The position numbers and the translations under genes were made by a program. A stretch of 53,859 bases of DNA, taken from Betaproteobacteria bacterium. Its GTDB lineage: Bacteria > Pseudomonadota > Gammaproteobacteria > Burkholderiales > SG8-39. The first letter of the stretch is position 1. Every line of letters starts with the position of its first letter. Below the pieces are notes generated by a model that was not told the origin of the DNA, ran no database searches, and saw nothing but the letters and a program-made list of their open reading frames with translations. The DNA lies in assembly GCA_031389685.1 (NCBI GenBank), contig JANMSV010000085.1:1-53859 (forward strand). Reading direction: 5' to 3'. This document shows positions 1 to 53,859 of this stretch, in pieces.

Positions 1-1502
1 CCGAGACCGCCGTGCGCCTCAAGTTCTCGGTGCGCGACACCGGCGTCGGCATCCCGCCGGAGGCGCAGCAGCGCATCTTCGATAGCTTCACGCAGGCCGA
101 CCAGTCGACCACGCGGCGCTTTGGCGGTACGGGCCTCGGCACCACCATCGCCAAACAGCTGGTCGAATTGATGGGCGGCAAGATCGGACTGGAAAGCGCG
201 GTTGGCCTGGGCAGCACGTTCTGGTTTGACATCGCATGCGAAAAGCAGCCGGAACGTGCGGGCGCCGGCGCGGGCGAACTGGCGGGCGCGCGCGTACTGC
301 TGGTCGGCTTTCCCGAGCCTCAAGCCCAGCCTGTCGCGCATTCGCTCGAGGCCTGGGGTGCGATCGCGGTGCAATGCGCGACGCTGGAAGAGTGCGGCGA
401 CCGCATCGTCGCCGACATTGCGCTCGCTAGGCCTTATCACAGCGTGCTGCTGTATTCCGAGCGCGGCGACCCACAACTCGCGCGGCGCCTGCGGCGCGCA
501 GCGCCCGAGCCGGCGCCGCCGGCGGTGCTGGCGGTGCCGCGCGAGGCCGAGGCGCAGCGCTTTGCCGCCCTGTCGGCGGGATTCAGCGCCGTGCTTGAAC
601 TGCCGTTCGAGAAGCGCCAGCTGTTCCACGTGCTGCACGCAATCTCCTCGGCGGACGAGGTGCGCGACGGCGTGGTGCGGCTACAGGATTACGCCAAGCG
701 GGGCCACGGCGCCAGGCGCCTGTCGGTGCTGGTCGCGGACGACAATCCCACCAACCGCGAGGTGCTGGGCCGCATCCTCGAGCGCGCCGGGCACGGCGTC
801 ACGCTGGTCGACGATGGCGACCTGGCGCTCGACGCCCTGGAGGGCGGCCATTTCGACATCGTGCTGCTCGATCGCAACATGCCGGGCTTGAGCGGGCTGG
901 AAACGCTGCAGGCAATCCGGCTGATGACGCGCGGCCGCGAGCGGCTGCCGGTGGTCATGCTGTCGGCGGATGTGACGCTGGAAGCGAAGCGCGAGTGCCT
1001 GGAGGCCGGGGCGGACAGTTTCGTGCCCAAGCCGGTGGAAGCCCTGCGCCTGCTCGACGAACTGCGTAGCCTCACTTCGGGCAAGCCGCAGGAGGCGGGG
1101 CGCGCCGCGCCCGACGCGGTGGCGGCCCCGGCGGGCGCCGAAGTGGTGAACACCGAGACTCTGGCGCACCTCGAGGACCTGGGCTCGACGCCCGACTTCC
1201 TGGAACGGCTGATCGGCGTATTCGTCGCCGACAGCCAGTCGCTGCTGGCGAAGATGGAAGCGTCGGTCGCGGCGCGCAATTTCGGCGATTTCCGCGCGCA
1301 CCTGCACGCCATGAAAGGCTCCGCGGCGAGCATCGGTACCGAGCGCCTGACGCGGCTGTGCGCGACGCTGGGCAAGAGTTCCGACGCCGAGCTGCGGCTG
1401 CAATCCTCGTCGCTGGTGCGCTCGCTGGACGAGGAGTTCGCCCAGGGGCGCTCCGCCCTGGAGCGCTACGTGCAGGATAAGCGCAGCCGCTCGGCGATTT
1501 AG
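1..1502 (+). CDS. Hybrid sensor histidine kinase, C-terminal part (HATPase_c, degenerate receiver-like spacer, REC, HPt); 5' end lies off-window
   Basis: The frame is open from the window edge. It shows ATPase G-boxes ([16 protein letters not shown]), a canonical receiver ([13 protein letters not shown]...[14 protein letters not shown]...FVPKP) and an HPt motif ([13 protein letters not shown]). Confidence 0.9.
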
Positions 1503-1589
1503 CGTCGCCGCGCCAGCCGCCGCCGCGCAGCGACGACGGCCTGTCCACTACAATTCCGGCTTCCGATCTTCTGGCGCAGGGTGTGACAC

Positions 1590-2501
1590 TTGGCTTGCGA
1601 CGACCGATCCGAGCCGGTAGTTGACGAGCAACTGCTGCGCATCCGCGCCGGCGACGGCTACGAGCTGGGCGCAATCCTCTACTCGGCGCGCACGGGCGCC
1701 GCGCCGCGGCGAGTCGTCGTCCTGCACGGGGGAGCCGGGATCCCGGCGCAGCGCTACCGGCGTTTCGCCCGCTTTCTCGCGCTGTCGGGCATGCCGGTGC
1801 TGACCTACGATTTTCGCGGCATCGGGCTGTCCCGCCCCTTGGCGCTGCGGGGATTCCGCTCGGTCATCGAGGACTGGGCGGAGTACGACTGCAGTGCGGC
1901 GATCGGCTGGTTGCGCGAGCGGTTCCCGCAGGCGGAGCTGATCGGAATCGCTCATTCGCTCGGCGCGCTGCTCTTTGGGGGGGCGCACAACGCCGCGGAG
2001 CAGGCCCGCCTGGTCCTGATCGGCGCCCATACGGGTTACTACGGCGACTATCGTCCGCTCTACCGGTGGCCGATGGCCGCGCTCTGGCACGGGCTGATGC
2101 CGGTGCTCACTCGCCTCATCGGCTATTTCCCGGGGCGCCGCTTGGGTTTCGGCGACGACATTCCCGCTGGCGTCGCGCTGCAATGGGCCGCGCGCCGTTC
2201 GTCCGACCTGCGACCCGCCGGCGCCAGCCCGGACGACGAGCGCACGCGCCGACTTCTCGACCGTTGCGCCGTGCTGGAGCGTCCCGCGCTCGTGATCCGG
2301 TTCAGCGATGACGCGTTTGCCACCGTCGCGGGCATGCGACGATTTCTCGCCTATTATCCACGGCTGTCGCCGCAGCACATTGTCTTCACGCCTGCCGACG
2401 GGGGCGTGCGCAAGATCGGCCATTTCGGCTTCTTCAGTCGCAGGGCCGGGCCTGCCCTGTGGCCCCGGTTGGTCGCGCGACTGCAGCCGCCGGTGCATTG
2501 A
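1590..2501 (+). CDS. Alpha/beta-fold hydrolase
   Basis: The 303-aa ORF has VVVLHGGAGIP and a nucleophile elbow (IAHSLGA). The only available start is TTG at 1590, so the start is uncertain. Confidence 0.7.
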   Translation: MACDDRSEPVVDEQLLRIRAGDGYELGAILYSARTGAAPRRVVVLHGGAGIPAQRYRRFARFLALSGMPVLTYDFRGIGLSRPLALRGFRSVIEDWAEYDCSAAIGWLRERFPQAELIGIAHSLGALLFGGAHNAAEQARLVLIGAHTGYYGDYRPLYRWPMAALWHGLMPVLTRLIGYFPGRRLGFGDDIPAGVALQWAARRSSDLRPAGASPDDERTRRLLDRCAVLERPALVIRFSDDAFATVAGMRRFLAYYPRLSPQHIVFTPADGGVRKIGHFGFFSRRAGPALWPRLVARLQPPVH

Positions 2502-2528
2502 GCGCCGCGCAAGGGGCCGCTCGGCGAT

Positions 2529-3467
2529 CTAGGCGGAGGCGTCGCGCTCCGCGCCCAGCGCGGCGAGCGGCGCGCGAGCGCGCGAATCCTCGGGGATGCC
2601 GGCGGCGCGCCGGACCGCCCGGGTGGTCTGGCCTGAACCGTCGGCCCTCCAGCCCGGCGGGCCGAAGGCGAGGCCCAGCGCCTCCCGCCAGCTGCGCGCA
2701 GCGCGCAGGTCCTTGAGCAGTGCCACCCATTCGGCGAACGCGATTTTCACCGGATTGAGCGTGTCGATCTGGCGCACCAGGCCGTAGGTGCGGGGCGCTC
2801 CGGCGCGCTCCACGGCAAAGGTGCCAAACAGCTTGTCCCAGAGGATCAATACCCCGCCGTAGTTGCGGTCCAGGTACTCGGGTTCGACGGCGTGGTGCAC
2901 GCGGTGGTGCGAGGGCGTGTTCAGCACCGCTTCCAGCAGCCCCAGCTTGGGCACCACTTCGGTATGCAGCCAGAACTGGTACAGCAGGTTGGCCGCGTAC
3001 ATGAAAACCACGGCGCGCGGGTCGAAGCCGAGCAAGCATACCGGGACCAGGAACAGCCACGGCCCGGCGAAAAACTGCGTCCAGCCCAGGCGGTAGGCGA
3101 CCGAAAGCGTGATCTGGCGCGCCGAGTGGTGCACGCTGTGCTGCGCCCACATCCAGCGGATCTGATGGCTGAAGCGGTGCAGCCAGTAGTAGGCCAGCTC
3201 CACGGCGAAGAACAGCGCCACCCAGCTCTCCCAGCGGTCCATTGGAATGTCGAAGGGCCGTAGCTGGTAGGCGGCGACGTACACCGCCGCCACCAGCGCC
3301 TTGGTGAGGGCGTCGGTCCCGAGGCGGCCGATGGCCACGGCGAGATTGGAGGCCGTGACCTTCCAGCCATATGGCCGGTGCAAGGCGACACGGTAGTACA
3401 CCGCCTCGAGCGCGATGGCGATGAAAAACACCGGCAGCGTCATCAGGTAGAGCTTGATCGGGTCCAT
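2529..3467 (-). CDS. Fatty acid hydroxylase / sterol desaturase family membrane di-iron enzyme
   Basis: Histidine boxes HRFSHQ, HSVHHS and HHRVHH sit in a hydrophobic protein. I place the start at ATG 3467 (MDPIKLYL). Confidence 0.8.
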   Translation of the reverse strand: MDPIKLYLMTLPVFFIAIALEAVYYRVALHRPYGWKVTASNLAVAIGRLGTDALTKALVAAVYVAAYQLRPFDIPMDRWESWVALFFAVELAYYWLHRFSHQIRWMWAQHSVHHSARQITLSVAYRLGWTQFFAGPWLFLVPVCLLGFDPRAVVFMYAANLLYQFWLHTEVVPKLGLLEAVLNTPSHHRVHHAVEPEYLDRNYGGVLILWDKLFGTFAVERAGAPRTYGLVRQIDTLNPVKIAFAEWVALLKDLRAARSWREALGLAFGPPGWRADGSGQTTRAVRRAAGIPEDSRARAPLAALGAERDASA

Positions 3468-3523
3468 GGGCGTTGCTTTACTTGATCGGCTTGCCGGCAC
3501 GAGACTGGCGCTACAATCCCGCG

Positions 3524-4189
3524 ATGTCTTTTTTCATCGAGTTGGTCGAAAGTTCCGACGCCAGCCGCCGCGCGCTCGAGGTGGAGCCGCGCGTGCACGC
3601 GATGGTCCACCACGGGCTGGAGCTGCCCGAATACCGCGCCTTCCTGCACGACCTGTACCACATCGTGTGGCACTTCTGCCCGGCGATGGCGGCGGCTGCG
3701 GCGCGCTGCGGCGACGAATTCCGCGACGTGCGTTACGCGCTGTACGAGCGTATCGAGGAGGAAAAGGGGCACGAGGCGTGGGTGCTGGAAGACATCGGGG
3801 CGATGGGGGGCGATGTCTCCGCGGCGCTCGCCAAGCCGCCGAGCGTTCCGGTGCAGGCGATGATCGCGTACAACTACTACGCGGCCGAACGCGTGCACCC
3901 GTGCTCGGTGCTGGGCATGCTCTACGTGCTCGAAGTGATCTCCTCGGTGTACGGCGGGCGCGTCTCGGACGCGATCGCACGCAGGCTCGGGCGCGACGTG
4001 GCCGCGGGCGGATTCAAGTTCCTGACCTCGCACGCGTCCATGGACCTCGACCACATGGCGAGCCTCAACCGCCTCGTCAAGACGGTGCAGGACCGCGCCG
4101 CGCAGACGGCGATCATCCGCTCGACGCTGGTGAACTTCCATCAGTTCGGGCAGATCTTCAGGATTGGCGGCCCGCTGGGCCCGGCATAG
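3524..4189 (+). CDS. Heme-oxygenase-like iron-containing redox enzyme family protein (HDO/Haem_oxygenas_2-like)
   Basis: The helical protein carries EEEKGHEAW and SHASMDLDH carboxylate/His motifs typical of this fold. The start is ATG 3524 (MSFFIEL), with no SD upstream. Confidence 0.65.
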   Translation: MSFFIELVESSDASRRALEVEPRVHAMVHHGLELPEYRAFLHDLYHIVWHFCPAMAAAAARCGDEFRDVRYALYERIEEEKGHEAWVLEDIGAMGGDVSAALAKPPSVPVQAMIAYNYYAAERVHPCSVLGMLYVLEVISSVYGGRVSDAIARRLGRDVAAGGFKFLTSHASMDLDHMASLNRLVKTVQDRAAQTAIIRSTLVNFHQFGQIFRIGGPLGPA

Positions 4190-4193
4190 GCGT

Positions 4194-5120
4194 TCAGGCC
4201 ACCGCCGACATGGCTTCGGCGGCGATGTCGGTGATGCCGCCGTCTTCCAAGCGCCGCATCTGCGCACGCACCACGCGGCCCATCATGCGCAGGTCCTTGT
4301 CCTCGAGCCGCAGCGCGCAGTCCACCCAGGTGTCGGCGACCGCGTCGAGTTCCTCGCGCGTCACCGGGAACACCTGCTGGCGAGCGCGCAGCACGCCCTG
4401 CAGGCCGTTCCTGCGCTTGGCGTTGGCGGCGATCCAGTCGCGCACCGCCACCTCGCCCTCGCCGTCCTTCGCCAGCACGTCGACCACGCCCATTTCGTGC
4501 AGCTTGGCGGCGCTCAGCACGCGGCCGGACAGGATCAGGCGTTCCGCGTCGCGCATGCCGATGCGCCGTGCGAGCAGGCTGTAGGCGCCCATGCCCGGGA
4601 ACAGGTTGAACAGGATCTCCGGCAATCCCATCTGTGCCGATTCTTCCGCGACCACGAGGTCGGAGGACAGGGCGGTCTCGAATCCGCCGCCCAGCGCGTC
4701 GCCCTGCACCAGCGAGATCGTGGTCACCGTCGGGCAGCCGTAATTGCTGATGCGCGCGTGCACGTTGTCGATGCACAGCCGCGCATAGTGCGCGAGCGCA
4801 TCGCGGTCGCGTGCCTTGATCAGCAGCAGGAACAGCGCCAGGTCGCCGCCGAGGTTGAACACCTTGGGCACGCGCGAGGCGGCCACGTACCAGTTCACCC
4901 TGTTCAAGTCGCCCGCGAACTCGACGCGTCCGCCGTTGGCGGTGAGCGCCTGGTCATGGTCGCGGATCTCCTTGAGGATGCCGAGATTGAAGCAGGCGTT
5001 GCCGCGCTGCCTCATGAATCCCCACAGCGTGCCGCTGGCAGGTTCGAACTCGAATTCCAGTTCAGAGTATTTTCGCGCGCACGGTGCGCGCAGGCCGATG
5101 ACGTCGCTCATGTTGCTCAT
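4194..5120 (-). CDS. rpfF: DSF-family signal synthase, RpfF-like crotonase (dehydratase/thioesterase)
   Basis: Blocks match Xanthomonas RpfF as I recall it: VFNLGGDLALF, LVQGDALGGGFETALS, MGLPEILFNLFPGMGAYS, LRMMGRVVRAQ. Both catalytic Glu positions are present. ATG 5120 is preceded by GGAAGGAG. Confidence 0.8.
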   Translation of the reverse strand: MSNMSDVIGLRAPCARKYSELEFEFEPASGTLWGFMRQRGNACFNLGILKEIRDHDQALTANGGRVEFAGDLNRVNWYVAASRVPKVFNLGGDLALFLLLIKARDRDALAHYARLCIDNVHARISNYGCPTVTTISLVQGDALGGGFETALSSDLVVAEESAQMGLPEILFNLFPGMGAYSLLARRIGMRDAERLILSGRVLSAAKLHEMGVVDVLAKDGEGEVAVRDWIAANAKRRNGLQGVLRARQQVFPVTREELDAVADTWVDCALRLEDKDLRMMGRVVRAQMRRLEDGGITDIAAEAMSAVA

Positions 5121-5349
5121 TTGCTGCTCCTTCCCTGATGAAAAGCCCCCTTGGCGGGAGCCGTTGCCCGAGGTCCGGACACGGCGACAAGCCGTGCGAA
5201 CCTCCCCGGAGTCATTTAACGCTCTTTGACAATGCCCGTGCAAATCGGGGAATACCCGAGGTGCGCCCCGGGGATTGGCTGAGTGCCCGGAAATGAGAGA
5301 CGCCGGGCAGCCTGGAATGTGTGCGATATTTCCGCTTCCACGGCTCGTG

Positions 5350-5379
5350 TTGTAAATCCGACACACAATCGGTTATAAA
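5350..5379 (+). promoter_or_regulatory. Possible sigma70 promoter for the 5421 ORF (TTGTAA-18 nt-TATAAA)
   Basis: The hexamers lie at 5350-5355 and 5374-5379 in a locally AT-richer divergent intergenic region. Confidence 0.3.
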
Positions 5380-5420
5380 GGGGCCGTTTTGCGGCGCTAC
5401 GCAGAGTCCGGAGGGGCAGC

Positions 5421-5657
5421 ATGTACGCGATCGTGTACAAGTCCGACGGCTTCCCGGTATGCCGGCAGCTTTCCGGAGTCAGCCCCGATCCCGTCGTGAC
5501 CTGGAATACCGAGGCGGCGGCGAAAGCTTTCATTTCCACCAAGGGCGGCGACAAGGATTTTCAGGCGGTCGCCCTGACCGACGAGGCGATGGACAGGATG
5601 GCCAAGTCGATGGGCTGCACTGTGGAATCGATCACCTTCGACCCCTACCCGGGATAA
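5421..5657 (+). CDS. Hypothetical small protein (78 aa)
   Basis: GGAGG lies 6 nt upstream of the ATG and codon usage is G/C3-rich. I recognise no family. Confidence 0.55.
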   Translation: MYAIVYKSDGFPVCRQLSGVSPDPVVTWNTEAAAKAFISTKGGDKDFQAVALTDEAMDRMAKSMGCTVESITFDPYPG

Positions 5658-5665
5658 GCGCCTGC

Positions 5666-6298
5666 TCAGCCCAGGTTGAAGTACTCGCGCCGGCTTTTCA
5701 TGGCGCGCATGCGCGCCACCAGCAGGTCGAAGTCCGCGTCGCGCTCCGCAAAGTTCAGATTCTCGGAATTCACGATCAGCACCGGCGACGCCGCGTAGTG
5801 GTAGAAAAAGCGCGCATAGCCCTCCGCCAGCAGTGCCAGGTAATCCTCGCCGATGCCGCGCTCGTAGTCCATGCCGCGACGCCGGACCCGCTCGACCAGC
5901 ACCTGTGGCTGCGCCTGCAGGTAGATCACCAGGTCCGGCACCGGCGCCTGCGGGCGCAGCGCCTCATAGATGCGCTGGTACAGGGCCAGTTCGTCGACGC
6001 TGAGCGTGATGCGCGCGAACAGCGGATCCTTGTCGATGAGGAAATCCGCGACCGTGGCGCGGCCGAACATGTCGGGTTGGGCGAGCGGCTCGAGCTGGCG
6101 TGCGCGCTGGAACAGGAAGAACAACTGCGTCGGGAGCGCGTAGCGCGCCATGTCCTGGTAAAAACGCGCCAGGAACGGATTCTCCGCGGGCTGCTCGAGC
6201 AGCAGGTCCGCGCCAAGGCGCGCTGCGAGGCGGCGCGCGAGGCTGGTCTTACCGGAGCCGATCGGGCCTTCGACGGCGACGTAGCGCAGGCGCTCCAT
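5666..6298 (-). CDS. Deoxynucleoside kinase family protein
   Basis: P-loop EGPIGSGKTSLA is present, and FYQDMARYALPTQLFFL is typical of dNK/dGK. Confidence 0.8.
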   Translation of the reverse strand: MERLRYVAVEGPIGSGKTSLARRLAARLGADLLLEQPAENPFLARFYQDMARYALPTQLFFLFQRARQLEPLAQPDMFGRATVADFLIDKDPLFARITLSVDELALYQRIYEALRPQAPVPDLVIYLQAQPQVLVERVRRRGMDYERGIGEDYLALLAEGYARFFYHYAASPVLIVNSENLNFAERDADFDLLVARMRAMKSRREYFNLG

Positions 6299-6299
6299 T

Positions 6300-6779
6300 T
6301 CAGTCCATCCGCACCACGCGCTGGGCTGCGCAACGCGCCAGCAGCGCGCGCGCTGCCCCTCGGCCCGGCACCTCGAGGCGCGGGTCGAGCTCCAGCAGCG
6401 GCAGCAGCACGAAAGCGCGCTGGTGCATGCGCGGGTGCGGCAGGGTCAGCATGGCGGAGGCGAAGCTCGTGTCGCCGTAGAGCAGCAGGTCGAGGTCGAG
6501 CGTGCGCGGCGCGTTGGGGTAGGGCCGCTCGCGGCCATGGCGCAGTTCGATGTCCTGCAGTTCGGCGAGCAGTTGCGCGGCGGACAGCTCCGTATCCACG
6601 CCGGCCGCGGCATTGACGTAGTCGGCCTGTCCCGGCGCGTCGAGTGGCGCGCTGCGATACAGCGCCGAGCGGCCCTCGAGTTGCGTCTGGGGCAGGCACG
6701 CTAGATCGTCGAATGCCTGCAGGACCTGGGCGCGCGCATCGCCCTGGTTGGAACCGATGCCGATGTACGCGATGGTCAC
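6300..6779 (-). CDS. folK: 2-amino-4-hydroxy-6-hydroxymethyldihydropteridine diphosphokinase
   Basis: Motifs IGIGSN, YRSAPL, LDLDLLLYGD and LTLPHPRMHQRAFVL are present. The GTG start overlaps the pcnB stop (GTGA). Confidence 0.9.
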   Translation of the reverse strand: MTIAYIGIGSNQGDARAQVLQAFDDLACLPQTQLEGRSALYRSAPLDAPGQADYVNAAAGVDTELSAAQLLAELQDIELRHGRERPYPNAPRTLDLDLLLYGDTSFASAMLTLPHPRMHQRAFVLLPLLELDPRLEVPGRGAARALLARCAAQRVVRMD

Positions 6780-8101
6780 GCCGGCGTGGGGCCCGGCTCC
6801 GCGCCTTCCGTGCGCCGGCGGCGTCGGCGGCGCTTTTTACGCGGGCCGGTATCGGGCAGCAGCATCGCCTTGCGGGTCTCGTCGTCGGCTTGCTGGAACG
6901 CACGCCACCAGGCCTCCAATTCCGCGCTCACCTCCCCGCTCGCCGCGCGCACGGCGAGGAAGTCGTACCCCATGCGAAAGCGCGGTGCTTCGAGCAGCCG
7001 GTAGGGGCGCTGGCCGCCGCGCTGCTCGAACCTGGGCTGCATGGCCCAGATCTCGCGCATGGTGGCGGTGAGCTTGCGCGTCAGCGCCAGCTTTTCGCAT
7101 TGCGTGTCGAGCACCCGGTCCATCGCCGCTTCCAGCGCCGGGAGCGGCCGCTCGCCCTTCGCCTGGTGCGCTTTCGAGGCCGCCAGCACCTCGTGCCACA
7201 GCAGGGCGGCGAACAGGAAAGCCGGCGACACCGGCCGCTCCGCGCGCACGCGCTCGTCGGTCTGCGCCAGCGCCAGGGTGACGAAGCGCTCGCCCAGCGG
7301 CTGCTCGAGAATCACGTCGAGCAGCGGCAGGACGCCCTTGGAAAGGCCTTCCTCGCGCAGCTGGCGCACGCAGGCGCTCGCGTGCCCGGACATGAGGAGC
7401 TTGAGCATCTCGTCGAACACGCGCGCCGGGGGCACGTGCTCGATCAGCGGCGCGAGCTTGCGGATCGGCGCGCGCATTCCCGCCTCGATGCTCAGCCCCA
7501 GCTTGGCCGCCAATCTCACCGCGCGCAGCATGCGTACCGGATCCTCGCGGAATCGCGTTGCCGGATCGCCGATCATGCGCAGCACGCGTTTCTTGAGGTC
7601 GGCGAGTCCGCCGTGGTGGTCGATGATCTGCTCGGTGGCGGGGTCGAAATACAGCGCATTGACGGTGAAATCGCGCCGCCGCGCGTCTTCTTCCAGGGTA
7701 CCGAAGACGTTGTCGCGCAGCACGCGGCCATGCTCATTCTTTTCCGCGGTGTTGGCGTCGGCCGAGCGGAAGGTCGATACTTCCACCGTCTCCTGGCCCA
7801 GCATCACGTGCACCAGCCGGAAGCGCCGGCCGATGATCAGCGCGCGCCGGAACAGCGGCTTGACCTGCTCCGGGCGTGCGTCGGTGGCGACGTCGTAATC
7901 CTTGGGCGTGATCTCGAGCAGCAGGTCGCGCACCGCGCCGCCCACCACGTAGGCGGAATTGCCCGCCTCCCGCAACACGTCGCAGACCTTGAGCGCGCTG
8001 TGGCTGAGCGCCTCGCGCCGCAGGCCGTGGCGCTCGCGCGGCACGCGCTGCGGCGCGTGCGCGGACAGTCCCAGTACCTGGCGGATGAAGCGCTTGATCA
8101 T
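6776..8101 (-). CDS. pcnB: Poly(A) polymerase I
   Basis: YVVGGAVRDLLL and RFRLVHV are present with CCA/PAP-family architecture. The tail is Arg-rich. Confidence 0.9.
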   Translation of the reverse strand: MIKRFIRQVLGLSAHAPQRVPRERHGLRREALSHSALKVCDVLREAGNSAYVVGGAVRDLLLEITPKDYDVATDARPEQVKPLFRRALIIGRRFRLVHVMLGQETVEVSTFRSADANTAEKNEHGRVLRDNVFGTLEEDARRRDFTVNALYFDPATEQIIDHHGGLADLKKRVLRMIGDPATRFREDPVRMLRAVRLAAKLGLSIEAGMRAPIRKLAPLIEHVPPARVFDEMLKLLMSGHASACVRQLREEGLSKGVLPLLDVILEQPLGERFVTLALAQTDERVRAERPVSPAFLFAALLWHEVLAASKAHQAKGERPLPALEAAMDRVLDTQCEKLALTRKLTATMREIWAMQPRFEQRGGQRPYRLLEAPRFRMGYDFLAVRAASGEVSAELEAWWRAFQQADDETRKAMLLPDTGPRKKRRRRRRRTEGAEPGPTPA

Positions 8102-8114
8102 CGAGGCGGCGATT

Positions 8115-8777
8115 CTAGCGCAGGGACATCACGGGCCAGCCGCGACGGGCGGCTTCGGCGGCGAGTTGCGGGTCCGGGTCCACGGCCACCGGCTGGCGCA
8201 CGCGCTCGAGCAGTGGCAGGTCGTTGTGCGAGTCGCTGTAGAAGCGGCTGTTGCCGAAATCCTCCAGGCGCCGGCCCAGGCCCGCGAGCCACTGCTCGAC
8301 GCGCAGGATCTTGCCTTCGCGAAAGCAGGGCGTGCCGGCCACGCGCCCGGTGAAGCGCCCCGCGGCGCACTCGGGCTCGGTGGCGAGCAGGTGCGGCACG
8401 CTGAACTCGTGCGCGATTGGCGCGGTGACGAAACTGTTGGTGGCGGTGACCACGGCGCACAGGTCGCCGGCGTCGCGGTGACGGGCCACCAGTGCGCGCG
8501 CCGCGGGCGTGATCATCGGCAGGATGCAGCTGCGCATGAATTCGGCGTGCCAGCGGGCCAGCTCCCCGGCGCTGTGCGCGGCCAGCGGGCGCAGGGCGAA
8601 ACCCAGGTACTCGTGGATGTCGAGGGTGCCCGCCTTGTACTGCTCGAAGAAAGCGGCGTTCTGCGTCTCGTACTCCTCGCGCGCCAGCACGCCGCGCTCG
8701 ATGAGGAACTGCCCCCACTCGTAGTCGCTGTCGCCGGCGAGCAGCGTGTTGTCGAGATCGAACAGCGCGAGGTTCAC
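8115..8777 (-). CDS. HAD-IB family hydrolase
   Basis: FDLDNTLL (DxDxT) and SDSHNDLPLL are present. The GTG start at 8777 overlaps the hda stop (GTGA). The longer 389-aa track ORF is an upstream out-of-gene extension. Confidence 0.8.
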   Translation of the reverse strand: MNLALFDLDNTLLAGDSDYEWGQFLIERGVLAREEYETQNAAFFEQYKAGTLDIHEYLGFALRPLAAHSAGELARWHAEFMRSCILPMITPAARALVARHRDAGDLCAVVTATNSFVTAPIAHEFSVPHLLATEPECAAGRFTGRVAGTPCFREGKILRVEQWLAGLGRRLEDFGNSRFYSDSHNDLPLLERVRQPVAVDPDPQLAAEAARRGWPVMSLR

Positions 8778-9379
8778 GGTTCCAACGACCTCAGCGCCTC
8801 GCGCACCAGCGGCAGCGTCACCGGCCGGCGCTGCTCCAGGGAGGTACGGTCCAGGTGCTCGAGGATGGCGCCGAGCGAGGGCATATCCCGGCGCACGTGC
8901 GTGAGCAGGTACCACACGACCTCGTCCGGCAGCTTGAGTCCACGGCGCGTCGCTTCGGCATGCAGGAACATCGCCTTCTCCGCGTCGGTGAGCGGCTTCA
9001 CCTGGTACACCAGGCCCCAGCCCAGCCGGCTGCGCAGGTCCTCGCGCAGCGCGAGCTGCGCCGGAGGCGCATTGCCTGCGGCGAGCACCGAGCTGCCCGC
9101 TTCGCGCGCATGGTTGATGGCATTGAACAAAGCGACCTGCGCGCCCTCGTCGAGCCGCTCCACGTCGTCGGCGACGCTGAGGCCCGGGCGCGCGCTGGCG
9201 CGCAGCAGGTGGCTGCGACCCGATCCCGCCTCGCCCCACAGGTAGATCACGGACTCGGCAAGCCGGCCTGCCGCAAGCTCGCACAGTCGCGCCAGCAGCT
9301 CGGCGTTCGAGCCCGGCACGAAATTATCGAGCGTGGGCTCGGGCGGTGCGGAGATGGGCAGCGCGAGCTGGCGCGTCAC
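8774..9379 (-). CDS. hda: DnaA regulatory inactivator Hda
   Basis: LDNFVPGSN, the Walker-like LWGEAGSGRSHLL, and the position next to purM/permease fit Hda. The GTG start at 9379 overlaps the upstream stop. Confidence 0.8.
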   Translation of the reverse strand: MTRQLALPISAPPEPTLDNFVPGSNAELLARLCELAAGRLAESVIYLWGEAGSGRSHLLRASARPGLSVADDVERLDEGAQVALFNAINHAREAGSSVLAAGNAPPAQLALREDLRSRLGWGLVYQVKPLTDAEKAMFLHAEATRRGLKLPDEVVWYLLTHVRRDMPSLGAILEHLDRTSLEQRRPVTLPLVREALRSLEP

Positions 9380-10446
9380 TTCGCGCCGCCGTACAGCGCG
9401 CTCGCGAGGTAGGCGCGGCGCAGGTGGCGCAAGGCGACGAGCAGCGCCGCGCTCGCCGGCAGCGCGAGCAGCACGCCGAAAAAGCCGAATACCTGGCCGA
9501 AGGCAAGCAACGCGAAGATCACGGCCACCGGGTGCAGGCCGATGCGCTCGCCCATCAGCAGCGGCGTCACCGCCAGGCCCTCCAGCGCCTGGCCGGCGCC
9601 GAAGGCGAACCATACCCAGGCCACGCCCCAGAGGCTGTCGAACTGCATCAGCGCGGCAATGGTGCCGAGGATAAAGCCGGCGAGCGCGCCGACGTAGGGG
9701 ATGAACACCAGCAGCCCGGTGATCAGGCCGATCGGCAGCGCGAACTCCAGCCGCGCCAGCCACAGTGCGAGCACGTAGTAAACGCTCATCAACACGATCA
9801 CCGTCAGCTGCCCGCGCAGAAACTCCGCGAGCACCGCGTCCACTTCGCGCAGGATTGCGCGCGCCTGCGCATGCACGTGGCGCGGGATCAGGCGCTCGAC
9901 GCGCGCCAGCAGCGCGTGCCAGTCGCGCAGCAGGTAGAACAGCACCACCGGCACCAGCAGCAGGTTGACGAAGAACGCGACCAGGGCCAGCCCGCCGACC
10001 TTGAGCGAGCCGAGCAGCCGCGCCACCACGTCCTGGTTGTCCGACACCAGGTCGGAGGCCAGCTTGCGCACGGTGTCGACGTCGAGCTGGAATTCGACGC
10101 CGAAGTGTTCCTTGAGCCGCGGCAGGAGCTGCTGGTTGAGCCAGACCAGGAACGCGGGCAGGCGGTCGACGAGCTGGCGCAGTTCCTTGGCGAACAGCGG
10201 CAGGACGACCAGCGCCAGCGCGACGATGAGCAGCAGCGCGCCGACCAGGACCAGGACCACGGCCAGCGTGCGCGGCAGGTATTTGCCCGTCAGGCGCTCG
10301 ACGATCGGGTCGAGGATGTAGGCAAGAATCGCCGCGAACAGGAACGGCGCGAGGATCGGCGACAGCAGGTAGAGCAGGCCGCCGACCACCAGCGCGACGG
10401 CGATCCAGCCCCAGAACTGCGGATTGGCGGAAAACGGGGAAGGCAT
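9376..10446 (-). CDS. AI-2E family transporter (PerM-like permease)
   Basis: The protein is a multi-TM protein with [15 protein letters not shown] and IPYVGA motifs. The start is ATG at 10446. Confidence 0.8.
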
Positions 10447-10483
10447 CTCAAGTAAAATCGCGCTGCAAACGCGAAACTCTAGC

Positions 10484-11491
10484 ATGAGCGACCCGCTTTC
10501 CTACCGCGACGCGGGCGTCGACATCGACGCCGGCGACGCTCTCGTCGAGGCCATCAAGCCTTACGCGCGGCGCACCATGCGACCCGAAGTGCTGGCGGGC
10601 ATCGGCGGATTCGGCGCGCTGTGCAAAATCCCGAGGAAATACCGCCAGCCGGTGCTGGTGTCGGGCACCGACGGCGTCGGCACCAAGCTGAAGCTGGCGT
10701 TCGCCTACGGCCGCCACGACACGGTGGGCATCGACCTGGTGGCGATGAGCGTGAACGACGTGCTGGTGCAGGGCGCGGAGCCGCTCTTTTTCCTCGATTA
10801 CTACGCCTGCGGCAAGCTCGACACCAAGGTGGCGGCCAAGGTGGTGAAAGGCATTGCGCACGGCTGCGAACTGGCCGGTTGCGCGCTGATCGGCGGCGAG
10901 ACCGCGGAGATGCCGGGCATGTATCCCGAAGGCGAGTACGACCTGGCGGGATTCTGCGTCGGCGTGGTGGAACGGAAGCGCATCGTCAGCGGGCGCTCGA
11001 TCAAGCCGGGCGACGCAGTGCTCGGACTCGCCTCGAGCGGCGCGCATTCCAACGGCTACTCGCTCATTCGCCGCATTATCGAGCGTGACGCGCCGGATGC
11101 GGCGATGGTGAATGCAATCATGGAACCGACGCGCATTTACGTGAAGCCGATCCTGAAGCTGCTCCGGACGATGCGCATCAAGGGGCTCGCGCATATCACC
11201 GGCGGGGGCCTGGTCGGCAACCTGCCGCGCATCCTGCCCAAGCGCACACGCGCCGTGATCCGTGCCAGCGCGTGGCCGCGGCCGCCGCTGTTCGACTGGC
11301 TGCAGCGCAAGGGCGCCGTCGCCGAGGCGGAAATGCACCGCGTCTTTAACTGCGGCATCGGCATGGTCGCCGTGGTCGCGGCCACCGATGCGCGGCGCGC
11401 AGCGAGCAGGCTGCGCGCGATGGGGGAGACGGTCTACGAAATCGGCTCTATAGAAAAAGCAAAAGGCGAACCCGAAGTGGTGATCAGCTAG
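10484..11491 (+). CDS. purM: Phosphoribosylformylglycinamidine cyclo-ligase (AIR synthetase)
   Basis: [26 protein letters not shown] and [11 protein letters not shown] are present. Confidence 0.95.
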
Positions 11492-11933
11492 CCACCTTGT
11501 AGACGACGTCGTGCTCGCGCACGGGCTGGAGGACCTTGATCCCGAAATCGTCGTTCGGCCCGACTTCGTTGACCGCAGCGTGCTCGACCTGCAGCGATTC
11601 GATGCGCTGGCTGAAATCGCTGGTGTGTCCCCGGATGTGGACGGTGTCGCCGACACGCAGGGTTCCCGATTCGAGCTTCACGATCGCCACCGAGGGCTGG
11701 CCGTAGTAGTGGGTCACCACGCCGATGCGTACCCCCGGCGCGGGCCGCTCCGGCGGACTCGGCGGCTTCGGCTTGGCTGACTTCGGCTTGGCTGCCTTCG
11801 GCGCGGCACGCCGGACTGGCGCATTGCGCGCGGGCTTCCTGGCGGGCTGCGCGATTTTCCTGCGGATTGCCGGCCGTTTCGCCGGCACCTTCCTGCGTAT
11901 GGCTTTGGCCTTGGCTTTCTTCTTGACTGCCAT
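11484..11933 (-). CDS. Translation-elongation-factor-like (EF-Tu domain-2 beta-barrel) protein with a Lys/Ala/Pro-rich basic N-terminal tail
   Basis: ATG 11933 follows GGGGAGGG. The N-terminal ~65 aa are a KKKAKAKA...[10 protein letters not shown] tail, followed by a barrel ([31 protein letters not shown]). Confidence 0.7.
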
Positions 11934-11974
11934 GTGTACCCTCCCCGGCGGCGCTCGCCGCCTGATCTGATGCG

Positions 11975-12844
11975 TTATTCTGTTCCTTTCGAACCGCTGC
12001 GCGCAAGATAGATTCCGGTCAGCACCACCGCGCCACCGGCGACCTGCAGCGCTACCAGCGGCTCGTCCAGCAGCGCCCAGGCGAAGGCCGCCGCCATCAC
12101 TGGCTGGAACAGCAGGCCGACGGAAGAGAACGCGGCCGGCAAATGCGCTAGCGCGTAGGCGATCAGGCCTTGTCCCGCGGCGTGCGAGATCCAGGCGAGG
12201 CCAATCAGCACCAGCCACCCGGCGGCGCTTGGCGGCAGCAGCACCTCGCCTGAAACGAGCGCCACCGGCAGCAGGATCGCGGCAGTCACCGTGGTGGTGA
12301 CCGCCATCAGCTGCAGGGTGGCCGCCCCGCGGTCGCGCAGCCCTTTCACCGACAGCAGGTACCAGGCATAGAACATCGCAGTGACCACGCCCAGGGCGTC
12401 GCCGAGCAGCGCGCGCGGCGAGAAATCAAGGCTGGTGCGCACCAGCATGACGACGCCTGCGAGCGCCAGCGCGAGCGCGAGCAGAAACTGTCCGGTCGGC
12501 CGCTGGCGCCACAGCAGCCACGCGGCCAGTGTGACGAAGATCGAGGCGAGGTTGGCGAGCAGCGTTGAGTTGGCGACCGAGGTAAACTGGATCGACCAGT
12601 GCCAGAAGACGAGATCGCCTGCGAACGCGAGTCCCGCGAGCAGCAGGAGTATGCGGCGGTTGCGGTCCGGGATCGCGACCGCGCGCGGCACCAGCGCCGC
12701 GACGGCCCACAGCAGCGGCGCGGCGAGTGCCACACGCCAGAACGCGCTCGCGGTCGGACCGACGTCGGCGACGCGCACCCAGATCGGCGATAGCGCGATG
12801 CAAGTCGCGCCGGCGAACAGGGCAAACAAGGCGTAAGCGCGCAT
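11975..12844 (-). CDS. DMT superfamily (EamA-like) transporter
   Basis: The profile is hydrophobic with about ten TM segments and a duplicated EamA-like pattern. ATG at 12844 is preferred over TTG at 12874. Confidence 0.75.
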   Translation of the reverse strand: MRAYALFALFAGATCIALSPIWVRVADVGPTASAFWRVALAAPLLWAVAALVPRAVAIPDRNRRILLLLAGLAFAGDLVFWHWSIQFTSVANSTLLANLASIFVTLAAWLLWRQRPTGQFLLALALALAGVVMLVRTSLDFSPRALLGDALGVVTAMFYAWYLLSVKGLRDRGAATLQLMAVTTTVTAAILLPVALVSGEVLLPPSAAGWLVLIGLAWISHAAGQGLIAYALAHLPAAFSSVGLLFQPVMAAAFAWALLDEPLVALQVAGGAVVLTGIYLARSGSKGTE

Positions 12845-12873
12845 GCGCGGATGGTAAACTTTCGCCGCATCCA

Positions 12874-15800
12874 ATGTCTTCTCCTCGCTTCGTCCATCTC
12901 AGGCTGCACAGCGAGTACTCGGTGACGGACGGGATCGTCCGGCTCGACGAAGGGGTGCGACGCGCGGCGCAGGACGGCATGCCGGCGCTGGCGCTCACCG
13001 ACAGTGCAAATCTGTCCGGCATGGTGAAGTTCTACCGGGCGGCGCGCGCTGCGGGCGTCAAGCCGCTCATCGGCGCCGATTGCTGGGTGCAGGGCGAGGC
13101 CGACGCGGACAAGCCGTCGCGCGTGCTGCTGTTGTGCGCGTCGCGCGCGGGTTATCTGCGGCTGTGCGAGCTGCTGTCGCGCGCCTGGATCACGAATCAG
13201 CACCGGGCGCGCGCCGAAATCTCGCGCGCCTGGCTGCGCGAAGCCGGCACCGAAGGCCTGCTCGCGCTCTCCGGCGCCGCGGGCGGCGACGTAGGGCAGG
13301 CGCTTGCCGCAGGCAACGGGGCGGCGCAACGGCTGGCGCGTGATTGGGCCGCCTTGTTCCCGGACCGCTACTACCTCGAAGTCCAGCGCGCCGGCTTTGC
13401 CCAGGGCGAAACCTTGCTCGCGCGCACCGTGGACCTGGCCACGCGGCTCGCATTGCCGGTGGTCGCCACGCACCCCGTGCAGTTTCTCGCGCCGGAGGAT
13501 TTCAAGGCGCACGAGGCGCGCGTGTGCATTGCACAGGGCTACGTGCTCGGCGACCAGCGCCGTCCGCGCCTGTTCACCGCGGAGCAATACTTCAAGTCGC
13601 AGGCTGAAATGGCACAGCTGTTCGCGGACCTGCCCCAGGCGCTCGCCAATTCGCTGGAGATCGCGCGGCGCTGCAGCCTGGAAATCGAGCTTGGCAAAAG
13701 CCGCCTGCCGGCGTTTCCCACGCCGCCGGGGATCACCATCGACCAGACCCTGCGCCAGCAGGCCGAGCAAGGCCTCGCCGCGCGGCTCGACAAGCTGTTC
13801 CCGGAGGCCGCGGAGCGGGCGCGCGCGGCGCCGCGCTACCGGGCGAGGCTCGACTTCGAAATCCGCACCATCATCCAGATGGGTTTCGCCGGCTACTTCC
13901 TGATCGTCGCCGACTTCATCAACTGGGCGAAGCACAACGGCGTGCCCGTCGGGCCCGGCCGCGGCTCGGGCGCCGGCTCGCTGGTCGCGTATTCGCTGGG
14001 CATCACCGACCTCGACCCGATTACCTACGACCTGCTGTTCGAGCGCTTTCTGAATCCGGAACGGGTGTCGATGCCGGACTTCGACATTGATTTCTGCCAG
14101 GACGGTCGCGACAAGGTGATCGACTATGTGCGCGGCAAGTACGGCGCCGACCACGTGTCGCAGATCGTCACTTTCGGCACCATGGCGGCGCGCGCCGTGG
14201 TGCGCGACTGCGGCCGCGTCCTTGACCTGGGCTACAACTTCTGTGACCAGGTGGCAAAGCTGATCCCGGTGCAGCCCGGACGCACCGTCACACTGGCCGA
14301 CGCGCGCGAGATGGAGCCGCTGCTTGCGCAGCGCGAGAAAAAAGAGGACGAGGTCAGGGAGCTGCTCGCCCTGGGCGAAAAACTGGAAGGACTCACGCGC
14401 AACGTCGGCATGCATGCCGGCGGCGTGCTCATCGCGCCCGGCAAGCTCACCGACTTCTGCCCGCTGTATGCGGCAGAAGGCGGCACCGGGGTCATTTCGC
14501 AGCTTGACAAGGACGACGTCGAAGCCGTCGGCCTGGTGAAATTCGATTTCCTCGGCCTGACCACGCTCACCATCCTGGATTGGGCGGTGCGCTACGTGCG
14601 CGCACTGGGCGAATCCGGATTTTCGCTGGAGCAGGTGCCGCTCGACGACCCGGCGACCTACCAACTGCTCTCGTCGGGCAACACCACCGCTGTATTCCAG
14701 CTGGAATCCCGTGGCATGCGCGACCTGATCAAGCGCGCGCGCCCGGACCGCTTCGAGGACGTGATCGCGCTGGTGGCGCTGTACCGTCCGGGGCCCATGG
14801 ACCTGATCCCGGATTTCATCGCGCGCAAGCACGGCAGCCAGCGCGTGGAATACCTCGACCAGCGCATCGAGCCGATCCTCAGCCCGACCTACGGCATCAT
14901 GGTGTACCAGGAGCAGGTGATGCAGATCGGGCAGGTGATCGGCGGCCTGACGCTGGGCGGCGCCGACCTGCTGCGGCGCGCGATGGGCAAGAAAAATGCC
15001 GAGGAAATGGCGCAGCAGCGCGACGTGTTCGTCGCCGGTGCGCAGCAGAACGGCCTCTCCAAGGGCAAGGCGACTCAGCTATTCGACCTGATGGAAAAGT
15101 TCGCGGGCTACGGCTTCAACCGCTCGCATGCCGCCGCCTACGCGTTGCTCGCCTACCAGACCGCCTACCTGAAGGCGCACCACGCGGCCGCGTTCATGGC
15201 GGCCAACCTGTCGCTGGTCATGGACGACACCGACAAGGTGCGCCAGTTTCACGAGGACGCGCTTGCCAACGGCCTCGCCGTGCTGCCGCCGGACATCAAC
15301 GCTTGCGCATACCGTTTCGTGCCGGTGGACGCGCAGACGCTCCGCTACGGCCTGGGCGCGGTGCGCGGCACCGGAGAATCGGCGATCGGCGTGATCCTCG
15401 AGGCGCGCAAGGCCGGGCCGTTCAGCGGCCTGTTCGACCTGTGCCGGCGCGTGGACAAGCGCACCGTCAACCGCCGCGCCATCGAGGCGCTGGTGCGTGC
15501 CGGCGCGTTCGACGCGCTCGAGGGCAACCGGGCCAGCCTGCTCGCCAGCGTGGCGCGCGCGCTGGAGACGGCGGAGCAGGCGGAACGCCAGGCGGCGCAG
15601 GTCAGCCTGTTCGGCGACGCCGACGGCGCGCGCGACGGCGACGCGGCGCTGATCGACGCCCGGCCCTGGGATCTCAAGCAAAAGTTGTTGGAGGAGAAGG
15701 CCGCGCTCGGCTTCACGCTGTCGGGCCACCTGTTCTCGGTGTACGAGCGCGAGATTGCCGGCTTTCCGCGCACGCCGCTCGCCAGGCTCAACTCCGCGGA

Positions 15801-16308
15801 GCCGCGCGCGTGGTTGGCGGGCGTGGTGGCCTCGGCGCGCACGCAGATGACCCGGCGTGGGCGCATGATGGTGGTGATGCTCGATGACGGCACTGCCCAG
15901 CTCGAGGTCACGGTGTTCAACGAGTTGTTCGAGAAGCACCGCGACAAGCTGAAAGAGGACGCGCTGCTGATCGTCCAAGGCAAGGCGCAGCGCGACGAGT
16001 TCGCGGGCGGCTTGCGCGTCAGCGCCGAGGAGCTCTATGACCTGCCCGCGCTGCGTGCGCGTTACGCGGCGCGCCTGCGACTGGAAATGAACCGGCAGGC
16101 CGACGCCCGCCACCTGATGGAGCTGCTCTCGCCATACCGTGCGGACGGCGCCTGCCCGGTATTCGTGCACTACCAGACTGGCGCCGCCGCCTGCGATGTT
16201 GCCCTGGGCGACGCCTGGCGCGTGCGGCCCGACGCGCAGTTGATCGAACGGCTGGGTGCCTGGCTGGCGCCGGAGAAGGTGCAGGTCGTGTATTCGGTCG
16301 GCGCCTAG
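12874..16308 (+). CDS. dnaE: DNA polymerase III alpha subunit
   Basis: The PHP N-terminus (FVHLRLHSEYS), PDFDIDF, GMHAGGV, NRSHAAAY and the 1144-aa length fit DnaE. Confidence 0.97.
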   Translation: MSSPRFVHLRLHSEYSVTDGIVRLDEGVRRAAQDGMPALALTDSANLSGMVKFYRAARAAGVKPLIGADCWVQGEADADKPSRVLLLCASRAGYLRLCELLSRAWITNQHRARAEISRAWLREAGTEGLLALSGAAGGDVGQALAAGNGAAQRLARDWAALFPDRYYLEVQRAGFAQGETLLARTVDLATRLALPVVATHPVQFLAPEDFKAHEARVCIAQGYVLGDQRRPRLFTAEQYFKSQAEMAQLFADLPQALANSLEIARRCSLEIELGKSRLPAFPTPPGITIDQTLRQQAEQGLAARLDKLFPEAAERARAAPRYRARLDFEIRTIIQMGFAGYFLIVADFINWAKHNGVPVGPGRGSGAGSLVAYSLGITDLDPITYDLLFERFLNPERVSMPDFDIDFCQDGRDKVIDYVRGKYGADHVSQIVTFGTMAARAVVRDCGRVLDLGYNFCDQVAKLIPVQPGRTVTLADAREMEPLLAQREKKEDEVRELLALGEKLEGLTRNVGMHAGGVLIAPGKLTDFCPLYAAEGGTGVISQLDKDDVEAVGLVKFDFLGLTTLTILDWAVRYVRALGESGFSLEQVPLDDPATYQLLSSGNTTAVFQLESRGMRDLIKRARPDRFEDVIALVALYRPGPMDLIPDFIARKHGSQRVEYLDQRIEPILSPTYGIMVYQEQVMQIGQVIGGLTLGGADLLRRAMGKKNAEEMAQQRDVFVAGAQQNGLSKGKATQLFDLMEKFAGYGFNRSHAAAYALLAYQTAYLKAHHAAAFMAANLSLVMDDTDKVRQFHEDALANGLAVLPPDINACAYRFVPVDAQTLRYGLGAVRGTGESAIGVILEARKAGPFSGLFDLCRRVDKRTVNRRAIEALVRAGAFDALEGNRASLLASVARALETAEQAERQAAQVSLFGDADGARDGDAALIDARPWDLKQKLLEEKAALGFTLSGHLFSVYEREIAGFPRTPLARLNSAEPRAWLAGVVASARTQMTRRGRMMVVMLDDGTAQLEVTVFNELFEKHRDKLKEDALLIVQGKAQRDEFAGGLRVSAEELYDLPALRARYAARLRLEMNRQADARHLMELLSPYRADGACPVFVHYQTGAAACDVALGDAWRVRPDAQLIERLGAWLAPEKVQVVYSVGA

Positions 16309-17267
16309 CCGCGCGACCAGCGTACTTCGCAGGCCTCCCGGCGCCACAGGTCGCGCACGCTGCGGTACCAGGCACCGAGCAGACGTTCGGCCGGATCGCA
16401 GCGTCGTTTCTCGGCGAGAAACGCGCCCAGCATAGGAAAGCAGGCCGCCGCCTGCGCGCGGCTGGCATACGGCAGGTGCGCTGGCGCGATGCCGCCCCCG
16501 GCGCCGAGCGCGAGATCAATCAAGTGCCTGCGCAACTGCGCCGCAGCGGCGCAGGCGCCGATCGTCGAGCGCGCGCAGTACTCGATGCGCAGAGCCGCGA
16601 ATTCGCGCCGTGCCCAGCGCAGGAAAGTTTCGTCCTCGGGCAGCGAGCGGCGCACTTCCAGGCGGGTCAGCGCGCAGCGGCGCTCGTCGAGCGCGGCGCG
16701 TGCCCGGTCGATGAACGCATCGGCGGCCTGCGGCGGCACCAGCACCTCGATGCAGAACAATGAGCCCGGCGCTTCGACCGGGGGCAGCTCAAGGCACACG
16801 GGTGCGCTGGCATTCCCGGCGGCTCTTGACAGGGACCCGAGATCCAGCGTCACGCTGTAGAAGGGTCCGAACGCGCCGAACCCGCCGACCGCAAGCCTGA
16901 ACAGCTCAGGCGCCTGTCCCCGGTTGACGCGCCGCAGCTCGCCGTCCGCCGTCACCAGGGTCATCGAGTGCAGGTGCGCGACCATCGGCCGGCCATCGGG
17001 CCCCGCAGCATTGGCAGCGATGCTTTCGCCGACGGTGCCGCCCGGGAACGTGCCATCGGTAAACGCGTCGAGCGCGCGCCAGGACACGCCGGCTTGCACC
17101 TCCAGCAGGCCGCGCTCGGCGTCGTGGCAAAGCGTCCTGTCCAGGCCGGAGGCATCGTAACTCCCGGCCCAGCTGGTGCCGGCCAGCATGGCCTTGCACA
17201 GGTCGAGCGCGGAGCAAACGCGTGGTCCGGTGAAGGCGGCGAGGGGCAGGGATTGCGCTGCGAGCAT
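16305..17267 (-). CDS. FAD-linked oxidase-like protein (divergent, short N-terminus)
   Basis: ELFRLAVGGFGAFGPFYSVTLDL resembles the PCMH-type FAD-binding fold, but the N-terminal FAD motifs look degenerate. Confidence 0.5.
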   Translation of the reverse strand: MLAAQSLPLAAFTGPRVCSALDLCKAMLAGTSWAGSYDASGLDRTLCHDAERGLLEVQAGVSWRALDAFTDGTFPGGTVGESIAANAAGPDGRPMVAHLHSMTLVTADGELRRVNRGQAPELFRLAVGGFGAFGPFYSVTLDLGSLSRAAGNASAPVCLELPPVEAPGSLFCIEVLVPPQAADAFIDRARAALDERRCALTRLEVRRSLPEDETFLRWARREFAALRIEYCARSTIGACAAAAQLRRHLIDLALGAGGGIAPAHLPYASRAQAAACFPMLGAFLAEKRRCDPAERLLGAWYRSVRDLWRREACEVRWSRG

Positions 17268-17339
17268 GGCGGGCTCCTTGGGTGATGGGCGACCCATTGT
17301 TCGCGCACCGTATGGTGCAATGCAATACCAGAATTCAGG

Positions 17340-17358
17340 AGTATCGTTTTACGATACT
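17340..17358. promoter_or_regulatory. Perfect inverted repeat AGTATCG-TTTTA-CGATACT, candidate operator
   Basis: The repeat is seen directly in the 116-bp divergent region, 26 nt upstream of the HTH regulator ATG. Confidence 0.45.
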
Positions 17359-17383
17359 GTCCGTTTCATCCTTTGCGCCTGCC

Positions 17384-18151
17384 ATGCCCTTGGCCCACCG
17401 CCTGGTCGAAGCCCTGAAGAAATGCCTCAAGGCGCGCGGCATGACCTACGGGGCGCTGGCGCGCGAGCTGCGCCTGTCGGAGGCCAGCGTCAAGCGCCTG
17501 TTCTCGCGCGGCACATTCACCCTGGCACGCGTCGACGCCGTCCTGCGGGTGCTCGATCTGGACCTGGTCGAGGTCGCGCGCATGGCGCGCGGCCCGGAGA
17601 ACCAGGCCGCGGAACTCAGCGTGGAGCAGGAAGCCGTGCTGGCGAGCGATGAGCGACTGCTGTCGGTGTTCTGGCTGATTCTGAACGGCTGGAGCTTTGC
17701 CGAAATCGTCGAGGAGTTCGCCATTGCCCGCACCGAGCTGACGCTGGCGCTCGCCAAGTTCGAGCGCGCGCGGCTGATCGACTGGGACGCGGGCGAGCGT
17801 GTGCGCCTGCGGGTGTCGAAGGACTTCGTCTGGCGCGCGGGCGGCCCGGTCAAGAAGGCCTACGGACTGCGGGTGACCGCCGAGTTCCTGCGTTCGCGCT
17901 TCAGCGGCCCGCTCGAGTTGCTGCGCTTCGAGGCGCGCGACCTCTCGCCGGCGTCCGCCGCAATGCTCAGGCGCCGGCTGGAGCGCGTGGCGGCCGAGTT
18001 CAACGAACTCGCAGAAGTCGATTCGACGCTGCCCGCGCGCAGGCGCGAGGGCGTGGGCTTGTTGCTGGCCTGCCGGCCGTGGGCCTTTTCCGTGGTGCAG
18101 GCACTGAAAAAGCGCGCTCAGGCGCTCGGCCAGCGTTCGAATCGGGCGTAG
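17384..18151 (+). CDS. Helix-turn-helix (XRE-like) transcriptional regulator
   Basis: The N-terminal HTH reads MTYGALARELRLSEASVKRLFSRG. The start is ATG at 17384. Confidence 0.7.
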   Translation: MPLAHRLVEALKKCLKARGMTYGALARELRLSEASVKRLFSRGTFTLARVDAVLRVLDLDLVEVARMARGPENQAAELSVEQEAVLASDERLLSVFWLILNGWSFAEIVEEFAIARTELTLALAKFERARLIDWDAGERVRLRVSKDFVWRAGGPVKKAYGLRVTAEFLRSRFSGPLELLRFEARDLSPASAAMLRRRLERVAAEFNELAEVDSTLPARRREGVGLLLACRPWAFSVVQALKKRAQALGQRSNRA

Positions 18152-18405
18152 CGGCGGCCGGCGTGCTCGGGCGCCGGTGGTCCGCTCTCGAGCTGCTCGA
18201 CGTGCGCCGCAGGCGGGCCGCGGTGCGCCCATGCCAGCAGTGCGGCTACGGCCTCGGCGCTGCCCTGCGCCAGGGCCTCGACGCCCCCGTCGGCGCGATT
18301 GCGCACCCAGCCGGTCACGCCCAGGCGCTCGGCTTGCTGCTGCAGCGCGTCCCTGAAGCCCACACCCTGCACGCGTCCGCGGATCAGCAGGCGAATTGTT
18401 TGCAC
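18118..18405 (-). CDS. acyP: Acylphosphatase
   Basis: IRGRVQGVGFR and GWVRN are signatures. GTG 18405 lies 10 nt after GAGGA. Confidence 0.85.
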   Translation of the reverse strand: MQTIRLLIRGRVQGVGFRDALQQQAERLGVTGWVRNRADGGVEALAQGSAEAVAALLAWAHRGPPAAHVEQLESGPPAPEHAGRRYARFERWPSA

Positions 18406-18529
18406 CTGTAAAATTTCCTCCAGTCCCCGGCCCCGTTGCTGAACGCTGCCGAAGTCCATGGTAAGCTGCAGCGGAAATTTATCACTCCATCCTGCGCTCG
18501 CAGGCCGAGTCTGCTTGGGGGAAATCGCG

Positions 18530-18925
18530 ATGCGCGCCGTACTGTTGATCATTGCTGGACTGGCACTGGCGGGTTTTCTCGCGGTTGCGGTGGTGCTGCC
18601 GCAAATGGCGGGTAGCGATGCCAGGGAAGCCGCGCAGGCCCTGGTGTCGGGCGCGGATGCTGCGAAGCAGCAGGTGGTGGCGGCTGCCGAGAAATCGGGT
18701 GCGCTCGCCGGCTCGGGCAACAACGTCAAGCTGGCCGCTCGTACCGACCCCAAGCACGGCGAATTGAAGTGGCTCGTGGAAATCAACGGCGCGGTCCGCG
18801 GCTGGAACGAAAAGAACGCCATCGAAGTGTCGTTCACGCCGACGCTGCAGGGCGGCAAGCTGAGCTGGGCCTGCCGCGGGTTCCCGATTACCGCGATGCC
18901 CGCGAGCTGCGGCGGCAAGTCCTGA
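18530..18925 (+). CDS. Pilin-fold-like small protein with an uncleaved-type N-terminal TM helix
   Basis: The N-terminus is MRAVLLIIAGLALAGFLAVAVVLPQ. The C-terminal pair of Cys (WACRG...PASCGG) resembles the type IV pilin disulfide loop. There is no G/FTLIE prepilin motif. Confidence 0.5.
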   Translation: MRAVLLIIAGLALAGFLAVAVVLPQMAGSDAREAAQALVSGADAAKQQVVAAAEKSGALAGSGNNVKLAARTDPKHGELKWLVEINGAVRGWNEKNAIEVSFTPTLQGGKLSWACRGFPITAMPASCGGKS

Positions 18926-18928
18926 TCG

Positions 18929-19390
18929 CTAGCGCTTTGCGGCGCTCACCGCCGTGAGAATGCCTTGGATAATCGCCGTGGGCGGGGGCGGGCAGCCGGG
19001 TACAGCGACGTCCACCGGGATCACGTTGGCGACGCGCCCGCAGCTCGCGTAGCTCTCGCCAAAGATCCCGCCGGTACAACCGCAGTCACCGATCGCCACT
19101 ACCAGCTTGGGTTCTGGCGTGGCTGCGTAGGTGCGCCTGAGCGCCGTTTCCATGTTGCGCGACACCGGCCCGGTGACGAGCAGCATGTCGGCATGCCGCG
19201 GGCTCGCCACGAACTTGATGCCGAGCCGTTCGAGGTTGTAGTGCGGACCGTTGGCGGCGTGGATCTCGAGTTCGCAGCCGTTGCAGGAGCCCGCGTCCAC
19301 GTGCCGGATGGCGAGCGAACGCCCGAAGTGCTTGAGGATCGTTGCGCCCAGCTGCTGCTCGATTTGGCGCAGCGCCTCGTCGGCGCGCGG
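18929..19390 (-). pseudogene. Group-4 [NiFe]-hydrogenase small subunit (HycG/HyfI, NuoB-like) lacking its 5' end and start codon
   Basis: Homology runs ADEALRQIEQQLGATILKHFGRSLAIRHVDAGSCNGCELEI...SPRHADMLLVTG...GDCGCTGG...PGCPP. The frame is closed by TGA at 19397-19399, and there is no ATG/GTG/TTG before the Cys motif. Confidence 0.75.
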
Positions 19391-19391
19391 C

Positions 19392-20198
19392 GCCGATCAG
19401 GTCGTAGATCACCCGCACCATGCCGTAGATGGCGGTTTTCAACATGATGCCGCTCATCAGCGCCGAGACCGGCGAGGGCGCCGCCGGGTGCGCCTCGGGC
19501 AGCCAGGCGTGCAGTGGAATCATCCCGGCCTTGGCGCCGAAGCCGAAGAACGCGAGCAGGAACGCCACCGTGGCCCAGCGCGGATCGAGCTCTGTCGAGC
19601 GCAGGGCGTCGAAGGTGTAGTCGCCATGGCCGCCGTGCATCACGCCGAAGCACAGCAGGATCGCGAGCGCGCCGAGGTGCGCGATCAGCAGGTAAAGGAA
19701 CCCGGCGCTGCGTACTGCCGGCAGCTTGTGGTCGGTGGTCACCAGGAAGTACGAAGACAGCGCCATCGTTTCCCACGCCACCATGAAAAGGTACGCGTCA
19801 TCGGCGAGGATCACGAACGCCATGCTGGCGAGGAACACGTGGTACTGCAGGCCGATGAGCGCGAGCCGCCCGGCGGTCTCATCGCGGAAATAGCCGGTGG
19901 CGTAAACGGAGATTCCCGCCGATACGGAGCCGAGCAGCATCAGGAAAAATCCAGCCAGCGGATCGACGCGCAGGTGGAAAGGGAGGTCGGGCAGCCCGAG
20001 CGGCAGGGTCAATTGCGCCGCAGGCAGCCAGATCGCCTGCAGCCCAAGCGCCGAAAGTGCAAGCCCAATCAGCGCGCCTAGCGGGAAGGCGAGTCGCCGT
20101 GCGGCGAACGCGTTGCCGGCGGGCAGCAGGGCGAGCGCCGCGATGACCAGCCAAGCAGCCGCCACGGCGACGATTGCGCCCGGGGAATCAACGGTCAT
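19392..20198 (-). pseudogene. Hydrogenase-4 component B (HyfB, NuoL-like antiporter subunit), 5' ~269 codons only
   Basis: WETMALSSYFLV and FGFGAKAGMIPLHAWLPEAHPAAPSPVSALMSGIMLKTAIYG match HyfB up to ..YDLIG. The frame then reads nonsense across the small-subunit gene. Confidence 0.75.
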
Positions 20199-20329
20199 GA
20201 AAACAACTTTCTGCCGTGAAGCCGGATATTAGCTCTAAGCACGACGGGTAGCGGCATGCTGTGCGGACGTCGGGAACAGCAGATCCCGTACGGCAATCGC
20301 CAGGATGGCGTGGAGCGCGCCGAACTCCA

Positions 20330-21526
20330 CTACGTCAACACGATGAGGGCTGCCACGATCAGTCCCGCGACGGCGCCCGCCGCCACGATGGCGGTGTCGC
20401 GCCGCTTCCAGCCTCCGCTCATGGCCATGGCCGTGGTCTGCATGGTGAGCGGGAGGGTGCTGGCCGTCGGGTCGTTCGCCTGCGCGGTGTCGCTCAGCGC
20501 GACCAGGCGCTGAGTCGCCTCCAGGGAATCGAATGTGCGCGACAGCCCGCGCGCCGGTGCCGGGTCCGGGGACGGCGACTCTTCCTCGGCGCGTCGCGAG
20601 CGCTCCACGGTCTGCGCCAGGAACGCCGATTTCACTTCGGCGTCCACCACTGCGGGCGCGAGCGCCGCCAGTGGCAGCGTGTTGGTGGCGCTCGGCGCGC
20701 CGTGCACCTGGTGCTCGCATTCACGCAGGCCACGGGCGATTTCAGCGGCGCTCTGGAACCGTTCCTCCAGCGCCTTGGCAAGCATTTTGCTCACGATCGC
20801 ATCGAGCGCGCTGGGCGCCGCCGGGTTGATGGCGCTCGGCGAGGGCGGCGCGAAATTCACGATCTGGTACATCACGGCGTTGACGCTTTCGCCGGTGAAC
20901 GGCGCCGCCCCCGTCAGCATTTCGTACAGGATCACGCCGAGCGAGAAGATGTCCGAACGATGGTCGGCGCGCTTGCCGATCACCTGCTCGGGAGACATGT
21001 ACTTCGGCGAGCCCATCATCATGCCGGTCTGCGTCTGCACGTTCGAGGAGCGCATGCGCGCGATGCCGAAATCCGTGATCTTCACCGCGCCGCTCTCGGG
21101 CACCATGATATTCGCCGGCTTGATGTCGCGGTGCACCACGCCGCGCTCGTGCGCGTAGGCCAGTCCCTCCGCCACTTGCGCCGCGATCGTCAGCGCACGC
21201 GGCACCGGCAACGGCTTGCCGGGCAGGAGCAGAGTGCGCAACTCTGCGCCCTCGATGTACTCCATCGCCATATAGCAGGCGCTCTCGGTCTTGCCGATGT
21301 CGTACACGGTGACGATGTTGGGATGGTTCAGTCCGCCGGCGGCGCGCGCTTCCTGGTAGAAGCGCTTCTCGTACATTTCCGCGCCGTCGCGGTCCATGCT
21401 CATATTGATGGTCTTGATGGCCACGGTGCGCTCGAGCATCGGGTCCTTCGCCTTGTAGACGATGCCCATCGCTCCGCGGCCGATCTCGGCGAGGATCTCG
21501 AAGCGGCCGAGTTTGTTCTCGTCCAT
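20330..21526 (-). CDS. Hanks-type Ser/Thr protein kinase, C-terminally tail-anchored
   Basis: GRGAMGIVYKA, AIK, HRDIKPANIM, TDFGIAR and YMSPEQ are present. A single TM helix sits at the extreme C-terminus (AIVAAGAVAGLIVAALIVLT). Confidence 0.9.
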   Translation of the reverse strand: MDENKLGRFEILAEIGRGAMGIVYKAKDPMLERTVAIKTINMSMDRDGAEMYEKRFYQEARAAGGLNHPNIVTVYDIGKTESACYMAMEYIEGAELRTLLLPGKPLPVPRALTIAAQVAEGLAYAHERGVVHRDIKPANIMVPESGAVKITDFGIARMRSSNVQTQTGMMMGSPKYMSPEQVIGKRADHRSDIFSLGVILYEMLTGAAPFTGESVNAVMYQIVNFAPPSPSAINPAAPSALDAIVSKMLAKALEERFQSAAEIARGLRECEHQVHGAPSATNTLPLAALAPAVVDAEVKSAFLAQTVERSRRAEEESPSPDPAPARGLSRTFDSLEATQRLVALSDTAQANDPTASTLPLTMQTTAMAMSGGWKRRDTAIVAAGAVAGLIVAALIVLT

Positions 21527-21544
21527 GTCGGCAGATACCTGCGG

Positions 21545-21943
21545 CTAGCGGCCGGCTTTGACCGAGCGGAACACCGGTCCCCAGGTCGGGTGGCCCGCCT
21601 CGGCCTGCGTCAGATCAAGTTTCGCATCGATCGCCAGCGCCCTGCGAAACTCGTCGCGGCACGCGGCCGCCCGGTCCGAAACGCAATGGATGAACGCGAG
21701 GTATTTGTGCGCTTTCACCCGGTCCTCAACGGGCAGGCCGTGGTCAAGGGCTGTCTGCAGGTTCCTGGCCGCCTCCGGATAGCTGCCGAGCTCGTACTGG
21801 CGCAACCCGACCTCCAGGGCCGGTCCGCCCCTTTCGCTCTTGAAGATGCCCCGGACGTCCTCCCAAAAGCCACGCAGCGGGCCAGTCGTGCAGGCGTTGG
21901 ACAGCAGCAGCACCGCACACATCGCGACCACCCGCGTCCGCAT
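21545..21943 (-). CDS. Putative lipoprotein with a TPR-like repeat
   Basis: The signal peptide plus Cys reads VVAMCAVLLLSNAC, which is not a perfect lipobox. A TPR-like segment follows (YELGSYPEAARNLQTAL...AFIHC). The start is ATG 21943. Confidence 0.6.
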   Translation of the reverse strand: MRTRVVAMCAVLLLSNACTTGPLRGFWEDVRGIFKSERGGPALEVGLRQYELGSYPEAARNLQTALDHGLPVEDRVKAHKYLAFIHCVSDRAAACRDEFRRALAIDAKLDLTQAEAGHPTWGPVFRSVKAGR

Positions 21944-22043
21944 CACCCTCCTGTCCCCCGGCCTTGATCTATTGGGCATTACAGTCAACCCGGCGCTGCC
22001 GGCATCGGCGCGCCACCGGACGAAAGATACCGCGAGCGCGCGA

Positions 22044-23219
22044 TCAGCGAAAGTGATGGCTGACCTGCACGGGCGTCCCGGCTTTCACGTCGACGCGCTG
22101 CAGGAGCGGCCTGAAGGACCCGTTTCGCACTTCGATCAGGTGCGGGCCGGCCGCGAGTTCCACCGTGCGCAGCGGTGGGCTGACGCCGCGTCTCTTGCCG
22201 TCCACGAACACCTCGCCCCAGGGAAGGACGATGAGCTGCACGACCCCGGTGGTGGCGGCTTTCGCCGGCGCGGCTGCCACACTGGTCGTCGCGGCCTGGG
22301 CGCGCGCCGCTTTGGCGGCCAGCGCCTCACGGCGTGCAGCCTTTTGCGCGGCAGTCAACTGCTTTCGAGGGGGCGCAGCTTCGGCGGGCGCTGTTACTGA
22401 TGGTTTTTCGGGGACCGGGGCGGTGTCCGCCGGCACGGACGCCGGCTTGAACACTTGAATTTGCGCCAATGGCGCAGGCTTCATCGCGGTCTGCACAGGC
22501 TTCATTTGAGCGCGCACCGCGACACCCCCGCCGACCAGCAGCGCAAACGCGAGCGGGGCACTGAGCAGTGCGATGCGGTGCACGCCGAACGGGCGCGCGT
22601 CGGTGAGTTCGCCGATCAGCCGCGGCGTGCCGCGGCGCGGCGCTACGCGCCGTGAACTGGTCTCGATCACGCGCCGCGCGGCATCCGTGCCGATGCCCAC
22701 GGAGTACACCTCGTGCTCGCGCACGTGCTTGTCGGTGCGCGCCCCTACGTAGCTGAACAGGCTGGCATAGTCGAGCGACAGGCACGACACGACCTCGTAA
22801 TACGAGCGCGACACCAGCAATTGTCCCGACTGCGCGAACGTCATCACGCGCTGGGCGACATTGATGCCGTCGCCGATGATGTTCATTTGCCCGTTGATGT
22901 CCTTCACCAGGCGCACCGGACCCAGGTTGACGCCGATGCGGATGGAGATCGCGCCCGTGGCCTCGGCGCGCGCCGCGGCCCGCAGCGACATGGCGACGAA
23001 CAGCGCGTCTTCGGGATCGCCGAGGAAGGTGATGCCGGCGCCGTCGCCGGTGTCCAGAACCACGCGGTCGCGCGGCACGACGTTCTCCAGCGCGGCGCTG
23101 AGCAGCTTGTTGAACGCCTGTTTGAGCAGCAATTGCTCCGCCACCGGCTTCGTCGAATACTCGACGATGTCCAGGAATACGATGCTGCAAACCAGCGTGC
23201 GGCTGGGATGTTCGATCAT
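22044..23219 (-). CDS. Class III adenylate/guanylate cyclase - TM - Ala/Pro linker - PEGA domain protein
   Basis: The cyclase core shows VFLDIVEYST, DTGDGAGITF, IGVNLGPV and GDGINVAQRV. The TM segment is IALLSAPLAFALLVGGGVAV. The C-terminal PEGA-like segment is VLPWGEVFVDGKRRGVSP...GPHLIEVRN. Confidence 0.8.
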   Translation of the reverse strand: MIEHPSRTLVCSIVFLDIVEYSTKPVAEQLLLKQAFNKLLSAALENVVPRDRVVLDTGDGAGITFLGDPEDALFVAMSLRAAARAEATGAISIRIGVNLGPVRLVKDINGQMNIIGDGINVAQRVMTFAQSGQLLVSRSYYEVVSCLSLDYASLFSYVGARTDKHVREHEVYSVGIGTDAARRVIETSSRRVAPRRGTPRLIGELTDARPFGVHRIALLSAPLAFALLVGGGVAVRAQMKPVQTAMKPAPLAQIQVFKPASVPADTAPVPEKPSVTAPAEAAPPRKQLTAAQKAARREALAAKAARAQAATTSVAAAPAKAATTGVVQLIVLPWGEVFVDGKRRGVSPPLRTVELAAGPHLIEVRNGSFRPLLQRVDVKAGTPVQVSHHFR

Positions 23220-23257
23220 GCGTCGAGCCGGAAGCGGCGCGACGGCCGCGGGGAAAG

Positions 23258-25336
23258 CTATTTTACGCGCATGCCCGGTTGCGCCCCGGTGTCCGGCGAA
23301 ATGAGGAATATTCCCGGTTCTTCCCCCGAGGCGGCGAGCACCATGCCTTCGGAAACCCCGAACTTCATCGTGCGCGGGGCGAGATTGGCGACCACCACCG
23401 CGAGCTTTCCCTCGAGACTGGCCGGGTCGTAGGCCGACTTGATGCCGGCGAACACGGTGCGCGTGCTGCCGCCGAGGTCGAGGGTGAGTTTCAGCAGCTT
23501 GTCGGCGCCCTCCACGTGTTCCGCACTGGCGATTCTCGCCACGCGCAGGTCAAGTTTGTTGAAGTCGTCGATCGTGACAATGTCTGACACGGATTTCTCC
23601 TTGGCTGCGTGCTGCTGATGTTCGGCGTGGCGCTGTGGAGCCGTGGCCTGCGGCACCGATGCGATGTCGAACAGCGCATCAAGTTGCCTGTCATCAACAC
23701 GACTGGTGAGGTGCTTGTAAGCCCCAATCGCGTGATCCTGGCCCAGATACTTCTGCAGATCGTTCCAGGAGAATTGCCTGACGCCTAACATCTGCGCCGA
23801 CAGATCTGCCGTGCGCGGCAGCACCGGTGCCAGCAGGATCGCCAGGAATCGGAATGCTTCAATCGCCTCCGAACATACGATGTGCAGCCGCGTCTCTTGG
23901 TCAGACTGTTTGGCCAGCTCCCACGGCTTCTCGGCGTCCACAAATCGGTTCACATCGTCCGCGAGGTCCATGATGCGTCGAATCGCCTTGCCGAACTCGC
24001 GGGCCTCATAGAAAGCCGCGATTTCCGGTGCGGCGTTCTTCACTGTTGAGGCAATGTCCAAGACAGACTCTTTCTTCAGTCCTACGCCCTGCAACTTCCC
24101 GGCAAACCGCTTCGTGATGAACGGGGCACACCGGCTGGCAATGTTCACGAACTTGCCCACCAGATCGCTGTTCACGCGCGCCAGGAAGTCATCCGGATTG
24201 AAATCCAGATCCTCGACGTTCGCGTTCAGCTTGGCGGCGATGTAGTAGCGCAGCCACTCCGGGTTCATGCCCAGCTCGAGGTAGCGCAGTGGGCTGATGC
24301 CGGTGCCGCGCGACTTGGACATCTTGTCGCCGGACACGGTGATGAAGCCGTGCACGTAGACGTGGTCGGGCACCTTGTAGGGCTTGCCCGCGTACTCCAG
24401 CATCGCCGGCCAGAACAGGGTGTGGAAATAGATGATGTCCTTGCCGATGAAATGGATCTGCTCGGTGCCCGGGTCCTGCAGGAGTCGCTCGAAGTCCAGG
24501 CCGGCCTTGGCGCAGTAGTTCTTGAAGCTCGCGAGGTAGCCGATCGGCGCATCCAGCCAGACGTAAAGGTACTTCTCCTCCTCGATGTCGGGCACGCGGA
24601 TGCCGAAATAGGGCGGGTCGCGCGAGATGTCCCAGTCGCCCAGCGCCTTGTCGCCTTCTCCGTCCAGCCACTCCTTCGTCTTGTTGACCACCTGCGGCTG
24701 CAGGCGCCCCGGCTTGTCCAGCCAGCGCCGCAGGAAGGCCTTGCACTTGGCGTCGGACAGGCGGAAGAAGTGGTGTTCCGACGTCTTCAGCACCGGCGCG
24801 GCGCCGGACAGGGTCGAGTAGGGGTTCTTCAGGTCGGTCGCCGAGTACGCCGCGCTGCAGTTCTCGCAGGCATCCCCGTACTGGTCCTTGGCGCCGCAAT
24901 TCGGGCACTCGCCCTTGATGTAGCGGTCGGCCAGGAACATGTTTTTCACGGGATCGAAGAACTGCTCGACCGGCTTGTTGTAGACCAGCCCCGCCTTCTT
25001 CAGCCGGCGGTAAATGTCCTGCGACAGCTCGGTGTTCTCCACCGAATGCGTCGAGTGCCAGTTGTCGAACGCGATATGGAAGCCGTCCAGATACTGCTTG
25101 CGGCCCCGCGCGATCGCGGCGACGAACTCCTCGGGCGCCTTGCCGGCTTTCTCCGCGGCGAGCATGATCGGCGCGCCATGCGCGTCGTCCGCGCCGACGA
25201 AATGCACCACGTGGCCCTGCATGCGCTGGAAGCGCACCCAGATGTCGGCCTGGATGTACTCCATGATGTGGCCGATGTGGAATGGCCCGTTGGCGTAGGG
25301 CAGCGCGGTGGTGACGAACAGCCTGCGTTGCGGCAT
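23258..25336 (-). CDS. metG: Methionine--tRNA ligase
   Basis: The HIGH motif (ANGPFHIGH), KMSKS, zinc knuckle CPNCG...CENC and a C-terminal EMAP/tRNA-binding domain are present. Confidence 0.97.
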
Positions 25337-25379
25337 TGCTGGCCCGAGGAAAACGCGGATTTTAGCTTACACTTGCGGC

Positions 25380-26465
25380 ATGCCCCTGAGTGAATCCGAG
25401 GTCCGCTCCCTGCTCTCCAAACTGGTCGATCCGAATACCGGCAAGGACTACGTCAGCACGCGTTCTTTGAAGAGCCTCCAGGTGTCCGGCGCGGACGTGC
25501 AGCTCGAGATCGAGCTGGGGTACCCCGGCAAGAGCCAGTTCGAGCCGATCAAGCGCGCGCTGGTCGCGGCGTTGAAGCAGGCGGGCGACGCCAACGTGAG
25601 CGTCGGCGTGGGCTCGAAGGTGGTGTCGCACGCCGTGCAGCGCGGCGTGAAGCTGGTGCCGGGCATCAAGAACATCATCGCGGTGGCCTCCGGCAAGGGC
25701 GGCGTGGGCAAGAGCACCACCGCGGTTAACCTGGCGCTGGCGCTCGCCGCCGAAGGCGCCACGGTGGGCATCCTCGATGCGGATATCTACGGCCCGTCGC
25801 AGCCGATGATGCTCGGCATCGCGGGACGGCCGGAGTCGAAGGATGGCAAGGGCCTCGAACCGATGATGGGCCACGGCCTGCAGGCAATCTCGATCGGTTT
25901 CCTGATCGACGTCGACACGCCGATGGTGTGGCGCGGGCCGATGGTGACGCAGGCGCTCGAGCAGCTGCTCAAGGACACGCGCTGGCGCGACCTGGACTAC
26001 CTGGTGGTGGACCTGCCGCCGGGCACCGGGGACATTCAATTGACGCTGGCGCAGAAAGTGCCGGTGACCGGCGCCGTCATCGTCACCACGCCGCAGGACA
26101 TCGCACTGATCGATGCGCGCAAGGGCCTCAAGATGTTCGAGAAGGTCGGCATCCCGATTCTGGGCGTGGTGGAGAACATGTCCGTCCACGTGTGCCCCAA
26201 GTGCGGCCACCAGAGCCACATTTTCGGCAGTGGTGGTGCCGAACGCATGTGCAAGGACTACGGCACCGTGCTGCTGGGCCAGCTGCCGCTGGACGAGTCG
26301 ATCCGCGCACAGGCGGATTCGGGCAAGCCGACGGTGGTTGCCGATCCCGAGGGCAAGTCGGCGGAAATTTACCGGCGCATCGCGCGCCTGTGCGCAGTCA
26401 AGATCGCCGAGTCGCAGAAGGACATGACCGGCAAGTTCCCCAATATCGTCGTGCAGAACACCTGA
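25380..26465 (+). CDS. apbC: Iron-sulfur cluster carrier protein ApbC/Mrp
   Basis: The deviant Walker A SGKGGVGKST and CPKCGH are present, with an N-terminal DUF59-like part. Confidence 0.92.
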   Translation: MPLSESEVRSLLSKLVDPNTGKDYVSTRSLKSLQVSGADVQLEIELGYPGKSQFEPIKRALVAALKQAGDANVSVGVGSKVVSHAVQRGVKLVPGIKNIIAVASGKGGVGKSTTAVNLALALAAEGATVGILDADIYGPSQPMMLGIAGRPESKDGKGLEPMMGHGLQAISIGFLIDVDTPMVWRGPMVTQALEQLLKDTRWRDLDYLVVDLPPGTGDIQLTLAQKVPVTGAVIVTTPQDIALIDARKGLKMFEKVGIPILGVVENMSVHVCPKCGHQSHIFGSGGAERMCKDYGTVLLGQLPLDESIRAQADSGKPTVVADPEGKSAEIYRRIARLCAVKIAESQKDMTGKFPNIVVQNT

Positions 26466-26474
26466 GCGGCCGGG

Positions 26475-27038
26475 GTGAGCGTCAAATCGGACAAGTGGAT
26501 CCGCCGCATGGCGGCGCAGGGCATGATCGAGCCCTTCGAAGCCGGGCAGGTGAAGGAAGTCGCCGGCAAGCGCGTGGTGTCCTACGGCACCTCCAGCTAC
26601 GGCTACGACGTCCGCTGTGCGGACGAATTCAAGATCTTCACCAACATCAACTCGACCATCGTCGATCCCAAGGCCTTCGACGCGAAGTCCTTCGTCGATT
26701 TCAAGGGCGCGGTGTGCATCATTCCACCCAATTCCTTCGCCCTGGCGCGCACCGTGGAGTATTTCCGCATCCCGCGCAGCGTGCTCACCATCTGCCTGGG
26801 AAAGTCCACCTACGCGCGTTGCGGTATCATCGTCAATGTGACGCCCCTCGAACCCGAGTGGCAGGGCCACGTGACGCTGGAGTTTTCCAACACCACGCCG
26901 CTGCCGGCGAAGATCTACGCCGGCGAGGGCTGCGCGCAGGTGATCTTCCTGGAGTCGGACGAGGTGTGCGAGACGTCCTACCGCGATCGCGGCGGCAAAT
27001 ACCAGGGGCAGCAGGGCGTCACGCTGCCCCGCATCTGA
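26475..27038 (+). CDS. dcd: dCTP deaminase
   Basis: [17 protein letters not shown] and EF.N motifs are present. The start is GTG. Confidence 0.92.
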
Positions 27039-27149
27039 GCCCACAAGTATTAGTGGGTCGGCCGGTTAGCGCGCCTACCTATAGTAGTTTCTCAGACCCG
27101 GCGCCCGTCCGCTCCCAGTGCGATGCGCATTCAGGCGCTCACAAAGCCC

Positions 27150-27177
27150 TTGACTCGCAGGGGGTCATCCCTATAAT
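27150..27177 (+). promoter_or_regulatory. Near-consensus sigma70 promoter TTGACT-16 nt-TATAAT
   Basis: The hexamers are read directly at 27150-27155 and 27172-27177, about 50 nt upstream of the leader ORF ATG. Confidence 0.6.
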
Positions 27178-27225
27178 CGCCCCAAGTTTTCCCTGTTGGG
27201 TCAACGAGCTAAGAAGGAGGTCATC

Positions 27226-27291
27226 ATGACAAGCCAGAGGAACTCGGAGCCGAATTCCCGAGTCGTCGTTCGCGACATTCCTGAGACTTAG
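27226..27291 (+). CDS. Candidate leader peptide (21 aa, MTSQRNSEPNSRVVVRDIPET) upstream of the decarboxylase gene
   Basis: AAGGAGG lies 5 nt before ATG 27226. The stop TAG overlaps an in-frame GTG of the downstream ORF. A/T-ending codons are unusually frequent for this genome. It is too short for the ORF track. Confidence 0.45.
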   Translation: MTSQRNSEPNSRVVVRDIPET

Positions 27292-27311
27292 TGCATCCCG
27301 GGAGAATATTG

Positions 27312-28520
27312 ATGGGCGATCGCCCGAGCAACCTCGTACGCAACAGACAGCAAACCCCGCTTGCGCAAGAACAGCTCTTCGACACGCATCCCGAAGTCAG
27401 CCTCGACTTCGAGATCGTGCGCCAGGCCGCGCGCCAGAAGTACACGCGGCCCTTCCTGATCGTGGATACCGCCATCGTGCGCGAAAAACTGCGCCGCTTC
27501 CGCACCGCCATGCCGCGCGTGCGCCCGCATTACGCGGTGAAGGCCAATCCCGACCGGCGCGTGCTGAAGGCGCTGGTGCAGGAAGGCGCGGGCTTCGAGA
27601 TCGCTTCGACTGCGGAGCTCGACCTGCTGCTGTCCCTGGGTGTGCCCGCAGCGGAAGTTTTTTTCTCCAATCCAATGCGCTCGCGCGAGGCCGACGCCTA
27701 TGCCGCGGCGCAGGGCCTGCGCTGGTTCGTCGTCGACAGCGTGGACGAGTTGCGTCGCATGCACGGCGTGGATCCCACGGCGCAGCTTTACCTGCGCATC
27801 GCCACCCCGAACATCGGCAGCGACTGGCCCTTGTCCGGCAAGTTCGGCGCCGGCGCCGGAGAGACGCGCGAGATCATCGCCATGGCGGCAAAGCTCGGCG
27901 CGGACCTCGCGGGGGTCACCTTTCACGCCGGCTCGCAGTGCCGCAACCCGGCGAACTGGCGCGTCGGCATCGAAAAAGCACGCACTGTGTTCGACGCCAT
28001 GCTCAAGGCCGGGCTCAGGCCGCGCCTGCTCGACATCGGCGGCGGGTTTCCGGTACGCCACGTCAAGCCCATCCCCTCGATCGAGGTGATCGGCGAGGTG
28101 GTGAACGAGGCGCTGAAGGTGTTTGCGGACGACGTGCAGGTGATCGCCGAGCCAGGCCGCTACCTGGTGTCCGACGCCGGCTATTTCGTGTGCCGCATGC
28201 TCGGCACCGCGACGCGCGGCGGCAAGCGCTGGATGCACTGGGACGCGGGACTGTTCGGCGGCGTGATCGAGACCACCGAGGGATTGAAATACAAGATCCG
28301 CACCGAGCGTTCGGGGCCGGACGTCGCCTGGCACGTCGCCGGACCGACCTGCGATTCGGTGGACGTGATCATGCGCGAGGAGCCTCTGCCCTCGGATCTG
28401 CAGGAGGGCGATTTCATTTACCTGCGCAATGCGGGCGCCTACACCACGGCCTACGCCAGCGAGTTCAACGGGTTCCCGCTGCCCGAGGTGCGCGTGTTCG
28501 AGTCCAAGCCGAAGCGCTAG
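27312..28520 (+). CDS. Type III PLP-dependent decarboxylase, ornithine/lysine/arginine decarboxylase family (eukaryotic-ODC-like)
   Basis: HYAVKANPD (PLP Lys), FEIAS, HAGSQC, DIGGGFP and AGPTCDSVD are present. ATG 27312 lies 6 nt after GGGAGA; the alternative start is GTG 27291. Confidence 0.85.
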   Translation: MGDRPSNLVRNRQQTPLAQEQLFDTHPEVSLDFEIVRQAARQKYTRPFLIVDTAIVREKLRRFRTAMPRVRPHYAVKANPDRRVLKALVQEGAGFEIASTAELDLLLSLGVPAAEVFFSNPMRSREADAYAAAQGLRWFVVDSVDELRRMHGVDPTAQLYLRIATPNIGSDWPLSGKFGAGAGETREIIAMAAKLGADLAGVTFHAGSQCRNPANWRVGIEKARTVFDAMLKAGLRPRLLDIGGGFPVRHVKPIPSIEVIGEVVNEALKVFADDVQVIAEPGRYLVSDAGYFVCRMLGTATRGGKRWMHWDAGLFGGVIETTEGLKYKIRTERSGPDVAWHVAGPTCDSVDVIMREEPLPSDLQEGDFIYLRNAGAYTTAYASEFNGFPLPEVRVFESKPKR

Positions 28521-28538
28521 GGTGGGCCGGGGCGCTCC

Positions 28539-29048
28539 CTACACCCTCTCGTAGAGTACGAAATCGAACTGCAGCCCGTCGGCGCCAGTGTGCGGCTTTC
28601 TCTGGGTTTCGCGCCAGGCGGCGCGGTCGTACTCCGGGAAGCGTACATCGCCCGCGTACTCGCGCTGGATCTCGGTCAGCACCAGCCCATGGGCCTGCGG
28701 CAGTGCCGCCGCGTATATTTCGCGGCCGCCGATGACAAACACGGTCGGCTCTCCCGCGCATAGCGCCAGCGCGCCCTCCAGCGAGGCTGCGACGCTCGCG
28801 CCGGCCGCCTCGTAGCCTGGCGCGCGCGTGAGGACGATGTTTTCGCGGCCCGGCAGGGGCTTGCCAAGGGAGTCCCAAGTCTTGCGGCCCATGATGACCG
28901 GGTGGCCCATCGTGAGCATTTTGAAGTGCTGCAAGTCTTCCGGCAGGTGCCAGGGCAGCTTGCCGTTCGCGCCGATGATGCCGTTGGCGGCCACGGCTGC
29001 GACCAAATACACGCGGGGGGTTGCGCAGCGTGCCGTAGCCTGTGACAT
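28539..29048 (-). CDS. folA: Dihydrofolate reductase
   Basis: IIGANGKLPWHLPEDLQHFK, VIMGRKTW and VIGG are present. Confidence 0.93.
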   Translation of the reverse strand: MSQATARCATPRVYLVAAVAANGIIGANGKLPWHLPEDLQHFKMLTMGHPVIMGRKTWDSLGKPLPGRENIVLTRAPGYEAAGASVAASLEGALALCAGEPTVFVIGGREIYAAALPQAHGLVLTEIQREYAGDVRFPEYDRAAWRETQRKPHTGADGLQFDFVLYERV

Positions 29049-29089
29049 TTGGCCCTTCCTGACATTGTTTTACGTGAGATTATAGGGAC

Positions 29090-30571
29090 ATGGCACCTCA
29101 GGACACCTCCCCGAGGGCGGCCCTGCGTTTTCCGCGATCCTTCCTCGGCCTGCTGGTTACCGGCTTCCTGCTGGTTGCGGCGCCGCTCGCCGGGGCACTG
29201 CTGTATTCCGCATGGAACACGCAGCACCTAGCGGAGCAGAGCCGCAACGCGGTCTACAACGCGGCGCAGGCTGCGCGCGGCAGCCGCGCGCTGGTCAACC
29301 GCATCGGCTCGATCGAACGGCTGGCGCAACAGGTCGCGGTATTGCCCGATCCCGAATTGGTCAAGGATTACGAGCGGCTGCACCTCGGATTCATTCAGCT
29401 GTCCGACGAGCTGGCGCGCCTGCCGCTGGACGGCGATCAGCTCGCCGCGCTTCGCCGCACCATCGGCGGCGAGCAGGCGCTCTACGACCTGCTGTCCACC
29501 GCGGCGCCGGTGCCCCCGGATACGCGCGCCGTCGGCGCCAAGGTGACAGAGCTCGCCGACAGCGCGCACGAAGTGCTGGCGATCAGCTATCGCGTCGCCG
29601 ATGGCGAGGTCGAGCGGCTGCGCGCCGCCGCGGAAAGCGTGCAGCGCCGGCTGCTGCAGCTGGTGCTGGTCACCATCGCCGTGGCGCTCGCCATCGCCCT
29701 GGCGCTGACGCGCGTCATCGCGCGGCCCATCGCCGAGCTCGACGCCTCCATCCGGCAGCTCGGCGGCGCCGATTTTTCGCAGCCGATCCGCGTCAGCGGG
29801 CCGCAGGACCTGCGCGACCTCGGCGAGCGGCTCGACTGGCTGCGGCAGCGGCTGATCGAGCTCGAAGCGCAGAAGAACCGTTTCCTGCGCCACCTGTCGC
29901 ACGAGCTCAAGACGCCGCTTGCGTCGCTGCGCGAAGGTGCGGAGCTGCTCAACGACCAGGTCGCCGGGCCGCTGGCGCCGCCGCAGCGCGCGGTGGTCAG
30001 CATCATGCGCGACAACAGCGTCAAGCTGCAGAAGCTGATCGAGGATCTGCTGGATTACCAGCGCGCGTTGCACGCTGCGGCCTCGCTCGAGGTGAGCACG
30101 GTGCAGCTCGACGCGCTGGTACGCGAAGTGGCCGATGCGCACCGGCTCGCCGCGTTGGCCAAAGGCCAGCGCGTGGACCTGGATCTCGCGCCGGTGACGC
30201 TCGACGCGGATGCAGAGAAGCTGCGCTCGATCGTCGACAATCTGCTGGGAAATGCCATCAAGTTCACGCCGGCGGGCGGCGCGATTTCCATCGTCGCGCG
30301 CGAAGCCCAGGCGAGCGTGATCATCGAAGTGATCGATTCCGGACCCGGCGTGCCGCCGGTCGAGCGTGAGGCCGTGTTCGATTCCTTCTTCAGGGGCCGC
30401 GCAAAAGCAGGCGGCCGCGTCGAGGGCAGCGGCCTGGGACTGGCCATTGCGCGCGAGTACGTCGAGGCGCATGGCGGCCGGATTGCGCTGGTGGCGGACG
30501 GCCCGGGAGGGCATTTTCGCGTCACGCTGCCCAAGCGGCCGGTGCTGCTGGCGATGGCGGAGGCGGCGTGA
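29090..30571 (+). CDS. Sensor histidine kinase (2 TM, HAMP, HisKA, HATPase), GlrK/QseE-like by context
   Basis: The H-box is LSHELKTPL, the N-box is NLLGNAIKF, and the G-boxes are DSGPGVP / GSGLGLAI. Confidence 0.88.
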   Translation: MAPQDTSPRAALRFPRSFLGLLVTGFLLVAAPLAGALLYSAWNTQHLAEQSRNAVYNAAQAARGSRALVNRIGSIERLAQQVAVLPDPELVKDYERLHLGFIQLSDELARLPLDGDQLAALRRTIGGEQALYDLLSTAAPVPPDTRAVGAKVTELADSAHEVLAISYRVADGEVERLRAAAESVQRRLLQLVLVTIAVALAIALALTRVIARPIAELDASIRQLGGADFSQPIRVSGPQDLRDLGERLDWLRQRLIELEAQKNRFLRHLSHELKTPLASLREGAELLNDQVAGPLAPPQRAVVSIMRDNSVKLQKLIEDLLDYQRALHAAASLEVSTVQLDALVREVADAHRLAALAKGQRVDLDLAPVTLDADAEKLRSIVDNLLGNAIKFTPAGGAISIVAREAQASVIIEVIDSGPGVPPVEREAVFDSFFRGRAKAGGRVEGSGLGLAIAREYVEAHGGRIALVADGPGGHFRVTLPKRPVLLAMAEAA

Positions 30572-31110
30572 GAGCCGCCGCGGTATTGTGCGCTGTGCTG
30601 CTCTCCGGTTGCGCGTTGCTGCGGCCGGATGCGGGCGAGGCGATGCAGATACGCGAAATCGTTGGCGCTGCGGCGAGCGGGGCGCGCGCCACCCCGGAGG
30701 AGCAGCGTCGGCAACTGGCGCATGCCCAGCAGATGTACGCTGCCGTGCCGGACGACGCCAACCGGCTTCGGCTTGCCGCGCTTCTCTCCGCGCTGCCGTC
30801 GCCCTGGCGGGATGACGCGCGCGTGATGACGTTGCTCGAGCCACTCGCCTCGCGCCGCCCGGATACTCCCCTCACGCAGCTCGCCGGCATGCTGGCGGCC
30901 AATGCGGCGGAGCGCCAGAGACTGGCGCGCGATCTGCGCGCCGCGGAACGGCGCGAGGAGGCGGCTGAGGAGCGCGCCGCCCTCCTGCGCCAGCAATTGG
31001 AGGCGGCCGAGGAGCGCGCCGGTACCCTGCGCCAGCAGTTGGACGCGCTTAAGTCGATCGAGCGCGGCATCCTCGAACGCGAAGAGCGCCGCCGAAAAAT
31101 AAACAGGTGA
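30568..31110 (+). CDS. Lipoprotein with C-terminal coiled coil, QseG/YfhG-like by position
   Basis: The GTG start overlaps the kinase stop (GTGA). The lipobox is LLSGC. The C-terminus is heptad-like and Glu/Arg/Ala-rich. Confidence 0.7.
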   Translation: MRAAAVLCAVLLSGCALLRPDAGEAMQIREIVGAAASGARATPEEQRRQLAHAQQMYAAVPDDANRLRLAALLSALPSPWRDDARVMTLLEPLASRRPDTPLTQLAGMLAANAAERQRLARDLRAAERREEAAEERAALLRQQLEAAEERAGTLRQQLDALKSIERGILEREERRRKINR

Positions 31111-31114
31111 AACC

Positions 31115-32473
31115 ATGAGCCAAGAATTGCCAGCCATCCTGCTCGTCGACGACGATCGCGACTTGTTGCACCTGCTTTCGATGCGCTTGAGCGCCGCGGG
31201 CTACCGCGTGACCGCGGTGGAGTCCGCCGACGCGGCGCTCGCCAGCCTCGCCGTGAAGCGCCCGCAGTTGGTGATCACTGACCTGCGCATGCAGGGCATG
31301 GATGGCCTCGGGTTGTTCGACGCCATCCACCGCCAGGCGCCCTCCCTGCCGGTGGTGATCCTCACCGCGCACGGCACGATCCCGGACGCGGTGGCGGCCA
31401 CGCGCCGCGGTGTGTTCAGCTTTCTCACCAAACCGTTCGAGCCGAAGGTGTTGCTGGAGACGGTTGCCGACGCGCTGCGCTTGTCGACGGCGCCCAGCGG
31501 TGACCGGGCGCATTGGCGCTCGGAGATCATTACGCGTGCGGCGGTCATGGAGTCGCTGCTGGCGCAGGCCCAGCGCGTGGCGGCGTCCGATGCCAGCGTC
31601 TGCATCTTCGGCGCCAGCGGCACCGGCAAGGAATTGCTGGCGCGCGCCATCCACCGCGCCAGCCGGCGCGTCGGCGCACCTTTCATCGCGGTGAATTGCG
31701 GCGCCATCCCCGAGGGACTGCTCGAATCCGAGTTGTTCGGCCATAAAAAGGGCGCGTTCACGGGCGCGGTGCAGGACCGTCGTGGCCTGTTCCAGGCCTG
31801 CGACGGCGGCACGCTGTTCCTGGACGAGGTGGGCGATATGCCGCCGGCGCTCCAGGTCAAACTGCTGCGCGCAATCGAGGACCGCGTGGTGCGGCCGGTG
31901 GGCGCGAATGACGCAGTGGCGGTGGACGTGCGCATCGTGTCCGCAACGCACCGCAATCTCGAGGAGCGCATCGGCACGGGTGAGTTCCGCGAGGATCTGT
32001 ACTACCGGTTGAACGTCGTGAAGCTGGAAATTCCCGCATTGGCGCAACGGCGCGAAGACGTGCCCCTGCTCGCCGGGCATTTCCTCGCGCGCTTCGCCGA
32101 ACGCTACGATCGGCCCCGCCTGGGCATGTCGCCCGAAGCCATGGAGCTGCTGGTTTCGGCCGCCTGGCCCGGCAACGTGCGACAGCTGCTCAACGTCGTC
32201 GAGCGGGCGGTGGCGCTTACGGCAACGGACGTGATTCCGGCCTCGCTCGTGCGCCAGGCACTCGACGCGGGCGCAGGCTCGCTCACGCCGCTGGACGAGG
32301 CGCGCCGCGCTTTCGAGCGCGAGTACCTGGTACGCATCCTCAAGATCACGACCGGGAACGTCACCCAGGCGGCGCGCCTGGCGGGACGCAATCGCACGGA
32401 GTTCTACCGGCTGCTCGAGCGCCACGCTCTGGAGCCGGCGATGTTCAAGATCAAGGTCGCCGCTGAATCCTGA
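31115..32473 (+). CDS. Sigma54-dependent response regulator (REC-AAA+-HTH), GlrR/QseF-like
   Basis: The REC domain reads ILLVDDD...VITDLRMQGMDG. The AAA+ domain has GASGTGKE, the GAFTGA loop and ESELFGH. The C-terminal Fis-type HTH is ITTGNVTQAARLAG. Confidence 0.92.
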   Translation: MSQELPAILLVDDDRDLLHLLSMRLSAAGYRVTAVESADAALASLAVKRPQLVITDLRMQGMDGLGLFDAIHRQAPSLPVVILTAHGTIPDAVAATRRGVFSFLTKPFEPKVLLETVADALRLSTAPSGDRAHWRSEIITRAAVMESLLAQAQRVAASDASVCIFGASGTGKELLARAIHRASRRVGAPFIAVNCGAIPEGLLESELFGHKKGAFTGAVQDRRGLFQACDGGTLFLDEVGDMPPALQVKLLRAIEDRVVRPVGANDAVAVDVRIVSATHRNLEERIGTGEFREDLYYRLNVVKLEIPALAQRREDVPLLAGHFLARFAERYDRPRLGMSPEAMELLVSAAWPGNVRQLLNVVERAVALTATDVIPASLVRQALDAGAGSLTPLDEARRAFEREYLVRILKITTGNVTQAARLAGRNRTEFYRLLERHALEPAMFKIKVAAES

Positions 32474-32476
32474 GCC

Positions 32477-32494
32477 TGTCGCCGCCCGGCGACA
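32477..32494. promoter_or_regulatory. TGTC-N10-GACA inverted repeat (candidate GlrR-type enhancer box 1); also forms an 8-bp hairpin
   Basis: The sequence is read directly as TGTCgccgcccggcGACA within CTGTCGCC-GCCC-GGCGACAG, 4 nt after the regulator stop. Confidence 0.5.
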
Positions 32495-32540
32495 GAAAAT
32501 TCCGCGCCCCTTCAGTCTCTTGGCGCCGTTGTGCATTCGT

Positions 32541-32560
32541 TCGTCGCCGCCGGGAGACGA
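32541..32560. promoter_or_regulatory. Second, degenerate box with the same spacing (tCGTC-N10-GACGa)
   Basis: The sequence is read directly. Its arms are spaced identically to box 1, about 85 nt upstream of the sigma54 element. Confidence 0.35.
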
Positions 32561-32636
32561 ATCGCACCGTTTGGCGCCCGAGACTTTGATCACGCTTCTG
32601 CGGTAACTCCTTGATACCGGGGGCCTTCCCTCAGGC

Positions 32637-32652
32637 TGGCATGACAGTTGCT
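32637..32652 (+). promoter_or_regulatory. Sigma54 (-24/-12) promoter TGGCAT-N5-TTGCT
   Basis: It matches TGGCAC-N5-TTGCW at all key positions (GG...GC). It lies 40 nt upstream of ATG 32692. Confidence 0.65.
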
Positions 32653-32691
32653 GGATATTTTCAGTGGATAGCGATCAGAGAGCCTTGACGC

Positions 32692-33018
32692 ATGGAACAA
32701 GCCAACACGAAGTTTGAGATTCCGATCCTGGCGCAGGTGCTCGCCGGTTTTGCCATCAGTGCACTCGTGCTGGTGGGCATCGCGGGATCGATCTACAGGC
32801 TGGTCGAGCCGCAAGGCTGGGTGGTGCAGGCCTTCGGCAGCAGTTTTAGCCTCGGCGCTGCGCTGCTCGCCGCGCTGCTTGGCGCTGGCGCCATGGTGCG
32901 GGCGCTGCCCGGGTTCATGCCCGCGCAACGCGCGCGCATCGCGGACGCCGTGGTCTACGGTTTTGCGGCAGCCGGGGCGCTGTACCTCGGCCAGCTGCTG
33001 GTCGGCGGGAGCGTCTAG
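32692..33018 (+). CDS. Small integral membrane protein (108 aa, about 3 TM), unknown function
   Basis: The composition is hydrophobic and G/C3-rich. The gene is bracketed by the sigma54 promoter and a strong terminator. Confidence 0.6.
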   Translation: MEQANTKFEIPILAQVLAGFAISALVLVGIAGSIYRLVEPQGWVVQAFGSSFSLGAALLAALLGAGAMVRALPGFMPAQRARIADAVVYGFAAAGALYLGQLLVGGSV

Positions 33019-33054
33019 CGCCTCCGCGACCGGCAGCACAGCAGTTCCTCCCCC

Positions 33055-33093
33055 GGGCCCGTCATTTCCCCCTACAGACGGGCCCTTTTTTTT
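33055..33093 (+). terminator. Rho-independent terminator GGGCCCGTC-13 nt-GACGGGCCC-T8
   Basis: A perfect 9-bp GC stem is followed by eight T. It abuts the convergent thyA stop codon. Confidence 0.85.
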
Positions 33094-33904
33094 ATACCGC
33101 GATCGGCGCCTTGATCGCCGGATGCGGTTCGTAACCCTCCAGCGTGAAATCCTCGTATTGGAAGGCGAACACATCGCGCACCACGGGATTCAGGCGCATG
33201 CGCGGAAACGCGCGCGGTTCGCGCCGCAACTGCTCGCGCGCCTGCTCCAGGTGGTTGAGGTACAGGTGCGCGTCGCCCAGCGTAAGTACGAACTCGCCTG
33301 GCTGCAGGCCGGTGACCTGGGCAACCATCCGCGTCAGCAGCGCGTAGGAGGCGATGTTGAACGGTACGCCCAGGAACAGGTCAGCGCTCCTCTGGTACAT
33401 CTGGCAGGACAGGCGCCCGCCGGCGACGTAAAACTGGAACAGCGCATGGCAGGGCGGTAGCGCCATGCGCTCCACGTCCGCCGGGTTCCACGCGCTCACC
33501 AGATGGCGCCGCGAATCGGGCCGCGCGCGAATCGCTTCCACCACCTGCCGGATCTGGTCGATTTCGCGCCCGTCGGGCGTGCGCCAGTGGCGCCACTGGT
33601 AACCGTACACCGGACCAAGCTCGCCCTGCGCGTCCGCCCACTCGTCCCAGATGGTGACGCCGTGCTGCTGGAGCCAGCGCACGTTGGTGTCCCCACGCAG
33701 GAACCACAGCAGTTCATAGGCGATCGACTTGAGATGCAACTTCTTGGTGGTGAGCAAAGGAAAGTTCTGCGCCAGCCCGAAGCGCAGCTGCCGGCCGAAG
33801 ACCGAACGGGTCCCGGTACCGGTGCGATCGGTCTTGAGCGCGCCCTCCTGCAGTACCTCGGCCAGCAGGTCGAGGTACTGCCGCTCGCCGGGATCGGGGC
33901 TCAT
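33092..33904 (-). CDS. thyA: Thymidylate synthase
   Basis: [31 protein letters not shown] and DAHLY are present, with near-colinear similarity to E. coli ThyA. The ATG overlaps the upstream kinase stop (ATGA). Confidence 0.97.
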
Positions 33905-35148
33905 ACCGCGATCATCGCAAATAATTCGCGCGCGCTCTGAAAACGCGCTTCGGGTGCCTTGGCGAGCAGTTTTTCGAGGATGCTCTGGTACCCGGCGAGC
34001 CGTCCCGGCAAGCGGGGAATCGGCCCGTGCACGTGCTGGTACACCAGGTCCGCGGGACCCGCGATGCCGTAGAGCGCCTGGCCGCTCAACATCTCGTAGA
34101 ACATCACGCCGAGGCTGTACAGGTCGGAGCGGTGGTCGGCGGGCTTGCCCAGGCATTGCTCGGGGCTCATGTAGCGCGGCGTGGCAATCACTTCGCCGTG
34201 CCGCGTAAGCATGGCCTTTGCACCGAGGTCCTTGGCGAGCCCGAAATCCACGATCACCGGCCGTCCGTTGTCGCGGAACAGGATGTTCTGCGGTTTGAGG
34301 TCGCGGTGAATGATGCCGTGCGCATGGATGGCATCGAGCGCACGCGCGATCTGGGACGTGATGCGCAGCGCCGCGAGCGAGTTGAGGCCCTCGTGGATGC
34401 GCGTGGCGAGCGTGCCGCCCGACAGGTACTCCATCGCTATATAGGGGTGCTCGCCGGCGAAGCCCTGGTCGTAGATGTGCGCGACGTACTCGTTGTGCAG
34501 GCCGGCCACCAGTTTGTATTCCTGCACGAAGCGCTTGAAGAAAGTGCGGTCCGAGCGCAAATGCGGGTCCAGCACCTTGAGCACCAGCTGCAAGCCGTCC
34601 TGCTCGCGCTCGGCGAGGTACACCTGCGCCATCCCGCCCTCGCCGATTTTGCACAGGCTGCGGTATCCCGGGATCGCACGGTCGTCGCGGTCGATCGGTG
34701 TGCCGGCCTTGCGCGAGTCCAGCTGCGTCGTGCGCTGGAAGGCCGGTGGGCCGGACGCGTCCGCGTGGCGCGCCTCCCACTCTCGCAGCGCGTCCTCCAC
34801 CGCGCGCACCAGATTCTCGGCGCCGAGGCCGCTCTTGCAGAGGACGCCGGCGGCACCGGGCTGGATGCCGTTTCGCGGCGGATTGTCACCCTCGGCTTGG
34901 GCGAAGATCAGCACGGGCGGGGCCTGGGGATCGCGCAGAATCTCGGCCGCCCAGTCAGGATCGGCCTCGCCTTCGGGCGCCACGCCCAGCAACACCGCCG
35001 CGTAGCGTTCGCGGTCCAGCGCGGCCCGCGGGCTGCCGCGCTCCCGCGGATCCCACTCGTCCGTGAACGCCAGGGGCCAGCGGGCGCGCAGCATGCCGGC
35101 GAGCGTGCTGCAGAACTCGCGGGAAGGGTCCACGATGAGAAAGCGCAT
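33901..35148 (-). CDS. Receiver-like domain fused to a Hanks-type Ser/Thr protein kinase
   Basis: The N-terminus is CheY-like (MRFLIVDPS...AAVLLGV...VLIFAQ). The kinase part has [32 protein letters not shown] and YMSPEQ. The start is ATG 35148; the alternative is 35175. Confidence 0.85.
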
Positions 35149-35240
35149 AGAGGCGGCGTGACGCGATTTTCTCATGATTGCGCCGTGCGGCCGGGCAAGA
35201 ACTCCCTGCGGGGCGCCCGCAGGCATCGAAATCGGGTGAA

Positions 35241-35915
35241 TCAGGGATTTGGTGCGAGGTGCCTGGCGAGCCAGGCGGCGATGTCGGCGATTTCTTCGGC
35301 GCACAGCGAATGCGGCATGGCGTATTCCTGCCACTGCACCGCGTAGCCGAGGGCCTCCAGCGCCGCGCGCGATTCGCGCGCGCGGCCAATATCGATGACC
35401 GGATCCTCCCCGCCGTGCGCCATGAACACCGGCGCGTCGCGGTTGGCGTCGCTGCGCTCTGCCGCCAGCGTGGTCGCGAGAGGCAGGTAGGTCGATAGCG
35501 CCAGCACCCCGGCCAGGCGCTCCGCGTGGCGCAGCCCGGTGTGCAGCGCGATGGCGCCGCCCTGCGAGAAGCCGGCGAGCGCGATGCGCGCGCTGGCGAC
35601 GCCGCGTGCTCGCTCGCGTGCGATCAGCGCCTCGACCAGGCCCTGAGAGGCGCGGATGCCTGCCGCATCCTCGGGGCCGCCGCCCATCTGCAGGATGTCG
35701 TACCAGGCGCGCATGCGCATGCCCATGTTGATGGTCACCGGGCGCATGGGCGCGTGCGGAAACACGAAGCGCAAGCGCAGCTTCGCCGGCAGCCGCAGTT
35801 CCGGCACCACTGCTTCGAAGTCATGGCCGTCGGCACCCAGGCCATGCAGCCAGATCACCGTCGCGTCGGGCGCGGGAGCGGTCTCGATTTCAATTGCATC
35901 AGGCAGTTGCGTCAC
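35241..35915 (-). CDS. Carboxylesterase/phospholipase family alpha/beta hydrolase (Abhydrolase_2)
   Basis: VIWLHGLGADGHDF, GFSQGGA and the MAHGGEDPV..H triad context are present. The GTG start overlaps the mog stop. Confidence 0.85.
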   Translation of the reverse strand: MTQLPDAIEIETAPAPDATVIWLHGLGADGHDFEAVVPELRLPAKLRLRFVFPHAPMRPVTINMGMRMRAWYDILQMGGGPEDAAGIRASQGLVEALIARERARGVASARIALAGFSQGGAIALHTGLRHAERLAGVLALSTYLPLATTLAAERSDANRDAPVFMAHGGEDPVIDIGRARESRAALEALGYAVQWQEYAMPHSLCAEEIADIAAWLARHLAPNP

Positions 35916-36469
35916 GCCGGCCTGGGACGCAACGCCGACTTCGGTCTGAAGGCCTTCACCACCGCGTCGTCGGTCTCGATGTAGGGGCCGCCGATCAGGT
36001 CGACGCAATAGGGCACCGCGGCGAACACGCCGTCCAGTGTTTCCTTGATCGCCTTCGGCTGGCCCGGCAGGTTGATGATCAGCGCCTGCTTGCGCACCAC
36101 CGCAACCTGGCGCGACAGGATCGCCGTGGGCACGTATTTCAGGCTCACGGCGCGCATTTGCTCGCCGAATCCGGGCATCACTTTGTCGGCCACCGCGAGC
36201 GTTGCTTCCGGGGTCACGTCGCGCGGCGCTGGACCCGTACCGCCGGTGGTGAGCACGAGGTGGCAGCCCTTCAGGTCCACCAGTTCGACCAGCGCCGACT
36301 CGATCAGCGCCTGTTCATCCGGAATCAGGCGTTCTTCGTAGCGGATGCGCGGCGCGATGACGGCCTTGCCCAGCCACTCCTTCAACGCTGGAATGCCCTC
36401 GTCCTTGTAGACCCCGCCCGAGGCGCGATCGCTCGCCGACAACAGGCCGACGATCAGCGCCTCACTCAA
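35912..36469 (-). CDS. mog: Molybdopterin adenylyltransferase
   Basis: The protein is close to E. coli Mog: SDRASGGVYKDEGIPALKEWL, LVLTTGGTGPAPRDVTPEAT, MPGFGEQMR, NLPGQPKAIKETL. Confidence 0.9.
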   Translation of the reverse strand: MSEALIVGLLSASDRASGGVYKDEGIPALKEWLGKAVIAPRIRYEERLIPDEQALIESALVELVDLKGCHLVLTTGGTGPAPRDVTPEATLAVADKVMPGFGEQMRAVSLKYVPTAILSRQVAVVRKQALIINLPGQPKAIKETLDGVFAAVPYCVDLIGGPYIETDDAVVKAFRPKSALRPRPA

Positions 36470-36944
36470 GCGCAGTCTCCCGAATGACGCGAAATAGCTC
36501 GCGCATCGCGCGCGGCGGCTTGCCTTCGGCCTGCTCCTTGCGCGCGTTGCGGATCAGGGCGCGCAGCTTCTGCAGGTCGGCGGTGGCGTGCGCGCGCGCG
36601 AACTCGGTGAGCGCGCCCTCCTCTTCCAGCAACCGGGCGCGCCAATGCTCGAGCCGCTGGTGGCGCGCGCGTTCCTGCGCCGAGCCGCCTTCCACCGCGG
36701 CGATCTGGGCGCGAATCGGCGCCGCGTCGACCTCGCGCATCAGCCTGCCGATGTACTGCACCTGCCGGCGCCGGGCCTCGTGGCTGGCGAAGCGCCGCGC
36801 CTCGCGTACCGCCTGCGCCAGCGCCTCGGGCAGCGCCATGCGCTCGAGGTGCGCGGCGGAAAGATCGACCAGCGCCGCACCGAGCGCCTGCAGCTCGAGC
36901 ATCTCCTGCTTGCGCCTGGTCTTGCTGAGGATTTCGTCCTGCAT
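36462..36944 (-). CDS. yjgA: Ribosome-associated protein YjgA/DarP (DUF615)
   Basis: SKTRRKQEM..LQALG and the QVQYIGRLMR pattern are present, and the gene is divergent from pmbA as in many proteobacteria. Confidence 0.75.
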   Translation of the reverse strand: MQDEILSKTRRKQEMLELQALGAALVDLSAAHLERMALPEALAQAVREARRFASHEARRRQVQYIGRLMREVDAAPIRAQIAAVEGGSAQERARHQRLEHWRARLLEEEGALTEFARAHATADLQKLRALIRNARKEQAEGKPPRAMRELFRVIRETALE

Positions 36945-36966
36945 CGCGCTGCTATGATAGCGCGCC

Positions 36967-38322
36967 ATGAAAAACGGCGGTGGTTTCACCTACACCCAGG
37001 ATCAGCTCAAGGATTTCGCCGCGCAGGTGCTGGCGCATGCACGCCGCCTGGGCGCAAGCGACTGCGAGTGCGAGGTGTCGGAGGGACACGGCCTGTCGGT
37101 CACGGTGCGCAAGAACGCGGTGGACACCATCGAGCACAACCGCGACAAGGGCATCGGCGTCACGGTGTACCTGGGTGGGCGCCCGCGCACGCGCAGCGGC
37201 CATGCCAGTACGTCGGATTTTTCGGCGGCTGCGCTGGCGCAGACGGTGCAAGCGGCGCTCGCCATTGCGCGCCACACGGCCGAGGACGACTGCGCCGGGC
37301 CGCCGGAGCCCGAGCTGCTGGCGCGCGACCTGCCCGACCTCGACCTGTATCACCCGTGGAGCCTTGGCACCGAGGAGGCGATCGGCATCGCGCAGCGCTG
37401 CGAGGCTGCCGCGTTCGCGCTGTCGCCGAAGGTGCGCAACTCCGAAGGCGCCTCCGTCTCGGCACAGCATTCGCAGTTCGTATTCGCCAACAGCCTGGGA
37501 TTCATGGCGGGATTCCCGGCTTCGCGCCATTCGCTCCACCTGTCGGTGATCGCGCAGGATGCGCGCGGCATGCAGCGCGACGACTGGTACAGCGCCGCGC
37601 GCGTGCCGGAGCAGCTCGCGGCGCCTGAGCGGCTGGGCCGCTACGCCGGCGAACGCGCACTGGCACGGCTGGGCGCGCGCCGCATCGGCACCCGCCAGGC
37701 GCCGGTGCTGTTCGAGGCGCCGCAGGCAGCGATGCTGCTGGGCAGCTTTGTCTCGGCGGCGAGCGGCGGCAACCTGTATCGAAAGGCGACGTTCCTGCTC
37801 GACAGCCTGGGCAAACAGGTGTTCACCCCTGGCGTCACGCTCGAGGAGCGGCCGCTCGAGCCGCAAGCGCTGGCCAGCGCGCCGTTCGACGATGAGGGCG
37901 TGGCAACGCGCGCGCGCACCGTGGTGCGCGGCGGCGTGCTCGAAGGCTATTTCCTGGGCTGCTATTCCGCACGCAAGCTTGGCATGCGAAGCACAGGCAG
38001 CGCCGGCGGTAACCACAACCTGGTGCTGGCCGCGGACGGCCCGGATTTCCCCGGCATGCTCAAGCGGCTGCACCGCGGCCTGCTGGTGACGGATCTCCTG
38101 GGCCATGGGGTCAACCTCGTTACTGGGGACTACTCGCGTGGCGCCGCCGGTTACTGGGTGGAGAACGGCGAAATCGCGCACCCGGTGGAGGAAATCACGA
38201 TTGCCGGCAACCTGAAAGACATATTTCGGGGCATTGAAGCGGTGGGAAGCGACATCGTGGTGCGCGGCTCGCGCCGCAGCGGCTCGATCCTGGTGCGGGA
38301 AATGACCATCGCCGGGGAGTAG
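36967..38322 (+). CDS. pmbA: Metalloprotease PmbA (TldE)
   Basis: The length is 451 aa. The C-terminal GDYSRGAAGYWVENGEI and TIAGN motifs are present. Confidence 0.9.
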   Translation: MKNGGGFTYTQDQLKDFAAQVLAHARRLGASDCECEVSEGHGLSVTVRKNAVDTIEHNRDKGIGVTVYLGGRPRTRSGHASTSDFSAAALAQTVQAALAIARHTAEDDCAGPPEPELLARDLPDLDLYHPWSLGTEEAIGIAQRCEAAAFALSPKVRNSEGASVSAQHSQFVFANSLGFMAGFPASRHSLHLSVIAQDARGMQRDDWYSAARVPEQLAAPERLGRYAGERALARLGARRIGTRQAPVLFEAPQAAMLLGSFVSAASGGNLYRKATFLLDSLGKQVFTPGVTLEERPLEPQALASAPFDDEGVATRARTVVRGGVLEGYFLGCYSARKLGMRSTGSAGGNHNLVLAADGPDFPGMLKRLHRGLLVTDLLGHGVNLVTGDYSRGAAGYWVENGEIAHPVEEITIAGNLKDIFRGIEAVGSDIVVRGSRRSGSILVREMTIAGE

Positions 38323-38384
38323 ACTGCGAGAACCTTGTCTGGACCGGGCGGTCGAACCGGCACGGAGCTTGCGTCTTTATCGAC

Positions 38385-38657
38385 ATGACACCGCATTTCA
38401 AACCCGAGTCGGATCGCGAGCACCCCATCATTGCCTGGGTGGGCATCCTTGCGATCCTCGCCGCCATCCTGCTGATCGCCTGGGCACGCGTCGAAGTGCA
38501 CGGCACCGGCGACCTCGAAGCCGCCTTGTCGGATGAACCAGGGGACGCTGCCGCAGTCCGTCAAGAGTTGTCGCCGGACGCAGACAAGTCCAAGCAGGAA
38601 GAGGAACTGGAGAAAGCGGTCGCGGCGGGCCGCTGGGCCGGCGGATTCTCCCCCTAA
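38385..38657 (+). CDS. Hypothetical small membrane protein with an acidic tail
   Basis: One TM helix (IIAWVGILAILAAILLIAW) is present. I recognise no family. Confidence 0.45.
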   Translation: MTPHFKPESDREHPIIAWVGILAILAAILLIAWARVEVHGTGDLEAALSDEPGDAAAVRQELSPDADKSKQEEELEKAVAAGRWAGGFSP

Positions 38658-38720
38658 AGGCCGCCGCGCCGGCGGCGCATTCGTGCATAATCGCCGGCCT
38701 TGATTCGAAGTGAAGACGCG

Positions 38721-39272
38721 ATGCGAACACACATCCTGATCGCTTCGGCATTGTTCGTCGCCTGCGGCGCTTGGGCGGCGGTCGCCAAGGACGCGGAACG
38801 CACCCCCGACGTGATCTACGTACCGACGCCGCAAGAGGTGGTCGAGGACATGCTGCGGCTGGTCAACGTGAAAAAGGGCGACGTGCTCTACGACCTGGGC
38901 TCCGGCGACGGGCGCATTCCGGTGACCGCGGCGCGCCTGTACGGCATCCGCGCGGTGGGTATCGATATCGATCCGGAGCGCATCCGCGAAGCCAAGGCGA
39001 ACGCCAGGAAGAATGGCGTCGCGAAGCTGGTTGAATTTCGCCAGCAGGACTTGTTCAAGTCGGATTTTCGCGAAGCCACGGTGGTTACGCTTTACCTGCT
39101 GCCCGACCTCAACACCAAGCTGTACCCGCAGCTGATGGAGCAGCTCAAGCCCGGAACGCGCGTGGTCTCGCACCAGTTCGACATGGGCACCTGGAGGCCC
39201 GACAAGAGGCTCGACTCGAACGGCAGGACGGTGTATTTCTGGGTGATCCCCGAGCCCAAGACTACGCGCTAG
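38721..39272 (+). CDS. Class I SAM-dependent methyltransferase with an N-terminal signal peptide
   Basis: The signal-like N-terminus is MRTHILIASALFVACGAWAAVA. SAM motif I is VLYDLGSGDGR and the post-I motif is GIDID. The start is ATG 38721; the alternative is 38700. Confidence 0.75.
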   Translation: MRTHILIASALFVACGAWAAVAKDAERTPDVIYVPTPQEVVEDMLRLVNVKKGDVLYDLGSGDGRIPVTAARLYGIRAVGIDIDPERIREAKANARKNGVAKLVEFRQQDLFKSDFREATVVTLYLLPDLNTKLYPQLMEQLKPGTRVVSHQFDMGTWRPDKRLDSNGRTVYFWVIPEPKTTR

Positions 39273-39276
39273 CCTG

Positions 39277-39912
39277 ATGAACCTGAAGATCGAAATCGTG
39301 TCCGACGTCATTTGTCCCTGGTGCTACATCGGCAAGCGCCGGCTGGAAAAGGCGCTCGCCCTGGTGGGCGCCGAGGTGACTCCGCAGGTGAGCTGGCTGC
39401 CGTTTCAGCTCAACCCGTCGATGCCCCGCGAAGGGATGCCGCGGGCCGATTACCGCCGCGCCAAGTTTGGTTCGGCGCAGCGCGGTCGCGAGCTGGACGC
39501 GCGCGTCGCCGCGGAGGGTCGCGGCGAGGGAATCGAATTCGCGCTTGAGCGCATTGAGCGCACGCCCAATACTTTTGCGGCGCACCAGTTGATCGACCTC
39601 GCACAGGAACAGGGCGTAGGCGGCGCGGTGGTGGATGCCCTGTTCCATGCGTACTTCGAGGAGGCGCGGGACACTGGAGACGCGCAAGTCCTGTTGCAGT
39701 TGGCCGAGGCGGCGGGACTGGCACGCGGCGCGATGCAGGCGCGCTGGGCCGACGCTGACCAGGGGCGGCGCGTGGCGCAGGTGGAAGCAAGCATGAAGGA
39801 ATACGGCATCAGCGGTGTGCCGACCTTCATCCTCAACCGCAAGTCCGGGGTGTCGGGGGCACAGCCCCCAGAGGCGCTGGCGGCGGCGATGCGCGAGGCC
39901 GCTACGCCGTAA
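39277..39912 (+). CDS. DsbA-family (FrnE/HCCA-isomerase-like) thiol oxidoreductase
   Basis: SDVICPWCYIGK (CPWC) and GISGVPTF are present. Confidence 0.85.
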   Translation: MNLKIEIVSDVICPWCYIGKRRLEKALALVGAEVTPQVSWLPFQLNPSMPREGMPRADYRRAKFGSAQRGRELDARVAAEGRGEGIEFALERIERTPNTFAAHQLIDLAQEQGVGGAVVDALFHAYFEEARDTGDAQVLLQLAEAAGLARGAMQARWADADQGRRVAQVEASMKEYGISGVPTFILNRKSGVSGAQPPEALAAAMREAATP

Positions 39913-40477
39913 AGTCCAGCCGGTCGTTGCGCAGGACGCCATAGATGCGCATCGCCGGACGATTGTGCAGCTCCAGCGGCGGCAGCGGCTGGGCGTCCAG
40001 CTCCAGCTCCGCCACCGACAACACGCCCATTACCGCGTCCGAGAGCACCAGTTCGCCGGCGCGGGCGCGGTGCACCAGCCTTTCCGCGATGCTCACGCAG
40101 TCGCCAAAGACCACCGCATTGCGCTGCGCGGCGGGTCCGGCTTCGCCATACACTGCCTCGCCGCGATGCACGCCGAGCGCGATGGCCGTGCGCAAGCCGT
40201 ATTCGCGCTCCCAAGCCTGCACCACCGCGTCGAACTCGTTGAACAGCTGCTGCGCGGCGCGCACCGCGGCCCGCGCCAGGTCCTCCGGCGCGAAGTCGCG
40301 GAACGCCGCCATCAGGGAGTCATTGTGGACCGCCATGGTCTGGCCGCCGTTGGCCGCCACCGCCTGGGCCGCGCAGTCGAAGAACTGGTCGGCCAGCGCC
40401 AGCACTCGCGCCGGCTCGAGCATCTCCGACATGCGGGTGAAATTGCGCACCTCGGCGATCAGGATCACCGACTCCAC
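39902..40477 (-). CDS. Stand-alone class III nucleotidyl cyclase domain protein
   Basis: ILIAEVRNFT, HNDSLMAAF, ALGVHRGEAVYG and FGDCVSIAERL are present. The start is uncertain (GTG 40477 or TTG 40510). The first metal-binding Asp position reads Glu. Confidence 0.65.
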   Translation of the reverse strand: MESVILIAEVRNFTRMSEMLEPARVLALADQFFDCAAQAVAANGGQTMAVHNDSLMAAFRDFAPEDLARAAVRAAQQLFNEFDAVVQAWEREYGLRTAIALGVHRGEAVYGEAGPAAQRNAVVFGDCVSIAERLVHRARAGELVLSDAVMGVLSVAELELDAQPLPPLELHNRPAMRIYGVLRNDRLDFTA

Positions 40478-40502
40478 GCGCTCCGCCGACGGGTTGGTCG
40501 CC

Positions 40503-41105
40503 TTAGCCAAGGAGCGCGAATAGTGCCACGATGAAGACCACGAGGGCGCCGGCCGCAAGGAACATGAGCGAGGCATTGGACACCGTCGGCAGGTCCGGGT
40601 CGCGCGGTACCGGCTCCGCGTGCTGCGCCTCCAGTGCGGGCGCCGGCCCGTTGCCCGCGCCGTGCTGCGCGCCCACCTTTTCGTTGAATGCGGCAAAGAA
40701 ATCCTGGGAGATTTTCTTCGCCGCCGCGTCCACCAGGCGCGAGCCGATCTGCGCGAGCTTGCCCCCGACGTTGGCCTTTACCTGGTAGCTGAGCTTCGTG
40801 CCCTTGCCCTCGGGCGCGAGTTGCACCTGGGCCGAGCCCTTGGCGAAGCCGGCGCCGCCGCCCTGGCCCTCGAAGGCGATGGCGTAGGAGTGCGGCGGGT
40901 TGAGGTCCGAGAGCACCAGCTTGCCCTTGAACTTGGCACTCACCGGGCCGATGCGCGCCACCATCAGCACCTGGTACTCGTTATCGGCGAGGGGCTCGAT
41001 CGACTCGCAGCCGGGGACGCAGGCCTTGAGCATCTGCGGGTCGTTAAGTGCGCCCCAGGTATCGGCTTGCGACGCCGGGATGCGCTCTTCTCCGGTCATT
41101 TCCAT
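40503..41105 (-). CDS. coxG: CoxG-family SRPBCC protein with a C-terminal TM anchor
   Basis: ACVPGCES, GPVSAKFKG and GGKLAQIG are present, with a hydrophobic C-terminus. Confidence 0.85.
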   Translation of the reverse strand: MEMTGEERIPASQADTWGALNDPQMLKACVPGCESIEPLADNEYQVLMVARIGPVSAKFKGKLVLSDLNPPHSYAIAFEGQGGGAGFAKGSAQVQLAPEGKGTKLSYQVKANVGGKLAQIGSRLVDAAAKKISQDFFAAFNEKVGAQHGAGNGPAPALEAQHAEPVPRDPDLPTVSNASLMFLAAGALVVFIVALFALLG

Positions 41106-42307
41106 GCTTTTGCCTCCATTCTTCGCGCCATCGGCCGGCTCAGCGTGAGCGCCAACTCGACCAAGCTCTTGAGATTATGCACCGGCAGGAACAGGTCCAC
41201 ATGCGGCAGCATGGCACGCACGCCTGCCGGCTTGGCCTCGAACTTGTCGTAGCGCAGCAGCGGATTGAGCCAAACCAGGAAACGGCAGGACTTCGACAGC
41301 CGCTCCATCTCCTCGCCCAGGCCTTCGCCCGCCTCGCGGTCCAGGCCATCCGAGACCAGCAGCACGCAGGCGTTCTGGCCGAGCACGCGCCGCGCCCAGC
41401 GCCAGTTGAATTCGCGCAGGCAGACCCCGATGCGCGTGCCGCCCGACCAGTCCTTGATGGTGTCGGCGACGCTCGTCATCGCCACGTCCACGTCGCGGTG
41501 GCGTAATTGGCGCGTGACATTGGTGAGCCGCGTACCGAAGACGAAGGTGTGCACGCGGTCGCGATCGTTGGTGAGGGCGTGCAGGAAATGCAGGAACATC
41601 CGCGCGTAGGGGTTCATCGAGCCCGAGATATCGCACAGCACGACCAGTGGCGGGTGGATCTCCACGGGTTTGGAGCGGACCAGCGGAATCACATCGCCGC
41701 CCTCGCGCAGCGATTTGCGCAGGGTGGCGCGCAGGTGCACGCGCCGGCCGCGCAGGTCGGGCGCGTGGCGCCGGGTGCGGATCCGGGGTAGCGGCAGGCG
41801 CAGCTGCCGGATCATCTTCTTCGCCTCGGCGAGTTCCGCCGCGGACATGGTGTCGAAATCCATGCGCTGCAGCACCTCGCGCGAGGAGAAGGTGAGGCGC
41901 GCGTCCATTTCCACCTTCTGTTCCTCGCGCTGCTCCTGGGGCTTGTTCTGCCCGAACAGGGCGTCGGTGAGGCGTTGGCTCTGCTGCTCCTCGGCCTTGG
42001 GCGTGCGGCCGTAGGTCTGCGGCAGCAGCATCTGCATCATCTTCTCGGTGAGCTTGGGGTCGCGCCAGAAGAGCCGGAATGCCTGGTCGAAGATCGGGCG
42101 CTGCTCTTCCCGCGACAGCAGCACCGCAGACATGGTCCAGTACCAGTCCTCGCGCCGGTCGGCGCCGGCGATTTCCAGCGCGCGCACGCAATCCACCACG
42201 CGGTCCGGGCCGACGCGCAGGCCCGCGCCGCGCAGCAGGCGCGCGAAGTGCATCACGTTCTCGGACAGCTTGCCGCGCGGCGCGTCGAACTGGAGCTGCG
42301 GCAGCAT
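41096..42307 (-). CDS. coxE: VWA-domain CoxE-like protein
   Basis: The MIDAS motif is LCDISGSM, followed by VFGTRL...SDG. The start is ATG 42307, 3 nt after the upstream stop. Confidence 0.85.
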   Translation of the reverse strand: MLPQLQFDAPRGKLSENVMHFARLLRGAGLRVGPDRVVDCVRALEIAGADRREDWYWTMSAVLLSREEQRPIFDQAFRLFWRDPKLTEKMMQMLLPQTYGRTPKAEEQQSQRLTDALFGQNKPQEQREEQKVEMDARLTFSSREVLQRMDFDTMSAAELAEAKKMIRQLRLPLPRIRTRRHAPDLRGRRVHLRATLRKSLREGGDVIPLVRSKPVEIHPPLVVLCDISGSMNPYARMFLHFLHALTNDRDRVHTFVFGTRLTNVTRQLRHRDVDVAMTSVADTIKDWSGGTRIGVCLREFNWRWARRVLGQNACVLLVSDGLDREAGEGLGEEMERLSKSCRFLVWLNPLLRYDKFEAKPAGVRAMLPHVDLFLPVHNLKSLVELALTLSRPMARRMEAKAWK

Positions 42308-42309
42308 TC

Positions 42310-43635
42310 TCAGTGCGCCGGGACTTCGCGCCTGTCGCTGGCCAGCGGGCACTCGCGGGCGAGCGTCTGGATTCTTCGCGCGGCGACCACCACGTGCTCG
42401 TTGACAAATCGCTCGTGATTGCGCTCGACATTGTCCAGCCGGTATACGTAATTCACCATCATGCCCGCCGAGCGCTTGATCCCCTGCGCGGAGCTGTCGC
42501 CCATCCAATTCAGCCTCTCCAGCGATGCGCCGTTGCCGAGGTGGAACCGCGATACTGGATCGAGCGGATCGCGCCCCTGTTTCGCGTGCAGCAGGTAGTA
42601 GGCGCACAAGCCGGTGAGCAGGTGGCGCAGAGACTCGTCGTCGGCCATGTGCCATGCCGGACCGTCCAGTTGGGAAAGCAGGGCGAGCCGGCCCTCTCCC
42701 GCCATGCCCGCCGCGAGCCGGCCTCGCACACTGTCCAGCCACGCGCGAAAACCCGGGAGCGGCGACAGGGTCGCGAACGCGCGCAGACGGGGAAACTCCT
42801 GCTTGAGCTCCTCTGCGACCTGCTTGATGAGGAAATTGCCGAAGGAGATGCCGCGCAGTCCATCTTGGCAGTTGGTGATCGAGTAGAAGATCGCGCAGCG
42901 GGCGTCCCGAGGGTCGGACACCGGCGCGTCTAGGGCGAGCAGCGGCTGCACCTCGGCGCTGACGCGGCGCGTGAGCGCCACCTCGATGAAGATGAGCGGC
43001 TCGTCGGGCAGCGAAGGATGGAAGAAGGCGAAGCACCGGCGGTCCGCCTGCAGCCGGCGCCGCAGGTCCGGCCAGCCCTGGATCGCGTGCACCGCCTCGT
43101 AGGCGATGAGCTTTTCGAGCACCAGCGCCGACGTGCGCCAGTCAATGCGTTCGAGACGCAGGAAGCCGCGGTTGAACCAGGAGCGCAGCAGGTGAAGGAG
43201 ATCGGCGTCCACCGCGTGCCGTCCCGGGTGGTCCGGCAGGTCACGCAGCAGGAACTGGCGCATTTCCACCAGCGCCGCCGTCCCGCCGGGCGCCATGTTG
43301 AGCCGTCGGAACAACTCCTGTCTCACCGGCTCGACCACCGCCTGCAGGCGCAGCAGGCTGGCCGGCGTCGGATCGTTGCGGTAGGCATCCGCCGCCTTGC
43401 CGACCGCCTCGGGCGAGGGCGAGAACTCGGCGGCAAGGATGTCGAAGAACTGATCCCGGGATGCCGGACCCAGCGCGCTGAAAGCCGCGAGCGTTTCTCG
43501 TGCAAGCGCTGCACCGGAGGCTTCACCCCTCTCGCCGAGCAAGCTGCGGCACAGCGCGATCACATCGCGGCATTCACGGTGCATGGCATCGCCGCGGCCG
43601 CCGAAGAGCCGCTGCAGGAACGTGGTCGTGTGCAT
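42310..43635 (-). CDS. Malonyl-CoA decarboxylase family protein
   Basis: SWFNRGFL, AIFYSI and GISFGNFLIKQV are present, with length and order typical of MCD. Confidence 0.8.
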   Translation of the reverse strand: MHTTTFLQRLFGGRGDAMHRECRDVIALCRSLLGERGEASGAALARETLAAFSALGPASRDQFFDILAAEFSPSPEAVGKAADAYRNDPTPASLLRLQAVVEPVRQELFRRLNMAPGGTAALVEMRQFLLRDLPDHPGRHAVDADLLHLLRSWFNRGFLRLERIDWRTSALVLEKLIAYEAVHAIQGWPDLRRRLQADRRCFAFFHPSLPDEPLIFIEVALTRRVSAEVQPLLALDAPVSDPRDARCAIFYSITNCQDGLRGISFGNFLIKQVAEELKQEFPRLRAFATLSPLPGFRAWLDSVRGRLAAGMAGEGRLALLSQLDGPAWHMADDESLRHLLTGLCAYYLLHAKQGRDPLDPVSRFHLGNGASLERLNWMGDSSAQGIKRSAGMMVNYVYRLDNVERNHERFVNEHVVVAARRIQTLARECPLASDRREVPAH

Positions 43636-43643
43636 GCTGCCGG

Positions 43644-44555
43644 TCAGGCTGTGGCGGCGCTCTTCGCCTCGGCCACCAGGCGCGCCGCCTCCTCGCCGGC
43701 GATCTTCTCGATGTCGTCCTGGTACTTGAGCAGCACGCCGAGCGTGTTGTTGACGGTGTCCGGGTCGAGCGCGATCTTGTCCAGCGCCACCAGGCAGTTG
43801 GCCCAGTCGATGGTCTCGGCGACGCCGGGCAGCTTGAACAGGTCCACGCCGCGCAGGCGCTGCACAAAGGCCACCACCTCCCTGGACAGCGCCGCCGAGG
43901 ATTTCGGCGCCTTGCGCTTGAGGATTTCCAGCTCGCGGCGCGCGTCCGGGTAGTCCACCCAGTGGTAGAAGCAGCGCCGCTTCACCGCGTCGTGGATCTC
44001 GCGCGTGCGGTTGGAGGTGATCACCACGATCGGCGGCTCGGCCGCTTTCAGCGTGCCGATCTCCGGCACCGTGATCTGCCAGTCCGAGAGCACTTCCAGC
44101 AGGTAGGCCTCGAACGGCTCGTCGGTGCGGTCCAGTTCATCGATCAGCAGGACCGGCGCTGCACCCGGCTTGCCCTCGAGCGCCAGGGCCAGCGGGCGCT
44201 TGATGAGGAAGCGCTGCTCAAAAATGTCGTGCGACATCCTGTCCCTGGATTTTTCGCCCGACGCCTCCGCCAGGCGGATCTCGATCATCTGCCGCGGGTA
44301 GTTCCATTCATAGGCCGCCTGCGCGATGTCCAGGCCCTCGTAGCACTGCAGGCGGATCAGTTCGCGTCCCAGGGCACTGGAGATCACCTTGGCGATCTCC
44401 GTCTTGCCGGTGCCGGCCTCGCCCTCGAGGAACAGCGGGCGCTGCATGGTGAGCGACAGGTAGAGGGCGGTGGCGAGGCTGCGGTCGGCGACGTAGTCGG
44501 CCGAGGTCAGCAGCTTGAGGGTCTCGTCGATCGATTTCGGCAGGGAGGAGGGCAT
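43644..44555 (-). CDS. coxD: MoxR-like AAA+ ATPase CoxD
   Basis: Walker A is LEGEAGTGKT and Walker B is LLIDELDR. The position between coxM and coxE fits CoxD. Confidence 0.88.
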   Translation of the reverse strand: MPSSLPKSIDETLKLLTSADYVADRSLATALYLSLTMQRPLFLEGEAGTGKTEIAKVISSALGRELIRLQCYEGLDIAQAAYEWNYPRQMIEIRLAEASGEKSRDRMSHDIFEQRFLIKRPLALALEGKPGAAPVLLIDELDRTDEPFEAYLLEVLSDWQITVPEIGTLKAAEPPIVVITSNRTREIHDAVKRRCFYHWVDYPDARRELEILKRKAPKSSAALSREVVAFVQRLRGVDLFKLPGVAETIDWANCLVALDKIALDPDTVNNTLGVLLKYQDDIEKIAGEEAARLVAEAKSAATA

Positions 44556-44556
44556 G

Positions 44557-44580
44557 AAAAAGCCCGCTCGAGGCGGGCTT
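44557..44580 (-). terminator. Intra-operon hairpin + T-run (AAGCCCGC-CTCGA-GCGGGCTT-TTT) between coxM and coxD
   Basis: This is a perfect 8-bp stem read on the minus strand. The T-run ends 1 nt before the coxD ATG. Confidence 0.55.
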
Positions 44581-44599
44581 GCCCGAGCGAGCAGCTATT

Positions 44600-45397
44600 C
44601 TATTTCATCGCGGCTGCGACCGCGCGCTTGGCCATCACCGTGATCAGGTGGGCGCGGTATTCCGCCGAGGCGTGCAGGTCGCTGTTCAGACCGTCCGCCT
44701 TGATCTTCAGGCCGGCCACCGACTCCGGCGCGAACTTTGCGCCGAGCGCTTTCTCCATCTCCGCCAGGCGCAGCGCGCAGGGTCCGGCGCCCGTCACCGC
44801 CACGCGCACCCCGGCGCCGGTGTCGGCGACGAACACCCCGACGATGGCGAAGCGCGAAGCCTGGTTCTTGAACTTCATGTAGGCGGCGCGCTTGGGCACC
44901 GGAAAGCTCACCGAGGTGATGATCTCGCCGGGCTTGAGCGCGGTTTCGTACAGGCCCTTGAAAAACTTGTCGGCCGCATGCGTGCCTTTGGTGGTGGTGA
45001 TGGTCGCCCCGAGCCCCAGCACTGCCGCCGGATAGTCGGCCGCCGGGTCGCTGTTGGCGAGCGCGCCGCCCAGGGTACCCATGTTGCGCACCTGCCGGTC
45101 GCCGATCATGCCGGCGAGCGCGGCAAGCGCGGGAATGGCCTTCTTCACCTCAGCCGAGCCCGCCACTTCCGCGTGGCGCGTCATGGCGCCGATGGTGACC
45201 GTCTTGGCGTCGACCCTGATGCCGGCGAGGTCCTTGATCATGCCGAGATCGACGATGTCGGTGGGCGCGGCGAGGCGCAGCTTCATCGCCTGCACCAGCG
45301 ACTGGCCGCCGGCGAGGATCTTGGCGTCCGCGCTCTTGGCCGCCAGCGCGGCGGCGTCGTTCACGTTCGATGGGCGGTGGTAGTTGAATGCGTGCAT
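44600..45397 (-). CDS. coxM: FAD-binding medium subunit of a CODH/xanthine-dehydrogenase-family enzyme
   Basis: ILAGGQSL and the GTLGGA..N FAD-binding pattern are present. AAGGAAACC lies before ATG 45397. Confidence 0.88.
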   Translation of the reverse strand: MHAFNYHRPSNVNDAAALAAKSADAKILAGGQSLVQAMKLRLAAPTDIVDLGMIKDLAGIRVDAKTVTIGAMTRHAEVAGSAEVKKAIPALAALAGMIGDRQVRNMGTLGGALANSDPAADYPAAVLGLGATITTTKGTHAADKFFKGLYETALKPGEIITSVSFPVPKRAAYMKFKNQASRFAIVGVFVADTGAGVRVAVTGAGPCALRLAEMEKALGAKFAPESVAGLKIKADGLNSDLHASAEYRAHLITVMAKRAVAAAMK

Positions 45398-45407
45398 GGT
45401 GGTTTCC

Positions 45408-47762
<2,355 letters not shown>

Positions 47763-47772
47763 GGGTGCCTCC

Positions 47773-48252
47773 TTATTTTCCCGTCGCCATGGTCTTGGAA
47801 CCGGCCATGATCGACTTGACGATGTTGTGGTAGCCCGTGCAGCGGCACAGATTGCCTTCCAGCGCTTCGCGCACTTCCTGCTCGCTGGCATTCGGCTGGC
47901 GCTTGGCGAAGTCCACGGCGTTCATCACCATCCCCGGGGTGCAAAAACCGCACTGCAGCCCGTGATGCTCCTTGAACGCGGCCTGCATGGGATGCAGCGT
48001 GCCGTCGGCCTTGGCCAGGCCCTCGATGGTGAGGATGTCCGCGCCCTCGGCCTGCATGGCGAGCATCGAGCAGGCTTTCACCGCCTTGCCGTTCATGTGC
48101 ACGGTACAGGCCCCGCACTGCGCGGTGTCGCAGCCGACATGGGTGCCGGTGAGGTGCAAGTGCTCGCGGATGTAGGTCACCAAGAGCGTGCGCGCCTCGA
48201 CCTCCCCGGAGACAGCCTTGCCGTTGACCTTCATGGATACCTTGACAGACAT
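47773..48252 (-). CDS. coxS: (2Fe-2S)-binding small subunit
   Basis: The cluster motifs [11 protein letters not shown] and CGFCTPG...CRCTGY are present. Confidence 0.93.
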
Positions 48253-48369
48253 GCTGCCTCCTTGGATTGCGCTTATTCGTGGCTGGCGGGATAGCCATCC
48301 TAGCCAAGCGCGCCACGCGGATCAATGTTGCGCCGCAATAGCCCCCGGCGCGGGAGTAAACTCCCCGGC

Positions 48370-49377
48370 ATGGACTCCGTGGATATCGAAGTGTTGCGCA
48401 GCGCCGAGGCCTGGCGCAAGGCCGGGCATCGCGTCACGTTCGGCACCATCGTCAAGACCTGGGGTTCCGCGCCGCGGCCGGTCGGCGCGCTGGTGGTGAT
48501 CCGTGGCGACGGCCAGGTGGTCGGCTCGGTGTCGGGCGGCTGCGTCGAGGACGACCTGATCGAAAAAGTCCGCGCGCAGGCGGTGGCGAAGGAGCTGCCG
48601 CAACTCCTCACCTATGGCGTCACCAATGAGGAAGCAACGCGCTGGGGCCTGCCCTGCGGCGGCACGCTGCAGCTGGTGCTCGAACCGGTAACGGACAAGA
48701 GTGCCCTAGGCGAGCTCCTGGAGACGGTCGCGAAGCAGCAGTTGGTGAAGCGTCGGCTGGACATGAAGACCGGCCGCGCAACGCTGCAGTCCGGGCAGTG
48801 GCAGGATGCGCTCGAATTCGACGGCGCGGTGCTCACCACGGTGCACGGGCCGCGCTGGCGCCTGGTGCTGATCGGCGCGGGCCAGCTCACGCAATATCTT
48901 GCGGAGATGGCGCGCATGCTCGACTACCACGTCAGCGTGATCGAGCCGCGCGAGGAATACGCCAGCGGCTGGAACATGGCTGGGATCGCGCTGGATCGGC
49001 GCATGCCCGACGACGTGATCGCGGCCCTCAATCTCGACGGTCATAGCGCGGTGGTGGCGTTGACGCATGATCCCAAGATCGACGACCTGGCGCTGATGGA
49101 GGCGCTCAAGTCGGCTGCGTTTTACGTCGGCGCCATCGGCTCGAAAAAGAACAACGACACGCGCCGCCTGCGCCTGCGCGAATTCGACCTGTCGGAAGGC
49201 GAAATCGCGCGCCTGCGCGGCCCGGTGGGGCTGTACATCGGCTCCAAGACGCCGCCCGAGATCGCGGTGGCGATCCTCGCCGAGATGACCGCCGTGCGCC
49301 ACGGCGTGAGCGAGCCGAACTGGGCGGCGAAGAAGGACGCGCGCTTCGATCCGTCCGCTTGCGAGGTCAAGACTTGA
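48370..49377 (+). CDS. XdhC/CoxI-family Moco-insertion accessory protein
   Basis: GSVSGGCVE and the Rossmann-like LVLIGAGQL are present. The gene is divergent from coxS. Confidence 0.85.
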   Translation: MDSVDIEVLRSAEAWRKAGHRVTFGTIVKTWGSAPRPVGALVVIRGDGQVVGSVSGGCVEDDLIEKVRAQAVAKELPQLLTYGVTNEEATRWGLPCGGTLQLVLEPVTDKSALGELLETVAKQQLVKRRLDMKTGRATLQSGQWQDALEFDGAVLTTVHGPRWRLVLIGAGQLTQYLAEMARMLDYHVSVIEPREEYASGWNMAGIALDRRMPDDVIAALNLDGHSAVVALTHDPKIDDLALMEALKSAAFYVGAIGSKKNNDTRRLRLREFDLSEGEIARLRGPVGLYIGSKTPPEIAVAILAEMTAVRHGVSEPNWAAKKDARFDPSACEVKT

Positions 49378-49952
49378 AGCTCGTCGGCCTGCTGCTGGCA
49401 GCAGGCTCCGCTACCCGCTTCGGTTCCGACAAGCTGCAGCATGCGCTGCCGCACGGCGTGTCGATCGCCGTGCAGGCGGCGCGCCACCTGAAATCAGAAA
49501 TGACGAGGGTGATCGCCGTCGTAAGGCCCGGCGCCGACCAGACGGCGCGCGCGCTGGCCGCGGAAGGCTGCGAGGTGGTGGTGTGCGAGCGGGCGGCGGA
49601 AGGCATGGGCGCGAGCCTTGCCTGCGCGGTGCAGGCGGCGGGCGCGGCCGACGGCTACCTGGTGGCGCTCGCCGACATGCCGTTCGTGCGCCCGAGCACC
49701 ATCGCCGCGGTGCGCGATGCCCTGGCGCAGGGCGCCGCGCTGGCGGCGCCGTACTTCAGGGCGCGGCGTGGCCACCCGGTGGGTTTTGCCGGCCGCTTTG
49801 GCGCGCAATTGCAGTGCCTGGCGGGAGACGAGGGTGCGAAGCGCCTGATGGACGCGCACGCCGCGCAACTGGTCAAGGTCCCGGTGGGCGACCCGGGCGC
49901 GATCCGCGATATCGACCAGCCCTCCGATCTCGCCCCGCCGCTCGCAGTGTAG
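49374..49952 (+). CDS. MobA/MocA-like molybdenum cofactor nucleotidyltransferase
   Basis: LLLAAGSATRFG and LADMPFV are present. The TTG start at 49374 overlaps the xdhC stop (TTGA); the alternative is TTG 49359. Confidence 0.75.
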   Translation: MKLVGLLLAAGSATRFGSDKLQHALPHGVSIAVQAARHLKSEMTRVIAVVRPGADQTARALAAEGCEVVVCERAAEGMGASLACAVQAAGAADGYLVALADMPFVRPSTIAAVRDALAQGAALAAPYFRARRGHPVGFAGRFGAQLQCLAGDEGAKRLMDAHAAQLVKVPVGDPGAIRDIDQPSDLAPPLAV

Positions 49953-50007
49953 GAGCGCCGCCTTCGGTTAAACTCAGTGCACTTCTGCACGGAGGGCATG
50001 GCACAGC

Positions 50008-50910
50008 GTGGAAACCGCGCAGCGCGCCGTATTGTTCACAGACGTTGCGGACAGCACGAGAATCTACGAGTCGCTTGGCGACACGCGGGCGCTGGCCCTC
50101 ATCCACACCCTGTTCGGACTCCTGGATAAAGCCGCGGCGCATCACGGCGGCGAGGTGGTGAAGAAGCTGGGCGACGGCATGGTGTGCTTGTTTCCGGACC
50201 CCGACTCCGCCTTCCATGCGGCCTGCGACATGCAGATGGCGGCGGCGGCGCACCCGCCGCGCGCGCCGGACCGCCTGGCGATCAAGATCGGCTTTACCTT
50301 CGGCCCGATGGTGCTCTCGGGCGGCGACGTTTTTGGCGACACCGTCAACGTGTGCGCGCGGCTGGTGGCACTGGCCAACGCCGAACAGGTGATCACCACC
50401 CAGCAGACCGTGGACGCGCTGGGGGTGAGCCTGCGCGGCCGCTGCCGGCAGTTGTTCCCGATCCGGGTGCGGGGCCGCCAGGAGGAAATCATCGCCTGCA
50501 ACGTGCTGTGGCGCTCCGACCCGGATGCCACCGAGGCCAACTTGCTGCGCGCCACGTTGACGCGCGCGCGCGAGTCCGTGCTGAAGATCAGTTACCAGGG
50601 AGAGCTGCACGTGGTGCGTTCGGGCGGCGCCGGCATGCGCATCGGCCGCGACCAGGAGAACGACCTGGTGGTTGAAAGCCACTTTGCTTCCCGCGTGCAT
50701 GCGCGGTTGTACGCGCGCGAGGAGCATTTCGTGCTGCAGGACCTGTCCTCCAACGGCACCTACCTGCTCTCGGACGGCAACAGTGCGGAGATTCTCCTGC
50801 GGCGCGAAGAGGCGGTCCTGGGCGATCGCGGCTGGATCGGACTGGGCAACAGCGCCGCGCGCCACGGCGACCACGCGCTGCGCTACCGGGTGGAGCCTGA
50901 GGGCGATTGA
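50008..50910 (+). CDS. Class III adenylate/guanylate cyclase fused to a C-terminal FHA domain
   Basis: The cyclase part has [21 protein letters not shown] and [11 protein letters not shown]. The FHA part has [11 protein letters not shown]....SRVHARL and [10 protein letters not shown]. The start is GTG. Confidence 0.8.
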
Positions 50911-50965
50911 GCGAGGGGGGCGGGGTCCCTCCTGTAAAATCGCCCGCTTCCCGCCCAGCCTCGCC

Positions 50966-52207
50966 ATGTCCGCCTCCGACCTCCTCGCCCGCACCGATCC
51001 CGAGCTATGGGACGCCATCAGCCTGGAGAACCGCCGCCAGGAAGACCACGTCGAGCTGATCGCCTCGGAGAACTATGCCAGCCCGGCGGTGCTGGCGGCG
51101 CAGGGCTCGCAGCTCACCAACAAGTACGCCGAGGGCTACCCCGGCAAGCGCTACTACGGCGGCTGCGAATACGTGGACATCGCCGAGACGCTGGCCATCG
51201 AGCGCGCGAAGAAGCTGTTCGGCGCCGACTGGGCCAACGTGCAGCCGCATTCGGGCTCGCAGGCCAACCAGTCGGTGTACGTCACGCTGCTCAAGCCCGG
51301 CGACACGGTGCTCGGCATGTCGCTCGCGCACGGCGGGCACCTCACCCACGGCTCGCCCGTCAACCTCTCGGGCAAGCTCTACAACTTCGTCTCCTATGGC
51401 CTGAACGCGAGCGAGGAGATCGATTACGACGCGGCCGAGCGGATCGCGCTCGAGCACCGGCCGAAGCTGATCGTCACCGGCGCCTCTGCTTACTCGCTGG
51501 CCATCGACTGGCAGCGCTTCCGCGCCATCGCCGACCAGTGCGGCGCGCTGCTGATGGCCGACATCGCGCACTACGCCGGCATGGTCGCGGTCGGGCTGTA
51601 TCCCTCGCCCGTCGGCATCGCCGACTACGTCACCAGCACTACGCACAAGACGCTGCGCGGGCCGCGCGGCGGGCTGGTGCTCGGCATGGGCGACCTGGGC
51701 AAGGGCATCAACTCCGCGATCTTTCCCGGGCTGCAGGGCGGGCCGCTGATGCACGTGATCGCCGCCAAGGCGGTGGCCTTCGGCGAGGCGCTGCGGCCCG
51801 AATTCAAGCTCTACCAGCAGCAGGTGCTGGACAACGCCAAGGTCATGGCGCGCGTGCTCATGGCGCGCGGCGTGCGCATCGTGTCGGGGCGCACCGAGTC
51901 GCACATGATGCTGCTCGACCTGCGCGGCAAGCGGATCACCGGCAAGGACGCGGAGGCCGCGCTCGGCCGCGCCCACATCACGGTGAACAAGAACGCCATC
52001 CCGAACGACCCGGAGAAGCCGATGGTCACCTCGGGGGTGCGCATCGGCACGCCGGCGATGACCACGCGCGGCTTCAGGCTGGGGGAGGCGGAGATTTTCG
52101 CCAACCTGATCGCCGACGTGCTCGAGCGTCCCGCCGACGAGGCCAACCTGCGGCGCGTGGCGGGCGAGGTGAAGGCGCTGTGCGCGAGATTCCCGGTCTA
52201 CGGGTAG
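50966..52207 (+). CDS. glyA: Serine hydroxymethyltransferase
   Basis: [22 protein letters not shown] and [14 protein letters not shown] are present. Confidence 0.97.
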
Positions 52208-52218
52208 AGTAGGGCGCC

Positions 52219-52686
52219 ATGCGCTGCCCGTTCTGCGGCAACGAGGATACCCAGGTGCTCGACACGCGCTCGAGCGCCGAAGCGAGCTCGATCCGCCGCC
52301 GGCGCAAGTGCCCCGCCTGCGACAAGCGCTTCACCACTTACGAGCGCGTCGACCTGAAGATGCCGCGCCTGGTGAAAAAAGACGGCAGCCGCACCGAATT
52401 CGACCGCGACAAGCTGGTCGGCAGCATGATGCTCGCGCTCAGGAAGCGCCCGGTGGCCACCGACGCGCTGGAAGGCGCGGTGGCGAGGATCGAGGAAAAG
52501 CTTAGGTCCCTGGGCGAGCGCGAGGTGCGCACCAGCCGCGTCGGCGACCTGGTGATGCGCGAGCTTTCCAAGCTCGACAAGATCGCCTACATCCGCTTCG
52601 CCTCGGTGTACCGCAGCTTCGAGTCGCCCGACGAGTTCCGCGAGGCGGTGCAGGAAGTGAAGCGCCCGCGCGGCAGGCGGCGCTAG
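52219..52686 (+). CDS. nrdR: Transcriptional repressor NrdR
   Basis: The zinc ribbon is MRCPFCG...CPAC and an ATP-cone follows. Confidence 0.95.
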
Positions 52687-52695
52687 AATCCCGCC

Positions 52696-52938
52696 ATGGC
52701 GATGAGGATCGTGGGATCGCGGGTGCAGCGGCCGCTGTCGTCGCAGCCATCGGCCGAGGCGCTGGAGGCCGGCGCCCGGTTCACCGCCGAGATGGCGGCC
52801 CTGGGCCGCGCCTCCACGTTCATCCCGAAGGGCGTGTACCGTTTCCGGACGCAAGCCGAGGCCGAAGAGCAGCGCATCGCGTCGCTGGCGCGGGGCATTG
52901 CCGCGCGGGCGGCGGCAGGCCGTGGCGCCGGACGCTGA
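52696..52938 (+). CDS. Hypothetical small protein (80 aa), partner of the downstream nucleotidyltransferase
   Basis: The frame is G/C3-rich and contains the motif IPKGVYRFRTQAEAEEQ. It overlaps the next ORF. Confidence 0.45.
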   Translation: MAMRIVGSRVQRPLSSQPSAEALEAGARFTAEMAALGRASTFIPKGVYRFRTQAEAEEQRIASLARGIAARAAAGRGAGR

Positions 52939-53413
52939 CGGGCGGCGCTACAGCCGCCCGGCCACGCGCGACGACGTTAAGCGGCTGATTCGCGCGTTGA
53001 ACGACGCCGGTGCCGATTACCTGCTGATCGGCGGCTACGCCCTGCTCGCACTCGGCTATGTGCGCACGACGACGGACATCGACGTGCTCTTGCCCCCGGA
53101 TCGGGCGACCGGGGAGCGCGTGCGCCGCGCGCTCCTGGTCCTGCCGGACCGGAGCGCCGAGGCACTGGAGCCCGAGTGGTTCGAGACCGGGGACACCATC
53201 CGCGTTGCCGACGAGATCGTGGTCGACCTGATGTTCAATGCCGGCGGGGAGACCTACGAGTCCCTCAAGCCCCACGCGGTGACGATGGACCTGGACGGCG
53301 TGCCGGTGCGCACGCTGGATGTCGCGGGCCTGCTGAAGACCAAAGCGCGCAGCGACCGTCCGAAGGACATCGCCGACCGGCAACTGCTGGAGCGCGCGCT
53401 GCGCGGCGCATGA
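52898..53413 (+). CDS. Pol-beta-fold nucleotidyltransferase-like protein
   Basis: LLIGGYALLALGYVRTTTDIDVLL fits the GG...DxD NTase signature. The start is uncertain (TTG 52898 or GTG 52922). The stop overlaps the ribD ATG (ATGA). Confidence 0.6.
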   Translation: MPRGRRQAVAPDADGRRYSRPATRDDVKRLIRALNDAGADYLLIGGYALLALGYVRTTTDIDVLLPPDRATGERVRRALLVLPDRSAEALEPEWFETGDTIRVADEIVVDLMFNAGGETYESLKPHAVTMDLDGVPVRTLDVAGLLKTKARSDRPKDIADRQLLERALRGA

Positions 53414-53859
53414 CTCAGTTCTCGGCGTTCGACCACGCGATGATGCAGCGTGCACTGGCGCTCGCGGAGAAGGGCCTTTTCACCGCGACGCCCAACCCGC
53501 GCGTGGGCTGCGTACTCACGCAAGGTGAGCGCATAGTCGGTGAGGGCTGGCACGAGAAGACCGGCGCGCCGCATGCGGAAGCGCATGCGCTCGTGCAGGC
53601 GAGCGCAGCGGCGCGGGGCGCCACCGCTTACGTTTCGCTCGAGCCCTGCAACCACCACGGCAAGACGCCGCCCTGTGCGGACGCGCTGATCAAGGCCGGG
53701 GTGGTACGCGTGGTCGCCGCGATGCGCGATCCCAATCCTCAAGCGGCGAAGGGCGGCGACAAGCTCGCCGCCGCCGGTATCCGGTTCGAATCCGGGCTGA
53801 TGGAGGAGGAAGCGCACGAACTCAATATCGGGTTCGTCTCGCGCATGACGCGCGGCCGG
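53410..53859 (+). CDS. ribD: Riboflavin biosynthesis protein RibD (deaminase domain), 3' end off-window
   Basis: My own translation gives MTQFSAFDHAMMQRALALAEKG...PNPRVGCV...HAEAHAL...SLEPCNHHGKTPPC (CMP/dCMP-type zinc motif). It is absent from the ORF track because no stop lies in the window. Confidence 0.88.
   Translation, partial: MTQFSAFDHAMMQRALALAEKGLFTATPNPRVGCVLTQGERIVGEGWHEKTGAPHAEAHALVQASAAARGATAYVSLEPCNHHGKTPPCADALIKAGVVRVVAAMRDPNPQAAKGGDKLAAAGIRFESGLMEEEAHELNIGFVSRMTRGR

Follow-up and report, generated by a model that had tools for sequence, protein, structure and literature searches.

A probable Xanthomonas-type rpf locus, cut by a contig edge, with a changing set of lipid-type enzymes between rpfC and rpfF

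The rpf cluster of Xanthomonas campestris comprises rpfF, rpfC and rpfG, and its DSF signal is cis-11-methyl-2-dodecenoic acid; RpfF-type enzymes use acyl-ACPs. Enzymes acting on free medium-chain fatty acids occur in the UndA-, FA_desaturase- and P450-type families, and UndA, a member of the superfamily of heme-oxygenase-like dimetal oxidases (HDOs), destroys medium-chain fatty acids by oxidative decarboxylation. We know of no oxygenated DSF-family signal, and a literature search returned no paper linking the families of cassette enzymes described below to RpfF.

The window analyzed here (the whole stretch of 53,859 nucleotides) very probably opens with the truncated end of a standard Xanthomonas-type rpf (DSF) quorum-sensing locus; its source is an uncultured soil Burkholderiales bacterium, whose DNA has a G+C content of 68%. 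We are equally confident of the layout, with rpfG beyond the contig edge, rpfC cut (1–1502) and rpfF (4194–5120) convergent with rpfC. What is new is the junction with its changing sets of lipid-type enzymes; the core rpf scaffold was already known. The features are as follows.

1–1502, + strand: rpfC-type hybrid sensor kinase, 3' 60% (residues ~341–840 of ~840), with the end of HATPase_c, a pseudo-receiver, REC and HPt (Pfam)
~264–707, + strand: pseudo-receiver domain of the kinase (hhalign)
~726–1064, + strand: REC domain of the kinase
~1209–1376, + strand: HPt domain of the kinase
1590–2501, + strand: alpha/beta hydrolase, 303 aa, lipase/esterase-type serine hydrolase (PF12146/PF00561)
2529–3500, − strand: membrane His-box fatty-acid hydroxylase/sterol desaturase superfamily protein, 312–323 aa (PF04116, 102 bits)
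3524–4189, + strand: HDO, 221 aa (PF14518, 'iron-containing redox enzyme', 70.7 bits)
4194–5120, − strand: rpfF-type crotonase, candidate DSF-family signal synthase, 308 aa (PF00378, PRK08788)
5121–5262, − strand: promoter-like region and rpfF leader of ~95 nt (conserved blocks in 19 aligned upstream regions)
5421–5657, + strand: uncharacterized 78-aa ORF, divergent from rpfF (no Pfam match)

The five genes lie in the order, at the coordinates and in the orientations (+, +, −, +, −) that an initial annotation had assigned. It gave the kinase fragment as 12–1502; the reading frame is open to base 3, and the gene is therefore truncated by the window edge. For the HDO, ATG 3524 is the most likely start, in place of the TTG 3473 chosen previously, because the resulting 221 aa is the length of nearly all of the 120 HDO homologues listed; the hydroxylase may start at 3467 instead of 3500. 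The hydrolase lies 87 nt downstream of rpfC on the same strand, and the HDO and the crotonase are convergent, with stop codons 4 nt apart.

The proposal that 4194–5120 encodes a candidate RpfF-family DSF synthase is borne out by family placement, structure matches and both catalytic glutamates. The crotonase scores 356 bits on NCBIfam PRK08788 (cut-off 177; the characterized Bcam0581 reaches 398 bits on the same model), and its sequence places it in this family, which also holds the characterized Burkholderia BDSF synthase. When it was compared with RpfF, Bcam0581 and DspI, the solved RpfF/Bcam0581 structures (E ~1e-53) outscored the rest, with the best ordinary enoyl-CoA hydratase at 4e-16 and DspI at 1e-12. 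The strings GGGFETALS, GLPEILF and LFNLFPGMGAYS, which had been cited as diagnostic, are each found in the translation, and E148 and E168 are invariant and align with the catalytic Glu contexts of the solved RpfFs.

An AAGGAG Shine-Dalgarno sequence precedes the crotonase ATG at 5120. Farther upstream, the inverted repeat CGGGGAATACCCG stands beside a −35-like TTGCAC, followed by an 18-nt spacer and a −10-like TTAAAT, and the leader, which was folded, holds a long hairpin, a G+C hairpin with a U-run after it, and the Shine-Dalgarno sequence. This element, for which Rfam gave no match, remains directly 5' of the crotonase even when another gene is inserted, and would act as a promoter and leader. 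The 78-aa ORF is 69–87% identical in 30 close-clade loci and remains beside dNK/panC when genes enter between it and rpfF; it is a marker of the locus's housekeeping flank and probably lies outside the rpf system.

The nearest relative of the locus is L085, in which the crotonase is 94% identical and the gene order is the same: ECH/HDO/FAH/ABH/rpfC (839 aa)/rpfG (363 aa). The kinase fragment is 89% identical over 495 aa to residues 344–838 of the full-length L085 kinase. Its pseudo-receiver matches the REC profile of the same protein (hhalign probability 96%, E 3.8e-9), with the phospho-Asp changed to Tyr. An RpfC-like multi-TM input in the 5' half of the gene is seen in full-length relatives; the L085 kinase, for example, has an RPDSEHEQ motif, hydrophobic membrane segments and HisKA, and in 38 loci R-x-D-[ST]-E-H-x-Q stands right before the first membrane helix. 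Five residues of Xcc RpfC, namely R15, D17, S18 (Thr tolerated), E19 and Q22, are essential for DSF sensing (PMC5391125), and the relatives' motif matches all of them. This docking motif is unchanged across lineages bearing different cassettes. The predicted orthology to RpfC agrees with the earlier suggestion that the adjacent kinase is the cognate sensor of the synthase.

In nearly all of the 85 loci compared, the crotonase has a hybrid kinase next to it in convergent orientation. REC+HD-GYP RpfG, which includes HHEKYDGSGYP in the relatives, lies directly upstream of the kinase in L085 and in 28 of the 28 close-clade loci whose sequence extends there (52 of 85 loci overall have it), and some Oxalobacteraceae have REC-EAL in place of REC-HD-GYP as the output protein. 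A kinase with the RpfC motif, convergent with the crotonase and with RpfG before it, is found in L085 and about 50 other loci, and the scaffold is therefore the canonical rpfG-rpfC/rpfF one; for the source genome, rpfG and the RpfC sensor would lie outside the window, as expected from these relatives. Genes for HD-GYP, GGDEF/EAL or acyl-CoA ligase proteins were found neither in 1–5657 nor among the 20 larger ORFs scanned elsewhere in the window, because the contig edge cuts inside rpfC. The initial annotation was right that none of these genes lies in 1–5657, but RpfC is present in cut form and RpfG lies upstream in relatives; its 'non-canonical neighbourhood' results from the contig edge and is an artefact.

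Among loci with a crotonase at most 55% identical, the junction between rpfC and rpfF mostly measures less than 150 bp; it is empty in distant relatives and filled in the clade of the window. Its contents vary there, comprising HDO (most frequent), FA_hydroxylase, alpha/beta hydrolase, P450, FA_desaturase, Coq4, and ACP plus ketosynthase, and they differ even among relatives with crotonases 86–94% identical to that of the window. All of these enzymes are of a lipid or hydrophobic-substrate type, and transposases, transporters and regulators are absent from the junctions of the loci compared. The P450 found in relatives is similar to CYP170A1 and P450 BM3 and not to the decarboxylating CYP152 family. 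The exact trio of hydrolase, hydroxylase and HDO occurs in the window and L085 only, not across the family; catalytic residues are kept in all three enzymes.

Linkage of the HDO to rpfF is seen in 26 loci in addition to the window, at HDO identities down to 42%, and its identity values are correlated with those of the crotonase (Spearman 0.78, n = 25). The 27 rpf-linked copies all share D43, E80, H83, E84, E137, H170, D174 and H177, which make up a complete set of His/carboxylate ligands. Foldseek searches with the AlphaFold model (pLDDT 89.5) returned 3dde (TM 0.82–0.83), CADD (TM 0.82) and UndA (TM 0.73–0.79, 14–16% identity). Of the closest structural neighbours, 3dde has no known function and CADD an unrelated one. 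Where the HDO is the sole enzyme in the junction, it lies ~80–115 nt downstream of rpfC and on the same strand; it stands in an rpf operon arrangement in L033 and L035, and cultured Noviherbaspirillum galbum has a same-strand REC-EAL/rpfC/HDO/rpfF operon. Copies are damaged in L083 (truncated) and L016 (broken).

The hydrolase shows weak similarity to mycobacterial monoacylglycerol lipases in the PDB, and 17 rpf-linked homologues all retain its S123 (AHSLG), D241 and H278. Homologues lie in the rpfC/rpfF junction (L019–23, L025, L027, L083–85) or beside rpfC or between rpfC and rpfG (L047, L055–57, L060, L062); in a distant clade the hydrolase sits between rpfC and rpfG, in one such locus together with an FA desaturase. 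An alignment of four full-length rpf-linked hydroxylases (window, L085, L002, L011) shows no variation in the His boxes HRFSH, HSVHH and HHRVHH, and L013 holds a partial fifth copy. The hydroxylase stays below the OlsE equivalog cut-off (65 bits vs 475), and the structure search found no solved relative by sequence.

Our best explanation, with a probability of roughly 0.6, is a Xanthomonas-type rpf system with a cassette working on the signal or its precursor. As in the characterized family, the crotonase would dehydrate 3-hydroxyacyl-ACP and release a cis-2-enoic fatty acid, which would dock on the short N-terminal sensor of RpfC; a HisKA-REC-HPt phosphorelay would then activate the REC+HD-GYP phosphodiesterase RpfG and lower c-di-GMP. 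The clade-specific cassette in the junction (serine hydrolase 1590–2501, hydroxylase 2529–3500, HDO 3524–4189) would target the signal's or precursor's acyl chain, hydroxylating it, desaturating it, or releasing it from a lipid or thioester. The idea that the three enzymes are linked to the signal is plausible, and is strengthened by the comparative data in that the junction carries lipid-type enzymes and that the HDO and hydrolase recur in independent arrangements, also elsewhere in distant rpf loci, but the exact trio is confined to the nearest relative. That the cassette is functionally tied to the signal seems, on this comparative pattern, rather likely; that it serves tailoring specifically, rather than turnover, is about an even bet. 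The ACP plus ketosynthase in the L081 junction point to precursor supply, since RpfF-type enzymes use acyl-ACPs. The location of the HDO on the rpfG-rpfC strand, not the synthase strand, counts against the explanation, as do its structural neighbours 3dde and CADD. The differing lipid enzymes at the junction suggest new signal variants and, if the explanation is true, each lineage's cassette would give a different DSF-family 'dialect'.

Both readings of the cassette are hypotheses: we favour signal tailoring, and turnover is the chief alternative. With the same core rpf system, the cassette, above all the HDO transcribed from the rpfG-rpfC strand, could play the part that RpfB has in Xanthomonas and reset or limit signalling by oxidizing, cleaving or decarboxylating the signal once it is released. 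We consider this unlikely, even though the HDO of HDO-only loci follows rpfC and would be co-expressed with the sensing arm, a gene for an rpfB-like ligase is absent near rpfF in the window or the relatives examined, and the constant docking motif fits a sensed molecule with an unchanged head group. UndA, which shares the HDO fold, decarboxylates medium-chain fatty acids, but its identity is only 14–16%; the L081 junction looks biosynthetic, and in N. galbum the HDO is inside an operon with rpfF.

Slightly less probable still is an insertion hot-spot, in which the junction and nearby intergenic regions tolerate insertions and the enzymes serve unrelated membrane-lipid or secondary metabolism. 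The unstable cassette content among close relatives also fits this explanation, as do the hydroxylase's own orientation, the damaged HDO copies, a gamma-glutamyltranspeptidase without obvious lipid role that has entered the region 5' of rpfF in relatives, and the P450 homologue that L006 carries at another position around the locus. Against it stand the recurrence of the same families with rpf genes across clades, at independent positions and in independent orientations (HDO operon in L033/L035, hydrolase between rpfC and rpfG in L055–L062), the correlated divergence of HDO and crotonase, and the restriction of the junction to lipid-type enzymes. The original framing, an orphan RpfF-type synthase without RpfC, RpfG or RpfR beside an unrelated hybrid kinase, had the lack of partner genes in the window in its favour but is contradicted by the comparative data and highly improbable, as the window begins inside the kinase gene, and its full-length L085 counterpart carries the RpfC sensor motif with REC+HD-GYP before it, an arrangement shared by about 50 loci.

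The preferred reading, a Xanthomonas-type system with signal tailoring, can be set beside the described systems. Burkholderia cenocepacia RpfF_Bc (Bcam0581; PDB 5fus/6dgn), likewise from the Burkholderiales, is a PRK08788 member 37% identical to the crotonase, but it pairs with the cytoplasmic PAS-GGDEF-EAL receptor RpfR, whereas the locus here uses membrane RpfC and RpfG and has no adjacent RpfR-type gene. The HDO shares with UndA the heme-oxygenase-like dimetal fold and His/carboxylate ligands, although identity is low and 3dde and CADD are closer in structure; UndB, which is desaturase-like, is a second enzyme that oxidizes fatty acids, and in relatives a membrane FA_desaturase-family enzyme or a P450 takes a place in the junction. 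As with RpfB turnover in Xanthomonas, an accessory fatty-acid enzyme beside rpfF may act on the signal after release, but RpfB is an acyl-CoA ligase feeding beta-oxidation, and the candidates here are oxygenases and a serine hydrolase. With the X. campestris rpf cluster itself, the locus shares convergent rpfF and rpfC, rpfG upstream of rpfC on the same strand (in relatives), an RpfF-type crotonase with both catalytic glutamates, the N-terminal RpfC docking motif and membrane input (again in relatives), the HisKA-HATPase-REC-HPt architecture, and an RpfG of REC+HD-GYP type (likewise in relatives). It differs in that the crotonase is 42% identical to Xanthomonad-type RpfF and falls below the narrow RpfF equivalog cut-off (216 vs 550), rpfB is not adjacent, the kinase has an additional pseudo-receiver domain, and the rpfC/rpfF junction holds an insertion of one to three accessory enzymes.

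Listing of open reading frames together with Pfam and NCBIfam scans confirmed all five genes that the initial annotation had described at the start of the window, and the peptide blocks it had quoted from the crotonase were found in that protein. These genes and a further small reading frame next to them are as follows:

12–1502, + strand: hybrid kinase fragment with HATPase_c, REC and HPt domains (Pfam)
1590–2501, + strand: alpha/beta hydrolase (PF12146/PF00561)
2529–3500, − strand: fatty-acid hydroxylase (PF04116)
3473–4189, + strand: heme-oxygenase-like "iron-containing redox enzyme" (PF14518), here called HDO for heme-oxygenase-like dimetal oxidase
4194–5120, − strand: crotonase, the rpfF-type gene (ORF listing and Pfam/NCBIfam scans)
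5421–5657, + strand: 78-aa ORF (MYAIVYKSDGFPVCRQ...FDPYPG) with no Pfam match

The crotonase ATG at 5120 is preceded by an AAGGAG ribosome-binding site. For the HDO, translation more likely starts at ATG 3524 than at 3473, since the resulting protein of 221 aa agrees in length with nearly all listed homologues. The reading frame of the kinase is open up to the first bases of the window, which means that the contig edge truncates the gene. Downstream of the locus lie housekeeping genes (dNK, folK, pcnB, a HAD hydrolase, hda, perM and purM) and, farther on, metG, apbC, two Ser/Thr kinases, an NtrC-type pair, a molybdenum hydroxylase, malonyl-CoA decarboxylase and glyA; no tRNA gene was found in a scan of the window, and no Rfam family matched. 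The 78-aa ORF is 69–87% identical in 30 close-clade loci, where its strand is always opposite to that of rpfF. Because it keeps to the dNK/panC flank where genes are inserted, it serves as a boundary marker of the rpf island, to which it probably does not belong. The two Ser/Thr protein kinases of the window are of the eukaryotic type, and two other window proteins have adenylate/guanylate cyclase domains (20330–21526, 33901–35334, 22044–23219 and 39902–40696, all on the − strand); as far as can be told, these regulatory genes bear no relation to the rpf finding.

On the NCBIfam model PRK08788, the crotonase scores 356 bits, above the curated cut-off of 177, while Bcam0581 (5fus) and a Xanthomonad-type RpfF (7zq7) reach 398 and 386 bits, respectively. 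It matches the solved RpfF/Bcam0581 structures (6dgn, 5fus, 3m6m and 7zq7) with 181–184 bits (E ~1e-53), as against 62 bits for the best ordinary enoyl-CoA hydratase and 51 bits for DspI (5wyb); in the comparison that the initial annotation had called for, it is therefore clearly nearer to the RpfF type than to ordinary hydratases or DspI. Sequence identity amounts to 37% with Bcam0581 and 42% with the Xanthomonad type. Glu148 (GGGFETAL) and Glu168 (GLPEILF) align with the equivalent positions in 6dgn, 5fus and 7zq7 and are unchanged across 12 family members; the catalytic glutamates of Xcc RpfF are E141 and E161, in the contexts GGGFE and PE. On the Xanthomonadaceae RpfF equivalog NF053515, the protein stays below the cut-off (216 bits versus 550; 7zq7 scores 519 bits). 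We reject this as evidence against a DSF synthase, because the experimentally characterised BDSF synthase Bcam0581 likewise passes PRK08788 and falls below the NF053515 cut-off with 185 bits; that model is a marker of the Xanthomonad orthologue group only, not of DSF synthases generally. The family comprises more than 7,900 clusters at E <1e-10, mostly from Burkholderiales metagenome bins, and many of them are labelled "DSF synthase" by JGI. The PRK08788 score, the structure matches and both glutamate contexts thus bear out the assignment of the crotonase as a putative RpfF-type synthase.

Comparisons were made across 85 loci (L001–L085), consisting of 80 fetched loci that encode crotonase relatives and five contigs that carry the closest homologues; L085 is the nearest relative of the window. 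Searches with the window proteins (tblastn) showed that the hybrid kinase adjoins the crotonase, in convergent orientation, in the window and in nearly every locus. Full-length relatives of the kinase have about 840 aa and display an N-terminal motif and a hydrophobic multi-helix segment, followed by HisKA, HATPase, REC and HPt domains. The fragment in the window retains part of the HATPase, REC and HPt, so that the RpfC-like output architecture proposed earlier is upheld by the Pfam domains; HisKA, which is present in the kinases of L085 and L010, lies upstream of the window start. The N-terminal motif in the relatives reads R-P-D-T/S-E-H-E-Q. In Xcc RpfC, the corresponding motif R-A-D-S-E-H-A-Q adjoins the first membrane helix, and residues R15, D17, S18, E19 and Q22 are essential for DSF binding, with Thr being tolerated in place of S18 and performing even better (PMC5391125). 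All five essential residues are found with the same spacing in 38 of the 85 loci, including the nearest relatives of the window where the contig reaches so far. In L085, the kinase carries A-R-P-D-S-E-H-E-Q and then four hydrophobic stretches with room for about five helices, a part which in the window lies beyond the contig edge.

In the relatives, the gene that immediately precedes the kinase gene on its strand encodes a 363-aa REC+HD-GYP protein (PF13487, with LHDIGKI and HHEKYDGSGYP). In L085, this is a 363-aa REC+HD_5 protein whose gene overlaps the start of rpfC by 4 nt, and L010 encodes a protein of the same type. The gene order in L085 is crotonase / HDO / hydroxylase / hydrolase / kinase (839 aa) / REC-HD-GYP (363 aa), and its proteins are close to those of the window (94% identity for the crotonase and 89% over all 495 comparable residues for the kinase). 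Given the convergent kinase, the RpfC motif and the upstream REC-HD-GYP gene that accompany it in relatives, and the order in L085, the scaffold of the locus is the canonical Xanthomonas arrangement, with rpfG-rpfC convergent to rpfF. In RpfC, the start of the window falls near residue 341, and synteny with the relatives makes it almost certain that rpfG is present in the same genome, beyond the contig edge. The earlier description of the neighbourhood as non-canonical and missing its partners therefore does not hold: the kinase is cut by the contig edge, and rpfG adjoins rpfC in relatives. That the absence was an effect of the contig edge calls for caution in window-based scans.

The RpfC-type kinase contains an extra pseudo-receiver domain between the HATPase and the true REC (window ~264–707, +; fragment residues 85–232). 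It matches the kinase's own REC in a profile-profile comparison (probability 96%, E 3.8e-9), but its acidic pair and conserved Lys have been replaced, as has the phospho-Asp, which is now Tyr. The domain was recovered in 34 other loci by tblastn; the shorter kinase of Noviherbaspirillum galbum (745 aa) is without it, and Xcc RpfC, with about 726 aa, has no room for it. One possible role of the pseudo-receiver is that of a docking surface, to which RpfF, for instance, might bind.

The region upstream of rpfF (5121–5262, −) is conserved across 19 loci, with the same region being found in L001–L037, L081 and L085. An inverted repeat, C(A/G)GGGA-N0-3-TCCC(T/C)G, which is perfect in L085 and L019, abuts a −35-like TTGC, and a spacer of 17–18 nt separates the latter from a −10-like T(T/C)TAAT. 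The leader of about 95 nt that follows contains a long hairpin whose sequence varies between loci, and then a G+C hairpin and a U-run able to pair with the Shine-Dalgarno sequence. RNAalifold on a MAFFT alignment of the leader recovered only three pairs of the G+C hairpin, and z-scores of single-sequence folds were mixed (−4.2 to +1.7), so a conserved RNA structure is not established. Neither Rfam, searched with the leader, nor a consensus promoter/terminator scan gave a significant match. The region is possibly an operator combined with an attenuator or with translational control of the synthase. Six relatives (L002, L005, L011, L013, L014 and L081) encode a ~476-aa FAD-dependent oxidoreductase (PF12831), not found in the window, immediately upstream of rpfF on the same strand at a distance of 177–300 nt. 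We rejected the idea that this gene shares the rpfF promoter: in L002, L005, L011 and L081, the promoter-like region and the leader lie between the two genes, and co-transcription is thus not indicated.

The three enzymes encoded between rpfC and rpfF in the window, to which we refer as the cassette, look catalytically competent from their sequences. The HDO scores 70.7 bits on PF14518 (cut-off 28.9), and its AlphaFold model (pLDDT 89.5), in keeping with the seven-helix heme-oxygenase-like fold, is structurally most similar to 3dde (TM 0.82–0.83), CADD (TM 0.82) and UndA (TM 0.73–0.79), all at 14–21% identity. Residues D43, E80-x-x-H83, E84, E137 and H170-x3-D174-x2-H177 are unchanged in 27 rpf-linked copies, a pattern typical of dimetal HDOs that would assign these residues as metal ligands. 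The likeness to UndA is at the level of the fold only, at 14–16% identity, and UndA was not recovered in a sequence profile search with the HDO. The hydroxylase (102 bits on PF04116, cut-off 31) has three histidine boxes, HRFSH, HSVHH and HHRVHH (HX3H, HX2HH, HX2HH), all unchanged in four copies; on the OlsE equivalog it scores 65 bits, far below the cut-off of 475, and a sequence search against the PDB gave no match. The hydrolase scores 48 bits on PF12146 and 35 bits on PF00561, and its triad S123, D241 and H278 is unchanged in 17 rpf-linked homologues; its nucleophile motif aligns with monoacylglycerol lipases, to which the resemblance is weak.

The content of the junction, the stretch between rpfC and rpfF, differs with distance from the window. 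In most distant relatives, fewer than 150 bp separate the two stop codons; these relatives, among them Methylophilaceae, Nitrosomonadales, Zetaproteobacteria, Methylopila and Derxia, have crotonases of 55% identity or less. In the window's clade, which is made up of soil Burkholderiales bins, genes occupy the junction, and their set varies.

Table. Content of the rpfC/rpfF junction in the window and its relatives
HDO only: 10 loci, e.g. L003, L005–L010
HDO and FA_hydroxylase: L002, L011, L013
HDO, FA_hydroxylase and hydrolase: window, L085
HDO and P450: L004 (9692–11023), L012
HDO (plus a broken second copy) and membrane FA_desaturase: L016 (870–3488)
HDO and Coq4-family protein: L044 (8950–9771)
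Truncated HDO, Coq4 and hydrolase: L083/L084
HDO, acyl carrier protein and ketosynthase (379 aa): L081/L082 (L081 9808–11339)
Hydrolase only: L019–L023, L025, L027
Empty junction: L024, L026, L028–L030

Co-occurrence across genomes, which the initial annotation had named as a check on its proposal, is partial: the HDO and the hydrolase recur near rpf genes, but the full trio is confined to the window and L085. Among the examined loci, the junction contains nothing but enzymes of lipid or hydrophobic-substrate type. Public bins L001, L012 and L018 are titled "uncultured Enterobacteriaceae", probably wrongly, as their gene content and G+C of 64–70% match Burkholderiales bins. A 198-aa "unknown" ORF in L016, seemingly conserved in every locus, proved to be the antisense frame of the second, broken HDO copy and is thus an artefact of the long antisense ORFs of high-G+C DNA. 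We also considered whether the junction enzymes mirror the three 1-alkene-synthase families UndA, UndB and OleT; the P450 of L004/L012 is nearest to CYP170A1 and P450 BM3, not to CYP152, and only for the HDO and the desaturase does the idea survive, as a weak lead.

Outside the window's clade, six Oxalobacteraceae-type loci have an HDO with 42–57% identity between rpfC and rpfF. Two of these belong to the cultured Noviherbaspirillum galbum 17J57-3 and Herbaspirillum sp. CPCC 101687, which carry a same-strand operon of REC-EAL, rpfC, HDO and rpfF, in which an EAL phosphodiesterase takes the place of the HD-GYP output protein and the HDO is inside the operon (in N. galbum, L033 3752–8945, with REC-EAL of 408 aa, an RpfC-like protein of 745 aa, HDO and RpfF-like protein; the Herbaspirillum locus, L035, is similar). 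The hydrolase, at 44–46% identity, is found beside rpfC or between rpfC and rpfG in L047, L055–L057, L060 and L062, and in L057 it occurs together with an FA desaturase.

Gene content, gene order, domain architecture and the conservation of catalytic and sensor residues in relatives are direct observations. By analogy with the characterised family, the crotonase would release free cis-2-enoic acid from 3-hydroxyacyl-ACP through dehydratase and thioesterase activities, RpfC would sense this acid via its N-terminal sensor, and the phosphorelay would activate RpfG and hence c-di-GMP hydrolysis; the REC-EAL substitution in N. galbum fits such a phosphodiesterase output. The cassette may then modify the acyl chain of the signal or of its precursor. 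We propose, with a probability of roughly one in three, that the junction is a site at which quorum-sensing chemistry diversifies, with an orphan HDO subfamily and interchangeable partners (hydroxylase, P450, desaturase, Coq4, hydrolase, or acyl carrier protein and ketosynthase) remodelling the RpfF product or its precursor into undescribed oxygenated, further desaturated or otherwise altered DSF signals. Closely related soil lineages would then use different fatty-acid dialects through one RpfC/RpfG pathway. The comparative data strengthen the synthase, the sensor and the possible tailoring role put forward in the initial annotation, as distinct from its partners-missing framing.

The main rival to this proposal is that the cassette serves oxidative turnover of the signal, which would agree with the position of the HDO on the rpfG-rpfC strand and with the absence of rpfB. 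The variant with acyl carrier protein and ketosynthase speaks for a role in biosynthesis. The RpfC docking motif is constant across lineages with different cassettes, which points to a sensed molecule with an unaltered head group; decarboxylation of the active signal fits this less well than does tailoring of the chain, or turnover. A pure insertion hot-spot is possible, in view of the unstable cassette content and of the unrelated gamma-glutamyltranspeptidase often inserted upstream of rpfF in several relatives, but the chief reason to prefer a functional link over chance insertion is that the HDO and the hydrolase recur in independent arrangements. HDO and crotonase also vary together in their identity to the window proteins (Spearman 0.78, Pearson 0.92, n=25), as expected for long-term co-inheritance.

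Tailoring of the signal by the cassette could be tested directly in the two cultured carriers of rpfC-HDO-rpfF, N. galbum 17J57-3 and Herbaspirillum sp. CPCC 101687. It would also offer a candidate substrate class for the uncharacterised HDO subfamily, whose most similar solved structure, 3dde, is itself an orphan. The known signals of the DSF family vary, to our knowledge, in chain length, in branching and in one additional double bond only, and this variety is ascribed to the pool of fatty-acid precursors rather than to enzymes dedicated to tailoring. In the open-access literature, we found no paper that associates RpfF or DSF with an HDO, a His-box hydroxylase, a P450 or a desaturase. A conserved HDO with changing oxygenases or hydrolases at the junction of synthase and sensor would provide genetic evidence, for the first time, that enzymes tailor DSF signals or turn them over oxidatively. 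The core rpfF/rpfC/rpfG system is ordinary and of a kind already known in Betaproteobacteria; the novelty lies in the oxygenase cassette, which varies, and in an orphan HDO subfamily that is linked with rpf loci of more than 25 genomes.

Follow-up and report, generated by a model that had tools for sequence, protein, structure and literature searches.

A candidate leader peptide ending in Pro-Glu-Thr-UAG upstream of betaproteobacterial ornithine decarboxylase genes

To our knowledge, bacteria have only a handful of described metabolite-sensing nascent peptides, TnaC and SpeFL among them, and each known sensor peptide has taught something new about small-molecule recognition by the ribosome tunnel. 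In eukaryotes, the uORF of AdoMetDC, which encodes the peptide MAGDIS, causes polyamine-dependent stalling at termination and thereby blocks downstream initiation, a form of product feedback. In Gammaproteobacteria, the ornithine-sensing SpeFL (orf34, DUF2618) is encoded upstream of speF-potE, where SpeF is an inducible ornithine decarboxylase (ODC) of the AAT fold. The speFL ORF lies 257 nt upstream of its target in a region with a rut site, and it works through Rho antitermination, such that stalling turns speF on. The stop codon of the E. coli speFL is UAG, at which RF1 is blocked (bioRxiv 10.1101/604074). Further, TnaC and PepNL block release-factor action at their own stop codons and control the downstream gene (PMC11890864). 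Alphaproteobacteria carry cis-acting leaders of a different type—the speF RNA (RF00518), ar45 (RF02347), and the odc1 motif—before ODC genes of the same fold as the one considered here; these are long, structured RNAs found upstream of Rhizobiales ODC, and odc1 includes a conserved 11-codon uORF that starts 5 nt before, and overlaps, a UUG main start (PMC8632094).

The locus described here, from a window of 53,859 nt of betaproteobacterial DNA (the whole stretch that was analysed), likewise has a short leader ORF before an ODC gene, and we propose for it, as is known for SpeFL, an action at termination with the peptide in the tunnel. The peptide family, which we refer to as the PET-UAG leader, nevertheless differs from SpeFL in length (19–22 versus 34 aa), shows no sequence similarity to it, and uses only TAG, whereas all three stop codons occur in speFL across species (bioRxiv 10.1101/604074). 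The other hallmarks of SpeFL are also absent: the ODC has an alanine-racemase fold (PF02784/PF00278) rather than the AAT fold, no potE-like gene was found downstream of it at the locus, and there is no 257-nt, rut-bearing intergenic region. With a stop only 17–22 nt short of the ATG, stalling on the PET-UAG leader should repress ODC, opposite to SpeFL. With TnaC and PepNL the family would share a short peptide held entirely within the tunnel, critical C-terminal residues, and release-factor specificity, and purifying selection in the PET-UAG leader is strongest near the C-terminus, as in the TnaC-like class. But the sequences are unrelated, the factor affected by TnaC and PepNL is RF2, at a UGA stop, the TnaC effect depends on Rho and spans a long spacer, and stalling is known for those peptides and only proposed for this one. 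The eukaryotic AdoMetDC uORF, also a conserved peptide in a polyamine-biosynthesis mRNA, follows the logic proposed here as a functional analogy only; it is a hexapeptide, depends on eukaryotic scanning, and has no homology to the PET-UAG leader. Unlike odc1, the PET-UAG leader does not overlap its main start, which is an ATG, but stands apart from it as a 19–22-codon ORF, and it has no conserved structure. Nor does it have the codon runs, terminator, or conserved hairpins of a classical attenuator. A literature search recovered SpeFL, orf34, odc1, and the eukaryotic uORFs, and no account of a betaproteobacterial ODC leader peptide, in keeping with the suggestion of an earlier, sequence-only reading that the leader was undescribed.

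Layout of the locus

That reading had pointed to a near-consensus promoter, an AAGGAGG Shine–Dalgarno sequence (SD) 5 nt before an ATG, and a 21-codon ORF, all of which are present (Table 1). The promoter, recovered by a scan of the window region, agrees with the consensus in 11 of its 12 bases; no other promoter-like match was seen in 1.9 kb, against 0.2 expected. By pattern count, 65 of 81 related loci have a strict TTGACN-N15-19-TANAAT in the corresponding position, and related TTGATT...TATAAT promoters are seen in Nitrosomonas and Nitrosospira. The 5' untranslated leader is partly kept among close relatives. Over the uORF SD region, positions -10 to -1 are each identical in 68–73 of 73 distinct sequences; the 12-nt SD and spacer of the window agrees at 11 of 12 positions with the complement of what we take to be the 16S rRNA 3' tail, GAUCACCUCCUU.

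Table 1. Features of the leader and ornithine decarboxylase gene in the window
Feature	Positions	Strand	Remarks
Predicted sigma-70-type promoter, TTGACT-16-TATAAT	27150..27177	+	Boxes 27150-27155 and 27172-27177; G-run...CCC spacer
5' untranslated leader	27184..27213	+	U/C-rich UUUUCCC motif; transcription start predicted near 27184
Extended uORF SD and spacer, AAGGAGGTCATC	27214..27225	+	AAGGAGG 27214-27220, then 5 nt (TCATC)
Leader ORF, MTSQRNSEPNSRVVVRDIPET and stop	27226..27291	+	ATG 27226, 21 codons, TAG 27289-27291
C-terminal core, last 11 codons, SRVVVRDIPET	27256..27288	+	Conservation climbs toward the C-terminus
Pro-Glu-Thr codons and TAG stop (CCT GAG ACT TAG)	27280..27291	+	TAG in 73 of 73 distinct sequences; first and second codon positions invariant or nearly so
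20-nt spacer with ODC SD GGGAGA (27300-27305)	27292..27311	+	From sequence
Ornithine (or lysine/ornithine) decarboxylase, alanine-racemase fold, 402 aa	27312..28520	+	Domain and structure matches

The uORF TAG shares its G with a GTG at 27291 and ends 20 nt upstream of ATG 27312, an overlap and a gap already noted from the letters and confirmed here. The Pro-Glu-Thr-TAG stretch, CCNGARACNTAG at 27280..27291, is unique within the window, where a search for further copies of the motif returned none. The assignment of the downstream gene to the ODC family is borne out by PF02784 (Orn_Arg_deC_N, 3.5e-55) and PF00278 (Orn_DAP_Arg_deC, 3.2e-15). Its best PDB match is 2plj, a lysine/ornithine decarboxylase (6.5e-64), its nearest solved relatives are lysine/ornithine and eukaryotic-type ODCs, and JGI labels its homologues "ornithine decarboxylase". 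No terminator was found between uORF and ODC in the window, and none of the 15 flanking ORFs scanned (17.4–35.3 kb) is a polyamine gene.

Conservation of the peptide and its link to ornithine decarboxylase

Alignment of regions upstream of related decarboxylase genes, a check the sequence-only reading had put forward as a means of separating peptide from nucleotide conservation, places selection at the level of the peptide. Among the 81 ODC-anchored loci compared—the closest ODC relatives among the matches listed, with genomic context covered down to about 60% identity—77 carry the uORF in frame, and every one of these ends in Pro-Glu-Thr-TAG, with the single exception of a Gly for Thr. The search pattern missed no leader-bearing locus; the four misses have no room for a uORF, their -10 box lying 33–45 nt from the ATG. 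A separate DNA pattern scan, with no ODC sequence in the query and any gap of 35–65 nt allowed, recovered 120 further copies; each of the 120 keeps the reading frame and is free of internal stops, and the ORFs measure 57, 60, 63, 66, or 69 nt; an ODC homologue (56–92% identity) follows in all 118 matches with enough flanking DNA. Conservation across the 77 of 81 related loci and the 120 of 120 pattern matches is, by sequence comparison, far above chance.

The family comprises 136 distinct peptides, 100 of them 21 aa long and 130 within 19–22 aa, with the consensus core (Y/F)(D/E)V(C/V)(V/I)(R/L)(D/H/E)(I/L)P(E/V)T. Two members (L051 and L068) keep YDVCxRDIPET behind an unrelated N-terminus. 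Conservation falls off from the C-terminus toward the middle of the peptide, and the substitution pattern is codon-periodic: over the Pro-Glu-Thr codons of 73 distinct sequences, positions 1 and 2 have an entropy of 0–0.1 bit and position 3 of 1.0–1.4 bits, with Pro encoded by CCT (52), CCC (17), CCA (2), and CCG (2), Glu by GAA (43) and GAG (30), and Thr by ACC (35), ACT (29), ACG (7), and ACA (1). In the N-terminal third (ACA, AGC/GGC, AGG, AAC), however, synonymous alternatives are never used, so part of the conservation of the peptide is not peptide selection; here conservation looks partly nucleotide-level. The stop codon is TAG in all 73 distinct sequences, while the ODC stop in the same loci varies (TAG 47, TGA 15, TAA 13). 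Cultured carriers include Nitrosomonas ureae, N. communis, and Nitrosospira lacus; cultured members of these genera have variants ending in HIPET or HIPVT, and in these AT-rich genomes, found via ODC homology alone, the leader still stops with TAG.

The uORF also has a codon usage of its own. Its A/T-ending codons, flagged earlier as rare in the genome, are indeed so, and their use is kept across the family: GC3 is 0.64 in the uORF, and the ODC genes that accompany it have 0.88. At codon -4, ATT makes up 86% of Ile codons (8% in ODC), and at codon -3, CCT makes up 71% of Pro codons (5% in ODC); ACA dominates at codon 2 and AGG at codon 5. Functionally important rare codons have also been reported for SpeFL (bioRxiv 10.1101/604074).

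The earlier remark that the peptide does not resemble SpeFL holds, in that no Pfam, NCBIfam, or PDB match was found for it. Three family members had no Pfam or NCBIfam match at E<=10, a profile of 35 members revealed no arrest-peptide likeness in the PDB, and the peptide contains no known arrest motif. None of seven family peptides turned up in an exact look-up across a collection of 15 billion proteins, and the ORF has therefore been systematically missed by genome annotation. Plasmid-borne ODC homologues (31–37% identity) are alpha- or gammaproteobacterial or actinobacterial, and the three alphaproteobacterial plasmid-borne loci examined have RNA leaders in place of the peptide.

In four lineages the uORF is cleanly deleted with the promoter retained, and the ODC SD is still visible in two of these (L036 and L058). 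The uORF would thus be dispensable for ODC expression, which fits a modulatory element. As judged from these comparisons, the uORF is a real element whose peptide is under purifying selection and whose occurrence is linked to ODC.

Geometry, RNA, and competing readings

A ribosome shields about 10–11 nt 3' of its A-site codon, as seen in toeprinting. The spacer from TAG to the ODC ATG is 17–26 nt in 67 of 73 sequences (17–35 nt overall), and the ODC SD core starts 5–12 nt past TAG in 64 of 73 and ends 6–9 nt before the ATG. The geometry thus fits occlusion of the ODC ribosome-binding site by a ribosome at the uORF stop in those 64 sequences; in the roughly 8% of the family with spacers of 28–35 nt, the ODC SD would lie beyond the direct reach of a ribosome at termination. 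Because the ODC SD starts 5–12 nt past the stop, a lingering ribosome would block ODC initiation, and the geometry favours such repression. The frame relation between uORF and ODC (2 mod 3 in 48, 1 in 14, and 0 in 11 of 73) is not fixed, since the spacer length varies. An antizyme-like programmed frameshift from uORF to ODC was rejected on the basis of that variable frame and the 17–35 nt spacer; in the window it is also opposed by an ODC-frame TGA inside CCTGAG. A read-through design at the UAG was likewise set aside as no family-wide trait: only 29 of 73 sequences have their following in-frame stop overlapping the ODC ATG, and in the others it falls anywhere.

Our preferred reading, toward which we lean modestly, is that the 21-codon ORF on the ODC mRNA is translated into a leader peptide acting in cis, the window's member of a new family ending in (I/L)-P-(E/V)-T-UAG that would set ribosome dwell at the stop. 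It is unlikely, by comparison, that the released 21-residue peptide is itself functional in trans, for example by binding or regulating ODC in the manner of an antizyme, or as another small protein co-expressed with it. Peptide-level selection, the kept length, and strict co-occurrence with ODC would be equally expected of a partner peptide. But a free peptide leaves unexplained why TAG is obligatory while the ODC stop drifts, why the stop sits 17–22 nt from the ODC ATG in most members, and why the last three residues are the best conserved. The peptide itself is short, hydrophilic, and without a detectable family, and four lineages have lost the uORF and kept ODC.

We give a similarly low probability to a non-sensory uORF, whether as a constitutive coupling or ribosome-delivery device or as a fixed damper of basal ODC output, with neither ligand nor arrest. 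The very strong uORF SD, the short spacer, the good ODC SD, and the leaders' being no more structured than shuffles would all suit such a device, as would the 29 of 73 sequences in which the uORF-frame TGA overlaps the ODC ATG (TGATG), a typical coupling arrangement. Coupling needs no specific peptide, however, and leaves unexplained the invariant Pro-Glu/Val-Thr with synonymous drift, the 10–11-residue C-terminal core, the kept length, and the invariant TAG; ODC also has a good SD of its own, with the same promoter in the uORF-less lineages.

A purely RNA-level switch (riboswitch included), in which alternative SD pairings control ODC initiation and the ORF is incidental, seems very unlikely. 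The candidate pairings are TCCCG with CGGGA, UUCCU with the uORF or ODC SD, and UUUUCCC with the ODC SD. For the first, the sequence-only reading was right that TCCCG (27256-27260) and CGGGA (27299-27303) exist, although TCCCG spans codons 11-12 rather than 10-12; the proposed pairing with the ODC SD does not hold up, being absent from the minimum free energy (MFE) structure of the window and paired in 51% of cells across 56 relatives. The MFE structure does contain two such helices, one between the 5' UUUUCCC and the ODC SD, the other between the uORF SD and AUUCCU, and the rare ATT/CTT and CCT codons at -4/-3 exactly create a UUCCU complementary to AGGAG of either SD (83–90% pairable). UUCCU can pair with the uORF SD in 90% of cells; both arms of the UUCCU/AGGAG helix are invariant, so covariation cannot test it. 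Pairing of UUCCU with the ODC SD is not above controls. No covariation was seen among relatives in the window MFE pairs, and pairing over the whole MFE structure is 71.9% in relatives versus 71.8% in the shuffled control. The leader-structure prediction suggested earlier returned neither a conserved nor an unusually stable fold: RNAalifold, run twice on the leader, gave no consensus structure, and the mean folding-energy z-score of 73 leaders was +0.70, with none below -2 and the window at -0.22, such that leaders are, if anything, less structured than shuffles. Rfam gave no match at E<=10 in window positions 26000-29000 and none at E<=0.1 in two Nitrosomonas/Nitrosospira loci (L201 and L202), though the same scan, as a positive control, recovers the alphaproteobacterial leaders at Rhizobiales and Methylobacterium ODC loci with 43–173 bits. 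Conserved RNA structure was rejected on these RNAalifold, z-score, and pair-count results, and with the codon-periodic substitutions also against such a switch, RNA structure is not the explanation of uORF conservation. Against the leader-peptide reading it still counts that the invariant TAG and the T-ending codons could serve an RNA-level role.

Attenuation-like sensing of tRNA charging, in which rare codons such as the AGG (Arg) at codon 5 slow the ribosome under shortage of a given charged tRNA, is the most improbable reading: rare codons are kept across the family, and arginine-linked ones matter in the speF leader of Salmonella and E. coli (PMC6386406; bioRxiv 10.1101/604074), but the uORF family lacks codon runs for any single amino acid, many members, Nitrosomonas included, have Lys (AAG) as codon 5, there is no terminator or antiterminator, and the invariant C-terminus and TAG are left unexplained.

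A proposed mechanism and its meaning

In the leader-peptide reading, a strong and probably constitutive promoter would give a leader of roughly 125 nt, on which ribosomes would load efficiently onto the uORF, helped by an SD of unusual length (AAGGAGGUcAUC) and by a start region rich in A. With a ribosome at the stop, the entire 19–22-residue peptide would still lie within the exit tunnel, where its C-terminal 10–11 residues and the obligatory, RF1-only UAG may fix the ribosome's dwell time, perhaps tuned by a small molecule. A waiting ribosome would cover the ODC ribosome-binding site, whose SD begins 5–12 nt and AUG 17–22 nt past the UAG. Slow or arrested termination would mean less ODC translation, and fast release would free the site and might let the ribosome re-initiate on ODC. 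For a biosynthetic ODC, the most plausible signal would be the product pool (putrescine or a derived polyamine), acting as negative feedback. We infer uORF translation, the termination pause, and the occlusion of the binding site from sequence; the ligand and the sign of regulation follow physiological logic, by which polyamine feedback on ODC is probable. A more specific form—in which a polyamine (putrescine, 2-hydroxyputrescine, or spermidine), the peptide, and the ribosome together block RF1 at UAG and hold an arrested ribosome on the ODC ribosome-binding site—is a tentative and rather doubtful extension; it would make the leader the first nascent peptide in bacteria to sense a polyamine product.

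The PET-UAG leader is apparently an undescribed translational control element and, by analogy, a non-homologous variant of the leader and arrest-peptide kind represented by SpeFL and TnaC. It is well suited to study, being short and abundant, with 136 distinct natural variants and a simple geometry that carries a testable prediction; its invariant core, (I/L)P(E/V)T with UAG, is sharply defined, and so strict an RF1-only stop is unusual. It may represent a third independent solution to leader control of ODC, beside SpeFL in Gammaproteobacteria and structured RNAs in Alphaproteobacteria. If the polyamine-sensing form is true, bacteria would have evolved on their own an equivalent of the MAGDIS/AdoMetDC feedback uORF, carried by ammonia oxidisers and by many Burkholderiales of soil and freshwater. 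The PET-UAG leader would also explain how the first step of polyamine synthesis is controlled in widespread Betaproteobacteria, including environmentally important nitrifiers.

The leader ORF and its linkage to ornithine decarboxylase

The elements described in the sequence-only reading, a promoter, an AAGGAGG site 5 nt before an ATG, a 21-codon leader ORF (uORF) and a 20-nt gap to the decarboxylase ATG, are all present in the window, as is a decarboxylase-frame GTG that starts on the G of the uORF TAG. The promoter is the sole promoter-like site within 26900-28800, where 0.2 sites are expected by chance. The 402-aa decarboxylase has Orn_Arg_deC_N and Orn_DAP_Arg_deC domains; its nearest solved structures are Vibrio lysine/ornithine decarboxylase and eukaryotic ornithine decarboxylases (ODCs), and near-identical homologues carry the JGI name ornithine decarboxylase. 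Upstream lie metG (minus strand), a Mrp/ApbC-type ATPase gene and dcd. The gene order around ODC is common to the window and two Nitrosospira/Nitrosomonas-type contigs (L202, L204), and in the window two regulatory genes stand between ODC and thyA. The kinase and cyclase-like ORFs upstream of metG appear unrelated to the uORF.

Features of the leader region and its surroundings in the window (SD, Shine-Dalgarno site)
Feature	Position	Strand	Detail
Promoter	27150-27155, 27172-27177	+	TTGACT, 16 nt, TATAAT; 11/12 positions match
Promoter spacer	27156-27171		G-run...TCATCCC
uORF SD	27214-27220	+	AAGGAGG, then TCATC, then ATG 27226
uORF SD-spacer	27216-27225		GG(G/A)GGTCATC
uORF	27226-27291	+	21 codons, MTSQRNSEPNSRVVVRDIPET; TAG 27289-27291
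Pentamer TCCCG	27256-27260		uORF codons 11-12
Pentamer CGGGA	27299-27303		complementary to TCCCG
TTGATG	27309-27314		TGA overlapping ODC ATG
ODC	27312-28520	+	ATG at 27312
Palindrome	27315-27326		ODC codons 2-5, GGGCGATCGCCC
mrp/apbC - dcd - ODC ... (folA) - thyA	25308-28520, 33092-34780
Histidine kinase	29090-30571
Sigma-54 response regulator	31115-32473
Ser/Thr protein kinase, eukaryotic-type	20330-21526	-
ORF with adenylate/guanylate cyclase domain match	22044-23219	-	weak match

A search anchored on the ODC protein alone recovered 80 loci (ODC identity to the query 80-94%), drawn from genomes of uncultured Burkholderiales and 'Betaproteobacteria'. When these orthologous upstream regions were compared, the uORF, whose conservation the sequence-only reading had left to such a comparison, proved to be kept in 77 of 81 loci, the window included, in 73 distinct nucleotide versions; the sequences are phylogenetically related, and such counts are not independent events. 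Nor is the figure circular, since the search pattern matched every leader-bearing locus and the four failures (L036, L041, L045, L058) have no room for a uORF, only 33-45 nt separating the -10 box from the ODC ATG. In these four, of which L041 is a Nitrosovibrio sp. Nv4 MAG, the uORF is cleanly gone with promoter and ODC kept, the ODC SD still being visible in L036 and L058; the losses look like independent deletions.

Among the 73 versions, the final three sense codons read CCN GAR ACN, with GGT (Gly) for ACN in one. Their first and second positions are invariant or nearly so while third positions vary (CCT 52, CCC 17, CCA 2, CCG 2; GAA 43, GAG 30; ACC 35, ACT 29, ACG 7, ACA 1), a pattern that marks the encoded Pro-Glu-Thr, and not the RNA, as the target of selection. 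Conservation drops toward mid-peptide, and the N-terminal end, reading M-(T/R/K)-(S/G)-x-(R/K)-N, is once more better conserved; most members have 21 residues and nearly all 19-22. These comparisons indicate purifying selection on the peptide, strongest at its C-terminus. Variant or decaying copies also occur: a tandem duplication of the SD and ATG unit (15 nt) giving a 26-aa peptide (L067, about 590-650), an in-frame 9-aa remnant, MRSKRVPET (L072), a CTG start codon (L062), and a different 5' half with a weak SD and yet the same C-terminal YDVCxRDIPET (L051, L068).

Metagenome contigs were also scanned for GGAGGTCATCATGA, any 35-65 nt and then CCNGARACNTAG, with no ODC sequence used, returning at least 120 stretches. 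Among the matches listed, 120 of 120 are in frame and stop-free (ORF lengths 57, 60, 63, 66 or 69 nt), and all 118 with enough downstream DNA have an ODC homologue (56-92% identity) within about 17-50 nt, so that the uORF is a coding unit specifically and exclusively tied to ODC. Distant AT-rich variants such as MRSKINLFIQTDWVQVHIPET accompany Nitrosomonas-type ODCs. Cultured-strain loci, obtained through protein identity alone, carry the leader peptides MRSIKNFFAPADLVNIHIPET (Nitrosomonas ureae, CP013341), MISKANSSAQSDLVHIHIPET (N. communis), MKSKANYFDTADLVNIHIPVT (Nitrosospira lacus, CP021106) and MICKVNFSIPADLVNVHIPVT (an N. cryotolerans-type contig), all ending in TAG about 22 nt upstream of the ODC ATG. 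With these nitrifier variants added, the family core becomes (I/L)-P-(E/V)-T-UAG. Overall, at least 136 distinct leader peptides were collected in a survey reaching ODC down to about 60% identity.

Stop codon, spacing and initiation region

The uORF stop is TAG in all 73 distinct ODC-anchored sequences and the four Nitrosomonadaceae loci, at any genome GC; ODC's own stop, a matched control from the same loci, is TAG in 47, TGA in 15 and TAA in 13. The obligatory UAG is the only stop codon read by RF1 alone. Its distance to the ODC ribosome-binding site is short and fixed: the spacer to the ODC ATG measures 17-26 nt in 67/73 sequences, and the ODC SD core begins 5-12 nt past the TAG in 64/73. 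In toeprinting, the ribosome's footprint extends about 10-11 nt past the A-site codon, so that a ribosome waiting on the UAG would cover the ODC SD and exclude an initiating 30S subunit. A micropeptide acting in trans, which would account for both the selection on the peptide and its linkage to ODC, leaves the TAG rule, the spacing and the C-terminal conservation peak unexplained, and we consider it unlikely.

The uORF initiation region is very strong. GGAGGTCATC, preceding the uORF ATG, is nearly invariant in the 73 sequences, AAGGAGGUcAUC matches the complement of the canonical 16S rRNA 3' tail at 11 of 12 positions, and the first codons are A-rich, common synonymous codons never being used there. 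Rare codons, such as those pointed out from the sequence, are conserved: at codon -4, counted back from the stop, Ile is ATT in 42/49 and Leu is CTT in 20/21, and at codon -3 Pro is CCT in 52/73, against 8%, 6% and 5% for the same codons in ODC genes of the same loci, and GC3 over all codons is 0.64 in the uORF vs 0.88 in ODC. The promoter is conserved as well, as is its spacer. GG(G/A)GGTCATC occurs both in this promoter spacer and, about 60 nt downstream, in the uORF SD-spacer, either as a possible protein-binding repeat or by coincidence. The TAG-to-ATG spacer is 2 mod 3 in 48/73, though not universally. A uORF that couples or damps ODC translation, without sensing, would account for the short spacer, the strength of the SD and the TGATG arrangement, in which the next in-frame stop after the TAG overlaps the ODC ATG in 29/73. 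Such a role needs no particular peptide, however, and seems improbable.

RNA structure and known regulatory leaders

RNAalifold, applied to 59 and to 56 leaders, predicted no structure in the leader, its output being limited to a 3-bp GC clamp, devoid of covariation, in the opening codons of ODC. The 73 leaders fold slightly weaker than dinucleotide shuffles (mean z-score +0.70, none below -2; -0.22 for the window's leader), and the window MFE projected on the alignment pairs in 71.9% of cells vs 71.8% in shuffles. The structure prediction suggested earlier thus yields no conserved leader structure. The hairpin proposed from TCCCG and CGGGA also fails: both pentamers are present, TCCCG lying in codons 11-12 and not 10-12, but they pair in only 51% of cells, two of five pairs being broken in 37/56 and 44/56. 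Pairing of UUCCU (codons -4/-3) with the AGGAG of one or the other SD is possible in 83-90% of cells. Since controls score equally high and both arms are invariant on other grounds, this figure speaks neither for nor against the pairing, which may alternatively explain the T-ending codons. Of 56 relatives, 50-56 retain the GGGC/GCCC arms of the palindrome in ODC codons 2-5, with D, V or A as central residue and no covariation; the palindrome could be a small hairpin just past the start codon or merely a conserved MG-x-RP N-terminus.

An Rfam scan gave no match in the window or the Nitrosomonas/Nitrosospira loci. As a positive control, it found the ar45 (RF02347) and speF (RF00518) leaders upstream of same-fold ODCs of about 36% identity in Sinorhizobium meliloti (pSymB odc2), Methylobacterium aquaticum and Rhizobium leguminosarum (L207-L209). 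Together, these structure tests make an RNA switch in the leader quite improbable. Sensing of tRNA charging is least credible, as many members have Lys at codon 5 and neither codon runs nor terminators occur.

The leader peptide has no relative in Pfam, NCBIfam or PDB, and its exact sequence was not found in a collection of 15 billion proteins. Full-text literature searches turned up only SpeFL/orf34, eukaryotic polyamine uORFs and, from Alphaproteobacteria, the odc1 motif and the speF element, with no description of this leader. The earlier impression that the peptide does not resemble SpeFL is borne out: it lacks homology to SpeFL as well as SpeFL's downstream gene type and long Rho-dependent spacer, and the defining features of the odc1 and speF RNA motifs are likewise absent. 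In SpeFL, ornithine-induced arrest 257 nt upstream switches speF on via Rho (bioRxiv 10.1101/604074).

Possible action of the leader peptide

On balance, the comparative evidence leads us to favor a peptide that acts in cis, linked to termination. The uORF would load ribosomes efficiently; at the stop codon the entire peptide would sit inside the exit tunnel, where its C-terminal 10-11 residues and RF1 would set the dwell time, maybe jointly with a small molecule. While it waits, the ribosome would block ODC initiation; release would free the site and may feed re-initiation. In this proposed action the peptide would resemble termination-acting leader peptides, although it belongs to no described family. 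That the ligand is a polyamine is a tentative suggestion. Product feedback would be the sensible logic for a biosynthetic ODC with a near-consensus promoter; it is the opposite of SpeFL's ornithine induction and matches the polyamine product feedback reportedly exerted by the eukaryotic AdoMetDC MAGDIS uORF.

The four lineages that deleted the uORF while keeping promoter and ODC indicate that ODC can be expressed without it, which is what a modulator would predict, and such strains would provide natural 'knock-outs' for comparison. Considered alongside the ar45 and speF RNA leaders of Alphaproteobacteria, the uORF shows that one enzyme family gained quite different leader controls from class to class.
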